Source of the DNA: Nitrosopumilus sp.
Lineage (GTDB): Archaea > Thermoproteota > Nitrososphaeria > Nitrososphaerales > Nitrosopumilaceae
Direction of reading: 5' to 3'
Length of the DNA stretch: 64,000 bases
NCBI GenBank assembly: GCA_965205425.1
Contig: CBDBGZ010000009.1
Location: 1,056,001 to 1,120,000 of the forward strand
Shown: piece after piece, positions 1 through 64,000 of the stretch
Position numbering within the stretch: the first letter of the stretch is position 1
How the letters are laid out: each line of letters begins with the position of its first letter
The notes under the pieces: model-generated
What the model was told of the DNA's origin: nothing
What the model saw: the letters and a program-made list of their open reading frames with translations, nothing else
Database searches by the model: none
Translations under genes and position numbers: made by a program

Positions 1-299
1 CAACATTATGGGGGTAAACAAAGTTAGCATTGCTTTTGACATGATAGCATCCATTCGAGTCTGGGAGATTGTTCTTGGCCTGCCACTTCTTGGGTGGTCG
101 TAGAGGCCATCTATCTCAAAACGACTCGTCCATTTTCTCACCCAGCTTGTGCAGTGGTGTAATGTCTTTGCAGTGCACTGTATGTCCTTTCCATCCTTTA
201 GAATCATCAACACTGCAAGCATCCTTACTGCAACCTTGGAGTTTTCTTTTTTGTATGCTGCTTTCAAGTGATTCTAACTTGTTCATCAAATTTTACCAT
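1..299 (-). pseudogene. IS630 transposase 5' part with an apparent frameshift after about 10 codons
   Basis: The ATG frame (MVKFDEQVRIT) stops early; the transposase-like frame is offset and has an upstream TAG. Confidence 0.6.
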
Positions 300-363
300 A
301 CATAGTGATCAAAAAGTTTTTTGTTTTGGAATTATTTAGTTCACGAACTTTATCTTTTCGCTA
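1..363 (-). mobile_element. IS630-family element, left end; continues beyond the window start
   Basis: Minus strand encodes HLKAAYKKE...WVRKWTSRFEIDGLYDHPRSGRPR, an IS630-type HTH N-terminus. Terminal repeat TAGCGAAAAGATAAAGTTCGTGAACTA abuts a TA target at 364-365. Confidence 0.8.
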
Positions 364-545
364 TATATTCTATTTTTGGTGTTTCTCGGTTTTGTTCTCA
401 ACATATAGTCACAGCATGGGCAATGCTTGCCATCCCACCATATGAAAATCTCACATGTGGAGCAGTGCTTTTGTCCCATTGTATAGCGATTAATTCCATG
501 AACTCTTTTTGCCTTGTGGGATTCACAGGTTCCTTTGCAGACCAT
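336..545 (-). CDS. Cys-rich zinc-finger protein; C-terminus replaced by IS630 end
   Basis: MVCKGTC...CSTC...CPCC...LRTKPRN; the last residues SEKIKFVN are encoded by the IS terminal repeat. Confidence 0.7.
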   Translation of the reverse strand: MVCKGTCESHKAKRVHGINRYTMGQKHCSTCEIFIWWDGKHCPCCDYMLRTKPRNTKNRIYSEKIKFVN

Positions 546-676
546 GTGGAATTGTACCTGAAAATACAATTTATGAATCTTGAACAATCTTGAATTTAGA
601 ATAGTGTAGAAAATCAGCATAAGTCGAGTAATATGCTATCCTAGGTTTAAATAAAGTAGACTGACTTTTTGACGCA

Positions 677-1789
677 ATGGTTGGAATAGATCAAGTTCTT
701 GAAAAACTTAGTACTGTAATTGATCCTGATTTGAAAAAAGATATCGTATCAATGGGTATGATTAAAGATTTAGAACTAAATGATGGTAATCTCAAATTTA
801 CTTTAGAATTAACAACACCTGCATGTCCTTTCAATGTGGAAATTGAAGACGATGTTAGAAAAGCAGTTGCTGAACTTTCTGACTTGAAGAATTTTGATTT
901 GAATGTAACTGCCAAAGTCATGGAAGGTCGTTCACTTGATGATGACACTGGAATGAAAACTGTCAAAAACATAATTGGTGTTGCAAGTGGAAAAGGTGGA
1001 GTTGGAAAATCAACTGTTTCATTAAACTTAGCTTTGGCATTATCTCAATCTGGAGCCAAAGTTGGTTTACTTGATGCAGATATCTATGGACCTAGTATTC
1101 CATTAATGCTTGGAATGAAAGATGGTTTTATGGAAGTTGAAGATAATAAATTACAGCCTGCAGATTCAAACGGATTAAAAGTTGTATCATTTGGATTTTT
1201 TGCAGATCAATCAAATCAAGCAGCAATTTATCGTGGTCCAATCATATCTGGAATTTTAAAACAATTCCTTGTCGATACAAATTGGTCTGAATTAGATTAC
1301 TTGATTGTAGATTTACCTCCTGGAACTGGTGATATCCCATTAACTCTTGCACAAACTATTCCAATTACGGGAATCCTTGTAGTTACTACACCACAAGATG
1401 TTGCAAGTGATGTTGCAGTTAAAGCAGTTTCAATGTTTGAAAAACTAAATGTTCCAATTATTGGAGTTGTTGAAAATATGAGTCATTTTATTTGTCCAAA
1501 TTGTGATGATAAACACTACATCTTTGGTGAAGGTGGCGCAAAGAAAATCAGTGAACAATTTAACATGCCTTTCTTAGGTGAAGTTCCATTAAATTCTGGA
1601 ATTATGGAAGGTTCTGATTTAGGCAAACCAATTATGATTACAAATCCTGATTCTCCAAGTGCAGAAGCATTTAGAGTTAGTGCAAAAAATATTGCAGCAC
1701 AATGTAGTATTATTGCAGCCAAGCTTCAAGAAGAACTGGAATCTGAAAGTTCTGGTAAAGAACCAACCCCTGAGGCAAGTACAAACTAA
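677..1789 (+). CDS. mrp: Mrp/ApbC (NBP35-family) Fe-S cluster carrier ATPase
   Basis: N-terminal FeS_assembly_P domain (LTTPACP), GKGGVGKST Walker A, DLPPGTGD, CPNC. Confidence 0.95.
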   Translation: MVGIDQVLEKLSTVIDPDLKKDIVSMGMIKDLELNDGNLKFTLELTTPACPFNVEIEDDVRKAVAELSDLKNFDLNVTAKVMEGRSLDDDTGMKTVKNIIGVASGKGGVGKSTVSLNLALALSQSGAKVGLLDADIYGPSIPLMLGMKDGFMEVEDNKLQPADSNGLKVVSFGFFADQSNQAAIYRGPIISGILKQFLVDTNWSELDYLIVDLPPGTGDIPLTLAQTIPITGILVVTTPQDVASDVAVKAVSMFEKLNVPIIGVVENMSHFICPNCDDKHYIFGEGGAKKISEQFNMPFLGEVPLNSGIMEGSDLGKPIMITNPDSPSAEAFRVSAKNIAAQCSIIAAKLQEELESESSGKEPTPEASTN

Positions 1790-1800
1790 TTTCGATTCCT

Positions 1801-2295
1801 GTGAAATTACCTGAATCTCTTAGAGACCAAATGAAAATTCCTCTAGGGGTGCTTTTACCTGAAAACCATACTCAAAAAAGTGAAATTCAAAAACATCTCT
1901 CAGAAAATTCGTATCTAATTGCTGTTGGTGATAGAACTACTGAAAAAATGATAAATTTTGATTTAATTCCATCATTGCAAATTATTGACGGTCAAGAGAA
2001 ACGAGAAAAAAGAGACCCTCCAAAGTTAGAAAATGCAATTGAATTGACTGTTGATAACCCTGCAGCTGAAATCACTTCTCAAAGTATTTCTGTAATCCAA
2101 AAAGCATTTACCATGAATTCCCCAGTAAGGATTTTTGTAAATGGGGAGGAAGATCTTTTAGTTCTTCCAGTATGTGTCCATGCTCCTGAAAATTCTGTTG
2201 TCATGTATGGTCAGCCAAATGAAGGATTGGTAATAGTCAATATTACTACCGAAATTAGAAATAAAGCACAAAGCCTACTTGATTTAATGGAATAA
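1801..2295 (+). CDS. GTP-dependent dephospho-CoA kinase (DUF359)
   Basis: VGD, NPAAEI, GEEDLL, YGQPNEG motifs. Confidence 0.88.
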   Translation: MKLPESLRDQMKIPLGVLLPENHTQKSEIQKHLSENSYLIAVGDRTTEKMINFDLIPSLQIIDGQEKREKRDPPKLENAIELTVDNPAAEITSQSISVIQKAFTMNSPVRIFVNGEEDLLVLPVCVHAPENSVVMYGQPNEGLVIVNITTEIRNKAQSLLDLME

Positions 2296-2297
2296 TT

Positions 2298-2356
2298 GGG
2301 GTGTGATGAGACGGTGGCTGTATGATTGATGATTACTCCACATAACCTCTGACCCT
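2298..2356 (+). ncRNA. Box C/D methylation guide sRNA
   Basis: C box GTGATGA 2303-2309, D' ATGA 2322-2325, C' TTGATGA 2326-2332, D CTGA 2349-2352, GGG/CCC terminal stem. Confidence 0.85.
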
Positions 2357-2487
2357 ATTAATTCATAATTTACCAATTAAAATACACCAAATTTCATACA
2401 AGAATTGACATTTCAAGATTGCCACATATCATTTGTATTCATAAAACTAAATGCATTTTTTATAAATCAAAAACAATTTCTGTAGAA

Positions 2488-3071
2488 TTATTTATTTTTA
2501 TTATTTTCTGTTGAGAGTACAAATCTGCCAAAATCTGTAATTCTGTATGTTCTTATTGCTCTATCTCTTTCCAACTTGATTAATCCATCCTTTTCTAAAC
2601 TTCGTAATGTTTTTTCAACAAATATCATGGGCAAGTCTTCTTTTTTAAAATGACTTATAGCTGCACCTTTTTCAAATTTACTTATTTTCTTTAAAAATTC
2701 TACTTCTCTGTCTGTAGGACTTACAGCTGCTGCCGTTTTTATTGTTGGAGCTGTAGTATATGATATCGATGGACGCATTTTTGATGCTAAATCTTCTCTA
2801 AGATCTTTAATTTCCGATTTCAAATCTTGAATTTCAAAAATTGATCTTTCTTCACCTGTAACTTTTTTGTCTGAATCTAATTGGAATGATTTCAAAAATT
2901 CTGATAATATTGAACTTGATGCCTGATCTGGTTCTTTTTGAGCATTTATGATTAGTTTTTCAATTAAGGTAATGCCTTTTTGCCAAATTTCTGGATCTGT
3001 CATATCTATTGAAACACATCGTATGTCTTGAATATCAAAAGGAGGTTTTTGTGATGGTTCTTTTATAATTA
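2488..3071 (-). pseudogene. 3' fragment of NDT-like (nucleoside 2-deoxyribosyltransferase fold) plus C-terminal wHTH gene
   Basis: Frame stays open upstream of the track's Met (IIKEPSQKPPFDIQDIRCVSIDM) up to the IS1595 end; C-terminus LRSLEKDGLI...YRITDFG is wHTH-like. Confidence 0.7.
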
Positions 3072-3298
3072 GGTGATTGTAAACCTATTACCACCAACTA
3101 TTTTTGAGTAATTATTGGAAAAAACAATCAACATAATTGAGTTATCTAAAATAATTCACAACAAATCAACTGCATTGGAATTTCTCTGCAACCAATTCAA
3201 AAAGAAAAACACAATTCATTGTTCATCATGTAACTCTGAGAATTACTATATTATTTCAAGAGGGAAACTAAGATGCAAAGATTGCAAGACAGATTATA
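3072..3298 (+). mobile_element. IS1595-family element, truncated left end (227 bp)
   Basis: Matches the start of the 7144-8053 copy including TIR GGTGATTGTAAACCTATTACCACCAAC; ends at the MITE insertion. Confidence 0.92.
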
Positions 3299-3429
3299 TA
3301 GCGAGAAGCATATGTTCATGAACTATTTTCAAGGTGTTTCAGATTGTTTATTCGTATTTACCTTAGGTAAAATCATCTAATCTCTAGTTTTTTGATGATT
3401 TTTAGTTCACGAACTTTATCTTTTCGCTA
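3299..3429. mobile_element. IS630-derived MITE (131 bp)
   Basis: Imperfect 27-bp TIRs (TAGCGAGAAGCATATGTTCATGAACTA / rc TAGCGAAAAGATAAAGTTCGTGAACTA), flanked by TA; right end identical to the IS630 end at 335-363. Confidence 0.85.
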
Positions 3430-3674
3430 TAGAACACATTTGGATTGTTTCCAGTAATGTCTGCAATTACTAAAGGTGAGTCAATTAAACGAAGAACAAT
3501 TTTTTTAGATATGGATCCTGGGCTATCTTCATCATCTGCCCTAATTGGAATATATCCTAATTTTTCAAGTATTGGGGTAAAAACAAATTTTAATTTCCTG
3601 TCTGCATCTGTTCTTTCTTCAGAACCTTCTGAACCAATACGTGATATTATAAAACAAATTTTTTCTTCAGACAT
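3430..3674 (-). pseudogene. 5' fragment of NDT-like gene
   Basis: CFIISRIG...PIRADD...PGSI...VIADITGNNPNVFY, cut by the MITE just before the expected catalytic Glu. Confidence 0.8.
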
Positions 3675-3809
3675 GTTTGAAACACTTCTAACTTCTTAAA
3701 ATATGATCCTAAGACTAACTTGAAGTTCAATTAGGATAAAACAAGTTATTCCTTTTAATTAAATAACAAAGGTAATGAGTTTAAATTTTGATAAATTATT
3801 AGTTGAAAT

Positions 3810-4370
3810 ATGGTATATGTAGGATCTTTTAAAGAACATGATGATAAACATCTAGACGTTCAATCTGCTTCTGAATTAAAACAATTCATTGTTATGCGAC
3901 AAATGTTTGTTATTTTACAATTCTATCTAATGGATAAATTAGATAGAGAAAAGGTATATGAGAATATCAATGGAATGGAAATTCAATTTTATGGTCAACG
4001 TGTAAAATTGACTTTTTTTGATGATGAGATGGACCTGTATTTTGGTAGTTTAGAATGGGCTGCGTTAAGTCATTACACTGTTAATATTTTTGAAGGCATC
4101 AAACGTTATTATAAAATGAGTGGTCAATGGGATAAATTTCAAAAAGAATCTTATTTTACATATTTTTATGTTGTAAGAAATAGCTTTTCCCATGATTCAC
4201 GTTGGAATTTTGGTAAAATCAAATCTGATAAATTTCCACTCTCTTACGAAAAATCTAAAATTTTCTATAATGAAGAAAAACAACCAATGACATCTCAAGG
4301 ATTTAGTTTAGAAAGCTTTTGGAATCTTACAAATGAAATATTGTCTTTTGTTGATCAGAAATTCAAATAA
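3810..4370 (+). CDS. Hypothetical protein with HEPN-like RxxxxH motif
   Basis: 186-aa ORF containing VRNSFSHD in a helical context. Confidence 0.55.
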   Translation: MVYVGSFKEHDDKHLDVQSASELKQFIVMRQMFVILQFYLMDKLDREKVYENINGMEIQFYGQRVKLTFFDDEMDLYFGSLEWAALSHYTVNIFEGIKRYYKMSGQWDKFQKESYFTYFYVVRNSFSHDSRWNFGKIKSDKFPLSYEKSKIFYNEEKQPMTSQGFSLESFWNLTNEILSFVDQKFK

Positions 4371-4561
4371 TACTGTATTCCATTTATTCTATCTTCTTTA
4401 ACAATATGCGTTTTTTCTGAAACGCAAATTTTGACCTTTTCAGAATCATACTAAATGAAAATCCTCAATTTTAGTCATAAAATACATGTCAAATGCGTTT
4501 AATTTTATCTATACAACATATTGACATGTCAAGATAAACGCAAATTTCAGAACTAAAAAGT

Positions 4562-4939
4562 ATGAAATTAGATCCTGATCTCACATTACAAATTTTAGAA
4601 AAAGTTGGAATTTACTCTAATCGTTTCTCAATTTCAGAACCTCAGATGCTCTTAACCACCAAAGAAGTCTTAGATGCTCCAAAAGAAATGACTGAAGGAA
4701 GACGTACATCTGCCTACAAGTATTATGGAGTTTCATATCTTCTACATAATCTTGTTTTCATAAATGTACGAAAAATACCTGATGAAAAAACTCTGGAGAA
4801 TACCATAGTTCATGAATTGATCCACATGAGATTTCCATATCTTGCCCATGGGAAAAGATTCAACAAATTGGTGAGGCAAGGACTAAGAGGAAAAACATTT
4901 CCGCCATATAGAAAAAGAAGCAAGATCTCTGCTATTTGA
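4562..4939 (+). CDS. SprT/M48-like small zinc metalloprotease
   Basis: TIVHELIH...HGKRF motif. Confidence 0.75.
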   Translation: MKLDPDLTLQILEKVGIYSNRFSISEPQMLLTTKEVLDAPKEMTEGRRTSAYKYYGVSYLLHNLVFINVRKIPDEKTLENTIVHELIHMRFPYLAHGKRFNKLVRQGLRGKTFPPYRKRSKISAI

Positions 4940-4975
4940 TTTATATTTCCCAGAATTGGGCAAGCAAAGTATCTT

Positions 4976-7015
4976 ATGGAAATTTCAGAAATTCTGCCAT
5001 TTATTGCAGCAATTGCGTCATTTTTAGTCGCTGGTGGATTGGTATTTTGGATTACAAAACAACCTTCTGGAACCAAAGAAATGATGGATATCTCAAATGC
5101 CGTCAAAGAAGGGGCTGCAGCATTTCTAAAACGAGAAATGATGATTATCGTTCCAGTAGCAATCGCATTAACATTGATTATTGGCATTTTCTTGACTCCG
5201 TCAAACGGAATTGCATTTGCAGTAGGTGCAGCATTGTCTGCAGTAGCAGGGATTATTTCGTTAAAAATTACAGTAAAAGCAGCAGTTAGGGCTGCAAACC
5301 TCAGTAGTGAAGGTCTAGGAAAGACATTTGCTATGGCATTTAGAGGTGGAGCCACTGTGGGACTAGCAGTTCCAGCAATGGCACTAGTTGCAATTACTGG
5401 TCTTTATCTAATTTATCCAGACCCAATCACAATTGCCGGAGTCGGAATTGGAGCAAGTCTAATTGCATTATTTATCAGAATTGGCGGCGGTATCTTTACA
5501 AAAGCAGCAGACATGGGGGCTGACTTGGTGGGTAAAGTCGAGGTAAACATTCCAGAAGATGACCCTAGAAACCCTGCAACAATTGCAGACAATGTTGGTG
5601 ACAACGTTGGAGATGCAGCAGGAATGGGTTCTGATGTTTACGAATCATATATTGTTACAATACTTGCAGCATTACTAATTGCAGCATTAATCGGTGCACC
5701 AAACTTTTTCTTGTATCCAATATTGATTGGTTCATCTGGAATGATTGCATCCATTATTGGTGTTGTCATTGTTGGTTCAAAAGGAATTACAGATGTTATG
5801 AAGCCGCTTAATCGTTCGTTTTATGTTTCAGCTGCAATTGCAATTGGATTGAATTATGTGTTCATTACTCAGTTTATCGGAGATTCTGCAACATCATATG
5901 CTCTCTTTGGTTCAACTGTTATTGGTGTCATTCTTGTTCCAGTTATTCAGAAAATTACAGATTTCTATACTAGTTACAAAAAAGGACCTGTAAAAGAAAT
6001 TGCAGACTCTGCAAAATGGGGATATGCATCATTAACTTTAATGGGAATTATCAAAGGCATGCAATCTACTGGACCATTCATGATTGCACTAGTTGTTGCA
6101 ATTATAGTATCTTACAGTATCGCAGCTGGTGCTGCACCTGAAGGTTCAGACCCAGTACTTTATGGTATATTTGGAACTGCTTTAACTGCAATGGCAATGT
6201 TGAGTTTGGCAGGAATTGTTCTTAGTATCGATGCATTTGGTCCAATTGCTGATAATGCAGGTGGAATTGTTGAAATGACTGGAATGGGAGAAGAAAACCG
6301 TAAAGTCACTGATGAAATTGATGCAGTTGGAAATACTACAAAGGCTGTTACAAAGGGCTTTGCAATAGCAAGTGCTGCTTTAGCTGCCTTGGCAATGATT
6401 CAAGCATTTCAATTTGAGGCTGCTCATGTTTTCGCTGGTGTTTTAGAATTAGATTATAGTTTGACTAATCCTGCAATTATTGTTGGATTGCTAATCGGTG
6501 GCTTAATACCATTTATCATTACAGGTCAACTAATCAATGGTGTTTCAAGAGCCGCAGGAAAAATGGTTGATGAAGTTAGAAGACAATTCAAAGCAGACTC
6601 TGGTATTCTTGAAGGAAAATCAAAACCTGATTATGCTAAATGTGTAGACATTGCAACTGTTGCATCAATTAAAGAACTATGGAAACCAGCTCTTGTCGCA
6701 ATTGTTTCTCCAATTATTTTGGGAATTTTACTAGGTCCAACTGCAGTAGCAGGATTGTTAATGGGCGCAGTTGTAACTGGAATTTTACTAGCATACCACT
6801 TGGCAAATACTGGTGGTGCATGGGATAATGCAAAGAAACTAGTTGAGATGGAAGGAGAGAAAGGTTCTGAAATCCACAAAGTTGCAGTAGTAGGTGATAT
6901 TATTGGTGATCCTTACAAAGACACTGCAGGTCCAGCATTAAACACTGTCATTAAACTACTAAACACAATTGCAATCGTGTTTGTATCAGCATTTGTAGCA
7001 ATACTTGCAATCTAA
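4976..7015 (+). CDS. hppA: Membrane-bound pyrophosphatase (H+-PPase, K+-independent signature)
   Basis: DMGADLVGKVE, DNVGDNVGD, GNTTKA (Lys variant), GDPYKDTAGP. Confidence 0.95.
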   Translation: MEISEILPFIAAIASFLVAGGLVFWITKQPSGTKEMMDISNAVKEGAAAFLKREMMIIVPVAIALTLIIGIFLTPSNGIAFAVGAALSAVAGIISLKITVKAAVRAANLSSEGLGKTFAMAFRGGATVGLAVPAMALVAITGLYLIYPDPITIAGVGIGASLIALFIRIGGGIFTKAADMGADLVGKVEVNIPEDDPRNPATIADNVGDNVGDAAGMGSDVYESYIVTILAALLIAALIGAPNFFLYPILIGSSGMIASIIGVVIVGSKGITDVMKPLNRSFYVSAAIAIGLNYVFITQFIGDSATSYALFGSTVIGVILVPVIQKITDFYTSYKKGPVKEIADSAKWGYASLTLMGIIKGMQSTGPFMIALVVAIIVSYSIAAGAAPEGSDPVLYGIFGTALTAMAMLSLAGIVLSIDAFGPIADNAGGIVEMTGMGEENRKVTDEIDAVGNTTKAVTKGFAIASAALAALAMIQAFQFEAAHVFAGVLELDYSLTNPAIIVGLLIGGLIPFIITGQLINGVSRAAGKMVDEVRRQFKADSGILEGKSKPDYAKCVDIATVASIKELWKPALVAIVSPIILGILLGPTAVAGLLMGAVVTGILLAYHLANTGGAWDNAKKLVEMEGEKGSEIHKVAVVGDIIGDPYKDTAGPALNTVIKLLNTIAIVFVSAFVAILAI

Positions 7016-7143
7016 TCAATAAGATTAGATATTTGGTTTTATCAGATTAGTTCAGCATCTTACATTTTTGTTATGCCTAATCCCAGAATAGAACGCTTTA
7101 TGACTATCTGAAATGGAGAAAAAGAAAATGAACAATAAATTAA

Positions 7144-8053
7144 GGTGATTGTAAACCTATTACCACCAACTATTTTTGAGTAATTATTGGAAAAAACAAT
7201 CAACATAATTGAGTTATCTAAAATAATTCACAACAAATCAACTGCATTGGAATTTCTCTGCAACCAATTCAAAAAGAAAAACACAATTCATTGTTCATCA
7301 TGTAACTCTGAGAATTACTATATTATTTCAAGAGGGAAACTAAGATGCAAAGATTGCAAGACAGATTATAGACCGTTTGCTGGAACATGGTTTGATATCA
7401 TCAACATTAATTTTACAAAATGGTTGGCCCTAGTCAAACTATTTGATATTGGGATTAGTGCAAGACGTGCAGTTAGAGAAGCAGATGTCAGTTATCCAAC
7501 TTGCACTAAATGCTTTTGATTGCATCAGATATTCAATACTGTATCACCTGGCAGAATCAGACAAGAAACTAAAAGGGAAAATTGAGGCTGACGAGGCGAC
7601 TATTTTGGAGGAAAAAGAAAGGGAAATCGTGGCAGAGGTGCCAAGAACAAGACCATCGTATTTGGCATACTGGAAAGAAAGGGAAAAGTTCACGTTGAGA
7701 TTGTAAACAATGTCAAAGCTAAAACTCTTCTTGCAAGCACCATCAAGAAAGTAAAGAAAGGAAGTATTGTGTATACGGACAAGTGGAGAGGATATGATTC
7801 GCTAGTTTTCAACGGCTACAAACATCTCTCAATAGACCACAGCAAAATGTTTGGGAGTGGTGATGTGTACATTAATGGTATTGAAGGGTTTTGGAGTTTT
7901 GCAAAAGAGAACATGGCAAAGCATCATGGTGTTAGTCCAGGAAAGTTTCTGTTGTATATCAAGGAAATGGAGTGGAGATACAACAACAGAGATGGAAGAT
8001 ACTTTCTCATTATTGTTAGATTATGTGTTGGTGGTGAATAATTGATAATCACC
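7144..8053 (+). mobile_element. IS1595-family (ISXO2-like transposase) element, 910 bp
   Basis: TIRs GGTGATTGTAAACCTATTACCACCAAC / rc GGTGATTATCAATTATTCACCACCAAC; zinc ribbon, EADEA, YTDKWRGY, NGIEGFWS motifs; no matching TSD. Confidence 0.93.
7187..8041 (+). pseudogene. IS1595 transposase split across three frame segments
   Basis: Frame changes near 7501 (YPT/ALNAF) and near 7600 (DEA/YFGG). Confidence 0.8.
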
Positions 8054-8272
8054 TTATTTTTTAACTAGTATTTTTTTGGAGATTTTTAATGAAAATCCCA
8101 TTGCAATAAAATGAATGATAGCCCCTAAAATTGCAGCATAAATCAAATTATCTAAAATTGTCCAAGTTACAATAAACACTAGAATAGATGGAATCGTGAT
8201 AATGGCAGCAATGATAGTTCCTCGGAGTGCAATTTCACATATTGAAAGTTTAGTTTGTTTGTCATCAGACAA
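8054..8272 (-). CDS. Small two-TM membrane protein
   Basis: 72-aa ORF with two hydrophobic segments. Confidence 0.7.
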   Translation of the reverse strand: MSDDKQTKLSICEIALRGTIIAAIITIPSILVFIVTWTILDNLIYAAILGAIIHFIAMGFSLKISKKILVKK

Positions 8273-8289
8273 TAGCTAAAATTTCAAAA

Positions 8290-8802
8290 ATGGTAATAAA
8301 AACCAAAGATACTTTATATTTGGTAGACCTTAATTTTTACTGTTTGGCAAGTTACAAAGGAGCATATTCAAATGATCAATCATTAAATTTTGTCATACCC
8401 ATAATCATTATTTTGTTTTTAGGTATCATTTACATTATGACACAAAGAGCAGATACAGGATTTGTTAGTTTTATCCTAATTGGTGCAGCTGCTCTGACAA
8501 TGTTTTATTGGGTTAAAGTTCTTAAAAAAATGACAAAGGATCAAAAACCAACTTACAGTAAAGTAAGAGAGCAAGAAACAAAGAATTGGGTATATGATCT
8601 GATTAAAGGAGAAGATGAACTAGTTTTTGTAGCAGAAGTTCCAGGTCCTGAAGATAAAATTGCAGTTAGATTAGTAGACGGAATTTTATATATTCGTGGA
8701 ACTTCAGGGTTTTCAAAAGAAGTTCCTATTGAAGGAGTAAAGGAAATGCAGATATTTGATTTTAAATATAGAAACGGTGTATTAACACTAAGAATAAAAT
8801 AA
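8290..8802 (+). CDS. Membrane-anchored Hsp20/alpha-crystallin domain protein (true start probably the TTG near 8345)
   Basis: Two TM helices followed by VAEVPGPE...YRNGVLTLRI. Confidence 0.8.
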   Translation: MVIKTKDTLYLVDLNFYCLASYKGAYSNDQSLNFVIPIIIILFLGIIYIMTQRADTGFVSFILIGAAALTMFYWVKVLKKMTKDQKPTYSKVREQETKNWVYDLIKGEDELVFVAEVPGPEDKIAVRLVDGILYIRGTSGFSKEVPIEGVKEMQIFDFKYRNGVLTLRIK

Positions 8803-9930
8803 CTAAAGGCTCTTTGCTAATTCTAATTTTTGTGGTAGATACTTGTCTGTAATATTTGTTAATCCATATTTTGAGAAGGCTTCTAATTCTGCTTTTCTCT
8901 TTAATTTTAAAAATACATCAAGTTCTTTTTTCCAGATTCCATCTTGATATCTTGGATCTTTTTGAAGATCATAACATCGTTTGATATCAGATTCTGTCAT
9001 TGGTATTGTCGGTAACTTGTATTTTTCAATATCAGTAGCCCATACTCCAACCCATTTTGCATCAGGGACTGTTAATTCTCTGAGATGAGCAGCATTTGCT
9101 GAACCAGATTTAATTACCATTGCAATATGTTCTCCATACACATCTCCATCAGTTAGAACAATTACAGGTAATCCCATTTCTTCGTGCAATCTCTTTAACA
9201 AAGTTCGAGTTGAACGGGGTGCTTGTCCACCAGTATTGATAATTATAGATTTAAATTTTTTATCAACTTGTTCTTCAACAAATCTTGTGAAAAGTCCACC
9301 TTTTTCAATTGCGATAACAATTTCTGCACTTGTATCAACTAATTCAGCAGTAGTCAGACTAGGACCTATGGAATAACCATCAGGGTGATTTGATAAATTC
9401 ATAGTTTTTCCCTCATAACCGGGAATTGTATACTCTATATTCAAATCACCAAAAATGGAACTTCTTTCTTCAGGGAATATATGAAAATCCTCTCTAGGTT
9501 TTGAAGTAACAGCTTCTAAATCCACAATAATATTATCTGATTCAGATTGGTCCTCAAATTCAATTGCGAAAGCCTGTGAAGAATAATAGACATCCCTTAA
9601 AGTAGATGACTTTTTTTCATGAGTTAATCTATTTGCAAAAAATGCCAACCACATTAATTGTGTAAAAGATCTCAACTGTGCAGAATTTCTTGCACTTCTT
9701 AGCGCAGCATTGTTTCCTAAGATATACTGTCGAAGTTTTTTATCATAAACTATGTTACTTACTGATCTGCTAGGTATTGAAAATTTGGGGAATTTGCCAT
9801 TATCTAAGTCGTCATAAATTTTTGCGCCATGACTTTTAAGCATCTCAAGGATATTTTTTTGTTTTTCATCAGCTTTTTTGCTTCGTTCTTTGATTTTGGT
9901 TTGTTCTTTCTTAGTTGTTGCCATTTTCAT
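8803..9930 (-). CDS. top6A: DNA topoisomerase VI subunit A
   Basis: STLRDVYY catalytic Tyr, IEK, TDGDVYG toprim, KAELEA. Confidence 0.96.
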   Translation of the reverse strand: MKMATTKKEQTKIKERSKKADEKQKNILEMLKSHGAKIYDDLDNGKFPKFSIPSRSVSNIVYDKKLRQYILGNNAALRSARNSAQLRSFTQLMWLAFFANRLTHEKKSSTLRDVYYSSQAFAIEFEDQSESDNIIVDLEAVTSKPREDFHIFPEERSSIFGDLNIEYTIPGYEGKTMNLSNHPDGYSIGPSLTTAELVDTSAEIVIAIEKGGLFTRFVEEQVDKKFKSIIINTGGQAPRSTRTLLKRLHEEMGLPVIVLTDGDVYGEHIAMVIKSGSANAAHLRELTVPDAKWVGVWATDIEKYKLPTIPMTESDIKRCYDLQKDPRYQDGIWKKELDVFLKLKRKAELEAFSKYGLTNITDKYLPQKLELAKSL

Positions 9931-11779
9931 TTACCTCCTCTACTTTTTTAGATTCAATTGTATTTTCTTCTAATAGTTTCTTGTAATTAGGTTCTTTCTT
10001 CTTTCCAGCAAGCTCTGTACAAAATTCTGCAATTTGTGGCAAATATTTTGCATAAAGATTTGCCCTCTTTTTTGCCATATCAGCTTGTCCTCTTTTTGAC
10101 ATGTAGGCTGCCAGTTTTCTTGACAAAAATTGTAATCCTAATCTTAGTTCTCTTTCGATTTCTTGTCGGTCAGCAACATTTTCTTTTCCTGCGGTTTTGT
10201 ATGGTATTCGAGTAGAGCAAATATGAGATACTATTATGAAAGGCGGTTCACCTTTTACCTTGTATCGACCCCAATCAGTATCATTAACCACTTTTAGAAC
10301 AACATCACTTCCTTCATCATATAGTAGAGGAATTCTGTTGGCATATCGGTAAACATGTGGTCCACCGGATTTAATATCCCCACCATAAGCAATTCCCATC
10401 TCAATAATGAAAGGAAATCCAGAATATGCGGATGGTGGTCGTTGAACTACTGCAGTAAAATCAGGATTAAAGAATTTCTTAATTCCTTTTTCTAAAGGGT
10501 CTTCCCCTAATGGAGCCAGACAACTTGAATCAGGAGCCATAAAATCATCAAATTTTTGAAGTGAGTCACTAAGTTGAACTAGTTCTTGATTTGTCAAAGT
10601 ACCCATCCGTTTTTCAGGTTTGAATTTTGCAAATTCTGCAAATTTTATAGCAGTTGTGGGTCCGACACGTTGAAATCTTTTAGTCAAAAATGTAGTTAAT
10701 GGTTCACCTTGAACAGTGTTAGTCAATTGTTTGTAGTATTGACTTTCAGGATCCATATCGACAGATTTTGATTGGGAGTCTCCAAAATCCCAGTAAAATA
10801 ATTTTTTGTTAGGAATATCAAGATCTTCAATTTTTATTTTATTTAATTTTTCAAAATCCATTTTAAGAAAAGACATTAAAGCAATTACAACTCTAACTTG
10901 TCGTGAAAGGGTTTTCCATTTTTTCTTTGCTTTATCCATGATTGCCGTAAAACTAAGACTTTTTTTAGATAACCCTAAATCCTTTCTAACTTTTTCAATC
11001 ATTGCATCATCAATTGTAGGAATTTCAAATTGTGATTCAACAATCATTCTTCGTATACGTTCAACGTCAATACCATGTGGATGCGGTCTAATTATTGTTG
11101 GTGGAGGCGGTATTTCTTTTACAAATCTTGGATGAGAAAATTTTTGTCCTTTAGGATCATCAAAAGTAATTGATGCATACGGAGTAATTAATGAAGTCTC
11201 ATAAACATAATCACGAATTTTATTACCTGCTTTTGAATAATCTCCTTCCAAACAAATACTTACAGACAATCCTTTTTTTGAAACTTCTTTTGTATTGTGT
11301 TTAACAATTACAGGTTTGTTTTTTTGAATATCTAGTAAAATTTCAAATTGATTTTGGATAGCGCCATCAGAACAACTTTTTACTATTACAGGTTTGTTTG
11401 TGGTAATTTGTCCATAAAGAATAGCCATTGTCGCTCCAAGGCCAAACATTCCTCTTGCTTGTTTTAATCCAAATTTGGAACCATAAAGGACAGTTCCAAA
11501 AGCAAGAGGGATATGTTCAGTGTCTATTCCAGGTCCATTATCTTTGACTGTCAAAATATACGGCTTGGGATCTGGTTTATCAGGCTCAACTGCCTTAATT
11601 GTTAGATGGACATCAGGCAAGATTCCTTTTTGATCACATGCATCTAATGCATTTTCAACAAATTCTCTTACAGCAGTATAAAGAGATCTTGTAGGATTAC
11701 TAAATCCAGCTAAATCACGATTACTGTAAAAGAACTCACTTGGAGAAATTTGATTGAATTTTTCCTTAATAGAAGACAT
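9911..11779 (-). CDS. top6B: DNA topoisomerase VI subunit B
   Basis: GHKL motifs EFVENALDA, DNGPG, GSKF, RGMFGLG; YANRIPLLY. Confidence 0.96.
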   Translation of the reverse strand: MSSIKEKFNQISPSEFFYSNRDLAGFSNPTRSLYTAVREFVENALDACDQKGILPDVHLTIKAVEPDKPDPKPYILTVKDNGPGIDTEHIPLAFGTVLYGSKFGLKQARGMFGLGATMAILYGQITTNKPVIVKSCSDGAIQNQFEILLDIQKNKPVIVKHNTKEVSKKGLSVSICLEGDYSKAGNKIRDYVYETSLITPYASITFDDPKGQKFSHPRFVKEIPPPPTIIRPHPHGIDVERIRRMIVESQFEIPTIDDAMIEKVRKDLGLSKKSLSFTAIMDKAKKKWKTLSRQVRVVIALMSFLKMDFEKLNKIKIEDLDIPNKKLFYWDFGDSQSKSVDMDPESQYYKQLTNTVQGEPLTTFLTKRFQRVGPTTAIKFAEFAKFKPEKRMGTLTNQELVQLSDSLQKFDDFMAPDSSCLAPLGEDPLEKGIKKFFNPDFTAVVQRPPSAYSGFPFIIEMGIAYGGDIKSGGPHVYRYANRIPLLYDEGSDVVLKVVNDTDWGRYKVKGEPPFIIVSHICSTRIPYKTAGKENVADRQEIERELRLGLQFLSRKLAAYMSKRGQADMAKKRANLYAKYLPQIAEFCTELAGKKKEPNYKKLLEENTIESKKVEEVNENGNN

Positions 11780-12338
11780 CTTGATCTTCCCATAATTTCA
11801 TTTTTTCTTGTTTTTCTTTTCTGTTTGCAGCTTCTAATTTATTGTAAACTGGGCCATGGTTACTTCCACTAGAAATCGAAGAAATTGCATCAACTGCTAA
11901 ACGTAATTTACTTGAGTCACCAATTATTGAAACAGTCTTTCCATAAACTGAGATATGAGTACCACTAAGATTTTCCATATTTCGTCTTGCTCTACCACCT
12001 TCTCCGATAATCCTCCCTTTTATCCTTTCAACATTAGCATTAGATTTTCCTGCAAATTCTCTAAGATCTATTACATGTAATGCATTTTCACCTTTTAGTA
12101 ATGTCATTGCATCATCAGGAGAAAATCCTCTACCAATAGCAGTAACAATCTCCATTGCTTTGAAGGGTTGAATTTTTTCAACATTACCTTGAGTTTTTAT
12201 AAAAACTTCACCATTGTCACCATCAATATCTAAAGTTACATGACATGTTGTTTCAATTTTTGATTTTACACTTCCAGACTTTCCAATTAAAGCCCCAACT
12301 CGATCATTTGGAATACGAATTAATTTTTCAAAGCTCAT
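11766..12338 (-). CDS. KH-domain rRNA processing protein (Dim2/Pno1)
   Basis: LIGKSG, AIGRGF, GRIIGEGG. Confidence 0.9.
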   Translation of the reverse strand: MSFEKLIRIPNDRVGALIGKSGSVKSKIETTCHVTLDIDGDNGEVFIKTQGNVEKIQPFKAMEIVTAIGRGFSPDDAMTLLKGENALHVIDLREFAGKSNANVERIKGRIIGEGGRARRNMENLSGTHISVYGKTVSIIGDSSKLRLAVDAISSISSGSNHGPVYNKLEAANRKEKQEKMKLWEDQDVFY

Positions 12339-13114
12339 TTGACAATATCCTCAAATATTTTATCTGAATCTTCAACAAGAATTCCTCTTTTATTGAAGAA
12401 TCTTCCAATGTTATTAATATCTCGTTTAAGAAATTCTTGAGCGTTTGGATGTCTAAGATCAACACCAGAGCCTAGATCAAAAACAACTAAACCTTTTTCA
12501 GTTTTGAAAATATTATATTCTGAAAAATCACCATGTACCAATTTTGCTTTTTTGTATAGATCTCCTAGAATAGATATGGCTTGAGCATAGTCATTCTCAT
12601 CAACTTCTGAAGTCAGTAATGATTTTGCAGGAGTACCATTATCTCCTATGAATTCCATAGCAAGGACATTGTTTGTTACATAAAGTGGTCTTGGGACGTG
12701 GATTCCAGCCTCATAGCACTGAGTTAAATTTCGATATTCCTTTTTTGCCCATAAATAAACAAGGTTTTTTGTTCCCTTTTTCAGATGAGAAAATCTTGGA
12801 TCTCCAAGAATGTAGGGTTCACGTTTTTTAAAATTTGCAGTGCTAACCAAATAAATTTTTAAAGCAACATTTATGTCATTTTCATCAACACCCCAAAAAA
12901 GAACAGATTCTTTTCCTGCACTTACTGAACCATTTACGTATGCAATAACATGATCAGTGATCATTTTGTAAAGAGTCATGACAGTTGGTTTATCCAAAAC
13001 TTCATTGACTACTTTTCCTTTCTTGAATCCATCTTCTAACGGAGAACGTTTTCGTTTTGAATTTAATTTATTATCTAATTTAGACTCTAATTTTTTACTA
13101 ATTATATCAGTCAT
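12335..13114 (-). CDS. rio1: RIO1 serine kinase
   Basis: SAGKES, LVHGDFSEYNI, FDLGSGV. Confidence 0.92.
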   Translation of the reverse strand: MTDIISKKLESKLDNKLNSKRKRSPLEDGFKKGKVVNEVLDKPTVMTLYKMITDHVIAYVNGSVSAGKESVLFWGVDENDINVALKIYLVSTANFKKREPYILGDPRFSHLKKGTKNLVYLWAKKEYRNLTQCYEAGIHVPRPLYVTNNVLAMEFIGDNGTPAKSLLTSEVDENDYAQAISILGDLYKKAKLVHGDFSEYNIFKTEKGLVVFDLGSGVDLRHPNAQEFLKRDINNIGRFFNKRGILVEDSDKIFEDIVK

Positions 13115-13198
13115 TAGAATAAGATACTCCTACTAGATAAAAGAGATTACTGTTAAAATCTAAAAAAAAATGTAAAGTGGAAATCAAATTAAACAACT

Positions 13199-13495
13199 TT
13201 ACATATTAAATATAATTAAAAATGGAACATCAGAAACTATCTTTACAGCATTTTCAGAACCAATTCCTAGTTTTAGAGACAAAGAAATAGTTTCTTTTCC
13301 TGCCATGTTTATAATAGAAGAATTTTTCAGTAAAGATTCAGCTTCATCTTTTTCAACAAATCTTTCACCATAGTAACTTTCACTTATGTGCATAGTCAAA
13401 TCTCCTTCAACAATTTTTTTGCCAAGTAGCTCAACATCACAAATATTGAGCATTGATTGGTTTTGATAATTTGTAGTTCGTATCGAGAATTGCAT
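13199..13495 (-). CDS. DUF424 family protein
   Basis: ICDVELLG, SESYYG, IINMAG; start at MQFSI preferred. Confidence 0.8.
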   Translation of the reverse strand: MQFSIRTTNYQNQSMLNICDVELLGKKIVEGDLTMHISESYYGERFVEKDEAESLLKNSSIINMAGKETISLSLKLGIGSENAVKIVSDVPFLIIFNM

Positions 13496-13932
13496 TACGC
13501 GTATTTGCCTTTTAAAGTAGATTTTGCACCACATGCTTCACAAATTAAAAATGATATTCTATTTTCTTTGAAGATTTTTGTATCAGGGCTTTTGCATGTT
13601 GGACACTCAAGATAGTCTTTTACATAAATTTGGAATAATCTGGTAAAATCATCAGGAGCTCTTCTTCCAACAAACATTGCTTTATCTCCAAGTCTTTCTG
13701 CTGGAACTGCAAATTCTTTTGACAGGTATTGAAGAACCTTATCAGGATCTCTACGCAATACCTTGGGAAATTCGGAAAAATTTCTTAAAAATGTCTTTTG
13801 TCCTTCCCACATTACATCAACAACAGGCAGCTCAAATCTAGTTTGTGATTCTTTGTCAGTATCACCTAGTTTATCCTGAATACGTTTGAGAAGATTTTCA
13901 TAATCGGATTTGGTCACTGAAAAATAGTGCAT
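13495..13932 (-). CDS. eif2b: Translation initiation factor aIF-2 beta
   Basis: KTFLRNF, LSKEFA, CPTCKSPDT...CEACGA zinc ribbon. Confidence 0.93.
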   Translation of the reverse strand: MHYFSVTKSDYENLLKRIQDKLGDTDKESQTRFELPVVDVMWEGQKTFLRNFSEFPKVLRRDPDKVLQYLSKEFAVPAERLGDKAMFVGRRAPDDFTRLFQIYVKDYLECPTCKSPDTKIFKENRISFLICEACGAKSTLKGKYA

Positions 13933-13986
13933 GGTAGACCCTATATGGGTTTTGAAAAAGAGAAATCGTGTGGACCTTGTTTGAGG

Positions 13987-14133
13987 TTATTCCATCTTTC
14001 CTATTCGGAAGACGTTAGTACCACATGTTGGACATGTACCTTTTACGGCAGGTCGTCCATTCTTTAGTGTAGTTTCTTTGGGATCTTTGATATCCCTTTT
14101 TGCTCTGCATTTTACGCAATATGCTTGAACCAT
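13987..14133 (-). CDS. Small zinc-ribbon protein (DUF5679-like), absent from the ORF track
   Basis: MVQAYCVKCRAKRDIKDPKETTLKNGRPAVKGTCPTCGTNVFRIGKME, 48 aa. Confidence 0.85.
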   Translation of the reverse strand: MVQAYCVKCRAKRDIKDPKETTLKNGRPAVKGTCPTCGTNVFRIGKME

Positions 14134-14383
14134 TATGAAATTTGTCAAACTTTGTGGTATTTAGGCAGAGGCTGTGAAAATTATTTCACTATAGACTAGA
14201 TGTGCGTAAATTGTTTTAGGCATCAGAAAAGTGATTTTTTCAATATTTTCAAAGAATGCAAGAATTTTGAAAAAAATTATGGACAATATTGAGTGAAAAT
14301 AAGTTTTCTCCAAACAATTGTTAGAAAACAAGAGTTTTATCAATTATTACCAATTATAAACTCCTTAATAGTAAAATTACAAA

Positions 14384-14884
14384 ATGGCATCAAAAAAAGG
14401 AATTGTAGTAACAGCTATAATTTTAGCTGCCATTACAGGAGTAAGTTTTCTGATGTGGATTATTCCACAAGATGTTGAAACAACTTTTGTTGTATCTGAT
14501 TATGAAAATTATTTGGACGGAGTGAAAAATATTCATGAGGTTTTAGAAGAATCAATAGAACTTGAATATGAGAATCTACAAAATGGAAAAATTTCACCAC
14601 AAGAGTATATTGCAGTCACTGAAGTGACATCATCTCAAGTAACTACACAAATTAGTGAATTTGTAACATCAAAGCCATCAGAAGAATGGGAAGCAAGTTA
14701 CATCAATTACATGGAAGCTATGAAATCTTTCAACTCATACATTATTGAGACTAAAGTGTTAGCAAATATGATTGAAAATGGAAATACTAATGAGGAAATT
14801 AATGATACTTTGGAAAAAATAGATTCACTAAAAATAGAATCTATTGAATTCGTTAAAATCTCTGATCAGTCAAGACCAGGCTAG
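14384..14884 (+). CDS. Membrane-anchored hypothetical protein
   Basis: N-terminal TM helix, acidic helical domain. Confidence 0.75.
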   Translation: MASKKGIVVTAIILAAITGVSFLMWIIPQDVETTFVVSDYENYLDGVKNIHEVLEESIELEYENLQNGKISPQEYIAVTEVTSSQVTTQISEFVTSKPSEEWEASYINYMEAMKSFNSYIIETKVLANMIENGNTNEEINDTLEKIDSLKIESIEFVKISDQSRPG

Positions 14885-14955
14885 CCTCAAAACCGAATTT
14901 TACTATTCATATTTGTTGGAAATCGTTAAAAAGCAATTCTGTAATAAAAATTTGA

Positions 14956-16101
14956 ATGTCTCAACATACAGGTAAGGTTGAAAAAGATGTTAATGCATCT
15001 ACAGCCAACAAATTACTAGTAATTTGTATTGATAGAGATAATGATGTTGGTGAAAAAGCCGGTATTGTTACACCCGTCATTGGTAGAGATGCATGTATTG
15101 AGGCAGCTCAAAGATTAGCTTTAGAAGATCCAGAAGATGCAGATTCAAATTCTATTTTTGCTGCAATTAAAACATATGAAGATTTGATCAGTAAAGGATA
15201 CCAAGTAGAAGTGGTAACTGTTGCAGGAGTTAAAGATAGAGGAGTTCAAGCTGATGAGAAAATTTTAGTGGAAACAAGAAAAGTTTTAGGAAAATTTTCT
15301 GCAAACGGTGCAGTTATTGTTTCTGATGGAGAAGATGATGAAAGTGTCATACCAGTAATTCAAAATGTACTTCCAGTAGTATCAGTACAACGTGTAGTTA
15401 TGAAAGTTAGTAGAAGTGTAGAGTATTCTTATGCAGTTTTTGGAAAATATCTAAAAATGCTTGCATATGATTCTAAATATTCAAAATTCTTTTTAGGAGT
15501 TCCAGGAATTCTTTTGTTAATCGGAGGTGTTGCAACTGTATTTGGATATACCGCAGAGATATTTGCAGTGTTAGTAAGTATCTTGGGTGGCGCATTTTTA
15601 ATTAGAGCGTTTGATATTGATAGAGTATGGTCAAGTTGGTCAAAACCAACACCGATGGGTTTTATCAGAATGTTTACAATGGTTGCAGGAGTTTTACTAA
15701 TTCTTTCATCCGTACCAGCTGGGGTTAGTGCAGTGGATACGGAATTAATTGGAGCAGATATACAATTCATTTCAATAATTACAGACAAAATGATAGTTGG
15801 ACAATTTGTGTCAGGAGCAATACCAATTTTGTGGATTGGCATTGGCTCAATATTTGCAGGAACATTACTCAGTAATTGGATTGGTGGAATTCCAAGACAG
15901 ATTAGTGATATTTTAAGAATAATTGTTTTAGCAGCACTTTATCCAACCGTGTTACAATTTACTAAAATTATGATAAATGATGATCCGTCATTTACCTTGA
16001 TTCCACCTCTATTAGGAGGACTTGCAGCTACATTGGTTTCAGCTACAATTCTCTTTAAAAAATATAGAAAACACAAAGATCAAGAGATGATCTCAGACTA
16101 A
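14956..16101 (+). CDS. DUF373 family membrane protein
   Basis: CIDRDNDVG, DPEDADSN, SDGEDDE, multiple TM helices. Confidence 0.9.
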   Translation: MSQHTGKVEKDVNASTANKLLVICIDRDNDVGEKAGIVTPVIGRDACIEAAQRLALEDPEDADSNSIFAAIKTYEDLISKGYQVEVVTVAGVKDRGVQADEKILVETRKVLGKFSANGAVIVSDGEDDESVIPVIQNVLPVVSVQRVVMKVSRSVEYSYAVFGKYLKMLAYDSKYSKFFLGVPGILLLIGGVATVFGYTAEIFAVLVSILGGAFLIRAFDIDRVWSSWSKPTPMGFIRMFTMVAGVLLILSSVPAGVSAVDTELIGADIQFISIITDKMIVGQFVSGAIPILWIGIGSIFAGTLLSNWIGGIPRQISDILRIIVLAALYPTVLQFTKIMINDDPSFTLIPPLLGGLAATLVSATILFKKYRKHKDQEMISD

Positions 16102-16188
16102 ATTCATACGAATACAAATCAATGAACAAATTTTCTGAAAAACACTGATATCTTCAAACATACAGGAATCATCAAATGGTGATAAAAT

Positions 16189-16980
16189 ATTAGTAAAATC
16201 AAAGATTTAGTTTTTCAACTATCAGGTCTCTATAAAATATATGGAAAAAGATTAGAGAGTGAAATTCAAAATGGAGATATTCCAAATCATGTTGCATTAA
16301 TTTTAGATGGGAATAGGAGATGGGCAAAAAGACACCTATCAATGCCAAAAAAAGGCCATTGGAAAGGGGCGGATGCAGTAGAGAATCTTCTTGATTGGTG
16401 TGAAGAATTTGATATTAAAATAGTAACCTTGTATGCGCTATCAGCAGAAAATCTAGATAGAGAGGATGACGAATTAAAATATCTATATGAATTAATTCGC
16501 ATGAGATTAGAAAAATTACTCAATGACCCAAGAATACATAGAAGCAAAATGAGAGTAAAAGGTATTGGTAGAATAGAATTACTTCCAGAATCAATAAAGG
16601 AAGTTCTAAAAAAATTAGATGATGCTACAAAAGATTATGACAATCATTTTCTAAATATTGCACTTGCATATGGAGGACAAAATGAATTAGTAGATGCAGT
16701 AAAAAAGATTGGAGGGAAAATTAAAGATGGATCTCTAGACGTAAATGATATTAATAAAAAAGAGATTGAGTCAAACCTATACACATCACATTTACCACAA
16801 TCATCTCCAGACATGGTATTACGAACTTCTGGAGAAAAAAGATTGAGTGGATTTCTTATGTGGCAAAGTGCATATAGTGAATTAGTATTTATGGATATTT
16901 TTTGGCCCGAATTTAGAAAAATAGATTTAATGAGGGCAATTAGAACATATCAAGAAAGGAAGAGAAGATTAGGAAAATGA
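16189..16980 (+). CDS. uppS: cis-Prenyltransferase (UppS); probable ATT start
   Basis: HVALILDGNRRWA lies upstream of the track's Met; RTSGEKRLSGF, FWPEF motifs. Confidence 0.9.
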   Translation: MSKIKDLVFQLSGLYKIYGKRLESEIQNGDIPNHVALILDGNRRWAKRHLSMPKKGHWKGADAVENLLDWCEEFDIKIVTLYALSAENLDREDDELKYLYELIRMRLEKLLNDPRIHRSKMRVKGIGRIELLPESIKEVLKKLDDATKDYDNHFLNIALAYGGQNELVDAVKKIGGKIKDGSLDVNDINKKEIESNLYTSHLPQSSPDMVLRTSGEKRLSGFLMWQSAYSELVFMDIFWPEFRKIDLMRAIRTYQERKRRLGK

Positions 16981-17396
16981 TTGAAGAAATATCTGCAGGA
17001 ATTGTATTATTTAGGAAAGAAGATTCAAAAAAATTGTTTTTACTTTTACATTATCCTTCAGGGCATTGGGATTTTGTAAAGGGGAAGATGGAGAAAGGTG
17101 AATCAATTCAAGAAACAGCTCTAAGAGAAACAAAAGAAGAAACAGGTATTACAGATATAAAATTTTTAGAGAATTTTGAAGAGTGGATTGAATATAATTT
17201 TCAATATCAAGGGGAACTAGTTCATAAAAAAGTAGTTTTTTTCTTAGCTGAAACAAAATCAAAAGATGTCAAAATTTCACATGAACATACGGATTACACA
17301 TGGATGGATTACAACACATCAATGAAAAAAACTACATTTGATAATGCAAAAACAGTATTAACTAAAGCACAGATGTTACTTTCCCAAACTTTGTAA
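16977..17396 (+). CDS. NUDIX hydrolase (Ap4A hydrolase-like)
   Basis: HWDFVKG...ETALRETKEETG Nudix box. Confidence 0.9.
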   Translation: MIEEISAGIVLFRKEDSKKLFLLLHYPSGHWDFVKGKMEKGESIQETALRETKEETGITDIKFLENFEEWIEYNFQYQGELVHKKVVFFLAETKSKDVKISHEHTDYTWMDYNTSMKKTTFDNAKTVLTKAQMLLSQTL

Positions 17397-18116
17397 TTGT
17401 AATTCTTTAGCAACTTCAAGTGGGTTTTTAGAATTTAAAATTGTTCTACCAACAATTAGATAATCAGTTCCAGATGAAATCACTTCATTTGCACTACCAC
17501 CTTGAGTTCCTACGCCTGGAGAAAAGATACTCAGATTTTTTCCTGCTTTTTTAGAACAGTGTTGAATAATTTTTGGAAACGTAGCACCAACTACAATTCC
17601 ATCAACGTTTGCAGTGATAGCCCAATTCAAAAACAATTGGTATAGCTGTTGTTTTTTGCCCATTTTAATTTCCATATCATATGATAATTTAGCCTCAGGG
17701 GCACTCATATGACATAAAGTGATTACCCCTTTCTCATTTTTGTGGGCAGATTTTACTAGATTTTTTAGACTATCAATACCCATTATTGGATTTGCAATAA
17801 CTGCATCAAATCCTAAATTCCATAAATGTCCAGCAGTGACTCTATTGGTATTTCCAATATCATTTAGTTTGATATCTGCAATAGTTTGTAATCCATATTT
17901 GTGAGCCGTTTTGTTTATTTTTAGAATTTCTTTTCCACTCAAAGGAAGAAGTAAATGAAAATTTAATTTAATTCCGCACAGAAATGGATGTAATTGTTTA
18001 ATATTTTGAATAGTTTTTGATTCTAAATTTTTTACAGATAAATCGTAATCATTGGCAAGAATGACTTTGCCATTAGTTTTTGATATCTGTGAAAGTCTAA
18101 TTTTGAAGGTGGCCAT
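17376..18116 (-). CDS. pyrF: Orotidine 5'-phosphate decarboxylase
   Basis: ADIKLNDIGNT, SPGVGTQGG, IVGR. Confidence 0.93.
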   Translation of the reverse strand: MATFKIRLSQISKTNGKVILANDYDLSVKNLESKTIQNIKQLHPFLCGIKLNFHLLLPLSGKEILKINKTAHKYGLQTIADIKLNDIGNTNRVTAGHLWNLGFDAVIANPIMGIDSLKNLVKSAHKNEKGVITLCHMSAPEAKLSYDMEIKMGKKQQLYQLFLNWAITANVDGIVVGATFPKIIQHCSKKAGKNLSIFSPGVGTQGGSANEVISSGTDYLIVGRTILNSKNPLEVAKELQLQSLGK

Positions 18117-18777
18117 AATCTACTAAGGGATGAGTGTCTTTCAATTTTATTATTTTGATATAAGAATAACCATGTTCGGATGGATTTTCAACAAAGGTAG
18201 GTTGGGAGCTGTTTCCTGTTGAGAATTTTAAAAAGGGTTTTTGAGGATCAGAGTCCAAAACAACATGGCAAAAATAAGATGTTCCTTCATCATTAAAATT
18301 CATGAAGACTCCAACTAACCATTTATCATTATGTGGAAACAAGAACAACGGAAAAGGAATTTCTTCAATACCCCAAGTTAATTTAGCAAGACTTGACATG
18401 TCTTCCAATTGAATTGGTTGATATCGATCTAATGTACCATTACCAGGTTGTAGTGTTTTAGGGAGAGATTTTATTCTGACAATTGGTGAATATAGTTTAC
18501 TAGCATCAGAGGTAGTATCAACAATTTCAGATTCTTCTTTTCCTCCTTTTAATCCATAACAAAGATAGTGACCGTTATTTTCTAGATCTGTATAGTATAC
18601 AATTGGTTTTTCTTTCAAAACATCCATTTGTACAGATAAAATTTTCTTACCATCATAATCATGTAAAAATGAAACTCTAGGTGCACGTTCTAATGCACAA
18701 ACGAGCCTAGTAAATTCTAAAGTAGAGTGAACTTGTATGTAACGCGGTAACTTATCAGTAGTTTGTAACTTGTCCAC
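18097..18777 (-). CDS. Hypothetical protein
   Basis: 226-aa ORF between purA and pyrF, same orientation. Confidence 0.75.
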   Translation of the reverse strand: MDKLQTTDKLPRYIQVHSTLEFTRLVCALERAPRVSFLHDYDGKKILSVQMDVLKEKPIVYYTDLENNGHYLCYGLKGGKEESEIVDTTSDASKLYSPIVRIKSLPKTLQPGNGTLDRYQPIQLEDMSSLAKLTWGIEEIPFPLFLFPHNDKWLVGVFMNFNDEGTSYFCHVVLDSDPQKPFLKFSTGNSSQPTFVENPSEHGYSYIKIIKLKDTHPLVDYGHLQN

Positions 18778-18826
18778 AGGGATTACCTGTTGGTTAACAA
18801 ATTAAACTTATCCAAAACAAAGGAGC

Positions 18827-19840
18827 CTAATTTCTTCTATCAACAACATCATTGACAGTTGGACCAGTTCCAATAATTGTTACAGGCGTGTTTAATTCTT
18901 TTTCAATATTTGCAATGAATGATTTTGCATCATTAGTTAGTTCATCGTAAGAAGTTTTACCTGCACAATCTTCAAAAAGTACATCTAATTTTGTAATTGA
19001 GATTTGTGTTGCACCATTAAGCATGATTGCACGCCTAGCTAAATCAAAATCAAAATCAGCAGCTCTTCTTTGACGACCAGTAACCGTACCAAATTCAGAC
19101 CAGCCTTTTTTTTCTGCATCTTCTAAAGATAATTCTTTATCAAGAGGTCCAGTTCCTACACGCGTAACATATGATTTGAAAACAACGATTACTTCATCTA
19201 CCTTGGTTGGCCCTAGACCAATATCTGCACATATTCCTGAGGCAGTAACATCCTTTGAGGTTACAAAGGGATATGTTCCATGCCATAATGAAAGAAACGT
19301 TCCTTGAGTACCTTCTACCAAGACGTTTTCATTTGCATCAAGTGCAGAATTTACCTCTAAAGGAACATCTACAATAAGTGAAGATAATGAATCAAAATCT
19401 TTTGCAAGTTTTAAAACTCTCATAGCACGGTCTGCATTTGCTGGACCAGTTCCTGAACCAGTACTACCAATTTTTTCTTTTAATTCACCCTTTGAATCTC
19501 TAGTTAGATGTGTTTCCTCAATTACTCCACAGTGTTTATCAATAAATGAACGTCCGGTTACATCAAAATCTTGAATTTCTTTGTTAAGAACATCAGGATT
19601 AATTACAACTCCAGGCCCAATCATTACTTTGGCATTTTTATTTAAGAATCCACTTGGTAGCATTCTTACTTTGTAGACTTTATCACCATCTTTAATTGTA
19701 TGACCTGCATTTGGACCTGCACCACCTCGTACAATGATTTTCGGATTATCTTTAATTGCCAAATATGAGATGATTTTTCCTTTACCCTCATCTCCAAAAA
19801 ATCCTCCAACAACTACAGTTGATGTCATATTGTCCAACAT
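18827..19840 (-). CDS. purA: Adenylosuccinate synthetase (short archaeal type)
   Basis: GDEGKGK, PNAGHT, EGTQG, GTVTGRQRR. Confidence 0.96.
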   Translation of the reverse strand: MLDNMTSTVVVGGFFGDEGKGKIISYLAIKDNPKIIVRGGAGPNAGHTIKDGDKVYKVRMLPSGFLNKNAKVMIGPGVVINPDVLNKEIQDFDVTGRSFIDKHCGVIEETHLTRDSKGELKEKIGSTGSGTGPANADRAMRVLKLAKDFDSLSSLIVDVPLEVNSALDANENVLVEGTQGTFLSLWHGTYPFVTSKDVTASGICADIGLGPTKVDEVIVVFKSYVTRVGTGPLDKELSLEDAEKKGWSEFGTVTGRQRRAADFDFDLARRAIMLNGATQISITKLDVLFEDCAGKTSYDELTNDAKSFIANIEKELNTPVTIIGTGPTVNDVVDRRN

Positions 19841-19896
19841 CTATTTCGTTTATTTAAGCTAAAGTGTTTTGACATGATTTTATATTCAACACTGAT

Positions 19897-20370
19897 TTGT
19901 TTAGATCGATGGTTGGAGAAAATTTTGCTGGAAATATAATTATTAATTTAGCAAATTTGCCGGATTTTCTCAGAAATCCAATTTTAAAAAAAAGAATGAT
20001 TGAATTCTTTTCATTATCAGAGCCCGAACAAATGGAAGTTATCAATAATGCATTAGAAGCAGGACCCACAATACCTTTTCCAAATTTTTCAAAACTTTTC
20101 AAAACATGGCTTAAAATTTTAACAACATTATCTAAGGATCAACGGGAAGGATTATTTTCTGCATATATTACAGAAGTTGCACGCTCACCACAAAAACTAA
20201 TCACTTTCAATATTGATGGCATTCTAGAAATATTCTTGACATTGGATGAAAATGAAAAAGCGATTCTTGCAAATACAATTAAAAAAATCATCAACAATTT
20301 AGATGAAAGTTCTAAAAAACGAATAATGTTAGTGGTTCCAGAAAATGCTAAAAAGCATTTGAATTTTTAG
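19897..20370 (+). CDS. Hypothetical protein
   Basis: 157-aa ORF, helical composition. Confidence 0.7.
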   Translation: MFRSMVGENFAGNIIINLANLPDFLRNPILKKRMIEFFSLSEPEQMEVINNALEAGPTIPFPNFSKLFKTWLKILTTLSKDQREGLFSAYITEVARSPQKLITFNIDGILEIFLTLDENEKAILANTIKKIINNLDESSKKRIMLVVPENAKKHLNF

Positions 20371-20648
20371 GTACCTGTAGGTTCATCAGGTTTTCTATTG
20401 TCTTCATTGGAATAATCAATTACTTCGCCTTCTGGAGATAATACGCCTACAAAGATTTTTTCATGTTTTTTCAATAATTTTCTATGATCAAGCATAGACA
20501 TGTCTAGTTTCATTTCATTCATTACCATGATTTGATATTCTTTCCATTCAGTCCAACATTTGTTGCAAGTAGGATATTTTGCTGCAACAATTCCAAGTTC
20601 TTCGTTATCAGGAATAGAATTTTTACATTTGGTACATGTACGGCTCAT
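20367..20648 (-). CDS. Fe(II)-trafficking (YggX-like) protein
   Basis: MSRTCTKC...CNKCWTEWKEYQIMVMNEMKLDM; the track's upstream extension looks spurious. Confidence 0.75.
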   Translation of the reverse strand: MSRTCTKCKNSIPDNEELGIVAAKYPTCNKCWTEWKEYQIMVMNEMKLDMSMLDHRKLLKKHEKIFVGVLSPEGEVIDYSNEDNRKPDEPTGT

Positions 20649-20719
20649 AGAAATCAAGAATAAAGAACTCCTTTTATCTTTTTTTGAATGTAAAACAATA
20701 ATAATTATCAGAGACCTAT

Positions 20720-20935
20720 GTGGACATGAAGATAAAATGCCCAAAATGTAAAGAAGATGCAGAGTTGGCAATGGATTATTCTGTTGTAAAATGTGGATCT
20801 TGTGATTTAGATATGAGTTATGGGGAATATGTAAAATTTGTAGCCCATAATGAATCAAAATATTCGGATATTTTGGGGGATTATGCAAGTAGTACAGAAG
20901 GTCATACTTCAGGTTCATTAGATGAATGGGATTAA
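20720..20935 (+). CDS. Small zinc-ribbon protein
   Basis: CPKC...CGSC. Confidence 0.75.
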   Translation: MDMKIKCPKCKEDAELAMDYSVVKCGSCDLDMSYGEYVKFVAHNESKYSDILGDYASSTEGHTSGSLDEWD

Positions 20936-20995
20936 CAAAATAGTGTAATCATTCATCAGATTAAAATAATTAGTAAAGCATAATTCTAATCATCA

Positions 20996-21637
20996 TTGGA
21001 ATTTTTATTAGAAAATATTCTTAATTTGATAGGATTTTTGGTAGGACTTGCAATTGGAATAATGTCATATATTGGATTTAGAAATACTGGAAGTCCAACA
21101 TTATTTAGATTAACAATTGCATTTTTTTCAATTAGTGTAGGATTTTTTGTTATCTGGTCAGGATACATGGTAGAGGATCTTGTTACAAAATCAGGACATA
21201 TTGAAAGGTGGATTCAAACTTTAGGAATTGCAATTCAAACAGTAGGGTATTTTTTTATTGCATTTTCGCATAGCATTAAATCATTTTTTCCAAAATCAAG
21301 TTACTTTAGGTCAGTAGGAATATTCCCACTATTTCTTGTTTCTTCTGTTCAATTAGAACATATTTTCAGATCTGTTTCATTTATTCTGTTGGCATATGGT
21401 GCAATTGAAACAATGTTGTCCTATTTTGAAAATAGGAATAAAGGGGCAATTTCTGTATCTGTGGGGTTAGGATTATTAGCATTTGGGGAATTTTTAGGAT
21501 GGTATTCGTTTGTATTCCCTGAATCAATTCTATATCCAACATCAATGATAATTAAAATTGGAGGATTGATAGCTTTGTTTATTCCAGTCAGCAAGGTTCC
21601 CTTAACTAGGATAAAATTTGATGAAGACTTAGAATAA
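20996..21637 (+). CDS. Multi-pass membrane protein
   Basis: About 7 hydrophobic segments. Confidence 0.75.
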   Translation: MEFLLENILNLIGFLVGLAIGIMSYIGFRNTGSPTLFRLTIAFFSISVGFFVIWSGYMVEDLVTKSGHIERWIQTLGIAIQTVGYFFIAFSHSIKSFFPKSSYFRSVGIFPLFLVSSVQLEHIFRSVSFILLAYGAIETMLSYFENRNKGAISVSVGLGLLAFGEFLGWYSFVFPESILYPTSMIIKIGGLIALFIPVSKVPLTRIKFDEDLE

Positions 21638-21757
21638 TTTTCGTTCAGGCTCAAAATATTAAGATTTTAAAAATTTGTCAAATTCTTTTATCTTTTTAGT
21701 ATATTGGAAAATATCAGTGTGCTCTCATAGAAATTAAAGTGATTATTCATTGAAGAA

Positions 21758-22045
21758 ATGGCTGAATATCGAACACATATGAAGATTATAGGAGATATCT
21801 TAGCAACAACTAGAGATGATTTACAAGATGAAGATGGAGCATCAGTTACTTATCTAATTAGAAAAGCAAATATTTCACATTCTAGAATTTCAGCAATTTT
21901 GAAAACATTGGTATCACAAGGTCTTTTAGAAAAAGTAGACAATCAAGGTTCAAATAAATATAAAATTAGTGAACCAGGAAGAGAATTTTTACAAGCATAT
22001 TATACATTTACAAACTTTGCAGATAATTTTGGGTTAAGCATCTAG
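21758..22045 (+). CDS. Winged-HTH transcriptional regulator
   Basis: ANISHSRI...LVSQGLL...YKISEPGREFL. Confidence 0.85.
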   Translation: MAEYRTHMKIIGDILATTRDDLQDEDGASVTYLIRKANISHSRISAILKTLVSQGLLEKVDNQGSNKYKISEPGREFLQAYYTFTNFADNFGLSI

Positions 22046-22125
22046 TCACTTTCTTCGTCAAATTTATCTAAATCATCATCAAAATCATCTTCAAAATCTG
22101 TATCTTCATAATCAGCAGATGACAT
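22042..22125 (-). CDS. Candidate acidic microprotein (27 aa)
   Basis: MSSADYEDTDFEDDFDDDLDKFDEESD; fills the intergenic gap. Confidence 0.5.
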   Translation of the reverse strand: MSSADYEDTDFEDDFDDDLDKFDEESD

Positions 22126-22169
22126 ACATAATAATTTGAAAACAGACTGTAAAAACTTATCAAAAGTAA

Positions 22170-22799
22170 ATGGTAATTAAAGAAAAAAATGGTGAGGATG
22201 TATTGAAAGTTAAGTGTGATATGGCAGGAATTGAAAAAGCTGTGCAAATATTCAATGAAGGTGGAATTATAATATTTCCAACAGATACAGTTTATGGAAT
22301 AGGATGTAATCCATATAATAAATCAGCAGTAGAAAAAATATTTAAAATAAAATCTAGAAGTATTACAAAATCACTTCCAGTATTAGCAGATTCAATACAA
22401 ACAGCGGAAAAAATTGTTAAATTTGATAGATTAACCAAAAGAATTGCTGAAAAATTTTGGCCAGGTCCATTAACATTAATTTTAAAAGTAATTGATGAAG
22501 AAATAAAAAAATCATTAAGCCTAGATGAAAAAATTGCAATTAGAGTTCCTAATCACAAATGCACTTTGGAATTATTGAAAAAATGTAATTTTCTAGTAGG
22601 AAGTAGTGCAAATATTTCTGGAAATTTACCACATACCAACCCAGAAGATTGTTTGAAGAATTTACAAGGTTTTGATATTTTTGTTGATGGGGGAATAATT
22701 ACTAGTGAAGGAGAATCAACTATAATTGAAATAGAAAATGAAGAGATCAAAATTATTCGAGAAGGTTCTTTAACTAAAGAGGAAATTTCACAATTATGA
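22170..22799 (+). CDS. tsaC: L-threonylcarbamoyladenylate synthase (TsaC/Sua5)
   Basis: FPTDTVYGIG, FWPGPLT, SSANISG. Confidence 0.93.
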   Translation: MVIKEKNGEDVLKVKCDMAGIEKAVQIFNEGGIIIFPTDTVYGIGCNPYNKSAVEKIFKIKSRSITKSLPVLADSIQTAEKIVKFDRLTKRIAEKFWPGPLTLILKVIDEEIKKSLSLDEKIAIRVPNHKCTLELLKKCNFLVGSSANISGNLPHTNPEDCLKNLQGFDIFVDGGIITSEGESTIIEIENEEIKIIREGSLTKEEISQL

Positions 22800-23317
22800 A
22801 TTTGATAATTACTTGCCCTAGGCATCTCGAACCAGAAAGTGAAGAAGAGTTAAAGGGGATTTTGGAAGAGTTTGGAGATTCGGATCTCAAAGTTTCAATA
22901 ACTAACATGTCAGGAATTTTAACAGCAGATACAAATCTAGATCCTGTTGAAGTTGTAAGGAAAATTAAAGAAATGTTGTTAGATGAACCATGGAGTGTTA
23001 GATATTGTAAAAGAATAATACCGATACAGAAAGAAATTGAATCAAAAATTGAGGAGATAGAAAAAAGCGTTTCAGAACTGTCTAATCAGATTTTAGATGA
23101 GGAAACATACAGAATATCCATTGAAAAAAGAAATTCAGATTTATCCAGTAAGGAAATAATCACGAAAATAGCAGATAAAATAAAAAATAAAGTGTCCCTT
23201 GAATTTTCTGATAAAATTATCTTAATAGAAATTTTAGGAAATAAAACAGGAATTTCTATATTAAAAAAATCAGATATTCTTAGTACTGAAAAGACAAAAC
23301 GAAGTATGTCAGAGTAA
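22796..23317 (+). CDS. THUMP-domain RNA-binding protein
   Basis: RIIPI, YRISIEKR, KVSLEFSDKIILIEI. Confidence 0.85.
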   Translation: MNLIITCPRHLEPESEEELKGILEEFGDSDLKVSITNMSGILTADTNLDPVEVVRKIKEMLLDEPWSVRYCKRIIPIQKEIESKIEEIEKSVSELSNQILDEETYRISIEKRNSDLSSKEIITKIADKIKNKVSLEFSDKIILIEILGNKTGISILKKSDILSTEKTKRSMSE

Positions 23318-24088
23318 AACTGCTGCTTTCTCGACCAAAATATCAGCTAATTGATTTTTTGAGGAAATTGAATCAATGTGTTTTTCGGTTATTTTGAAAT
23401 GTTTTTTTAGATACAATTCATTATTTTTTGAAAAAAGATTTACAGAAATTGGCTTTAATTCATCATAGAAGGAACTTAGAGTTTTTTTATTTCCCATTGT
23501 AATTAAAATAAAATTTGTTTTCGGTTTAATTCCAGCATTTTTAATGGCAAAAGAGATTTGTGTAGATAATGCAAATCTCATTAAAATATCGGTTTCAAGT
23601 TTATTTGAAAGCAAAATATTGTTTGTTTGAGAATTTATGGATAATGAAATAATTTTTTGTAAATGATAAGAATTTAAAATTAGATCACTAGAAACAGCCT
23701 GAAGTATAATTTTTGGGTATTTTTTACGAAGATCATCAATGAACTTTGGATTAATAGTTTTTTGACCCTTAATCTCCATAATCTGTATTTGTTTTTTAGA
23801 AAATTCAAAGGTAAGTTTTTTTGATGCACCTCCATGAATTACAGGAATTATACTAACAACATCATCATCTTTTATTATTGTAGATTTCCCATCTATTGCA
23901 AAAGAGTCAGCGCCATTAATTGCAATCAAAACATTTTCAGTATCAAGTTTGGGAGTATCTGCTGGTTTTAATTCTAATAATAAATTAATTAATTCTTGAA
24001 TAGTAATATCAGATTTATCAATTTTCAAGTGTTCTATAGGAAAAGATTTTTTTGCACCACCTACAAACTTTACAGAAAACATATCCAT
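23309..24088 (-). CDS. MoaD/ThiS ubiquitin-like domain fused to KEOPS Cgi121
   Basis: IIPVIHGG at the domain junction; ETDILMRFALSTQISFAIKNAG is Cgi121-like. Confidence 0.85.
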   Translation of the reverse strand: MDMFSVKFVGGAKKSFPIEHLKIDKSDITIQELINLLLELKPADTPKLDTENVLIAINGADSFAIDGKSTIIKDDDVVSIIPVIHGGASKKLTFEFSKKQIQIMEIKGQKTINPKFIDDLRKKYPKIILQAVSSDLILNSYHLQKIISLSINSQTNNILLSNKLETDILMRFALSTQISFAIKNAGIKPKTNFILITMGNKKTLSSFYDELKPISVNLFSKNNELYLKKHFKITEKHIDSISSKNQLADILVEKAAVLL

Positions 24089-24121
24089 CTAATTTAAAAT
24101 CTAGAAATAATATTTAATTTA

Positions 24122-24511
24122 TTATTCAGTTTTTTCTTCTGTAGCCTCAGAAGATTCTTCGTCAGTAGTTGCATCAACAACAGTTTCAGTTGCTTCTTCA
24201 GTAATAGTATCTTCAGTAAGTTCAATTTCAGATTGTTCTTCAACTTGTTGTTCAGATTTTGAAGCTTCAATACGTGCCTGTTTAGCTTTTTCTTCACGGA
24301 TCTCTTTTTTGATAAATTTAGTGATATATCCTGCAATTTCATTTTTCAAACCTTTTGAACGAACTATGGAAATTTGATCTAAGGCTTTTTTATTATCAGC
24401 AAAATCTTCACCAAATTTGGATTTGTGTCCATCTAGAACTTCATATGAAAGTCGTTTTATTCTATCCACTGAACGTGTAATGGAGGGGGGTATTTTATAC
24501 CTATATTCCAA
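24122..24511 (-). CDS. rps17e: 30S ribosomal protein S17e with acidic tail (start likely the GTG at VDRIK)
   Basis: FGEDFADNKK, SKGLKNEIAGYIT. Confidence 0.93.
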   Translation of the reverse strand: MEYRYKIPPSITRSVDRIKRLSYEVLDGHKSKFGEDFADNKKALDQISIVRSKGLKNEIAGYITKFIKKEIREEKAKQARIEASKSEQQVEEQSEIELTEDTITEEATETVVDATTDEESSEATEEKTE

Positions 24512-25256
24512 GAAATGAATTTGAGTTCTTTTCTAATTGAAATGACATTTCGTCAAATGATTTACCTAGAATTTTTGATGCACAAAAAATCACGCTTGGG
24601 ATAAAGCTGATTTGTCCAGATTTCATTTCAAAACACCTAGAAAACCTTACGGGACCATCAGTTTCAACAAGGATTTGAGATTCATCTGTTTTTGATAGTA
24701 ATGTTTGTTTATCATTTGCATAAATCAAGACTGGTCCATACGATACAAAGAATCCCATATCCATTGCCTTTTGAAGTTGTTTTTTACTTCCATCAAACCA
24801 ATGTAACAATGCATGTTTTGTATTGTATGAAGTCATTATCTCAAAGACATCATCTAGACTTTTTCTAGAATGAATTGAAACAGGTTTGTTAAATTTTTCT
24901 CCATAGGATAATAATTTCTCAAATACTTGATTTTGTTTTTTTGCATCATCAGGATTATTAACATAAGTTGGATCTAATCCAATTTCTCCAATTCCTGAAA
25001 TAATATTATGATTATCTTCAATTAATTTAGATATTATTTCAATTTCCTCACTTGCACATTCCGGATGAATTCCAATAAAAGGCAAAATAAGTTCACTTTT
25101 TTTTGCAAGTTCCAATGTTTGTAATGAATTATTATAATCCATTGAAACACAACATGCTTTGATTTTCAAATATTCCATTTGCATTAATAGAAATTCCATA
25201 TCAGAAACATAAGCAGGAGCAGACAAATGTATGTGAGAATCAAAATACCAAGTCAT
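24501..25256 (-). CDS. tatD: TatD-family hydrolase
   Basis: DSHIH, GIHP, GEIGLD, IHSR, ETDGP. Confidence 0.92.
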   Translation of the reverse strand: MTWYFDSHIHLSAPAYVSDMEFLLMQMEYLKIKACCVSMDYNNSLQTLELAKKSELILPFIGIHPECASEEIEIISKLIEDNHNIISGIGEIGLDPTYVNNPDDAKKQNQVFEKLLSYGEKFNKPVSIHSRKSLDDVFEIMTSYNTKHALLHWFDGSKKQLQKAMDMGFFVSYGPVLIYANDKQTLLSKTDESQILVETDGPVRFSRCFEMKSGQISFIPSVIFCASKILGKSFDEMSFQLEKNSNSFLGI

Positions 25257-25352
25257 TTCTTTATCAATTCTTAAAATAGTCTGTATAAATCGATTCCTTA
25301 GTGATATTTTTTCACTCATTATCTTTTTTCGGAAAAAACTAAAACAAAATTC

Positions 25353-25574
25353 ATGAAATCATCTGAATTGGGATTATCTGCAATGTATAGAATTTTGAAG
25401 AAGGCGGGAGCAGAAAGAGTAAGTGATGAATCAGCAGATGAATTACGAAGAATAATTGAAGGGATTGCAGACAATATTGCCAAAAGTGCTGTAGATATGG
25501 CTTCTCATGCTAGTAGAAAAACAGTAAAAGGTGAAGATGTAAAGTTGGCTTCAAAACCATTTAACAAATTCTAA
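25353..25574 (+). CDS. Archaeal histone
   Basis: RILKKAGAERVS...HASRKTVKGEDVKLA histone fold. Confidence 0.93.
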   Translation: MKSSELGLSAMYRILKKAGAERVSDESADELRRIIEGIADNIAKSAVDMASHASRKTVKGEDVKLASKPFNKF

Positions 25575-25613
25575 TCTAAAGAGTTTAATTATTCATTTTG
25601 TATTTTTTAAAAC

Positions 25614-25685
25614 GGTACTCTGGCAGAACGGTTATGCGTGAGCCTGCAAAGCTTATACAAGGGGGTTCGACTCCCTCGGGTACCT
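25614..25685 (+). tRNA. tRNA-Cys (GCA)
   Basis: Acceptor GGTACTC/GGGTACC, anticodon loop CTGCAAA, GGTTCGACTCC T arm, U discriminator. Confidence 0.95.
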
Positions 25686-26095
25686 TATTCTACTATAACT
25701 TGTCCTTTCATCCAAGGATGAAGAGTACAAAAATAATCGTAGGTACCTATTTCATCAAAATCTAAACTGTATGATTCAAACGGATCTAAATGTCCACTAT
25801 CAAATAAATCAGTAGGAGCACCATAAAATCCAGATGTAACACTATGAAATGCAGAATCTTCGTTTACCCATGTAACTTGTTTTCCGGAATCAATTACAAT
25901 TATAGATGGAATGTAGCATCTATCATTTTCTTCACATCCTGGACGAGAAACTTTTGTAGGCATTATGACATCACCTGTAACAATTATTTCAGGTTCAACA
26001 GAATTTTTTTCGTCAGAAGAATTAGAGAAAATTAAACCTACTGCAATTAGCGGGATTACTATAATTGCTGCAATAATAATTATTTTTTTTAACAA
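25685..26095 (-). CDS. Membrane-anchored cupredoxin (plastocyanin-like blue copper protein)
   Basis: HSVTSG, YFCTLHPWM copper ligands. Confidence 0.92.
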   Translation of the reverse strand: MLKKIIIIAAIIVIPLIAVGLIFSNSSDEKNSVEPEIIVTGDVIMPTKVSRPGCEENDRCYIPSIIVIDSGKQVTWVNEDSAFHSVTSGFYGAPTDLFDSGHLDPFESYSLDFDEIGTYDYFCTLHPWMKGQVIVE

Positions 26096-26170
26096 TTTAC
26101 ATCATATCCATTTGAGAGTTATTACATAATTACCAAATTCTCTAAATATATAACATATTAGAAGACACAA

Positions 26171-27922
26171 TTGTCTCAAAATGGAAATGGATTGTTAGAA
26201 TACATACCAGGCTCACATACATTACTGGTTCAAAAAAATTCTAGCCCACCCCTAGAAGGATTTACAGAAAATATTCAAGAAAGTATTCATGAATATGCAG
26301 AAAATTCAAAAAGTGAAGTAGAGAAAGGGAATAATTTCCTTCAATGGATTTTAACACGAGTTTTTGAGGCTACAGAAGATGATGCCGCAGATGCAATTGT
26401 TGATGGAGCTAACGATCTTGGTATTGATGCCTATCTTCCAGTAGATTTTTCCGATAATACAATTAGGTTATTTCAATCAAAGTATGGTACATCCCATTCA
26501 CTTGAAGCTATTGCAAAATTCAAAGAAGATGTAAAACGATTACTTGCAAAAGATGTAGTAAAAATGAGACCAGAACTTGCACAACTTGTCACAAAAATTA
26601 AAGAAAAAAATCTAAAGATAAAATGTTGTTATGTAACAGATCAAGAAGTAGATTATAAGGATGACATAGTAGAAATCATAGATCAAAAAGTAATAATTCA
26701 AAAATTATGGGATAGAATAAAAAAACCAGCAGCAGGAAAAAAATCATCAATTAAATTAGAAAGGATGCTTAGACATGAGAATACAATTCTAGGTATTTTG
26801 AAGTTACGTGAGCTTACTGATTTTGTGAGTAAGAACAGAGACTATGTTTTTGAATCAAACATAAGGCAATGGATGCAATTCAAGACTACAGTTAACAAAG
26901 GATTAAGAGAAACATTACAAAGTAATCCAAGTAAATTCTTCTTTTACAATAATGGAATAACCATTGTTGTGAGTGATTTTTCAGAATTAGGTGAAAATAT
27001 GATTGAACTTCATGCTCCACAAATTGTAAATGGAGCACAAACATCTAACTCCATTCTTGATCATTCAAAGAGAACAAAAAATATGGATGGTTCCATGACA
27101 GTGACAATTATCAAAGCAGATGACGAACAAGAACAGAATAATATTACAAAATATAGAAATTCTCAAAATTCCGTTAGAGGAAAAGATCTAGTTTCATTAA
27201 TGGATTTTCATAAATCAGTGAAATCACAATTAAAAAATTGTGGGTATTTCTACGAAATTCAAGCAGGTTCTTTCGATACAAAATCGAAATCAAAACAATG
27301 TGAGTATGATGGAGATACAATATACAATAATTATCTTCCAGATAATCATAAGAAAGTCATCGTAGCTAAAGATGCAATACAAGCATTAGTTGCAGGAATT
27401 GAGCAAAGACCAACAGAAGCATACAGTTCACCAGCACAATTTCTTCCAAGAGGAAGTAAGTATGATGATGTATTCAATGATAATTTAAAAGATGATTACA
27501 GAATTTTGCTATATCCATATCTTGTTAAAGAATTTGCAAAAAAATCATTGAAATATGGAAAACAGGGAGGACATAAAACAAAGAGATACGCAACATTATT
27601 TTTTGTGGCAGTGTATTTTAGAATATTACATAAGAAAATTCTTGAATCAAAGGGAGATTTTAAAGGGGATGTAAGAAAATTAGAACCTATTTTCCGTAGT
27701 TTTAAACTTAATTCTAGGATATTAAAAATAACAGATGTTGTAGTAACTAAATTTCTTGAAGATACGGTAGTAGATGATGAAATTGAATTAGCAAATACTA
27801 AACATAATTTCTTTTCTCAACATGTTTGGAATGACTCTATGCTTAGAGTAATTGATAAAAAAATTAGACAAGAAGAAGATGAGATTTTTGCACTGAAAAA
27901 ACTCACAAGTAATTTATTTTAA
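26171..27922 (+). CDS. AIPR family protein (abortive infection phage resistance domain)
   Basis: DGANDLGIDA/FQSKY nuclease-like N-terminus; ESNIR, FFFYNNGITIV, PQIVNGAQT, NSQN. Confidence 0.9.
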   Translation: MSQNGNGLLEYIPGSHTLLVQKNSSPPLEGFTENIQESIHEYAENSKSEVEKGNNFLQWILTRVFEATEDDAADAIVDGANDLGIDAYLPVDFSDNTIRLFQSKYGTSHSLEAIAKFKEDVKRLLAKDVVKMRPELAQLVTKIKEKNLKIKCCYVTDQEVDYKDDIVEIIDQKVIIQKLWDRIKKPAAGKKSSIKLERMLRHENTILGILKLRELTDFVSKNRDYVFESNIRQWMQFKTTVNKGLRETLQSNPSKFFFYNNGITIVVSDFSELGENMIELHAPQIVNGAQTSNSILDHSKRTKNMDGSMTVTIIKADDEQEQNNITKYRNSQNSVRGKDLVSLMDFHKSVKSQLKNCGYFYEIQAGSFDTKSKSKQCEYDGDTIYNNYLPDNHKKVIVAKDAIQALVAGIEQRPTEAYSSPAQFLPRGSKYDDVFNDNLKDDYRILLYPYLVKEFAKKSLKYGKQGGHKTKRYATLFFVAVYFRILHKKILESKGDFKGDVRKLEPIFRSFKLNSRILKITDVVVTKFLEDTVVDDEIELANTKHNFFSQHVWNDSMLRVIDKKIRQEEDEIFALKKLTSNLF

Positions 27923-27928
27923 TTTTAA

Positions 27929-27990
27929 AGGTAGGAGTCCAACCAAGTAAAAATCTTGCAGGAGGTTTACATTGGTCAGACTTTCTACCT
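27929..27990 (-). ncRNA. Candidate structured small RNA or long hairpin
   Basis: Roughly 23-bp imperfect stem whose inner G-U pairs form only on the minus strand; TATA-like GTTAAATA about 25 nt upstream on that strand. Confidence 0.4.
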
Positions 27991-28049
27991 AAATTCAGTA
28001 ATAAACCAGTAATATTTAACATAATTTTTTTAAGCATGGTTTATTCACA

Positions 28050-28253
28050 ATGTTTTTTATATCGATTAAAAAGAGCAAAATCACTTTGGGTAAAAAAGAA
28101 AAATGCACCATTTGTAATGAAACTGTAGAATTCCGTTTTAAGGCAATGGATGAGTGGAAAATAGAGGGAACTTTATGTGGAAAATGCTATTCAAAAAAAG
28201 TCAATGAACATTATCCCGGAGATCATGTTAGAGTAAACAAACATTTAGATTAA
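28050..28253 (+). CDS. Small zinc-finger protein (start likely TTG 28086)
   Basis: CTIC...LCGKCY. Confidence 0.7.
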   Translation: MFFISIKKSKITLGKKEKCTICNETVEFRFKAMDEWKIEGTLCGKCYSKKVNEHYPGDHVRVNKHLD

Positions 28254-28840
28254 TTTTCTTTTGATTTTGATAATTTATTTGTGTTAATACAATTCCAAAC
28301 AAGTGGATCATCTTTCATATCTTTTTCTTCTAAAAATTTAATGTCAGTAAGAATTTTTTTCTTTTTTAACAGATTGACTTGGAAACTAGAAAATTTTTTA
28401 CAATCACATGAATTGAATAAGCAAATATCTCCATCACCTTCATCATGATCTTGTGCTTCATGATTACAATCACATACTGCATCTTTTTTTACATCGTCAA
28501 GGGATTTTTTTGCATATACGCCTAATCTTAGATATCCCTCACCATCATGACCTTTTTTGAATCGTTCATAGTTTTCAGACTTTGGTAATTCTTTAAAGAA
28601 TGATAGATTGGTGTCAGGTTTTTGAGTATCTGAACCCATGATGAACCAATAATTATCTTCAAGTTCTAGAAATCTGACTTTGATTGATGGATCTACCCAT
28701 GGATGAATTGTATCATGCCAAAGTGAAGCAGCGTCTTTTCTGTCAGTAAATAGCGGAACAACATTCATTCTAAGATCATAGTATCTATACGCAACACCTA
28801 CAAAGTCATCATACCATGGAACAGATGATTGTGAAGGCAT
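28250..28840 (-). CDS. Hypothetical protein with Cys/His cluster
   Basis: CDCNH...H...C...CDC. Confidence 0.75.
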   Translation of the reverse strand: MPSQSSVPWYDDFVGVAYRYYDLRMNVVPLFTDRKDAASLWHDTIHPWVDPSIKVRFLELEDNYWFIMGSDTQKPDTNLSFFKELPKSENYERFKKGHDGEGYLRLGVYAKKSLDDVKKDAVCDCNHEAQDHDEGDGDICLFNSCDCKKFSSFQVNLLKKKKILTDIKFLEEKDMKDDPLVWNCINTNKLSKSKEN

Positions 28841-28924
28841 TGGACAAAAATCAGTTCAGTGCTTATTTATCTGATCTGAATTAATGGTAATACCCTTATA
28901 TCATAGTTTTAGAATTAATGACGT

Positions 28925-29206
28925 ATGGCTTCCTATAGAACCAGTATGCAAATTGTAGCAGATTTACTAGACGCTACTCAACAATCTGGCCAAGAAGGCA
29001 TTAAAACAACATCACTACTTACAAAGGCAAACCTATCTCATTCAAGATTATCAAAATTCTTAGAGAATTTAACGGGTGCAGGTCTAATCAATAAGATAGA
29101 ATTTGATGGTAAGAATACTTTTGTAATCACTTCAAAAGGTAGACAATACTTGGACTCGTACATGAATTTCTCCAGTATTGCAGGATCATTTGGATTAGAA
29201 CTTTAA
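28925..29206 (+). CDS. Winged-HTH regulator, paralog of 21758-22045
   Basis: YRTSMQI, KANLSHSRL, ITSKGRQYL. Confidence 0.85.
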   Translation: MASYRTSMQIVADLLDATQQSGQEGIKTTSLLTKANLSHSRLSKFLENLTGAGLINKIEFDGKNTFVITSKGRQYLDSYMNFSSIAGSFGLEL

Positions 29207-29209
29207 AAT

Positions 29210-29422
29210 TTATTTTCTAGATCTTCTTTTAGCATTAGCTGCTTGTCGTTCTTTTCTTTCTTTGTAAGTGCTGTATACAAAAATAATGATGATTCCTGCA
29301 ATAGCAGCATAAAATAATGGAATAAGTGGAGGATCACGGAATTCTCCAGATGATGGTTCAACAAATGCAATTGGTATAGTCACAACCATAAAAATCAAAA
29401 CTACTAGTAGATATTTATCCAT
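29210..29422 (-). CDS. Small two-TM membrane protein
   Basis: Two hydrophobic segments, basic tail. Confidence 0.7.
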   Translation of the reverse strand: MDKYLLVVLIFMVVTIPIAFVEPSSGEFRDPPLIPLFYAAIAGIIIIFVYSTYKERKERQAANAKRRSRK

Positions 29423-29480
29423 AAAATGATTGTTTTACAAAACCATATATCTTTTTGATTTTACAAAGTAAGCATAGAAA

Positions 29481-29669
29481 ATGGTCAAAATGCTAGAAAT
29501 GATAGGAATAGTTCTTGTTGCAATTATGACATTAGGGTTTGTAGGATTATTTCAGCCATATGGGATAAAAAATGGAACTTCAGAATTATTTTGGGGATGT
29601 GCAGGTGCCACACTTATGATAATCATCTATAGAAAGATGAAGGACAAACGTGAAGAAAAAGAAAATTAG
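29481..29669 (+). CDS. Small two-TM membrane protein
   Basis: Two hydrophobic segments, charged tail. Confidence 0.65.
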   Translation: MVKMLEMIGIVLVAIMTLGFVGLFQPYGIKNGTSELFWGCAGATLMIIIYRKMKDKREEKEN

Positions 29670-29761
29670 AAAATTTTTTAGAATTTGTTAGCGATTGATC
29701 AATTATCAATCAACCGGCAGATCTATAAAGGACAATTCCAAGTAATTGATGAGGGGAGTAT

Positions 29762-29845
29762 TTGACAGAACAAACTAAACAATGGTGGGAAGGTCTAGGA
29801 AAAGAACTAGAAACAGATATTGAAACCTTCGAAGAATCAATTTAA
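29762..29845 (+). CDS. Candidate microprotein (27 aa)
   Basis: TTG start after GAGGGGAG; (M)TEQTKQWWEGLGKELETDIETFEESI; TATAAA near 29724. Confidence 0.45.
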   Translation: MTEQTKQWWEGLGKELETDIETFEESI

Positions 29846-29868
29846 TTATTATATCAAAAAATTTAACA

Positions 29869-29942
29869 AGCCTTGAACGGGGTACGAACCCGCGACCTAA
29901 CGCTTACGAGGCGTTCGCTCTACCAGGCTGAGCTACCAAGGC
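29869..29942 (-). tRNA. tRNA-Thr (CGT)
   Basis: Reverse complement GCCTTGG TAGCTCAGCCTGGTAGAGC, AACGC-CTCGTAA-GCGTT anticodon arm, GGTTCGTACCC. Confidence 0.95.
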
Positions 29943-29995
29943 ACGTTTGGATAAATCCATCAGAGTTAATAAAAAGCCTTTCCGAAATGGACTAA

Positions 29996-31294
29996 TTGAA
30001 AAAAACAATTTCTGGAATTAGAGGAATATTTGGAAAGGATCTTAACCTAAAAGACATACTAGAATTTAGTAATAATTTTTCATCATTAATCAAATCTCAA
30101 AAATGTGTGATTGGTAAAGATACTAGACCATCTGGACAAATGGTAAAAGATACCGCAAGTGCTTCATTAATGAAAAATGGAATAGATGTTTTCAATTTGG
30201 GAACAGTACCAACACCTGTAGTTTTTAGAGAAGCAAGAAATTATGGTGCAGGGTTGGTAATTTCGTCATCCCACAATCCATTAGAATGGAATGGAATGAA
30301 GTTCATTATTGAAGGAAGAGGAATTAATGAATCAGAACTTCCTAAAATAATCAACCACCAAGAAAGATTAGAAACAAGGATTGGATCGGAGACTAATTTA
30401 TCAACGTCGTATATTGAAGATGCAAAAAAAATCATCGGGAATGTTGAAAATAAACCAGAAATAGTAGTAGATATTGGTGGAGGAGCAGCAAAGGGCTTTG
30501 CTCCAGAATTATTAACTCAAATTGGATGTAGAGTCAAAATATTAAACGAAGATCTCTCGAGATGTACTAGAGGGCCAGACCCAACATCAGATAATTTATC
30601 AGAATTGATTACTTCAACTGTCAAAAAAGAGATCGGATTTGCTTTTGATTTAGATGGAGATCGATTAGTTGTAGTAAGGAATGGTAAAAAACAAACTCCC
30701 GATGTTACACTTGGATTAGGAGTAGCAAAATCTATCGAATTGGGTTACAAGAATTTTATTCTAAGTATTGATTCAAGTGTTTCAATTGAAAAGTTCATCA
30801 AAGAAAAAGGTGGAACCGTTCAGAGATCTAAAGTGGGAGAAGCAAATGTGATTGATCTTATGTTAAAAAATAATGCACAAGCTGGAGGGGAAGGTAGTAG
30901 TGGAGGTTTTATTTTACCAAAATTCAATTATTGTAGAGAAGGGATTCTAACTAGTGGTCTCATTGCATCGATGCTTGGCACTTTAGAGTTTAATGAAATT
31001 TTAAACTATATGGAAAGTTTTAACCAAATTAGAGATAAAATAAAAGTTAATTCAGATTTTCATGATAAAATAATTGAAGAAATAAAATCTAAATTTTCAA
31101 AAAATTATTCTGAAACAATTTCATTAGATGGAATTAAAGGAATTATAGATGAAGATAGTTGGGTATTGATCAGAAAATCAAATACAGAGGACATCATTAG
31201 AGTTTCAGCAGAATCAAATAATATTGAAAAATGTAAAAAGATAGTCAAAGATACGTTAGAATTGGTGAATCAAAGTTATGAAAAAATTAGATGA
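29996..31294 (+). CDS. Phosphomannomutase/phosphoglucomutase family
   Basis: SSHNP, DLDGDR, VGE, GGEGSSG, RKSNTE. Confidence 0.92.
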   Translation: MKKTISGIRGIFGKDLNLKDILEFSNNFSSLIKSQKCVIGKDTRPSGQMVKDTASASLMKNGIDVFNLGTVPTPVVFREARNYGAGLVISSSHNPLEWNGMKFIIEGRGINESELPKIINHQERLETRIGSETNLSTSYIEDAKKIIGNVENKPEIVVDIGGGAAKGFAPELLTQIGCRVKILNEDLSRCTRGPDPTSDNLSELITSTVKKEIGFAFDLDGDRLVVVRNGKKQTPDVTLGLGVAKSIELGYKNFILSIDSSVSIEKFIKEKGGTVQRSKVGEANVIDLMLKNNAQAGGEGSSGGFILPKFNYCREGILTSGLIASMLGTLEFNEILNYMESFNQIRDKIKVNSDFHDKIIEEIKSKFSKNYSETISLDGIKGIIDEDSWVLIRKSNTEDIIRVSAESNNIEKCKKIVKDTLELVNQSYEKIR

Positions 31295-32222
31295 ATCTTC
31301 AATAATTAAAATTTTTCAGAGAGGATTAGAGAAAAAAGATTCAGAAGATGTAGAAGTTTTGAACTTGGGGAAAATCAAAATTATAGCAAAAACAGACACT
31401 CTAGTGGAAAGTACAGATATTCCAACAAAAATGAAAATATCTGATGCCGCAAGAAAAAGCATAGTTGCATGTGTAAGTGATTTTGCTGCAAAAGGTGTCA
31501 AACCTAGTTTTGGAATAATCTCAGTTAATCTCCCAAAAACAATTTCACTCTCAAAAGTTAATGAAATTAATGTAGGTTTTAGAAAAGCATGTAGAGAATT
31601 TGATATTTCTATTCTGGGAGGAGATACAAATGAAGGTAAAGAAATAGTGTTCAACGTATGTCTCTTTGGTGAAGCAAATAGTATTGTTTCAAGAAAAGGT
31701 TCTAAGAAAGGAGATTTGATATTTGTAACTGGTCCATTTGGATATACTTCTGCTGGATTGAGTATGCTTTTAGATAAAAAGAAAGGAAGTAGTAGGTTTA
31801 TTGAAAAATCTATTAAATCAGTCACTAAGCCAAAACCCAGACTCGATTTTGGTTTAAAAAATAAAAAATATTTTTCATCATCAATGGATTCTAGTGATGG
31901 ATTATCTACTACCTTAAATGAAATGTCAAAACAAAGTAAAAACAAATTTGTAATAAATAAAAAGCCAGCTTTGAAAGATTTAGAAGAATTTGTAAAATCT
32001 CAAAGACTAAATTTGGACAATTTAATTTTTAATGGTGGAGAAGAATACGAATTTATCTTTACAATACATCCAAAATATAAAAAAATAATTAAAAGAAATG
32101 CAATATTAATGAAAATACCAATTATAGAAATTGGCTATGTTACTTTAGGTAAAGGGGTGTTTATTGAAAAAAATTCTAAACTTGTTCGTTTGAAAGATTT
32201 AGGATGGAAACATTTCAAATAG
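31278..32222 (+). CDS. thiL: Thiamine-monophosphate kinase
   Basis: SDFAAKG, GGDT, MDSSDGL, GGEEYE. Confidence 0.92.
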   Translation: MKKLDESSIIKIFQRGLEKKDSEDVEVLNLGKIKIIAKTDTLVESTDIPTKMKISDAARKSIVACVSDFAAKGVKPSFGIISVNLPKTISLSKVNEINVGFRKACREFDISILGGDTNEGKEIVFNVCLFGEANSIVSRKGSKKGDLIFVTGPFGYTSAGLSMLLDKKKGSSRFIEKSIKSVTKPKPRLDFGLKNKKYFSSSMDSSDGLSTTLNEMSKQSKNKFVINKKPALKDLEEFVKSQRLNLDNLIFNGGEEYEFIFTIHPKYKKIIKRNAILMKIPIIEIGYVTLGKGVFIEKNSKLVRLKDLGWKHFK

Positions 32223-32540
32223 TTATTCTCCATGAGAAATATCTCGTTCAACATTATTTACAATACTAAAAATTGAATCTGTAGGTAAAACAGCAACACA
32301 TTCTGTCATCCATAAATTATCTAGATATGTTATACGTTTAAAATCATCATTTGGAAGTTCATCAGGATTTGAGTTAGGATACATTGCATGAATTCTATAT
32401 CCTTCATTTGCAATTTGTTGACAATTTTGTTCTAAGGGAGATAAACCTGAATCATTCGGGGTTAAGAAATGAATTGCCACTGAGGCCATCAAAGCGACTG
32501 CTATCGCTATACCAATTGCTAAAAAGAAAATGGATGCCAT
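32223..32540 (-). CDS. Membrane-anchored hypothetical protein
   Basis: N-terminal TM helix, two Cys. Confidence 0.7.
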   Translation of the reverse strand: MASIFFLAIGIAIAVALMASVAIHFLTPNDSGLSPLEQNCQQIANEGYRIHAMYPNSNPDELPNDDFKRITYLDNLWMTECVAVLPTDSIFSIVNNVERDISHGE

Positions 32541-32657
32541 TTAATCCAAACAAATGGAAATAGTATATGAATAGTCATTGATTCCTAGCCAATTATCAAA
32601 AATAAGACAAGTTTGGAAAATCAATGTATTTTAAACCCTTTAAGGCCTGAGTAGACA

Positions 32658-33191
32658 TTGTCAGAAGTTGAAGCTGAGGTAAAGATAGAGGAAACTGAAG
32701 CAGTAGTTGAGGAAACTGAAGCAGTAGTTGAGGAAACTGAAGCAGTAGTTGAGGAAACTGAAGCAGTAGTTGAATCAAAATCTCAACCAGAAACAAAAAA
32801 AGAAGGCCCAGAGAAATGGGGAATTGCTCATATTTACAGTAGTTACAATAATACAATTATTCACATGACCGACCTTACAGGCGGAGAAACAGTGGCCATC
32901 AGTTCTGGTGGAATTCATGTTAATGCAGATAGATACGAATCATCACCATTTGCTGCAATGAAAGCTGCAAATGCAGTAGTTGAATCTGCAAGAACCAAAG
33001 GATTTACTGGATTTCACATAAGAGTTCGTGCTGTTGGTGGAGTTGGTTCCAGAGTTCCGGGTCCAGGTGCACAAGCAGCAATTAGAGCATTAGCAAGAGG
33101 CGGATTCAAAATTGGAAGAATTGATGACGTTACACCAATTCCTCATGACACCACCAGAAAGAAAGGTGGTAAAAGAGGAAGAAGAGTCTAG
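32658..33191 (+). CDS. rps11: 30S ribosomal protein S11 with repetitive acidic N-terminus
   Basis: [36 protein letters not shown]. Confidence 0.97.
32688..32771 (+). repeat. Perfect 21-bp tandem repeat x4 (EETEAVV)
   Basis: GAGGAAACTGAAGCAGTAGTT four times with no mismatch. Confidence 0.97.
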
Positions 33192-33502
33192 TCAGAAATT
33201 TTTATTTTAAGTTCACAGCCTCTAGAAATAAAATAATCAGTCATAAATTTTACAAATTTTTCTGCAGGATAATTTGCTTGATATTTTTCAATCATATCAG
33301 AAAATTTTTCTTCTATTCCATTTTGTAAATCAGGTTTAAATGCAATTTTAAAAAATGTCCAACCAAATTTTGGAGAGGGTTCACTTAGAGCATACCCATT
33401 ATAGCCATTGACTAAACTTTCCATATGAGATAATGCTTTTTTAATCGATAGTAAATCATCTGTATAATTTTTTGTTCCAACTTCCAATACAATATTCATC
33501 AT
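33188..33502 (-). CDS. Hypothetical protein
   Basis: 104-aa ORF overlapping the stop of the upstream gene. Confidence 0.7.
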
Positions 33503-33903
33503 TCATCACCAGATGATTTATTGCTGAATTTGTCACTCAATGAAACAAATTTTCCATCTTGTTCAACATTAATTTTTGTAGCCATCCTAACATTCAATCC
33601 TACTGATCTAAACAAATTCAATAGTTTTCCTCCATCAAGACTTTCATTAATTTCACCAGTTTTAATTAATTCAAATAATTTATCTACAATCATTTTAGTT
33701 TCAGTAGGGAATTGGGATTCAGCGTTTTCTAAAACTTCTAATCCTCTAAATCCAAGAATTTTGATTAGAGAATCTCTAGGATTTTCAGTAACATTTTCTT
33801 TTGTAGTTTGAGTTGGCTCAGGTTCTTGTTTTGTAGAAATATTTTTCTGCATTTCTGCAAGTCTCTTTGCCTTTAATCTTTCAAGTTCAGAATCTTCGCT
33901 CAA
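33499..33903 (-). CDS. PDCD5-like dsDNA-binding protein
   Basis: DSELERLKAKRLAEMQ N-terminus. Confidence 0.7.
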   Translation of the reverse strand: MSEDSELERLKAKRLAEMQKNISTKQEPEPTQTTKENVTENPRDSLIKILGFRGLEVLENAESQFPTETKMIVDKLFELIKTGEINESLDGGKLLNLFRSVGLNVRMATKINVEQDGKFVSLSDKFSNKSSGDE

Positions 33904-35348
33904 CCTTTAATCACACCAATAGGCACTAATTTTGCAACTTTTGTGGCAATTCCCAGATTATGAGATACATCAACTACAGAATCAACATCTTTGTAAGCTT
34001 GAGGGGTTTCTTCCACAACCCCATCTCGGGTTAATGCTTTGATAAATATGCCCTTGTCATTGAGGGATTTTTTGACATCATCCTCAGTAAAATTTCTTCT
34101 AGCCTTGGATCTTGACATGGTTCTACCTGCCCCGTGTGCAGTTGAACCAAAACTCAAATCCATAGAATTTGGCTGACCAAGTAAAATCCAGCTTGCAGTT
34201 CCCATTGAACCTGGAACCAGAACAGGTTGTCCCAAATCTCGATATTTTGAGGGTATTTCATTTCTATTTGCAGGAAATGCTCTAGTTGCACCCTTTCTAT
34301 GAACAACCAAATTTCGATCATGACCATCAACCTTGTGTTTTTCTACTTTAGCAATATTGTGTGCTACATCATAAACTAATTTCATATCAAGATCAGATTC
34401 AGATTGATTGAAAACACGTTGAAATGAATTTCTAGTCCAATGAGTTAACATTTGTCTATTGCTCCATGCAAAATTTAATGCTGAAAACATTGCTTTTCTA
34501 TAAGACTCACCTTCTTCAGAATTATTTGGAACACATGCTAGTTCTCTGTCGGGCAAATTAATATCATATTTTTCCATAGCTTGTTCAGAGACTCTAAGAT
34601 AATCACTACATACTTGATGACCAAATCCTCTAGAACCACAATGAATTAAAATAGTGATAGTTCCTTCTTCAATTCCCATTCTTTTTGCTGCTTCTTCATC
34701 ATGAATTTCTGCAACTTTTTGAACCTCAAGAAAATGATTCCCAGAACCTAAACTTCCGAGTTGAGGTGCACCTCTTTTTCTAGCTTTATCAGAAACTTTG
34801 TTCGGATCAGCATTTTGTATTTGTCCATTTTCTTCACAAACATCTGCATCATCGGATGTACCATATCCATGATCAATTGCCCAATTAACTCCTTTAACTA
34901 AAACTTCATCAAGTTCTGAATGTGTAAGTTTTACTGCGCCTTTAGATCCAACACCAGAAGGAATAGAGCTAAATAGATCAGTAACTAGTTCTTTTAATTT
35001 TGAACGAACTGTTTGTTCTGTTAAATTTGAACGGAGTAATCTAACGCCACAGTTGATATCATAACCAACGCCACCAGGACTAATCATTCCTTCTTCAGCA
35101 TCCATTGCTGCAACTCCACCAACAGGAAAACCATATCCTTCATGTCCATCTGGCAATACAACACTATGTCCTACAATACCAGGAATTGAAGCAACATTTC
35201 GTGCCTGCATAATTGTTCTATCAGATAACATTTTCTGCATTAATGATTCATTAGCATAAATCCTTACAGGGACTTTCATCCCAAGGTTTGAATCAGCATC
35301 AATTTGATATTGATTTTCTCCAATTTTTCTCGGATTAGTAGAGGACAT
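33900..35348 (-). CDS. rtcB: tRNA-splicing ligase RtcB
   Basis: PDGHEGYGFPVGG, GYDINCG, GSLGSGNHFLE, HRKGAT, HGAGR. Confidence 0.97.
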   Translation of the reverse strand: MSSTNPRKIGENQYQIDADSNLGMKVPVRIYANESLMQKMLSDRTIMQARNVASIPGIVGHSVVLPDGHEGYGFPVGGVAAMDAEEGMISPGGVGYDINCGVRLLRSNLTEQTVRSKLKELVTDLFSSIPSGVGSKGAVKLTHSELDEVLVKGVNWAIDHGYGTSDDADVCEENGQIQNADPNKVSDKARKRGAPQLGSLGSGNHFLEVQKVAEIHDEEAAKRMGIEEGTITILIHCGSRGFGHQVCSDYLRVSEQAMEKYDINLPDRELACVPNNSEEGESYRKAMFSALNFAWSNRQMLTHWTRNSFQRVFNQSESDLDMKLVYDVAHNIAKVEKHKVDGHDRNLVVHRKGATRAFPANRNEIPSKYRDLGQPVLVPGSMGTASWILLGQPNSMDLSFGSTAHGAGRTMSRSKARRNFTEDDVKKSLNDKGIFIKALTRDGVVEETPQAYKDVDSVVDVSHNLGIATKVAKLVPIGVIKG

Positions 35349-35408
35349 GAGTATGGGTAAAAATTCCTTTCAATCCAATTTAAATTATTCAAAGTTAGTT
35401 CAAAAAGT

Positions 35409-35564
35409 ATGTTAGATGAAACAATAATCACACAAAAAGCAAATCAATTACTTGCAGAATTCAGATCAAATCCAGATTGGGCAATTGACGAAAAAAATTT
35501 CAAACAAGGATATTTCAAAGCTTTAGAGTGGGTTTTGCAAGATACTGGGATTATAGAAAGGTAA
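35409..35564 (+). CDS. Small hypothetical protein (51 aa), absent from the ORF track
   Basis: MLDETIITQKANQLLAEFRSNPDWAIDEKNFKQGYFKALEWVLQDTGIIER; TTTAAA about 30 nt upstream. Confidence 0.65.
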   Translation: MLDETIITQKANQLLAEFRSNPDWAIDEKNFKQGYFKALEWVLQDTGIIER

Positions 35565-35633
35565 TTTTGATAATTATTGCCAAATACTGGATTAATGATC
35601 TAATTTATCTATGATAAAATAGTTTCATTATTC

Positions 35634-35834
35634 ATGGTAAGAAAAAAACTAACTGAAAAAGAAGTAGCGAAACAAAAAGAAGAACAAAAAGTTAGAGCTA
35701 AAGCTTCTCGTGCAGCTAGAAGAAGTGGAAAAAGTGTCAAAACAGAAGGAAAGGTTAGTAAATCAACTGCAAAGACAAAAGAAGTTAGATCATCAAAGAA
35801 AGTTGCAGCTGTAAAAAAGAGAACAAGAAGTTAG
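35634..35834 (+). CDS. Small highly basic K/R-rich protein
   Basis: 66 aa dominated by K, R, S, A. Confidence 0.7.
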   Translation: MVRKKLTEKEVAKQKEEQKVRAKASRAARRSGKSVKTEGKVSKSTAKTKEVRSSKKVAAVKKRTRS

Positions 35835-35865
35835 ATTTATGTACAAAGTATAAACAATAGATACA

Positions 35866-37227
35866 TTGGCAATCCTACCTATTGATAATGGTCGTTATGG
35901 CACCAAAGAAATGATGGTAATTTTCAGTGAGCAAAAGAAAATAGATTATCAATTAGAGATCGAAGGAGCAGCTGCTATTTCTCAAAGTGAGATAGGAATG
36001 ATCTCAAAGGGTGTAGGTAAAGAAATTCACAAGGCTGCAATGTCAGGGAAAATCACTGTAAAAAGAATCAAACAGTTAGAAGCAAAAAGTGATCACGATA
36101 CTGCCGCTTTAGTAGAATCACTTAGTGAGAAATGTTCTAAAAATGCAAGACCTTGGATTCATTATGGTTTGACAAGTAATGATTTAGTTGATACAAGTAA
36201 TTCTATGCAAATGAGAGATGCATTGCAAATTATTGAACCCAAAGTTGCAAAGATGGCATCTATTCTTGCAAAAAAATCTGTAAAATATTCAAAGATTCCA
36301 GCAGTAGGTAGAACTCACGGACAACATGCCAGCATTATATCATTTGGATTAAAATTTGCTAACTGGGCTGCAGAGATGGCAAAACATGTAGAGCGAATTG
36401 AAGAAATTAAGAAAAGAATTTTGATTTGTAAAACATTAGGTGTCGTAGGTACGGGTTCCCTAATGGGGGCAAAATCACTTGAAGTACAAAAAAGAGCTGC
36501 AAAGCGACTAAAATTATTCCCAGCAGAAGTTACAACACAAATTGTACCTAGAGAAAGATATGCAGAATATGTATTTGAATTGGCATTGATTGGTGCTACT
36601 TTAGAAAAAATTGCAATAGAGATTAGAAATTTACAAAGAACTGAAATAGGCGAAGTTGCAGAACAATTTAAGAAAGGACAAATGGGAAGCAGTGCAGTTC
36701 CAGTGAAAAGGAATCCAATAAAGAGTGAACGAGTATCATCATTGTCAAAATTAGTAAGAAGTCAAGTAGCATTATCTTTTGAAAATATTCCATTATGGCA
36801 TGAACGAGATTTATCAAATTCAGCCAATGAGAGATTTGTAATTCCAACAGTATCAATTCTTGTTGATGAAATGCTTGAAACCATGACTAGAATTGTTTCA
36901 AACTTGATGGTAAACGAGAAAAGAATTGTAGATAATCTATACATTACAAAAGGCCAAATATTTGCAGAGTTTGTTTTAGAGGCATTAATCAAAAAAGGTA
37001 TTCCAAGATTTGTTGCATATAGAGATGTCCAGAGAGTGGCATTTGAGGCAAATGACAAAGGAATGTTTTACAAAGATGCAATCAAAAACGATAAAGCATT
37101 TTCTTCAAAGCTCACTGACAAAGAAATTGATGCAATATTCTCACCAGAAAAACACCTTGGTGCATCACCAGCAATCATTAGTAATGTAGAGAAATCAGTT
37201 AAGAAAACAGTTCAAAAATTCCTCTAA
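35866..37227 (+). CDS. purB: Adenylosuccinate lyase
   Basis: HYGLTSND, GRTHGQHA, GSSAVPVKRNP. Confidence 0.95.
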   Translation: MAILPIDNGRYGTKEMMVIFSEQKKIDYQLEIEGAAAISQSEIGMISKGVGKEIHKAAMSGKITVKRIKQLEAKSDHDTAALVESLSEKCSKNARPWIHYGLTSNDLVDTSNSMQMRDALQIIEPKVAKMASILAKKSVKYSKIPAVGRTHGQHASIISFGLKFANWAAEMAKHVERIEEIKKRILICKTLGVVGTGSLMGAKSLEVQKRAAKRLKLFPAEVTTQIVPRERYAEYVFELALIGATLEKIAIEIRNLQRTEIGEVAEQFKKGQMGSSAVPVKRNPIKSERVSSLSKLVRSQVALSFENIPLWHERDLSNSANERFVIPTVSILVDEMLETMTRIVSNLMVNEKRIVDNLYITKGQIFAEFVLEALIKKGIPRFVAYRDVQRVAFEANDKGMFYKDAIKNDKAFSSKLTDKEIDAIFSPEKHLGASPAIISNVEKSVKKTVQKFL

Positions 37228-37315
37228 AACATTTTAGAACAATCATACCTTAAGTGTTGAATCATGGGGATTCAGCCACTATTTTGGAAATGAGAATGGA
37301 CGCAAATACGCCTAA

Positions 37316-37975
37316 TTAAGAAGATTTAGTGTGAGATGCAATTCTCTTTTCACTTGGTTTGTGTTTTCCTGTAACGATATAGTTGATGGCATCACTCATG
37401 AACACTGCATGATCTCCAATTCTTTCAAGATAACGTAAGAGTAAGGCTTCAGCTAGAGCACATTTGGTATTGTTTGATTTTATCAACTGTGGCAATCGTT
37501 CGTTGTAGATTTTATCTATGAATGCTTCATCTTCTTGTATTTTTACAGCTTTTCTTACATCAAGTTCTGCAAAGGACAAAACAGCTTCCTTTATCATGTG
37601 TTTTACTTTTTTTGTAATTTCAACAAGAGATTCATTTGGACATTCAGAAATATCTCCAAATAGATCTCTTACCTGAGTTATATCATAAGCATATCTTCCA
37701 AATCTTGAAAATGCGTAAGATATTTCAGTTGACGAACGAATCATTCTAAAATCATCTGCTACTGGTTGATATTTTAATAACATATCAAAAATCAAATCTT
37801 CAACTTCGAAATACTTGTTACGAATTGAATCAGATAGTTCGTAAACCTGCTCAGTGGTATTTTTTCCATCAAGATATGAATCGACAGCTAGTGAAACACA
37901 TTCACTTGCCATATCTCCCATCTGAGACATTATCGCACTTAATCTTTCAAGAGATGGATCAATTAATCTAGTCAT
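37316..37975 (-). CDS. phoU: Phosphate signalling protein PhoU
   Basis: YQPVADDFR, LERIGDHA. Confidence 0.92.
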   Translation of the reverse strand: MTRLIDPSLERLSAIMSQMGDMASECVSLAVDSYLDGKNTTEQVYELSDSIRNKYFEVEDLIFDMLLKYQPVADDFRMIRSSTEISYAFSRFGRYAYDITQVRDLFGDISECPNESLVEITKKVKHMIKEAVLSFAELDVRKAVKIQEDEAFIDKIYNERLPQLIKSNNTKCALAEALLLRYLERIGDHAVFMSDAINYIVTGKHKPSEKRIASHTKSS

Positions 37976-38811
37976 TATCCAAATTGCCCCTGAACATATT
38001 TTGCCGTCAAATCATTTTTTGGATCAGTAAATAATTTCTTTGTTTCTCTAAACTCAATTAATTCTCCAAGATACATAAATCCGGTATAATCTGAAACTCT
38101 AACTGCTTGTTGCATGTTATGAGTTACTATAATTATCGTATAGTCTTTTTTTAATTCTGTAATTGTTTCTTCAATTTTTTGTGTTGCAATAGGATCTAAT
38201 GCAGATGCAGGCTCATCCATTAGTAATACCTCAGGTTGAATTGCCAATGCTCTTGCAATGCAAAGCCTTTGTTGTTGACCACCAGATAATTCAATTGCAG
38301 ATTTTTTCAAATCATTTTTTACTTCATCCCAAAGATATGCCATTTTGAGCGTATCCTCTACAATTTCATCTAGAATTCTCTTGTCTTTTACTCCATTTAG
38401 TTTTAGACCCGCAGTAACGTTATCATAAATTGACATTGTTGGGAACGGATTTGGTTTTTGAAAAACCATCCCCACTTTTCTTCTATGATAGATTGGGTCT
38501 ATTGATTTATCATAGAGATCAATATCATCAATCATTACTTTACCTTCAACTTTAGCGTTTTTTGTCATATCATGCATCCGGTTAAGACATCTAAGAAAAG
38601 TGGTCTTTCCACATCCAGATGGACCAATTAAAGCAGTGACAGATTTTTCTGGAAATTTCATTGTAACGTTTTTCACACCCATTGTATCGCCATAATGAAT
38701 AGTTACATTTTCTGCAATCATTTTGAATTTTTTTTCTACACGAGATACAGAGTCAGGAATTTTTGAATTAGTAGAATTAGTAATGTTTTGTTCAGGTGTA
38801 CTCATAGTCAT
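37975..38811 (-). CDS. pstB: Phosphate ABC transporter ATPase
   Basis: [28 protein letters not shown]. Confidence 0.96.
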
Positions 38812-39731
38812 TGCTTAACTGATCCTCCATGTTTAATCAACTTCCTTATCATTCCAGTTCCATTTCCAAAATAATAACGAACAGCTAAATTGATTCCAAT
38901 GATGATAAATATCAAAACTAATGCAGCCCCCCATCCCTGTAACTGTGAACTCTCATAAGGTAACAAAGATAATCTCCAAATTCTCAAAGGTAAGGCATCC
39001 ATTGGAACATCCATGCTACTGAAAAATTGACTGCTTCCAAGAATGGTCATTATCAAAGGAGCAGTTTCTCCACCTATTCTTGAAACGGAAAGTAAAATTC
39101 CAGTAATCATTCCGCCTTTAGCAGCAGAAATTACAATTCTAAAACTAATAACCCATTTTTTCAAACCTAGGGCAGTTCCTGCTTCACGATAAGTTACAGG
39201 AACCATCTTTAGAGATTCCTCAGTAGTTCTTGCAACAATTGGAAACATGATTAATGCCAATGCAAATGCACCAGCCCATACTGAAAAATGTCCAAGAATC
39301 AATACAATTACTAAAAATGCAAAAATTCCAAGAACTATAGATGGAAATTCCATAAACACATCATTGAAAAATCGAACATTTCTTGCAAGTCTATTATCAC
39401 CGTATTCTGAGAGAAATATACCGGACATAACTCCAATAGGAACTCCAATCAGGCTGGCAAGCCCAATTATTATCAAGGTACCCTGAATTGCAGGTCCAAT
39501 ACCACCTTCACCCGAACCGATTGATCCAGGAGTTGCAGTTAAAAACTCATAATTTATTGCAGTAATACCATTTTTGAAAACTTCTACAAGTATACTTCCA
39601 AGAGGAATAATTGCAATTATGACAAATGCGAAAATTATGATATGAACTATTTTATCAACAAGTAATCTCTTTTTTACATTATTTTTGAATAATGCACGAT
39701 ACTCTTGTCTTTTTTCGTTAGTTGTAGTCAA
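38808..39731 (-). CDS. pstA: Phosphate ABC transporter permease
   Basis: [23 protein letters not shown]. Confidence 0.94.
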
Positions 39732-40699
39732 TTGTTAATGGCCCCCTCCTTTACTTTCATCATTCTAGTTACTAGAAGATGTGCGACAACATTAATCACA
39801 ATTGCAATAAGTAAAAGAATCAAAGCAACACCAATTAAAGCAGGAAGATGTAAAGATGCAGGAGATGCTTCAACAAACTCATTTGCAATAATACTAGACA
39901 TTGTTTGACTTGGTTTGAAGAAAGAGGAGGGGAATGCAGAGATGCCTGTTGCATTACCAATTAACATTGTAACTGCCATTGTTTCGCCAACAGCTCTGCC
40001 AAGTCCTAGAATTGAAGCCCCAATTAATCCCGTCTTAGAATATGGGAATACTGCAAGCTTGAACATTTCCCATTTCGTTGCACCTAACATGTATGCAGCT
40101 TCTCTTTGTTGTTGAGGAACTGCTTTCATTATTTCACGTGAAACTGATGAAACTGTGGGGATAATCATAATAGCTAAAATTACACTTGCTGTAATGAGAT
40201 CAAGACCAAATGGAGTTCCTGAAAATAAAAATATTGAATCTCCAAACAAATCATGTAAGGGTTTCTCCACCCAATCTTGAAAATAAAGTCTAAAAACTAA
40301 AAGACCCCATAGACCATAAATTATGCTTGGAACTGCTGCTAAAAGTTCAACTAGAAATCCTAATGGGCCACCAATTTTTGCAGGAGCGTCTGAAATGAAC
40401 ATTGCAATTCCAATACTGAGAGGTACGCCAATTGCCATTGCTAAAGCAGCAGTAGCAAGCGTGCCTGCAATATAGGGCAATGCCCCAAATGACTCTCTCC
40501 CCTCAACTGCATTCCAATCAGTACCAATGATAAATCCAAGACCTTCAGATTCCCAAATAGGGTAAGATTCAGAAATTAACTGAAATATCATCAGGACTAT
40601 TATTACTAAAACAAACGCTCCGGCAATAGTTGCACCTAATTTGAAAATTTGATCAGAATTAATTTTTCGCTTATGTGGTGTGAGTATATTTTTCTCCAC
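39728..40699 (-). CDS. pstC: Phosphate ABC transporter permease
   Basis: ELLAAVPSIIYGLWG, LGRAVGETMAV. Confidence 0.94.
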   Translation of the reverse strand: MEKNILTPHKRKINSDQIFKLGATIAGAFVLVIIVLMIFQLISESYPIWESEGLGFIIGTDWNAVEGRESFGALPYIAGTLATAALAMAIGVPLSIGIAMFISDAPAKIGGPLGFLVELLAAVPSIIYGLWGLLVFRLYFQDWVEKPLHDLFGDSIFLFSGTPFGLDLITASVILAIMIIPTVSSVSREIMKAVPQQQREAAYMLGATKWEMFKLAVFPYSKTGLIGASILGLGRAVGETMAVTMLIGNATGISAFPSSFFKPSQTMSSIIANEFVEASPASLHLPALIGVALILLLIAIVINVVAHLLVTRMMKVKEGAINN

Positions 40700-40837
40700 A
40701 CAGTTTCAACATGAATTACGGGTTATCTAAAAAATGATCATAAATTATGTAGAGTATGATATCAATTGAGATCTATATAGACTATGTTCAGAAGCAGTAT
40801 AACAACTAAAACGCATTAAACATCATAGTTACAAACC

Positions 40838-41860
40838 ATGTCAGAAATTAAACAAATGAGAAGACTGCAATTAACTGGCGGTTCTACATACACTGTTTCA
40901 TTACCAAAAACATGGGTTGATGAATTGCAATTAAAGAAAAATTCCAATGTTACTTTAGTAAAGAATCGCAATAATTCAATAATATTATTTCAAGAAGAAC
41001 AAAGTAAAAAGACTAATGCCATTGCGCTAATTGGAAAAAAGGATTCAAAGGAATCCATAAGAAGAAAAATTATTGCAATGTATCTTTCAGGTTACAAAAC
41101 TATTGAAATCAAAACTAAAGGAATAGAAATTACTAGTATGCATAGAGGAGCAATTAGAGATTTAGTTAGAACCACACTAATGGGCACTGAAATAGTTGAG
41201 GCAAGTTCAGAAAAAATAATATTACAAGTTCTTACACAACTTGCACAATTATCATTTGCTGTTGCATTAAAGAGAATGTACATTACTGCTACAAACATGC
41301 ATCAAGAAGCTATGGAATCATTAAATGAAAGAAATTCAGATCATGCCGAAGAAGTTCTCAAAATGGATGATGAGGTTGACAGATTCAGTCTCTATTTACT
41401 GAGAAATCTAAATTTATCATTAGAAAATGTACAGGTTTTGTTAGATTCTGGGCTCGAAAAACCATCCGATTGCCTTGGCTATAGAACAGTAGTAAAATGT
41501 GTAGAAAGAATTGCAGATCATGCAGGACTAATTGCAAAAAAAGTAAAATATCTAGATTCTCCAATAGACAAAAAAATTCTAAAAGAAATAGATCAAATTA
41601 GCAAAGAATCCCTTATTGTTTTTGAAAATTCAATCACAGCGCTAACCAAAAGAGATTATGATATGGCAGAAAAAGTGGCATCAAGTGTAACCAAAGTAAT
41701 TGAAAAAGAGAAAAAACTGATGGATTCTCTCAAACCAGATGACAATATAGCCATAATAAAATTAATTTTAGAAGACATTAGAAGAACTGCTGAATATTCT
41801 AGAGATATATCTGAAATTGCAATAGATGAAACAGTACAAAGTGTAATAGAAGAATCTTAA
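40838..41860 (+). CDS. AbrB-PhoU phosphate uptake regulator
   Basis: RRLQLTGGSTYTVSLPKTW AbrB-like N-terminus plus PhoU repeats (ERIADHA). Confidence 0.9.
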   Translation: MSEIKQMRRLQLTGGSTYTVSLPKTWVDELQLKKNSNVTLVKNRNNSIILFQEEQSKKTNAIALIGKKDSKESIRRKIIAMYLSGYKTIEIKTKGIEITSMHRGAIRDLVRTTLMGTEIVEASSEKIILQVLTQLAQLSFAVALKRMYITATNMHQEAMESLNERNSDHAEEVLKMDDEVDRFSLYLLRNLNLSLENVQVLLDSGLEKPSDCLGYRTVVKCVERIADHAGLIAKKVKYLDSPIDKKILKEIDQISKESLIVFENSITALTKRDYDMAEKVASSVTKVIEKEKKLMDSLKPDDNIAIIKLILEDIRRTAEYSRDISEIAIDETVQSVIEES

Positions 41861-41887
41861 AAAAAGAAAAAAATAACTTTGGATAAT

Positions 41888-43444
41888 TTATCCGCGGTAT
41901 TTTTTAGTTAATCCATAGAACATCATAGCTGGTGCTCCCACATACATTCCAAGATTCATCAGGATTACACCTATACCATATCCCAATATTTCAGAGTCAG
42001 ACTCTGCATATTCCATTATGGATAAAGATGATAACAGTGGAGTAATTCCAATTTTTACCATTTCTTTGAATACAGGATTTGCTCTTTCCATATCAGCAAT
42101 GTATGGTGAGAATGAATAATACAATTGGTTGAATCCAGTCATGAAGGACATGCCTGAAGCACTATTCATTAATTGATTATCTCTGATTTCCCTTAACAAC
42201 TGAACTTGAGGTGCCATCTCTGAGCCATATGTTGCAGTTGCAATTAGACAACCACCACCTTCTTTCTCGTCAAATGACTTCATTTCAGTTTGTTGTTTAA
42301 TATCTTGTGTAATTTCTGATTGTGTAGATGTATTTTCATCCCAAAGAATTTCTCCATCATATGTTATTTGTTTTAGTCCTTGCTGTCCAAGTTTTGTTAC
42401 TTTATCAGCTAGTGGAACATACAATAAACTTGATGAGTATTCTTGACCATCAGTAATCATCCAATTAATTAAATGGATTACAGCTTTTGCTTGTTCTTTG
42501 TTTTTAGTTACTGGTTTTAGATCATCATATACTAGCAAGTATGTGAAACTTGCAATAGGGTATGAGTTAGATCCGGGTGCATTTACAAGGGATACGCCTA
42601 CCCAACTATCTTTTGCAGCAGGTAAAGTATCAGCAACACCACTAGATGCAGCAGAAATGCTGTCTAGAGAGGGTTCAATGAATGCAGATTTCTCAGCATT
42701 TTGAATTGATGCATAAGTCATTCCAGTTTGAAACGCATAAGCAAGTTCAACATAACCGATAGAGTATTCTGTAGATTTTACAATTGTTGCAACGCCTTCA
42801 TTGCCAGCAGCAGCCAAGCCTAAAGGCCATGGAACAGATTTTCCTTTACCTACTAGTTCATCCCAAGTTGGACTAACTACTGAAAGATAATCCGTAAAGA
42901 TGAAAGTAGTTCCAGAGCCATCTGATCTGTGTGCTGTAACAATTGTTTTGTCAGGTAGTTTTAATCCTGGATTTTCTGCAACAATAGCAGGATCATTCCA
43001 TTTTGTGATTTCTCCCAAAAAGATTCCTGCAACTACATCAGCAGTTAACTTTAATCCTGTATTTGGAATTTCAGGAATGTTATACACTAAAACGACACCT
43101 CCAATAGACTCAGGGATGTGAAATGTTCCAGTAGCCAAATCTCTTTCTGCTTCACTCATAGGTTTATCAGATGCTGCAAAATTCACAGTTTTTTCGATAT
43201 GTTGTTTGATTCCACCACCACTTCCAATTGATTGATAATTGAGGTTGACATTGTCATAGACATTGTTGTATTCAACTCTCCACAAATCAATGAGGGGGAA
43301 TGGAAATGTTGCACCTGCTCCTGTCAAAGTAAATTCTACGTTTGGATCAGGTATATCAGGTGTTGTTGCTGCGTCTGCATACAGAGGAGTAATGATCGCT
43401 CCAAGTGCAGTCAATAAAATCAGTAACGATGTTTTTGTTTTCAT
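41888..43444 (-). CDS. pstS: Phosphate-binding protein PstS with CFI-box-CTERM tail
   Basis: GAGATFP, GSGGG, RSDGSGTT; C-terminal GGGCLIATATYGS...LREIRD plus TM helix. Confidence 0.95.
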   Translation of the reverse strand: MKTKTSLLILLTALGAIITPLYADAATTPDIPDPNVEFTLTGAGATFPFPLIDLWRVEYNNVYDNVNLNYQSIGSGGGIKQHIEKTVNFAASDKPMSEAERDLATGTFHIPESIGGVVLVYNIPEIPNTGLKLTADVVAGIFLGEITKWNDPAIVAENPGLKLPDKTIVTAHRSDGSGTTFIFTDYLSVVSPTWDELVGKGKSVPWPLGLAAAGNEGVATIVKSTEYSIGYVELAYAFQTGMTYASIQNAEKSAFIEPSLDSISAASSGVADTLPAAKDSWVGVSLVNAPGSNSYPIASFTYLLVYDDLKPVTKNKEQAKAVIHLINWMITDGQEYSSSLLYVPLADKVTKLGQQGLKQITYDGEILWDENTSTQSEITQDIKQQTEMKSFDEKEGGGCLIATATYGSEMAPQVQLLREIRDNQLMNSASGMSFMTGFNQLYYSFSPYIADMERANPVFKEMVKIGITPLLSSLSIMEYAESDSEILGYGIGVILMNLGMYVGAPAMMFYGLTKKYRG

Positions 43445-43760
43445 TGATTGATAACTTTGAAAAATCTATTTACAAATACTAGGCATAGATTATAGTAGTT
43501 CCATATACTATATAGAAAATTAATTCCAAACAAACAAAATGTAATGAATGAAAATCTAATATGATATAGATTCTATATTGGTTAGTCTTTTGAGATATTT
43601 TACAATACCACTTGTAATGACATCACAATCTTCCTTGAGCAACAAACCTGCCACAACTGAATTGCAGACAATCAACTATATTTTTAAACTTCTTGTTCAT
43701 CTTACTGCAATCAACACAAGTCTAAGCAATGATAGGAAGAAAAAACAGGAGGAATTTTAG

Positions 43761-43922
43761 TTGCCTGATGAATCATGTAGAAATTGTGGGAATATATTAC
43801 AAATTTTTTCAAAGTGTAATGAATGTAGAATAGTTGAACAGGAGATATGCTTCAAATGTAACAATAAAACAATGATGAAACATCATAATTGCTTAGTATT
43901 AAAAACATCTATGACTTGCTAA
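43761..43922 (+). CDS. Small zinc-finger protein (53 aa), absent from the ORF track
   Basis: AGGAGG upstream of TTG; CRNC...CNEC...CFKC. Confidence 0.7.
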   Translation: MPDESCRNCGNILQIFSKCNECRIVEQEICFKCNNKTMMKHHNCLVLKTSMTC

Positions 43923-43974
43923 TACTAGATTTAATTCCGTAAAGAGTTGAACCATTTTTGAGAATTCTATTTTA

Positions 43975-44730
43975 TTATCTAGTTTTCAGTAAAGATTTGT
44001 GAATTTTAGTACCATATTGTAATGCTTTTTTTCGTTTCGTACATGATAGTTCTGGAACGTTCACCTCACTTGCTAATTTTCGTATAATATGTTTACGATA
44101 TAGATCTTCTGAATCATGAATTTTTTCAGAAATAGGAACAGTTTTTGCATATTCAATAAATTTTGGAGAAAGTAGTGGTTGTAGTATTTTAATTCCAAAT
44201 TCAGATGCTACTAAATTTACAGCCTTCATCATTTTCAATTCATTATATAATTTCGTAAGCATTACTTCATTGATTTGTGATTCTCCGCCAGAAAATGCTT
44301 CTCTATATGCATTATATCCGCAAAATAATTCATCGATCCCATTTGCAGTAATTACAGTATCAAGATCCAGAGAATTTGCCAGTTTTGAAACATAATGAAA
44401 AGCAATACAATTTTCATTCCAAGATAAATTGTCAGTCTTTATTGTTTGATTAATTTTTGAAGAAATAGATGCAAATGTATTTGGATCAATTTCTAAAATA
44501 TGGTGAGGGTATTTTAGAAATTCATTAACATGTTTTGCAAACAAAATATCATGTGATTCAGGAAATCCAATTGTAAGTAATGTAACATCAAAATCCATGT
44601 CTGAGCAAATTTTTGAAATTAATGTACTGTCAACTCCGCCGGAATAAGCAATTCCAATTTTCTTTACTTTGACAGTTTCAGAAATAGAAGTTTTGATATT
44701 TTCAAGTAATTTTGTGTTTATCTCATCCAT
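43975..44730 (-). CDS. Asparagine synthase C-terminal (PP-loop) domain protein
   Basis: SGGVDS, GIDELFCGY, KKALQYG. Confidence 0.88.
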   Translation of the reverse strand: MDEINTKLLENIKTSISETVKVKKIGIAYSGGVDSTLISKICSDMDFDVTLLTIGFPESHDILFAKHVNEFLKYPHHILEIDPNTFASISSKINQTIKTDNLSWNENCIAFHYVSKLANSLDLDTVITANGIDELFCGYNAYREAFSGGESQINEVMLTKLYNELKMMKAVNLVASEFGIKILQPLLSPKFIEYAKTVPISEKIHDSEDLYRKHIIRKLASEVNVPELSCTKRKKALQYGTKIHKSLLKTR

Positions 44731-44802
44731 TTTTACTCACTCTTTACAATCCATAATGGGTAATGAATCAATCTTTTAATTTAACAATAAATCTAAAACA
44801 GT

Positions 44803-45081
44803 ATGATACGATTATCTCAACTAGACATTGAAGAGCAGTTAAAGGATCTTTCAGGATGGAGTGTTGTTAATGAAAAACTACACAAAGAATTTCAATTTGA
44901 TAGTTTCAATCAAGCTTTTGGGTTTATGACCAGAGCAGCTATGGAAATTGAAAAAATGAATCATCATCCAGAGTGGTTTAACGTATACAACAGACTCACA
45001 ATAGATTTGACAACTCATGATGCGGGCGGTATCACAAAAAATGATGTCAATCTAGCCAAAATTCTAAATTCTTTAGTATAG
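44803..45081 (+). CDS. Pterin-4-alpha-carbinolamine dehydratase
   Basis: NHHPEW, TTHDAGG. Confidence 0.93.
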
Positions 45082-45149
45082 TAATTTAATAAGATTTTAG
45101 GCACGTTCATTACAGAATTTATATTATATCCATAGTCAGTTGACTTCAC

Positions 45150-45965
45150 ATGTCTTCAAGTCCTACAATTTTAGATTCAGATTTTAGATATATCGATAAA
45201 AAGGGAAATTTACTCAAAACTAGAACAGAATTAACAGTAGCTCAAATGCTTACATTTCTTGAACAGGGTTATGAATACAACCACAAAGTTACCCTAAAAA
45301 ATGGAACTGAAGTAACAATTGATTTCAAAACCGAAAAGGGATTGATTGAGGTTATTGATACAGATGAAGACATAGAGAAATACAAACAGGTCAAAGAAGA
45401 TTTTCCTGAAAATAAAGTAATGGCAATAGGACATGCAAAATATGTTGCACAAATTAAAGAATTACAAGATGTTGTATTTTATGATAAAACTCCACAAACA
45501 GGATCTATATTTTTAGAGGATGCATCATTCTCATTTGATTATGCACATATTCTTCCATTAGTTGAAAAATGTTCTATACTTCATGGACATACATCTTCTG
45601 TAATGGTTGAACTTGTAGGACAGATGAAAGATAATCTTCTTTTAGATTTTGGAGAGGCTAAAAAAATTATCAAAGAAGTAGTCAATGTGTTTGATCATAA
45701 ATTTTTCATCAATAAAAAATATTTACAGAAAGAAGATGATTCTCATTATCAAATACAATTTGAAGGTCCAAAAGGAATGTTTGAGTTACAAGTTCCAAAA
45801 AATACAACATATCTATTAGAAGGTGAAGCTACAGTTGAAAATCTTTCAAGTGAAATTATCAAATTATTAGTAACAAAAATGCCATCAAATGTAGAGGCAG
45901 TGGGTGTGTACATCTATGAAGGTTACAATAAAGGATCTCATATTATTTCAAACATAGAAAGATAA
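45150..45965 (+). CDS. 6-carboxytetrahydropterin synthase (QueD/PTPS) with extra N-terminal domain
   Basis: FDYAH...CSILHGH...DFG...FDH...TVENL in the C-terminal half. Confidence 0.85.
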   Translation: MSSSPTILDSDFRYIDKKGNLLKTRTELTVAQMLTFLEQGYEYNHKVTLKNGTEVTIDFKTEKGLIEVIDTDEDIEKYKQVKEDFPENKVMAIGHAKYVAQIKELQDVVFYDKTPQTGSIFLEDASFSFDYAHILPLVEKCSILHGHTSSVMVELVGQMKDNLLLDFGEAKKIIKEVVNVFDHKFFINKKYLQKEDDSHYQIQFEGPKGMFELQVPKNTTYLLEGEATVENLSSEIIKLLVTKMPSNVEAVGVYIYEGYNKGSHIISNIER

Positions 45966-45972
45966 TTAGAAA

Positions 45973-48291
45973 ATGGACCCTAAAATATCAGAAAAAGCAT
46001 GGAACCCAGAATTAGAAAAAGAAATTCTGAAACAATGGGATGAAGAAAAAATTTATGATTTTACACCACAAGATGACAATTATACAATAGATACACCTCC
46101 TCCATATCCATCAGGTAGACCTTGGCATATTGGTGCTGCAGCACATTATTCACAAATTGATATGATAGCAAGAACTGCAAGAATGGCAGGCAAAAATGTC
46201 TATTTCCCAATAGGAATTGACAGGAATGGACTTCCAGTAGAACTCTACACTGAAAAAAAACACAAAATTCGAATGAGAGAAACAGAAAGAGGTGAATTTC
46301 TAAATCTATGTAGAGACGCACTAGATGATTTAGAAGCTGAGATGATTCTCATTATGAAAAGTTTGGGTCTGAGTGGGGATTTTGCAAATTACTATAGAAC
46401 AGATTCAGAAGAATACAGAACTCTTACTCAATCAACATTCATTGATTTGTGGAAGAAAGGACAAGTGTATCTTGCAAATAGACCAAATAATTATGATTGG
46501 GTATCAGGTACAACAATAGCTGATGCAGAAATAATCTATGAAGATTTACCTACAAAACTGACTTACATGAAATTTAAAATTAAAGATACAGACAAAGAAA
46601 TAATCATTGCAAGTACAAGACCAGAATTGCTTTGTGCATGTAGAACAATTATTGTGAATCCTGAAGATGAAAGATATACACAATATATTGGAAAGAAAAT
46701 CATTGTTCCAATTACTAATGTAGAAGTTGAATTAAGAACACATCATTCTGCTCAACAAGAATTTGGTTCAGGAGTTGTAATGGTGTGTAGTTATGGTGAT
46801 CAAAATGATGTTGCATTATTTAGAGAGTTAGAATTAGAAGAGATTGTTGCAATCGGATTAGATGGAAGAATGACTGAAGTTGCAGGTGAATATACAGGAT
46901 TAAAACCAAAACAAGCAAGAACAAAAATCATAGAAGATTTAGAAACAAACGGATTTTTGGATAAAGTTGAAGATATTGTTCATAGAACACCAGTTTCAGA
47001 GAGAAGTAAAACACCAATAGAAATTATTCCAATGGAAGAATACTATCTAAAACAAAAAGAGGCCGTTGGGAAAATCAAAAAATTAGGAAAAGAAATCACA
47101 TTTCATCCATCAATGCATAAACAGATTCTAATGAATTGGTTGGAATCAATCAATATCGACTGGCCAATATCAAGAAGAAGGTATTATGGTACTGAAATCC
47201 CGATTTGGTACTGTAAAAATTGCTCAGAACCACATCTTCCTGAGCCTGGAAAATACTATAGACCATGGGAGGAAAAGTGTCCAATTAGTAATTGTACTAA
47301 ATGTGATTCCACTGAATTTGTTGGAGAAGAACGAACATTTGATACATGGATGGATTCGAGTGTATCTCCGCTTTTCATAAGTAAATTTAACAGAGATGAT
47401 GAATTTTTCAAAAAAGTATATCCTGCATCAATAAGACCTCAAGCAAAAGATATTGTTAGAACTTGGTTATACTATACCCTTCTAAGATGTGAACAACTTA
47501 CTGGAGAAAAACCATGGTCTGAAGCTTGGGTAATGGGATACGGTCTAGATGAAAAAGGGATGAAAATGAGTAAAAGTAAAGGAAATGCAATAGATCCATT
47601 ACCTGTAATTGAAAAATTAGGTGCGGATACTTTTAGATTTTGGAGTGCAAGTGAGATTAATCATGGGTATGATTTCAGATGTAATGAACAAAAAATTGAA
47701 TCTACAAAAAAATTCCTTAGTAAATTATGGAATGTATCAAGATTTTTGTCTAGCTTTCCAGTAATTGAATCAGGAAAACTTTCTTCATCGGATGAATGGA
47801 TTTTATCTGAATTAGATAAATTAGTCAAAGAATGTAAAAAAGGATATAAAGATTATAATTTCTTCATTCCTGCAATTGCAATTAGGGAATTTACATGGAA
47901 TGTTTTTGCAGCACATTATATTGAAATGGTAAAAGCAAGAGCATATGGAATTGATTTTTCTGATGAAGAAAGAGATGGTGCAATATTTACTCTACACAAA
48001 ACTCTATCAACAATTTTAAAATTATTAGCACCAATTACTCCATTTATTACAGAACATCTTTGGAAAGAATTGTATTCAAAAGACAGTATTCATAAAGAAA
48101 AACATGTCGAACCTGAAAATATTGAGGAACAAAGTAATGTTACAAAAGAAATTTCAGAGTTTAATTCAAAAGTTTGGAATGAGAAAAAATCTCAAAACTT
48201 ATCATTAAAAGATTCAATCAAAATAGAAATTCCTGAATCATTAGAACCATTCAGAAAAGATTTAAAATCCATGCATAATTTGTTGGATTGA
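45973..48291 (+). CDS. valS: Valine--tRNA ligase
   Basis: DTPPPY, HIGA, DWPISR, DTWMDSS, KMSKS. Confidence 0.95.
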   Translation: MDPKISEKAWNPELEKEILKQWDEEKIYDFTPQDDNYTIDTPPPYPSGRPWHIGAAAHYSQIDMIARTARMAGKNVYFPIGIDRNGLPVELYTEKKHKIRMRETERGEFLNLCRDALDDLEAEMILIMKSLGLSGDFANYYRTDSEEYRTLTQSTFIDLWKKGQVYLANRPNNYDWVSGTTIADAEIIYEDLPTKLTYMKFKIKDTDKEIIIASTRPELLCACRTIIVNPEDERYTQYIGKKIIVPITNVEVELRTHHSAQQEFGSGVVMVCSYGDQNDVALFRELELEEIVAIGLDGRMTEVAGEYTGLKPKQARTKIIEDLETNGFLDKVEDIVHRTPVSERSKTPIEIIPMEEYYLKQKEAVGKIKKLGKEITFHPSMHKQILMNWLESINIDWPISRRRYYGTEIPIWYCKNCSEPHLPEPGKYYRPWEEKCPISNCTKCDSTEFVGEERTFDTWMDSSVSPLFISKFNRDDEFFKKVYPASIRPQAKDIVRTWLYYTLLRCEQLTGEKPWSEAWVMGYGLDEKGMKMSKSKGNAIDPLPVIEKLGADTFRFWSASEINHGYDFRCNEQKIESTKKFLSKLWNVSRFLSSFPVIESGKLSSSDEWILSELDKLVKECKKGYKDYNFFIPAIAIREFTWNVFAAHYIEMVKARAYGIDFSDEERDGAIFTLHKTLSTILKLLAPITPFITEHLWKELYSKDSIHKEKHVEPENIEEQSNVTKEISEFNSKVWNEKKSQNLSLKDSIKIEIPESLEPFRKDLKSMHNLLD

Positions 48292-48329
48292 GCCTGATTA
48301 CACTTACTTAGAATTCATTGTTTTGTAGT

Positions 48330-48947
48330 TTAATTTTTTGATGTATTTACAAGATTGATAAAATATTTGTGAATTGCGGTGTCTTCAGTTAGTTCAGGAT
48401 GAAATGAAGTTCCAATCACATTGCCTTTTTTGATTGCAACAATACGATCATTGAATTTTGATAATATTTCTACATCTGAACCAACATCAGAAACAGATGG
48501 TGCTCTAATGAAAACTCCATTGAATTTTGGAATATTGATTGAATCTAATGTTATATCTGATTCAAATGATTCTTTTTGTCTTCCAAATGAATTTCTCTCT
48601 AATTTAATGTCAAAAATATCCAATAGTGGTTGATCAATTTTACCTACAACACGATCATCTGCTGTATTTGACAACATAATCATACCAGCACATATTCCAA
48701 GTACAGGCATACCATTTTGGATTTTTTCTTTTAGAATCTTAAGGGAACCATTTACCAGAGATAATTGACCAATAGTAGTACTCTCGCCTCCAGGAATAAT
48801 CAAACCATCTATTTGTGAAATTTCTTCAGGAGTTCTTACATCAATTACCTGTCCATCAATTCCTAATTCATCAACAGCAGCTTTTGCGGAGATAAGGTTT
48901 TCTTGAACATCTCCTTGAATAGACAATACACCAACAGTGAGACTCAT
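48330..48947 (-). CDS. pdxT: PLP synthase glutaminase subunit
   Basis: PGGEST, GICAG, FIRAP, FHPE. Confidence 0.96.
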
Positions 48948-49912
48948 GCTGAACCACCACGATCTTGCATACGTAATTCTAAAGTGTTAACATCTAATCC
49001 AATCATAGATTGTCTTTCATCAATCATTTTTTGGGCTTCTTTGACTTTATCAGATTCATTCCAAAAAGTAGTAGCTAAAACAATTGCTCTTGCTCTCTCT
49101 TTTGCATCATCTGAATTGAAAATTCCAGAGCCAACAAAAATACCATCACAGCCTAGAGACATCAAATATGCTGCATCAGCAGGTGTTGCAATTCCACCAG
49201 CTGCAAAATTAACAACAGGTAATCTGCCTAGTTTAGCAGTTTGTTCAACAATATCATATGATACTTTGAATTCTCTTGCCATTCTAACTAAATCTTGATT
49301 ATCTCCAGAATCATAAATTGATTTTATTGTTCTTAATTCATCATTTACTTTTTTGATATGTTTGATAGCTTCGGCAACATTTCCAGTTCCAGGTTCTCCT
49401 TTTGTTCTAATCATTGAAGCTCCTTCTTCAATTCTTCGCAAAGCTTCTGCCAAAGATCTTGCACCATTTACAACAGGAGTAGTAAAATCCCATTTCCAAA
49501 TGTGTCGAAGTTCATCAGCAGGTGTTAAAACTTCAGATTCATCAATCATATCAACATCAGTTTCTTGTAATACTAGTGCTTCATTGACATGTCCAATTCT
49601 ACATTTAGCCATTACCGGAATTGTTACAGAATCCATAATTTCTTCAATAATTCTAATACTTGCAGTTCGTGCAACGCCACCAGCTTTTCTAACTTCAGAT
49701 GGAAGTTTATCTAAAACCATTACAGAAACTGCACCAGCTTCTTCTGCAATTTGAGCTTGTTCCACAGTTGTTACATCCATTACAACTCCATTCTTCAGCA
49801 TATGTGCAAAACCTCGTTTTACAGTAGAAGAACCACGTAAAGTATCAATAGAATTTAGTTTATCTGGAGTTATTCCTTTTGCATCTTTTCGTTCACCAGA
49901 TAATGGAAGCAT
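48944..49912 (-). CDS. pdxS: PLP synthase lyase subunit
   Basis: [31 protein letters not shown]. Confidence 0.97.
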
Positions 49913-49942
49913 GTTCTAATTTTTCTTAAAGACTATTTGTAT

Positions 49943-50503
49943 CTATTCACTAAATTCAGACATAATCAAATCGAGTTCTAATTCAACCATAGTAATTATT
50001 GGCGGAATAAAATCTTCTGTGACATTTTGTTGGGGCCAATGAATTTGATTGACTTTCCCATTAAGAGTAACTTTGACATTTGATTTTTGGTACTCAGTTG
50101 CATTATCCATTACTACAAAAGATTCAGAAGGAATTGCAATAAAACCAGTTTCTTTAATCAATGCTTTAATTTTGTTAAGTTTTGCTTCATCTAATTGAGA
50201 ACGTATATCAGGACTGAGATATCCATTTTCAGTGACTGAATATTTTAATTCTCCATCATTTTTGATGTATAGAATTTCAGTTTTTTGCGCTCCAACTCTT
50301 TCTGTAACACCATAAGAAATTTTCTTTAACTGGTGTTTAGTATACTCAATTTCAAGTCTATCAGTATAATTTGAAGCAGATGTTGGAATTTCATTTTTTA
50401 ATATTAATGGAGTTACAAGTAGCAGAGCTGCAATTACAGGAATAGCACCTAAAACTAAGTAAACTGTTTTTACCATTTTACTGCAAATACTGTCAATTTG
50501 CAA
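49943..50503 (-). CDS. Membrane-anchored hypothetical protein
   Basis: N-terminal TM helix. Confidence 0.7.
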   Translation of the reverse strand: MQIDSICSKMVKTVYLVLGAIPVIAALLLVTPLILKNEIPTSASNYTDRLEIEYTKHQLKKISYGVTERVGAQKTEILYIKNDGELKYSVTENGYLSPDIRSQLDEAKLNKIKALIKETGFIAIPSESFVVMDNATEYQKSNVKVTLNGKVNQIHWPQQNVTEDFIPPIITMVELELDLIMSEFSE

Positions 50504-50552
50504 ATAAATCTTAGTAATAGTTAAAATTCAAGCAGAATATTTCGATTCTTGT

Positions 50553-50629
50553 GGGTCTATAGCCTAGCCTGGTAGGGCGATGGTCTCCAAAACCATCGAT
50601 CGTCGGTTCAAATCCGATTGGGCCCACCA
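50553..50629 (+). tRNA. tRNA-Trp (CCA), intronless, with encoded 3' CCA
   Basis: GGGTCTA/TGGGCCC acceptor, ATGGT-CTCCAAA-ACCAT anticodon arm, GGTTCAAATCC. Confidence 0.95.
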
Positions 50630-50637
50630 TTATTTTA

Positions 50638-52902
50638 TTATCTATTTCTCAAAACATTGAGTGCAGAGCCAGACTTGAACCATTCAATTTGTGAATTATT
50701 GTATGAATGATTTAGCATAATTTCATCTTTGCTTCCATCATAATGTGAGATGATACATTTGACTTGTTTGTCGGGTTGAATATCATTTAGACCAAGTAAA
50801 CTAATTTTATCATCTTCTAAAATTTTTTCATAATCATCAGGATTACTAAATGTTAAAGCTAAGATGCCTTGCTTTTTCAAATTTGTTTCATGAATTCTTG
50901 CCAAACTTTTTGTAATTACTGCTGCACATCCTAAATAACGAGGAGACATTGCAGCATGTTCTCTACTACTACCCTCTCCATAATTTTTGTCACCAATTAT
51001 TACCCATCTCATTTGATTTTCTTTGTATTGTCTTGCAATGCTTGAAAAAGATTCAATGTTATTATTTAGAAAGTTCTTGCCTTCTCCTACTTTATCATTA
51101 AATGCATTTACTGCTCCTAACAGCATATTATCACTTAGATTATCCAAGTGACCACGTAACGATAGCCATGCGCCGGCTGGAGAAATGTGATCAGTAGTAC
51201 ATTTACCTTTAGCTTTTACCATAATTGGAATTTCTTCAAAATCTTTACCATCCCACTTTGAAAATGGCTCTAAACGTTGTAGTCTCTTACTATTTGGATC
51301 AATTAAGACTTCAACATCATCAGAATTGGAAGGAGGGGTAACAAAGATACCTTCAGGTCTCATGAAACCTTCTTCAGGTACTTCTGGTGCAGATTTTGGA
51401 GGTTCAAGTTTGAATTTTGTTCCATCAGATGCAATTAGATCATCCTTTAATGGATTAAATGATAGTTTTCCACCTAATGCTAATGCAATAATCATTTCAG
51501 GACTGCCAATAAAATTAAGGGTATTTCTACGTCCATCATTTCGTCCTGGGAAATTTCTGTTAAATGTTGTAACAATAGTATTTTGTTGATCATTTTCTAG
51601 TTCTGGTCTATTCCATTGTCCAATACAAGGACCACATGCATTTGCTAATACTGTTGCACCAATATCTTTTAGAGAATCCATTTGTCCATCCCGCTCTATA
51701 GTTCCACGAATTTGTTCAGAGCCAGGAGTAACAAGTAAAGGAATTTTTGCTTTAATACCCTTGGCTTTTGCTTGTTCAGCTATACTTGCTGCTCTTGACA
51801 TGTCTTCATATGATGAATTGGTACAGCTCCCCATCAAAGCAACAGAAATTGGATCAACATAGTCTTTTGATACTACATCATCAGATAATTCTGAAATGGT
51901 TCTTGCCAAATCAGGAGTATGAGGCCCAACAATATGTGGTTCTAATGTTGAAAGATTAATTTCAATTACTCTATCAAAGAATTTTTCAGGGTTAGATTCA
52001 ACTTCAGAATCTGCAACAAGTGATTCTTTATTTTGATTTGCTAATTCAGCAATGTTCTCTCTGTTTGTATATTTTAGATAGGTTTCCATTCGTTCATCAT
52101 ATGGAAAGATAGAACATGTTGCTCCAATTTCAGCTCCCATGTTAGTTATTGTTGCTTTTCCTGTACAACTGATATATTTTGTTCCAGATCCAAAGTATTC
52201 AACAATTGCATTTGTACCCCCAGATACTGTTAATTCATCAGCAACTTTCAAAATGATATCTTTAGGTGCTGTCCATCCATTAAGTTCTCCAGTAAGTTTA
52301 ACACCTATTCTTTTAGGATAAAGTAATTCCCAAGGCATACCAGCCATAGTTTCAGCAGCATCTAATCCACCAACACCAATAGCAATCATGCCAAGACCTC
52401 CAGCATTTGGAGTATGAGAATCTGTACCAATCATTAATCCACCAGGGAATGCATAATTTTCAAGAACAACTTGATGAATAATTCCTGCACCAGGTTTCCA
52501 AAATCCACATCCATATTTTGCGCAAGCTGATTGAAGGAATTTGAAAACTTCACTATTTTCATCAAGAGAAACTTTCATGTCAATGTCTCCTTGAACTTCT
52601 GCTCTAATGAGATGATCACAATGTACAGTTGTAGGTAAAGATGTTTGTTTGAGTCCTGCTTGCATAAATTGAAGCATCACCATTTGACCTGTAACATCTT
52701 GTAATGCAACTCTATCTGGTTTTAAAAATACATAATCTTTACCACCTGAATATTCAGTCTCATCAATATTGTTAAAATGACCAGATAAGATTTTCTCAGT
52801 TAAAGTTAATGGTCTTCCTACAACATTTCGATATTTTACAATATTTTCTTTTAATTTTAAATAAACATTAGAAACAAGTTCAGAAGTTGTATCAGTTTCC
52901 AC
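50638..52902 (-). CDS. Aconitate hydratase (mitochondrial-type)
   Basis: HCDHLI, DSHT, GSCTN, CGPCIG, TTDHISPAG, GSSREHAA. Confidence 0.96.
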   Translation of the reverse strand: METDTTSELVSNVYLKLKENIVKYRNVVGRPLTLTEKILSGHFNNIDETEYSGGKDYVFLKPDRVALQDVTGQMVMLQFMQAGLKQTSLPTTVHCDHLIRAEVQGDIDMKVSLDENSEVFKFLQSACAKYGCGFWKPGAGIIHQVVLENYAFPGGLMIGTDSHTPNAGGLGMIAIGVGGLDAAETMAGMPWELLYPKRIGVKLTGELNGWTAPKDIILKVADELTVSGGTNAIVEYFGSGTKYISCTGKATITNMGAEIGATCSIFPYDERMETYLKYTNRENIAELANQNKESLVADSEVESNPEKFFDRVIEINLSTLEPHIVGPHTPDLARTISELSDDVVSKDYVDPISVALMGSCTNSSYEDMSRAASIAEQAKAKGIKAKIPLLVTPGSEQIRGTIERDGQMDSLKDIGATVLANACGPCIGQWNRPELENDQQNTIVTTFNRNFPGRNDGRRNTLNFIGSPEMIIALALGGKLSFNPLKDDLIASDGTKFKLEPPKSAPEVPEEGFMRPEGIFVTPPSNSDDVEVLIDPNSKRLQRLEPFSKWDGKDFEEIPIMVKAKGKCTTDHISPAGAWLSLRGHLDNLSDNMLLGAVNAFNDKVGEGKNFLNNNIESFSSIARQYKENQMRWVIIGDKNYGEGSSREHAAMSPRYLGCAAVITKSLARIHETNLKKQGILALTFSNPDDYEKILEDDKISLLGLNDIQPDKQVKCIISHYDGSKDEIMLNHSYNNSQIEWFKSGSALNVLRNR

Positions 52903-53057
52903 AATATGCGAAGAATTAATCCCGAATTTAATATTTACAATTAAAAAATTAAAGAAATTCTTTCAACAGGCATGTTAATTCTCAACAATTATAAGCCAAA
53001 AGCAGCTTTTTAATGCAGTGTTGGGGAGTTGCAAATTTTCTAAATTGAGGTATAATT

Positions 53058-53690
53058 ATGGTCAATAAGGGATTTCCAAAGTTTGGCATGTCACAAGCAG
53101 GAGCATTTGTTGCTGCTCTTAAAAATTACAATTTACCAGATTTTATTTTAGTATTAGTTGCAAAAGAATGCAAATCAGAACTTCTTGAAAGAGGAAGAAT
53201 TGATGATAGATTACAAAGTATGAATGATGATGCCTTAGAATTGCTGCATAAAGTTTTTGTCGGATGTGAAGAAGATGCTGCAGGAAAATATGCTCAATAC
53301 AGATTCTTTGCATATGTATCTAGCATGTATCACAAATGTGAAGTAATTGTTAATGATACAATTCCTGGTGCAACTGGTAAAAATCACAAAGTTCCAGTTG
53401 CAGTAAAAAATAATGGTATGTATATTGCAGTTGCATATAACAAAGCAACTGGAAATCCTGTAAATAAAAAAGAGACAACTAGATTTTATGATATGGTAGA
53501 TGATATCAAAAAAGGTGATCATGGAACAATGTTAACTGATGGAATTTATGGTTCTTCAGTTGGATTTAGAGGAGATGCACTAGTAGAACTTGAAACATTA
53601 AGTAAATCAAGAAATGATGATCCTGAAAATAAATTAGATTTCAAAACTGCAAATTTTGAAAATAATATTTACTCAGTTACAAAATGTTAA
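53058..53690 (+). CDS. Hypothetical protein, possibly degenerate restriction-endonuclease-like fold
   Basis: IPGATGKNHKVPVAV resembles the G-x-S-G-x-x-H-x-x-D motif of Mrr-like domains but lacks the Asp. Confidence 0.65.
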   Translation: MVNKGFPKFGMSQAGAFVAALKNYNLPDFILVLVAKECKSELLERGRIDDRLQSMNDDALELLHKVFVGCEEDAAGKYAQYRFFAYVSSMYHKCEVIVNDTIPGATGKNHKVPVAVKNNGMYIAVAYNKATGNPVNKKETTRFYDMVDDIKKGDHGTMLTDGIYGSSVGFRGDALVELETLSKSRNDDPENKLDFKTANFENNIYSVTKC

Positions 53691-53846
53691 CTGTAAAAAT
53701 TTTAGGTGATTATCAATTATTCACCACCAACACATAATCTAACAATAATGAGAAAGTATCTTCCATCTCTGTTGTTGTATCTCCACTCCATCTCTTTGAT
53801 GTATAACAAGAAGTTATCTGGACTTACACCATGATGCTTTGCCATG

Positions 53847-54817
53847 GGCCTTGTAGAAACCATCTGATTTTAACCCAATTGTGATACATTTTAGCTAATT
53901 TAGATCCATTAGGATTGTATTTGCAGATTACAGTATGGTCTCATCATACGTCAAAATGTGCAAAACACTACTCAATATAATCACCAGATGCAGAATTCCC
54001 AGGTTCTTACATCCAAAATCAAATCATATCTATTCTGTTTGGACACATCTCATACTCTTGGCAATACGACAGTACGAATCAAAGAGTTATAGAAGATTTA
54101 CAGAATTTTTAGAAGAATGTGTAGGAATTCAGGAATATCTTGGTTTGTCTACCATTCCACATTACACCACACTACAAAAGGCAGCTGCAAGACTGGAAGG
54201 AAATCTGTTACATAAAATGTTGCAGGAATTCATTTTGTACAAAAAAGTCAGACTGGTTCTAGCTGGAATTGATGGTAGCGGATTCAGTTACAGTACAGCA
54301 TCATACTATTATACAAAAAGAGTACAGTTACGCAGGAATTTCCTAAAAGTTGTTGTTTGTGCTGACATGAATACACAGCTTGTTTGCTGTGTCATGACAC
54401 ACCACAACATGCAACATGATAATCCTGATTTTCTGCCATTGTTGTACAAAACCAACAATATTGTTCCAGTTGATATTGTGTTAGGTGACATGGGTTTTGA
54501 TGATGAGAATAACCATGTTGGTGCAGAACAGATCAACACAGCTGCAATGATTCCAACTCGATATAGAACAGTTCCAATTTACAGAACCAGTGGAATTCAC
54601 AGAAAGGAGATGAAGAGGAACTTTCCTGTACAATTGTACCATCAGAGAAACAAATCTGAAACAATCTTTTTTGTGATCAAACAGATAATGTCAGGAGATG
54701 TCACATCAAGAAATGTTACAACTCAGGACAATGAGATGTTGTACAGGTTAATTGCATACAATGCTTACAGGATTAGAAAATTAGATTTTGTTATTTTATT
54801 ATGGTTTCTACAAGGCC
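53847..54817 (+). mobile_element. IS5-family element A (971 bp)
   Basis: 17-bp perfect TIR GGCCTTGTAGAAACCAT; 9-bp TSD TTTGCCATG at 53838-53846 and 54818-54826. Confidence 0.93.
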
Positions 54818-54909
54818 TTTGCCATGTTCTCTTTTGCAAAACTCCAAAACCCTTCGATTCCATTTATGTACACATCACCACTCCCAAACATCTTGCTGTG
54901 GTCTATTGA
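53935..54909 (+). CDS. DDE transposase (IS5/IS4 superfamily); reads through the right TIR
   Basis: PHYTTL, IDGSG, GDMGFD, YHQRNKSET. Confidence 0.92.
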   Translation: MVSSYVKMCKTLLNIITRCRIPRFLHPKSNHIYSVWTHLILLAIRQYESKSYRRFTEFLEECVGIQEYLGLSTIPHYTTLQKAAARLEGNLLHKMLQEFILYKKVRLVLAGIDGSGFSYSTASYYYTKRVQLRRNFLKVVVCADMNTQLVCCVMTHHNMQHDNPDFLPLLYKTNNIVPVDIVLGDMGFDDENNHVGAEQINTAAMIPTRYRTVPIYRTSGIHRKEMKRNFPVQLYHQRNKSETIFFVIKQIMSGDVTSRNVTTQDNEMLYRLIAYNAYRIRKLDFVILLWFLQGLCHVLFCKTPKPFDSIYVHITTPKHLAVVY

Positions 54910-55311
54910 GAGATGTTTGTAGGCGTTGAAAACTAGCGAATCATATCCTCTCCACTTGTCCGTATACACAATGCTTCCTTTCTTTACTTTCTTGATGGTG
55001 CTTGCAAGAAGAGTTTTAGCTTTGACATTGTTTACAATCTCAACGTGAACTTTTCCCTTTCTTTCCAGTATGCCAAATACGATGGTCTTGTTCTTGGCAC
55101 CTCTGCCACGATTTCCCTTTCTTTTTCCTCCAAAATAGTCGCCTCGTCAGCCTCAATTTCCCCTTTTAATTTCTTGTCTGATTCTGCCAAGTGATACAGT
55201 ATTGAATATCTGATACAATCAAATGCATTTAGTGCAAGTTGGATAACTGACATCTGCTTCTCTAACTGCACATCTTGCACTAATCCCAATATCAAATAAT
55301 TTGACTAGGGC

Positions 55312-56337
55312 GGGTGTGTCCTAAAAGTAGACAAATATAACAATTTTATTCAATTCTGTAACATATTGATCGCATGGAATCACAACAACTATGCAAAACA
55401 AATCAAAAAGAGACTGGCAAGTATATGGCACATATCGCAAGGATGAGGAGATTCTATTCTTGGAAAAAGTAAAGAAGACAGTTTGGAGTATGGATACACC
55501 ATGGGAACCAAAGACAGGCGGACGTCCTGCATTTCCAACAAAAGCAAAGATAATGTGTGCAATGCTAAAGGTAAAGTTTGGATTGGATTATCGTTCCATG
55601 GAGTCCCACTTGAGATCAAGGCCGGATCTGTTGGAAATAATGGAGCTCAAAAAAGCACCAAGCAAGACTGTCATTAATGACAGTCTAAAAAGAATTCCAA
55701 TGCCTTATTTGAAAAAGGTAAACGCAAAACTCACAGAACCAATCAAAAAAAAGACATAGCTCCTGACAGTTCAGGATTTGGTACCAAAAGATGTGAGGCT
55801 TGGTTTGACATCAAGACAAACACGCACAAATCCAAGAAATTATATCTAAAACTGCACATCCTAATTGCAATACAGTCCATGGCAATAGTATCTTTTGACA
55901 TTACTAAAGGAACTCGTGGTGATGCACCAATTCTCAAAAAATTAATCAAAGACATTCCAAAGGGAATTGGTGATTTTTGTGCAGATCCTGCATATTTGTC
56001 ACGAGACATTTGCAATATGGTAGCTACTCTGCAAAAGATACCATACATCAAACCAAAGAAGAACACAGTTAGAAATCCCAAAGGCTCTGCATCATGGAAA
56101 AAAATGATAACATTATTCCAGGACAATCAAGATGAATTTGACAGACATTATCACAAGAGGTCACTTGTTGAATCAGTATTTGCAGTACTCAAAAGAATCT
56201 TTGGAAATAGCTTGTCATCAAAAAACAAGTTGGTTCAAAGAAAAGAGTTGGCGTTGCGTGTAATTTGTTACAACATACGAGTTGTTAATTTGATGGGGGT
56301 TACAAAACATGTTAGAGGATAGTTTTAGGACACACCC
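55312..56337 (+). mobile_element. IS5-family element B (1026 bp)
   Basis: 15-bp TIR GGGTGTGTCCTAAAA; 9-bp TSD GACTAGGGC at 55303-55311 and 56338-56346. Confidence 0.93.
55391..56322 (+). CDS. DDE transposase in two ORFs joined at an A8G -1 slippery site
   Basis: ORF1 ends IKKKT; the -1 frame gives DIAPDSSGF...LKLH...ADPAY...YHKRSLVES. Confidence 0.85.
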
Positions 56338-56637
56338 GACTAGGGCCAACCATTTTGTAAAATTAATGTTGATGATATCAAACCATGTTCCAGCAAACGG
56401 TCTATAATCTGTCTTGCAATCTTTGCATCTTAGTTTCCCTCTTGAAATAATATAGTAATTCTCAGAGTTACATGATGAACAATGAATTGTGTTTTTCTTT
56501 TTGAATTGGTTGCAGAGAAATTCCAATGCAGTTGATTTGTTGTGAATTATTTTAGATAACTCAATTATGTTGATTGTTTTTTCCAATAATTACTCAAAAA
56601 TAGTTGGTGGTAATAGGTTTACAATCACCAAATTTTA

Positions 56638-57204
56638 TTATAGATTAAATTGTGAGGTATCCATTGTTAAAAACATGGGTTTGCCATCAGTTTTTTTAAA
56701 ATTTTCCCCATATTGTTCAAATTCTAATTGTTCAAAAAGATGTTTTGTCCACACATCATGAACTTCCTGAATGAATTTCTTATGTCCTTTAATTCTCAAC
56801 ATTTCGTGTAGTAATTCATGGGATACAGTAGTACAATTTTTTTCTGCAAGATACAAAGTATCATTAGATTCTTCTGGAGTTTGCCAAAATACCATTCCAA
56901 AGTTTTCAGCATGATATCCTTCACACGTACAATCAGTCCACCAAGGTTTGAAATGAGTTAGATAGAAATGAAAAGTGTCTTTTCCACGTTGTTCATGATC
57001 GCGTACAAGTGTGTGAGTATCAAGACGTTGAAGAATACTTCTAGGTGTTGTTATCATCTCATCACATTGAATTTCATATTCTTGGCCAAACTTTTCCTTT
57101 AGCCAAATTTGATAAAATTTACTCATTTTTTTAATATATTCAAATTCAAATTGTCGTTTTTCACGATCTTCTTCGGGTACTACAAAAATAAAATGTAGAA
57201 TCAT
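56638..57204 (-). CDS. Zincin-like hypothetical protein
   Basis: SHELLHE motif. Confidence 0.7.
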   Translation of the reverse strand: MILHFIFVVPEEDREKRQFEFEYIKKMSKFYQIWLKEKFGQEYEIQCDEMITTPRSILQRLDTHTLVRDHEQRGKDTFHFYLTHFKPWWTDCTCEGYHAENFGMVFWQTPEESNDTLYLAEKNCTTVSHELLHEMLRIKGHKKFIQEVHDVWTKHLFEQLEFEQYGENFKKTDGKPMFLTMDTSQFNL

Positions 57205-57222
57205 AATAAGAAAAAAGGGTGT

Positions 57223-57462
57223 TTATGTTTGACCTTCAATACCCATTAAGGTTAGAGTTGAACGAATCTTTTCAATTTTTCTGATTTTCCAAGTAATTGT
57301 TTCTCTAAGTTTTTCAACAGTATCAGATTCGATCTTGGCCAAAATATCGTATGCACCAAAAGTTCCATGAACTTCCTTAACACCTTCCAAGCCCTTTAGT
57401 TGCTGAATAATAGCTTCTTCAGAACCCAATTCACAGTTTATTAAAACATAAGCTGTTGCCAT
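57223..57462 (-). CDS. Lrp/AsnC ligand-binding domain protein
   Basis: AYVLINCELG, FGAYDILAK, STLTL. Confidence 0.9.
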   Translation of the reverse strand: MATAYVLINCELGSEEAIIQQLKGLEGVKEVHGTFGAYDILAKIESDTVEKLRETITWKIRKIEKIRSTLTLMGIEGQT

Positions 57463-57505
57463 ACAGAAATTAAATAAATCGACTATATCAATAAACCGAT
57501 TATTC

Positions 57506-57925
57506 TTAGTTTTGAGACATCTTTAGGATTGTATCCCAAATTGACTTAGGTACAGGCATTACAGATAATCTTGAAATTCTGATCAGTTCCCAATCTTTGA
57601 ATTTTTTCTCTTTTTTCATTTCATCAAGAGTTACTGGACGTTTTAATGATTTTTTGTATTTTACATCTACAACTATGAAACGTTCAACATCTTCTTTGGG
57701 ATTCGAATAAGGTTTTGAAGTTACTTGCATAATTCCTACGGCTTGTCTTTCATCACCTGTATGATAAAATAATACCAGATCTCCAGATTTCATTTCTCGC
57801 ATATGCTTTAGTGCAAGATTATTGTGAACACCATCCCAAACAGTTGTTTTTTCTTTTTTTAGTTGTTCAAAATTATAGCCTCGTGGACCACTTGGTTCTT
57901 GTTTTGCTAACCAATAATTTGTCAT
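57506..57925 (-). CDS. EVE domain protein
   Basis: YWLAKQEP, WDGV, GDLVLFYH, RLSVMPV. Confidence 0.93.
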   Translation of the reverse strand: MTNYWLAKQEPSGPRGYNFEQLKKEKTTVWDGVHNNLALKHMREMKSGDLVLFYHTGDERQAVGIMQVTSKPYSNPKEDVERFIVVDVKYKKSLKRPVTLDEMKKEKKFKDWELIRISRLSVMPVPKSIWDTILKMSQN

Positions 57926-57970
57926 TTCATTTTCTGTATAATTATCTGGGTTTAATGGTTTTGAAAATAG

Positions 57971-58160
57971 ATATGTTCCCCGGTTCTGACTCGCACAAAA
58001 TCATTGGTCATAGCCATACGCCTCCTCGCGTTCTAAAACCGGGGTTGCCCATAATGTAGCACACCTGGGTGAATTAGAAATCACTGGTATCATTACGATC
58101 GACTCATCCTAATCCGTCTGCATGCCTGCTCTTGGGCGATTAATTATGGAATTACTCCTA
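57971..58160 (-). ncRNA. Candidate structured ncRNA: two hairpins, 3' ACA (H/ACA-like)
   Basis: GC-rich intergenic island; stems GCCCA/TGGGC, GGATTAGGA/TTCTAATTC, CCCCGGTTTT/AGAACCGGGG followed by AACA. Confidence 0.6.
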
Positions 58161-58213
58161 CTAAAAACCATTAAGGGAATTATTTATCAAAAATGAATTT
58201 AGGATAAATGATT

Positions 58214-59854
58214 TTAATTTTTAAGAATAGAGTCAGATAATGATATTTCAAATCCTACTACAGGAACTCGAATTTTATAATTTTCTATAATTTTGGAATC
58301 AATTTTTCCAATAATTCCAATAGGTACATTATTCAAAAGAATTGATGCACAATGACCTTGTTCAAAAGTAGGATTAGTGGAAGTTTTTGTTTCAATTTTA
58401 ATTCCAAATCCAATATTCAATGCAGATTGAATAATAGATTTTATCTCAGTAAAATTTGCATCTTTATGAGCACTAATACCAGAAAAATTAATTTTTTCAC
58501 TAATTGGATTTTCAGTAGCAAAAACAGTTCCTGTTTCAAATATTTTTTGAGGATAAGATTCATGAATATTTTTTGAAAGATTTTCTAATAATCCAGGAAG
58601 TATAGTGTCACGTAAAATTGTATGTTCCTGACTTTTTGAATCTAATACAGAGATAATTTTTGTTGAATCTCTATTCGTCATATCATATAATACTCGTTTA
58701 CTAGTCAAACTTGAATTAACGGCTTCAAGATAACCTAATCCAATCATAGTTTTGTCTAATGATTTTATTTGTAGTGAGACAGGATTTATTTTTCCTATAG
58801 TTTGTGATGGAGACATAGTAGGTTCAAGATTTTGAATTCCATATCCCAAAGCAACTTCTTCTACTAAATCCATAGGTCCAAAAATATCAAATCTATATGC
58901 AGGAACTGTACAAATTATACTAAGTCCTTTAGATGTTGCATCTAAACGAGATTTTTTCAAACATGAAATAATTTTAGATGTTTTAAGATCCAATCCAAGT
59001 GTTTGATTGATTAATGAAGAATTAACAATAAGTTTTTTAGAATCAAGTTTTGGTGATGAATTTTTTGAGCCAGATATTTTTACTGATTCTAATGTAAATC
59101 CAGCACTTTGTAAAATTGTGGCTACAACTGCAAGCATGTCTTCAGCGTCTTCTTTATTGATTCCAGTTACCTCAACAAAGAGATTCTTTGTTTTAGTTGT
59201 AACAGTTGTGACTGCTGCATTGATAATTGGTGGGAAAGATACAGTATTTTGATCATTATCAACAATTAGAGGTACTTGAGATGATTGTCCAAGTAACGAA
59301 CCATAATCTTGCCCCACATCAGTATTTGTCAAAATTTTAGAAATAGAGATTTCTTCTTCAGAATTTAGAGGTACAAATTTGTGATTTCTATTTGTCGTAG
59401 TGTAGATTAGAGGAAATGAAACCTTATCCAAATCATGAATGCCAATTGAAGATTTTTTTCTTTTTCTTCCGATTCCGAAATGAAGATCTTCTTGCATGGT
59501 CATCAATTGCTTGATAGTTTTATCATCAATTTTTCCATTCTTTGCAACAATTCCAGTTACAAAAGGACGTATCTTAGAAACTCCAGACTTTACAGAAATT
59601 GAATATTTGTTTGATTTTTTTATATTGAATTTTACAGTTCCAGTTTTAATTCCAAGTAATCCTTGTAATCCAAGTGCAATTCCAAAATCAGTCGAGTAAT
59701 CAGGTCTATTTGGACTATATTCAATTCTAACTTGATCTTTATCTTCAGATTCTATGTCTAAACCGAGAAATGGTAAAGAATCAGAAATTTGTTTTTTTGA
59801 TACTTTGCCTACTAATTTTTGAAGGCGGGAATAAGATAATTCAACTACTGGCAT
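58214..59854 (-). CDS. pheT: Phenylalanine--tRNA ligase beta subunit
   Basis: PNRPD, RKKSSIGIHD, SFPPIIN, YRFDI...DLVEEVA. Confidence 0.95.
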   Translation of the reverse strand: MPVVELSYSRLQKLVGKVSKKQISDSLPFLGLDIESEDKDQVRIEYSPNRPDYSTDFGIALGLQGLLGIKTGTVKFNIKKSNKYSISVKSGVSKIRPFVTGIVAKNGKIDDKTIKQLMTMQEDLHFGIGRKRKKSSIGIHDLDKVSFPLIYTTTNRNHKFVPLNSEEEISISKILTNTDVGQDYGSLLGQSSQVPLIVDNDQNTVSFPPIINAAVTTVTTKTKNLFVEVTGINKEDAEDMLAVVATILQSAGFTLESVKISGSKNSSPKLDSKKLIVNSSLINQTLGLDLKTSKIISCLKKSRLDATSKGLSIICTVPAYRFDIFGPMDLVEEVALGYGIQNLEPTMSPSQTIGKINPVSLQIKSLDKTMIGLGYLEAVNSSLTSKRVLYDMTNRDSTKIISVLDSKSQEHTILRDTILPGLLENLSKNIHESYPQKIFETGTVFATENPISEKINFSGISAHKDANFTEIKSIIQSALNIGFGIKIETKTSTNPTFEQGHCASILLNNVPIGIIGKIDSKIIENYKIRVPVVGFEISLSDSILKN

Positions 59855-61239
59855 TTTGTGGCACTCCTTAACCATCCTAAATTATTATTGTAAAATTCTC
59901 TTACATCATCTAGATCATATTTTAGCATAGCAATTCGTTCGATTCCTCCACCCCAAGCTAAAACAGGTTTGGTAATTCCTAGAGGTTTTGTTACTTCAGG
60001 TCTAAAAATACCCATTCCAAATAATTCAATCCATTTTCCCAATTTTTCATTGTACACCATCGTTTGAAGGGATGGTTCGGTATATGGAAAAAATGTTGGC
60101 CAAAATTTAATTTTCGTAATTCCTATTCGTTTGTAAAATTCACGTTGAATTCCCATTAAATTTCTTAGATTAGCATCTTTTCCAACAACTACTCCTTCAA
60201 TTTGATTAAATTCAACAAGATGTTTGTAACTAACCTTTTCGTTACGGAATACTCTACCCAATGAGAAAATTTGTGCCTCATCAGGTTTCTGTTCAGCTAA
60301 ATGTTTGATAGTAACACAAGTCGTATGTGTTCTTAGAACCATTTTTCTTGCTTCGTTAATATCCCATTGATATCTCCAATTCTTTTTGTGAGATTCAGAA
60401 ACTTTTCTAATTTGTTCGGGTGTGCCAATTTTTTTTGCATTAATTCTATCTAGATAAAACGTATCTTGTAATTCTCTTGCAGGATGATCTTGTGGAGTGA
60501 ATAGAGCATCAAAATTCCAAAAGCTTGATTGTGTCATGTTACCAAGAATTTCGGAGAAACCAAGTGTAACAAATATTTCTCGAATTTCATCTATTGTATC
60601 TTTAAGAGGATGAGTTCTTGCAACAAAAACTTCTGGAACTTTAGCTTCTACATCAATTCCACCAGTTGAATCAGAAAGAATGATAGATTTTGCAGAATCT
60701 GATAAAATAATTTCCTGAGTCTTTAATACATCTTCAATAATAAAATCAGGTCGTTTCAAAAGCGAAGATAAATCATCTACATCAATTTTATTTTTGGGTA
60801 ATTTTTCATTTCCAATAAGTTTGAGAGTTTTTTCTCCAGGAAGTTCTGATGGGGAATTTTTAAGGATGATTTGATCATTTGATGCTACAACCCAATTATT
60901 TTTTCTAGCTAAACCCATTGATGGTCCAAAGACAAAACCTAATTCTTTTTGTAAATCAGATAATTTTTTGGGTCCATTCTTTAGTAAATTTAACAATCTT
61001 CTTTCAGGTAATCCTTTTTCAAAAGATTCAATTCCATTCTTACCTAAGCTAATGACACTTGATTTAGATTCATTTACAATTGCCAATTCTTTCAATCTGA
61101 GCCATTCAATTCCTCGTCTAATTTGATCAGGTGAAAGTTGTGTAGATTTTTCAAGGGAATCAGGAGTTTGTTTTTGAATATCTCGTAGAGAGGTAATAAT
61201 TTTTTTTTCAATTTCATGAAAAACTTGCGACAACAGCAA
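59845..61239 (-). CDS. pheS: Phenylalanine--tRNA ligase alpha subunit
   Basis: FWNFDALFTPQDHPAR, LRTHTT, FPYTEPS. Confidence 0.96.
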   Translation of the reverse strand: MLLSQVFHEIEKKIITSLRDIQKQTPDSLEKSTQLSPDQIRRGIEWLRLKELAIVNESKSSVISLGKNGIESFEKGLPERRLLNLLKNGPKKLSDLQKELGFVFGPSMGLARKNNWVVASNDQIILKNSPSELPGEKTLKLIGNEKLPKNKIDVDDLSSLLKRPDFIIEDVLKTQEIILSDSAKSIILSDSTGGIDVEAKVPEVFVARTHPLKDTIDEIREIFVTLGFSEILGNMTQSSFWNFDALFTPQDHPARELQDTFYLDRINAKKIGTPEQIRKVSESHKKNWRYQWDINEARKMVLRTHTTCVTIKHLAEQKPDEAQIFSLGRVFRNEKVSYKHLVEFNQIEGVVVGKDANLRNLMGIQREFYKRIGITKIKFWPTFFPYTEPSLQTMVYNEKLGKWIELFGMGIFRPEVTKPLGITKPVLAWGGGIERIAMLKYDLDDVREFYNNNLGWLRSATKCQ

Positions 61240-61284
61240 AGAATCCGAAAAAGACTTTTTAAACCTTAACCTAAGTCAAGATGA

Positions 61285-62397
61285 ATGTCAGCTGATGACT
61301 TTATTGTAACTCCTTGGCATGTCGAGGGGGATATTGACTATGATAAATTAATCAAGCAATTTGGCACAGAAAAAATTTCTACAGACTTACTGGAGAGGAT
61401 TAAACAAATTACTGGAGAGGACAATTTCATGCTTAGAAGAGGTATTTTCTTCTCTCATAGAGAAATGATCAGAATATTAGATGAATATGAAAAAGGTAAC
61501 AAATTCTTTCTATACACTGGAAGAGGACCATCTGGACATACCCATATTGGACATTTGGTACCTTGGATGTTTGCTAAATGGTTACAAGAAAAATTTGATG
61601 TCAATATGTATTTCCAACTTACAGATGATGAGAAATTCTTCTCAAAGCCAAATTTAACTTTGGAAGAAACAAGAAAATTTGCATATGAGAATGCATTGGA
61701 TTTTATTGCTTTAGGATTCAAACCAGAAAAAACTAAGATTATTATCAATACAAAAAATATTCAAACACTTTATCCAATTGCAGCTCAAGTAGCAAAAAAA
61801 ATTAATTTTTCAAACACAAAAGCAACATTTGGATTTACTAATGAAACAAATATTGGAATGATTTTTTACACATCATTACAATCTGCGCCGTGTTTTATTG
61901 AAGACAAACCAGTTTTAATTCCATTAGGAGTTGATCAAGATCCTCATTTTAGACTAACACGTGACATAGCACAAAAAATTGGAAAACAAAAACCTGCATT
62001 AATTCACAACATAATGATTCCAGCTTTAGAAGGTCCAGGAGGAAAAATGTCAGCATCAGATGATAAAGGTACAGTTTACACAACAGATTCTCCAGAGGTA
62101 GTGAAAAAGAAAATTAACAAACATGCATTTTCAGGTGGACAGCCAGATATTGAGCAACACAGAAAACTTGGTGGGAATCCAGACATTGATGTTTCATATC
62201 AATATCTTAGAATATTTTTTGAACCAGATGATGAGAAATTAAAAACGATTTATGAAGATTACAAATCAGGAAAATTACTTTCAGGAGAATTAAAAGCAAT
62301 TTTAATTGAGAAAATTAATGCATTTCTTACAGTTCATCAAGAAAATAGAGAAAAAGCAAAAAACCAGATAGACCAGTTCCTATTTGAGGATAAATGA
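61285..62397 (+). CDS. trpS: Tryptophan--tRNA ligase
   Basis: VTPW, YTGRGPS, HIGH, DQDPHFR, KMSAS. Confidence 0.96.
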   Translation: MSADDFIVTPWHVEGDIDYDKLIKQFGTEKISTDLLERIKQITGEDNFMLRRGIFFSHREMIRILDEYEKGNKFFLYTGRGPSGHTHIGHLVPWMFAKWLQEKFDVNMYFQLTDDEKFFSKPNLTLEETRKFAYENALDFIALGFKPEKTKIIINTKNIQTLYPIAAQVAKKINFSNTKATFGFTNETNIGMIFYTSLQSAPCFIEDKPVLIPLGVDQDPHFRLTRDIAQKIGKQKPALIHNIMIPALEGPGGKMSASDDKGTVYTTDSPEVVKKKINKHAFSGGQPDIEQHRKLGGNPDIDVSYQYLRIFFEPDDEKLKTIYEDYKSGKLLSGELKAILIEKINAFLTVHQENREKAKNQIDQFLFEDK

Positions 62398-62675
62398 AAA
62401 TCCAAATTACATGTGAGGATAAATACGAGGCTCAAAAATTAGCCAGTCTTATTTTCATCAAAGAAGGAAAAGAGACATACATTACAGGAATTTTAAATAT
62501 TGTCAAAAATGAGTTGGTAATTTCATTGAAAGATAAATCTGCTCACAGCATATTACTCAAAAATGAAGAGGACGTCGAAAGTTTTGCAGATTTTATTCAA
62601 TCAGTTATCGATAAAGAACATACCTTGATTTCAACTAAAATTAACGAGTATGTTGTAGAAATAGTCAAAGAGTAA
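62394..62675 (+). CDS. Hypothetical protein
   Basis: 93-aa ORF coupled to the trpS stop (ATGA overlap). Confidence 0.75.
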   Translation: MKIQITCEDKYEAQKLASLIFIKEGKETYITGILNIVKNELVISLKDKSAHSILLKNEEDVESFADFIQSVIDKEHTLISTKINEYVVEIVKE

Positions 62676-62677
62676 TT

Positions 62678-62761
62678 TTATAGGCCATAGAAGGCATACG
62701 CAGTTACAATTCCAACAACAACAATTAGAGATATTCCTAATGCTTTGAAATCACTATTCAT
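62678..62761 (-). CDS. Candidate single-TM microprotein (27 aa)
   Basis: MNSDFKALGISLIVVVGIVTAYAFYGL; AT-rich TATA-like tract upstream. Confidence 0.55.
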   Translation of the reverse strand: MNSDFKALGISLIVVVGIVTAYAFYGL

Positions 62762-62823
62762 GAATTTATTTTGAAATAATTATAATTAAAGTGTTAACAA
62801 ATTCTCAAAGATGGTTTTACTAT

Positions 62824-63933
62824 CTATCTAGGAAAATATTTACTCTTTTTCGATTTTGGTCTTGATCTGTCTTCGGATTGTTTTGGCGTAGGTTCTCTAA
62901 TTTGGTTACAGTTTAAACAAAATACCTTTAATTCTTCTCTAGCAAGATCTGGTGACGAAATATATTTTCCCCAGGAGGCAGCATCACCACCACGACCAGA
63001 ATTATCAGAAGTGACATTTTCAGAAATTGGACTTATTCCTAATGCTCTTTCATCGTTAAAACCACAATTGGAACAGGTTTTTCCACCTAAAATTTCATAT
63101 AATTTTTCTTTAATCGTTTCAAAAAATTTGTCTGAACCACCTGAAAAGAAACTTTCTCGTTTTCTCAAAAATTTATCATTTCGTGGCTTTCTAGATCTTG
63201 AATTATCTCTACTAGATTCTCGTCTAGGCGAAGAACGTGAACCTCTATCATCTCTGGAATATCTATCATTTCCTGAATCTTGTGGTTTGTTTTGTCTGAA
63301 ACAATCACTACAGTAAACAGGTTTGTTACTTCTTGGAACAAATGGCACTGTACATTCAGTACCGCAATCAGAGCAAGTTACAGTTGTAGATTCATCTCTA
63401 CGATCGTTTCGTGAACCTCTATCATCTCTGGAATATCTATCATTTCCTGAATCTTGTGGTTTGTTTTGTCTGAAACAATCACTACAGTAAAGTGGTTTAT
63501 TATTTCTTGGAACAAATGGCACTGTACATTCAGTACCGCAATCAGAGCAAGTTACAGTTGTAGATTCATCTCTACGATCGTTTCGTGAACCTCTATCATC
63601 TCTGGAATATCGTGAACCTCTATCATCTCTGGAATATCGTGAACCTCTATCATCTCTGGAATATCTATCATTTCCTGAATCTTGTGGTTTGTTTTGTCTG
63701 AAACAATCACTACAGTAAAGTGGTTTATTATTTCTTGGAACAAATGGCACTGTACATTCAGTACCGCAATCAGAGCAAGTTACAGTTGTAGATTCATCTC
63801 TACGATCGTTTCGTGAATATCTTGAACCTCTATCATCCCCAGAATTTCTAAAAGAACGAGATGTATTATTATCACGTCTTGAATTTCTTCCATCTGTTTT
63901 TCCATCTGAATACTTTGATTTGTAGAGTTCCAT
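62824..63933 (-). CDS. Triple CxxC-x17-CxxC zinc-finger protein with R/D/S linkers and C-terminal degenerate HNH-like domain
   Basis: Three CSDC...VPFVP...YCSDC modules; C-terminal GGKTCSNCG...FCLNCN. Confidence 0.85.
   Translation of the reverse strand: MELYKSKYSDGKTDGRNSRRDNNTSRSFRNSGDDRGSRYSRNDRRDESTTVTCSDCGTECTVPFVPRNNKPLYCSDCFRQNKPQDSGNDRYSRDDRGSRYSRDDRGSRYSRDDRGSRNDRRDESTTVTCSDCGTECTVPFVPRNNKPLYCSDCFRQNKPQDSGNDRYSRDDRGSRNDRRDESTTVTCSDCGTECTVPFVPRSNKPVYCSDCFRQNKPQDSGNDRYSRDDRGSRSSPRRESSRDNSRSRKPRNDKFLRKRESFFSGGSDKFFETIKEKLYEILGGKTCSNCGFNDERALGISPISENVTSDNSGRGGDAASWGKYISSPDLAREELKVFCLNCNQIREPTPKQSEDRSRPKSKKSKYFPR
63235..63836. repeat. Three near-identical ~180-bp coding repeats with an internal 27-bp tandem unit (RYSRDDRGS)
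   Basis: CGTGAACCTCTATCATCTCTGGAATAT occurs three times in tandem at about 63584-63664 and once in each of the other linkers. Confidence 0.93.
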
Positions 63934-64000
63934 TGATAGAGAATTTGAGATCAATTGGTTATAGATACTTAGAGCTTTGATTTGTGCCTAGAATAAAAAA

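Follow-up and report, generated by a model that had tools for sequence, protein, structure and literature searches.

The closest described relatives of the RNA studied here are the box H/ACA RNAs HgcG, Pab40, Pf7 and Afu4, which carry three H/ACA motifs, and sR-h45 of Haloferax volcanii, which the accessible parts of two papers describe as a double stem-loop H/ACA sRNA (PMC7075261, PMC2584109). In the portions of the literature open to us, motif 2 of Pf7 and Afu4 is predicted to target the equivalent of 23S rRNA position 2586 (PMC2377435), the Haloferax hairpins are regarded as homologous to stems II and III of Pf7 (PMC2584109), and the first stem-loop (SL1) of sR-h45 modifies the third U of GGGUUUA, corresponding to 2586 (PMC7075261). 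A third described RNA, sR148 of Sulfolobus islandicus, uses one 3' guide strand for both 1917 and 1923 (the yeast-2266 equivalent) of helix 69, as shown by deletion; according to the accessible part of that report, 1923 is a real archaeal site for which a short one-sided duplex is enough (PMC11077068).

We analyzed a 64,000-nucleotide stretch of a Nitrosopumilus genome, hereafter the window, in which a prediction made from the letters alone had placed a GC-rich noncoding RNA upstream of EVE-domain and Lrp genes. The original prediction read it as an undescribed H/ACA pseudouridylation guide or a new structured RNA. Our results support the former reading, because the RNA combines the anatomy of the class with covarying stems, with pockets that are conserved and can pair with 23S rRNA, and with a remote likeness to HgcG/Pab40; they do not bear out the latter. 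With a probability of roughly 90%, we consider the locus to encode a box H/ACA guide that has two motifs and its own promoter, would modify the peptidyl-transferase center (PTC) and helix 69, and is a diverged member of the lineage of HgcG/Pab40/Pf7 (motifs 2 and 3) and sR-h45. It is a real, deeply conserved and largely expected member of the class and no new kind of system.

The RNA differs from HgcG, Pab40, Pf7 and Afu4 in having two motifs instead of three. It shares with sR-h45 the order of the motifs, PTC first and helix 69 second, and its motif 1 resembles SL1 in having ACCC at the same positions, n+13 to n+10, and a very similar 3' arm of the lower stem. The two RNAs differ at n+14, which is A in SL1 and usually C or U here; in the 5' guide of motif 1, which pairs directly after UN in sR-h45 and two nucleotides further here; in the linker between the motifs, 56 nt in sR-h45 and 2–3 nt here, though long in the relatives L072, L075 and L240; and in an extra outer stem, P0, present here. 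sR148, which likewise serves helix-69 uridines, is without lower stem and ACA box.

Positions in 23S rRNA follow E. coli numbering, anchored on H. marismortui equivalents. The accessible part of the source for these anchors equates H. marismortui 2619/2621 with E. coli 2584/2586 and 1956/1958 with 1915/1917 (PMC2584109).

Results

Structure of the RNA

The RNA core on the minus strand measures 165 nt and has a GC content of 49.7%, compared with 32.5% for the whole window; no 165-nt segment sampled every 10 nt of the stretch equaled it. The GC enrichment noted originally was thus confirmed and the RNA itself upheld, with its length corrected from about 190 to about 165 nt. The minus strand folded at –66.5 kcal/mol (z = –3.09), which 2 of 200 shuffles could match, and the plus strand at –53.4 kcal/mol (z = –1.92), matched by 9 of 200. 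The sole listed open reading frame over the element, at 57811–58059 of the plus strand, encodes 82 amino acids and is antisense to the EVE gene. A covariance-model search found the RNA gene to be single-copy in its own genome.

Both hairpins lie on the minus strand where they had been predicted, at 58137–58047 and 58044–57978, and the AACA noted after the second contains the terminal ACA box (Table 1). Hairpin 1 kept its outline and received a new internal anatomy: it consists of an H/ACA motif (58126–58055) with an ACA box of its own, overlooked before, inside the additional stem P0. Each of the two motifs comprises a lower stem, an internal pocket and an upper stem. P0 is predicted with pair probabilities of 0.96–1.0 and could shield the 5' end of the RNA. 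By eye, stems equivalent to P0 and differing in sequence were seen in distant homologues across the order.

The suggested K-turn potential was also substantiated: the sequence motif of a K-turn with tandem G.A pairs occurs in both upper stems, and its UGA is unchanged throughout the 28 sequences of the family-wide alignment. [quoted passage not shown] For the upper stem of motif 2, energy favors one register, while one compensatory change and 79.8% pairing favor another. When the RNA is unbound, GG in the motif 1 5' guide is predicted to pair with the opposite UC at a probability of 0.84–0.85.

Table 1. Features of the RNA locus and its neighbors (window coordinates)
Feature	Position	Strand	Basis or remark
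Predicted mature two-motif H/ACA sRNA, ~165 nt	57973..58137	-	block conserved in alignments; covariance-model match 57971-58139
Outer stem P0, 5' arm	58133..58137	-	pairs with 58051-58047; surrounds hairpin 1 together with its ACA box
Outer stem P0, 3' arm	58047..58051	-	pairs with 58137-58133
Motif 1 lower stem P1, 5' arm	58120..58126	-	pairs with 58064-58058
Motif 1 5' guide strand, GACGG core	58114..58119	-	complementary to 23S 2590-2594
Motif 1 upper stem P2, K-turn and apical hairpin	58073..58113	-	GA at 58105-58104 and 58082-58081
Motif 1 3' guide strand ACCCAG, n+13 to n+8	58065..58072	-	complementary to 23S 2579-2584
Motif 1 ACA box	58055..58057	-	invariant in 28/28; ANA in 17/17
Motif 2 lower stem P1, 5' arm	58037..58044	-	pairs with 57985-57978
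Motif 2 5' guide strand, AGA core	58031..58036	-	complementary to 23S 1923-1925
Motif 2 upper stem and K-turn	57994..58030	-	GA at 58024-58023 and 58002-58001
Motif 2 3' guide strand GAGUCAGA	about 57985..57993	-	complementary to 23S helix 69, 1915-1922
Motif 2 terminal ACA box	57974..57976	-	conserved in homologues
sRNA promoter candidate	58160..58172	-	BRE-like AATGG 58172-58168; TATA-like T-run 58167-58160
EVE promoter candidate (BRE-TATA), outside RNA	57951..57962	-	downstream inverted-repeat arm
pheT, Phe-tRNA synthetase beta, conserved upstream neighbor	58214..59875	-	Pfam; synteny
EVE-domain gene, downstream neighbor in part of family only	57506..57925	-	Pfam; synteny

Covariation and Conservation

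We aligned 28 sequences from across the family using MAFFT, without fitting them to the structure. In this alignment, 92.8% of the cells were paired and 18 of the 34 pairs had changed on both sides; none of the 500 shuffles matched any of the measures, and all slid controls scored lower. Covariation among homologous regions, proposed originally as a check, thus favored the RNA. A deeper alignment of 17 more distant sequences, with changes on both sides in 13 of 19 pairs, provided weaker support, since 31 of 500 shuffles equaled one measure and the control slid by –1 came near. In the lower stem P1 of motif 1, five of six tested pairs differed on both sides. In the 17 distant sequences the pocket strands were invariant while the stems were 49–68% conserved, an invariance that is partly built in because the pocket words were themselves part of the patterns used to parse the homologues.

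Three family members carry G in place of A at n+15. As none of 201 genomes, many of them without assembled rRNA, had the corresponding variant in its rRNA, the change is a wobble and uninformative, and with this one variant tested in the 201 genomes no compensatory change between guide and target was demonstrated.

Comparison with Known Families

At the Rfam gathering threshold, a search of the 64-kb window returned three tRNAs only, and the RNA itself belonged to no family at that score. Among the six weak matches at E-values up to 10, only HgcG and SNORA62 fell on hairpin 2 in the minus strand; HgcG/Pab40 (RF00064) had the lowest E-value, 0.21 at 13 bits, relative to a gathering score of 77. 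The relative L072 matched HgcG across the model with an E-value of 0.00024 and 28.1 bits, likewise below 77. Remote homology to the HgcG/sR-h45 lineage is likely.

Complementarity to 23S rRNA

The target search covered 1762 uridines in the genome's rRNAs and short tRNAs. The top site of motif 1 was the peptidyl-transferase loop, with 6+5 bp, and that of motif 2 was helix 69, with 6+3 bp or 8+2 to 4 bp, so the originally proposed search for complementarity to rRNA came out positive for both pockets. Shuffled pockets were as good in 7 of 300 cases for motif 1 and 9 of 300 for motif 2; under looser gap rules, the counts rose to 12 and 31 of 300. Next to these modest shuffle tests, conservation is the stronger argument. 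The target stretches were unchanged in the rRNAs of five genomes and, in another set, of two out of three. Among the homologues, the first A of ACCCA in motif 1 is always 13 nt before the ANA/ACA box, and ACGG of the 5' guide is present in every one parsed; distant homologues often lengthen that guide to six to seven pairs. Measured to the ACA box, U2585 is at n+14, U2586 and U1921 at n+15 and U1923 at n+17, with the rule being 15 ± 1.

Motif 1 leaves five target nucleotides unpaired, U2585–A2589, compared with two in the class norm. With a strict two-nucleotide gap, we found no convincing site for it (best score 22 vs. 30 with the five-nucleotide gap). We did not treat the norm as exclusive, because published guides tolerate larger gaps. 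At n+14, C or U is found in 92 of 104 pattern matches and A in eleven homologue loci; because of this pyrimidine, U2585 would be unable to pair with the guide. The accessible parts of published work give rules that favor the 5'-most unpaired U as the modified site (PMC6049503, PMC7075261), and since the pyrimidine leaves U2585 in that position, the odds are about even for conversion to pseudouridine by motif 1 of U2586 or of U2585.

The pockets of motif 2 were compared among 59 distinct parsed thaumarchaeal hairpins, with duplicates dropped and 20 unparsed loci left out; the pair count was permissive and its values are upper bounds. Requiring at least eight pairs, all 59 hairpins fit U1921, 47 fit U1923, 12 fit U1917 (none of them in the genus) and none fit U1915, in contrast to the second motif of sR-h45, which guides U1915 and U1917. 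On U1921 the motif leaves a two-nucleotide gap unpaired, as in the class norm. This canonical unpaired UN makes U1921 the probable substrate; U1923 is a possible additional or alternative site in the family, while U1917 is a poor candidate.

At n+14 to n+11, the consensus of HgcG motif 3 is GUUA and the RNA here has GUCA; the 1915 equivalent is the site guided by motif 3 in Pab40, whereas motif 2 here fits 1921/1923. Among six parsed hairpins from the wider phylum, four with GUUAG fit U1915 with 11–12 pairs, and all six fit U1921. Motif 2 has apparently shifted from U1915 to U1921, and because the GUUA consensus guides the 1915 equivalent and the thaumarchaeal hairpins fit 1921, a U-to-C change at n+12 would account for the retargeting. 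A more far-reaching idea, in our view rather doubtful, is that an ancient two-motif guide was re-aimed as a whole in ammonia oxidizers, the n+12 change moving motif 2 from the U1915 loop to the U1921/U1923 stem and the loss of A at n+14 moving motif 1 from U2586 to U2585. Such re-aiming of motif 2 would exploit the internal ACUCU repeat of helix 69, and that of motif 1 would lead to pseudouridylation of a catalytic PTC nucleotide, U2585.

Two variants were seen on the rRNA side. In L270 (G306), positions 2579 and 1926 of the 23S rRNA are A and C, respectively, and the guide L240 has A and not G at n+8, so that the n+8 pair is lost on both sides, uncompensated. In L086 (G041:C5, about 164811–165552), an insertion of ~750 nt, probably an rRNA intron, is found in the 23S rRNA directly after 1924 in helix 69, beside the motif 2 target.

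Promoters and Transcripts

The sRNA promoter candidate, AATGG followed by a T-run, lies 23–35 nt before the RNA, is conserved in the genus and coincides with the upstream arm of an 11-nt inverted repeat (57952–57962 and 58164–58174). Other genera have a TTAATATT-type box instead at the same distance, about 23–30 nt upstream of the RNA. The downstream arm starts 37 nt before the EVE ATG and fits AA-NNN-WTTAWA, a motif that in this genome is enriched 50–31 nt ahead of start codons (64 occurrences vs. about 10.6 expected). From their positions, the two arms are likely the promoters of the sRNA and of EVE. The inverted repeat had been described as bracketing the unit; it exists, but just one of 29 same-genus loci has it in perfect form (at least 10 of 11 positions in 8 of 29), and our results do not support it as part of the unit. 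The TATA-like GATAAATA is present at 58188–58181 and was rejected as the promoter of the RNA since its stretch is unconserved. A sigma-70 scan was uninformative, the host being archaeal.

In metatranscriptomes, a 169-nt contig (X1) from one of four RNA runs covers 58138–57973 with zero mismatches, though contigs show neither ends nor strand. The search of 4 of 24 listed RNA runs also gave a 223-nt contig (X3) wider than the predicted RNA and a 617-nt contig (X2) that overlaps the RNA in part and extends into EVE. With ends and strand not shown and no DNA run compared, we did not count these contigs as proof of expression; we infer that the RNA is transcribed.

Phylogenetic Distribution

BLAST detected the RNA in 33 of 36 same-genus genomes and in none of the 24 genomes from other families of the order. 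Within the family, 169 of 200 genomes and 24 of 27 genera were matched. A covariance model extended the range to 20 of the 24 other-family genomes, all 20 showing the motifs by eye, and each of the other four yielded one hairpin or more with a second model, giving 24 of 24; additional model matches in G088 and G121 (L099, L100) were dismissed as chance, with the motifs absent. A covariance-model search of 122 non-family genomes of the phylum produced 27 matches, which by eye comprised 22 with motif 1 (most of them also with motif 2), three single motif-2-like hairpins and two chance matches without the motifs (L266, L267). Of at least 114 matches to the motif pattern, 80 were listed, 68 with archaeal and 12 with bacterial record titles; the archaeal ones listed belong to Nitrosopumilus, Nitrosarchaeum, Nitrosotenuis, Nitrosotalea, Nitrosopelagicus, Cenarchaeum and Nitrososphaerales.

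Each motif can go missing, or become separated, independently of the other. Hairpin 2 stands alone behind pheT, with motif 1 absent, in L073, L074, L079 and L101 (genus g26, genomes of 0.8–0.9 Mb), and again alone behind pheT in L249 (G050, 2.8 Mb, one contig), where a TATA-like word directly precedes it; conversely, L242, L243, L247, L258 and L261 have motif 1 without motif 2 nearby. Single-hairpin H/ACA-like RNAs were seen in distant families of the phylum (L262, L263, L265), two of which (L262, L265) have GUCAG in register with motif 2. About half of the genus loci (L005, L009, L012, L014–L017, L020–L025, L029, L030) have ~250 additional nucleotides, which appear to be a small inserted gene, separating pheT from the promoter of the RNA.

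Discussion

The families of Cbf5, Nop10, L7Ae and Gar1 are all present in the genome above cut-offs; together with the anatomy, conservation, covariation and complementarity, their presence is what the computation shows directly. Gar1 has two matches of equal score on different contigs (G000:C4:222782 and C5:16285), representing a duplication or assembly redundancy (contamination figure 5.23%). By the known mechanism of the class, L7Ae would bind the K-turn of each motif, and Cbf5–Nop10–Gar1 would sit on each lower stem and ACA box. Motif 1 would then clamp 23S rRNA over 2579–2594, holding U2585–A2589 unpaired, and modify U2586 or U2585; motif 2 would pair with helix 69 and modify U1921, possibly also U1923.

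An H/ACA-type RNP could instead act as a folding chaperone that keeps the 3' strand of helix 69 and the PTC loop open during assembly and forms little or no pseudouridine, at least through motif 1. The atypical five-nucleotide gap and the pyrimidine that keeps U2585 from pairing would suit such a role, as would the U2586 equivalent being unmodified in P. abyssi, according to the accessible part of PMC2377435. The ACA boxes and the 13-nt spacing are nevertheless strictly retained, as catalysis requires, and large gaps have precedents in the available portions of two reports, with yeast pockets accepting up to six unpaired nucleotides (PMC6049503) and Haloferax SL2 functioning with four (PMC7075261); we regard the chaperone as improbable.

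The gene neighborhood bears on two further explanations. The EVE gene, which is followed by an Lrp/AsnC gene, adjoins the RNA in 28 of 30 same-genus loci, and the 617-nt contig spans part of both, as expected if the RNA served the EVE-Lrp genes as a cis-regulatory leader or as a partner RNA. This adjacency fades to 16 of 36 loci in other genera of the family and 0 of 14 in other families (two with short flanks), whereas pheT stays upstream in 30 of 30, 30 of 36 and 11 of 14 loci, respectively, and in 15 of the 22 phylum loci carrying motif 1. The association with EVE is therefore one of local gene order, and the functional tie suggested originally is not supported; moreover, a promoter-type motif separates the RNA from the EVE ATG and conservation falls on the letters pairing with rRNA, making an EVE leader very improbable. 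A miniature mobile element with 11-nt terminal inverted repeats would explain the perfect repeat in this genome and could draw on the IS transposase genes 1.6–4 kb away. It is refuted by the single copy in this genome and the deep synteny, the locus being constant across the order and beyond, and the repeat is perfect in one of 29 relatives and its arms fit promoter motifs; we give this explanation next to no weight. The pseudouridylation guide accordingly remains our reading of the locus.

A literature search found no description of the RNA in ammonia oxidizers, with most subscription papers lying outside its reach and "H/ACA" unsearchable as a word. The genome paper of N. maritimus reportedly lists small RNAs, and the RNA may already be annotated somewhere. 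The accessible part of PMC4652768 makes no mention of Thaumarch, Nitroso or Cenarchaeum.

The locus supplies an H/ACA guide of abundant marine and soil archaea that falls below the Rfam threshold, and it predicts rRNA pseudouridines at two functional centers, the active center of the ribosome and a subunit bridge. It widens the range of the HgcG/Pab40–sR-h45 lineage across the phylum, and because the lineage spans the phylum and is often still found behind pheT, the guide is probably very old. The main interest lies in this wider range and in two apparent changes of target that can be put to the test, U1915 to U1921 and the choice between U2585 and U2586.

Elsewhere in the window, a cluster of IS transposases (DDE_Tnp_1) occupies 53935–56322, with one gene apparently split (55391–55759 and 55879–56322). 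The minus strand at 62824–63954 encodes a 376-amino acid protein with three treble-clef zinc fingers (zf_Tbcl_2) and RDDRGSRYS-type repeats between them.
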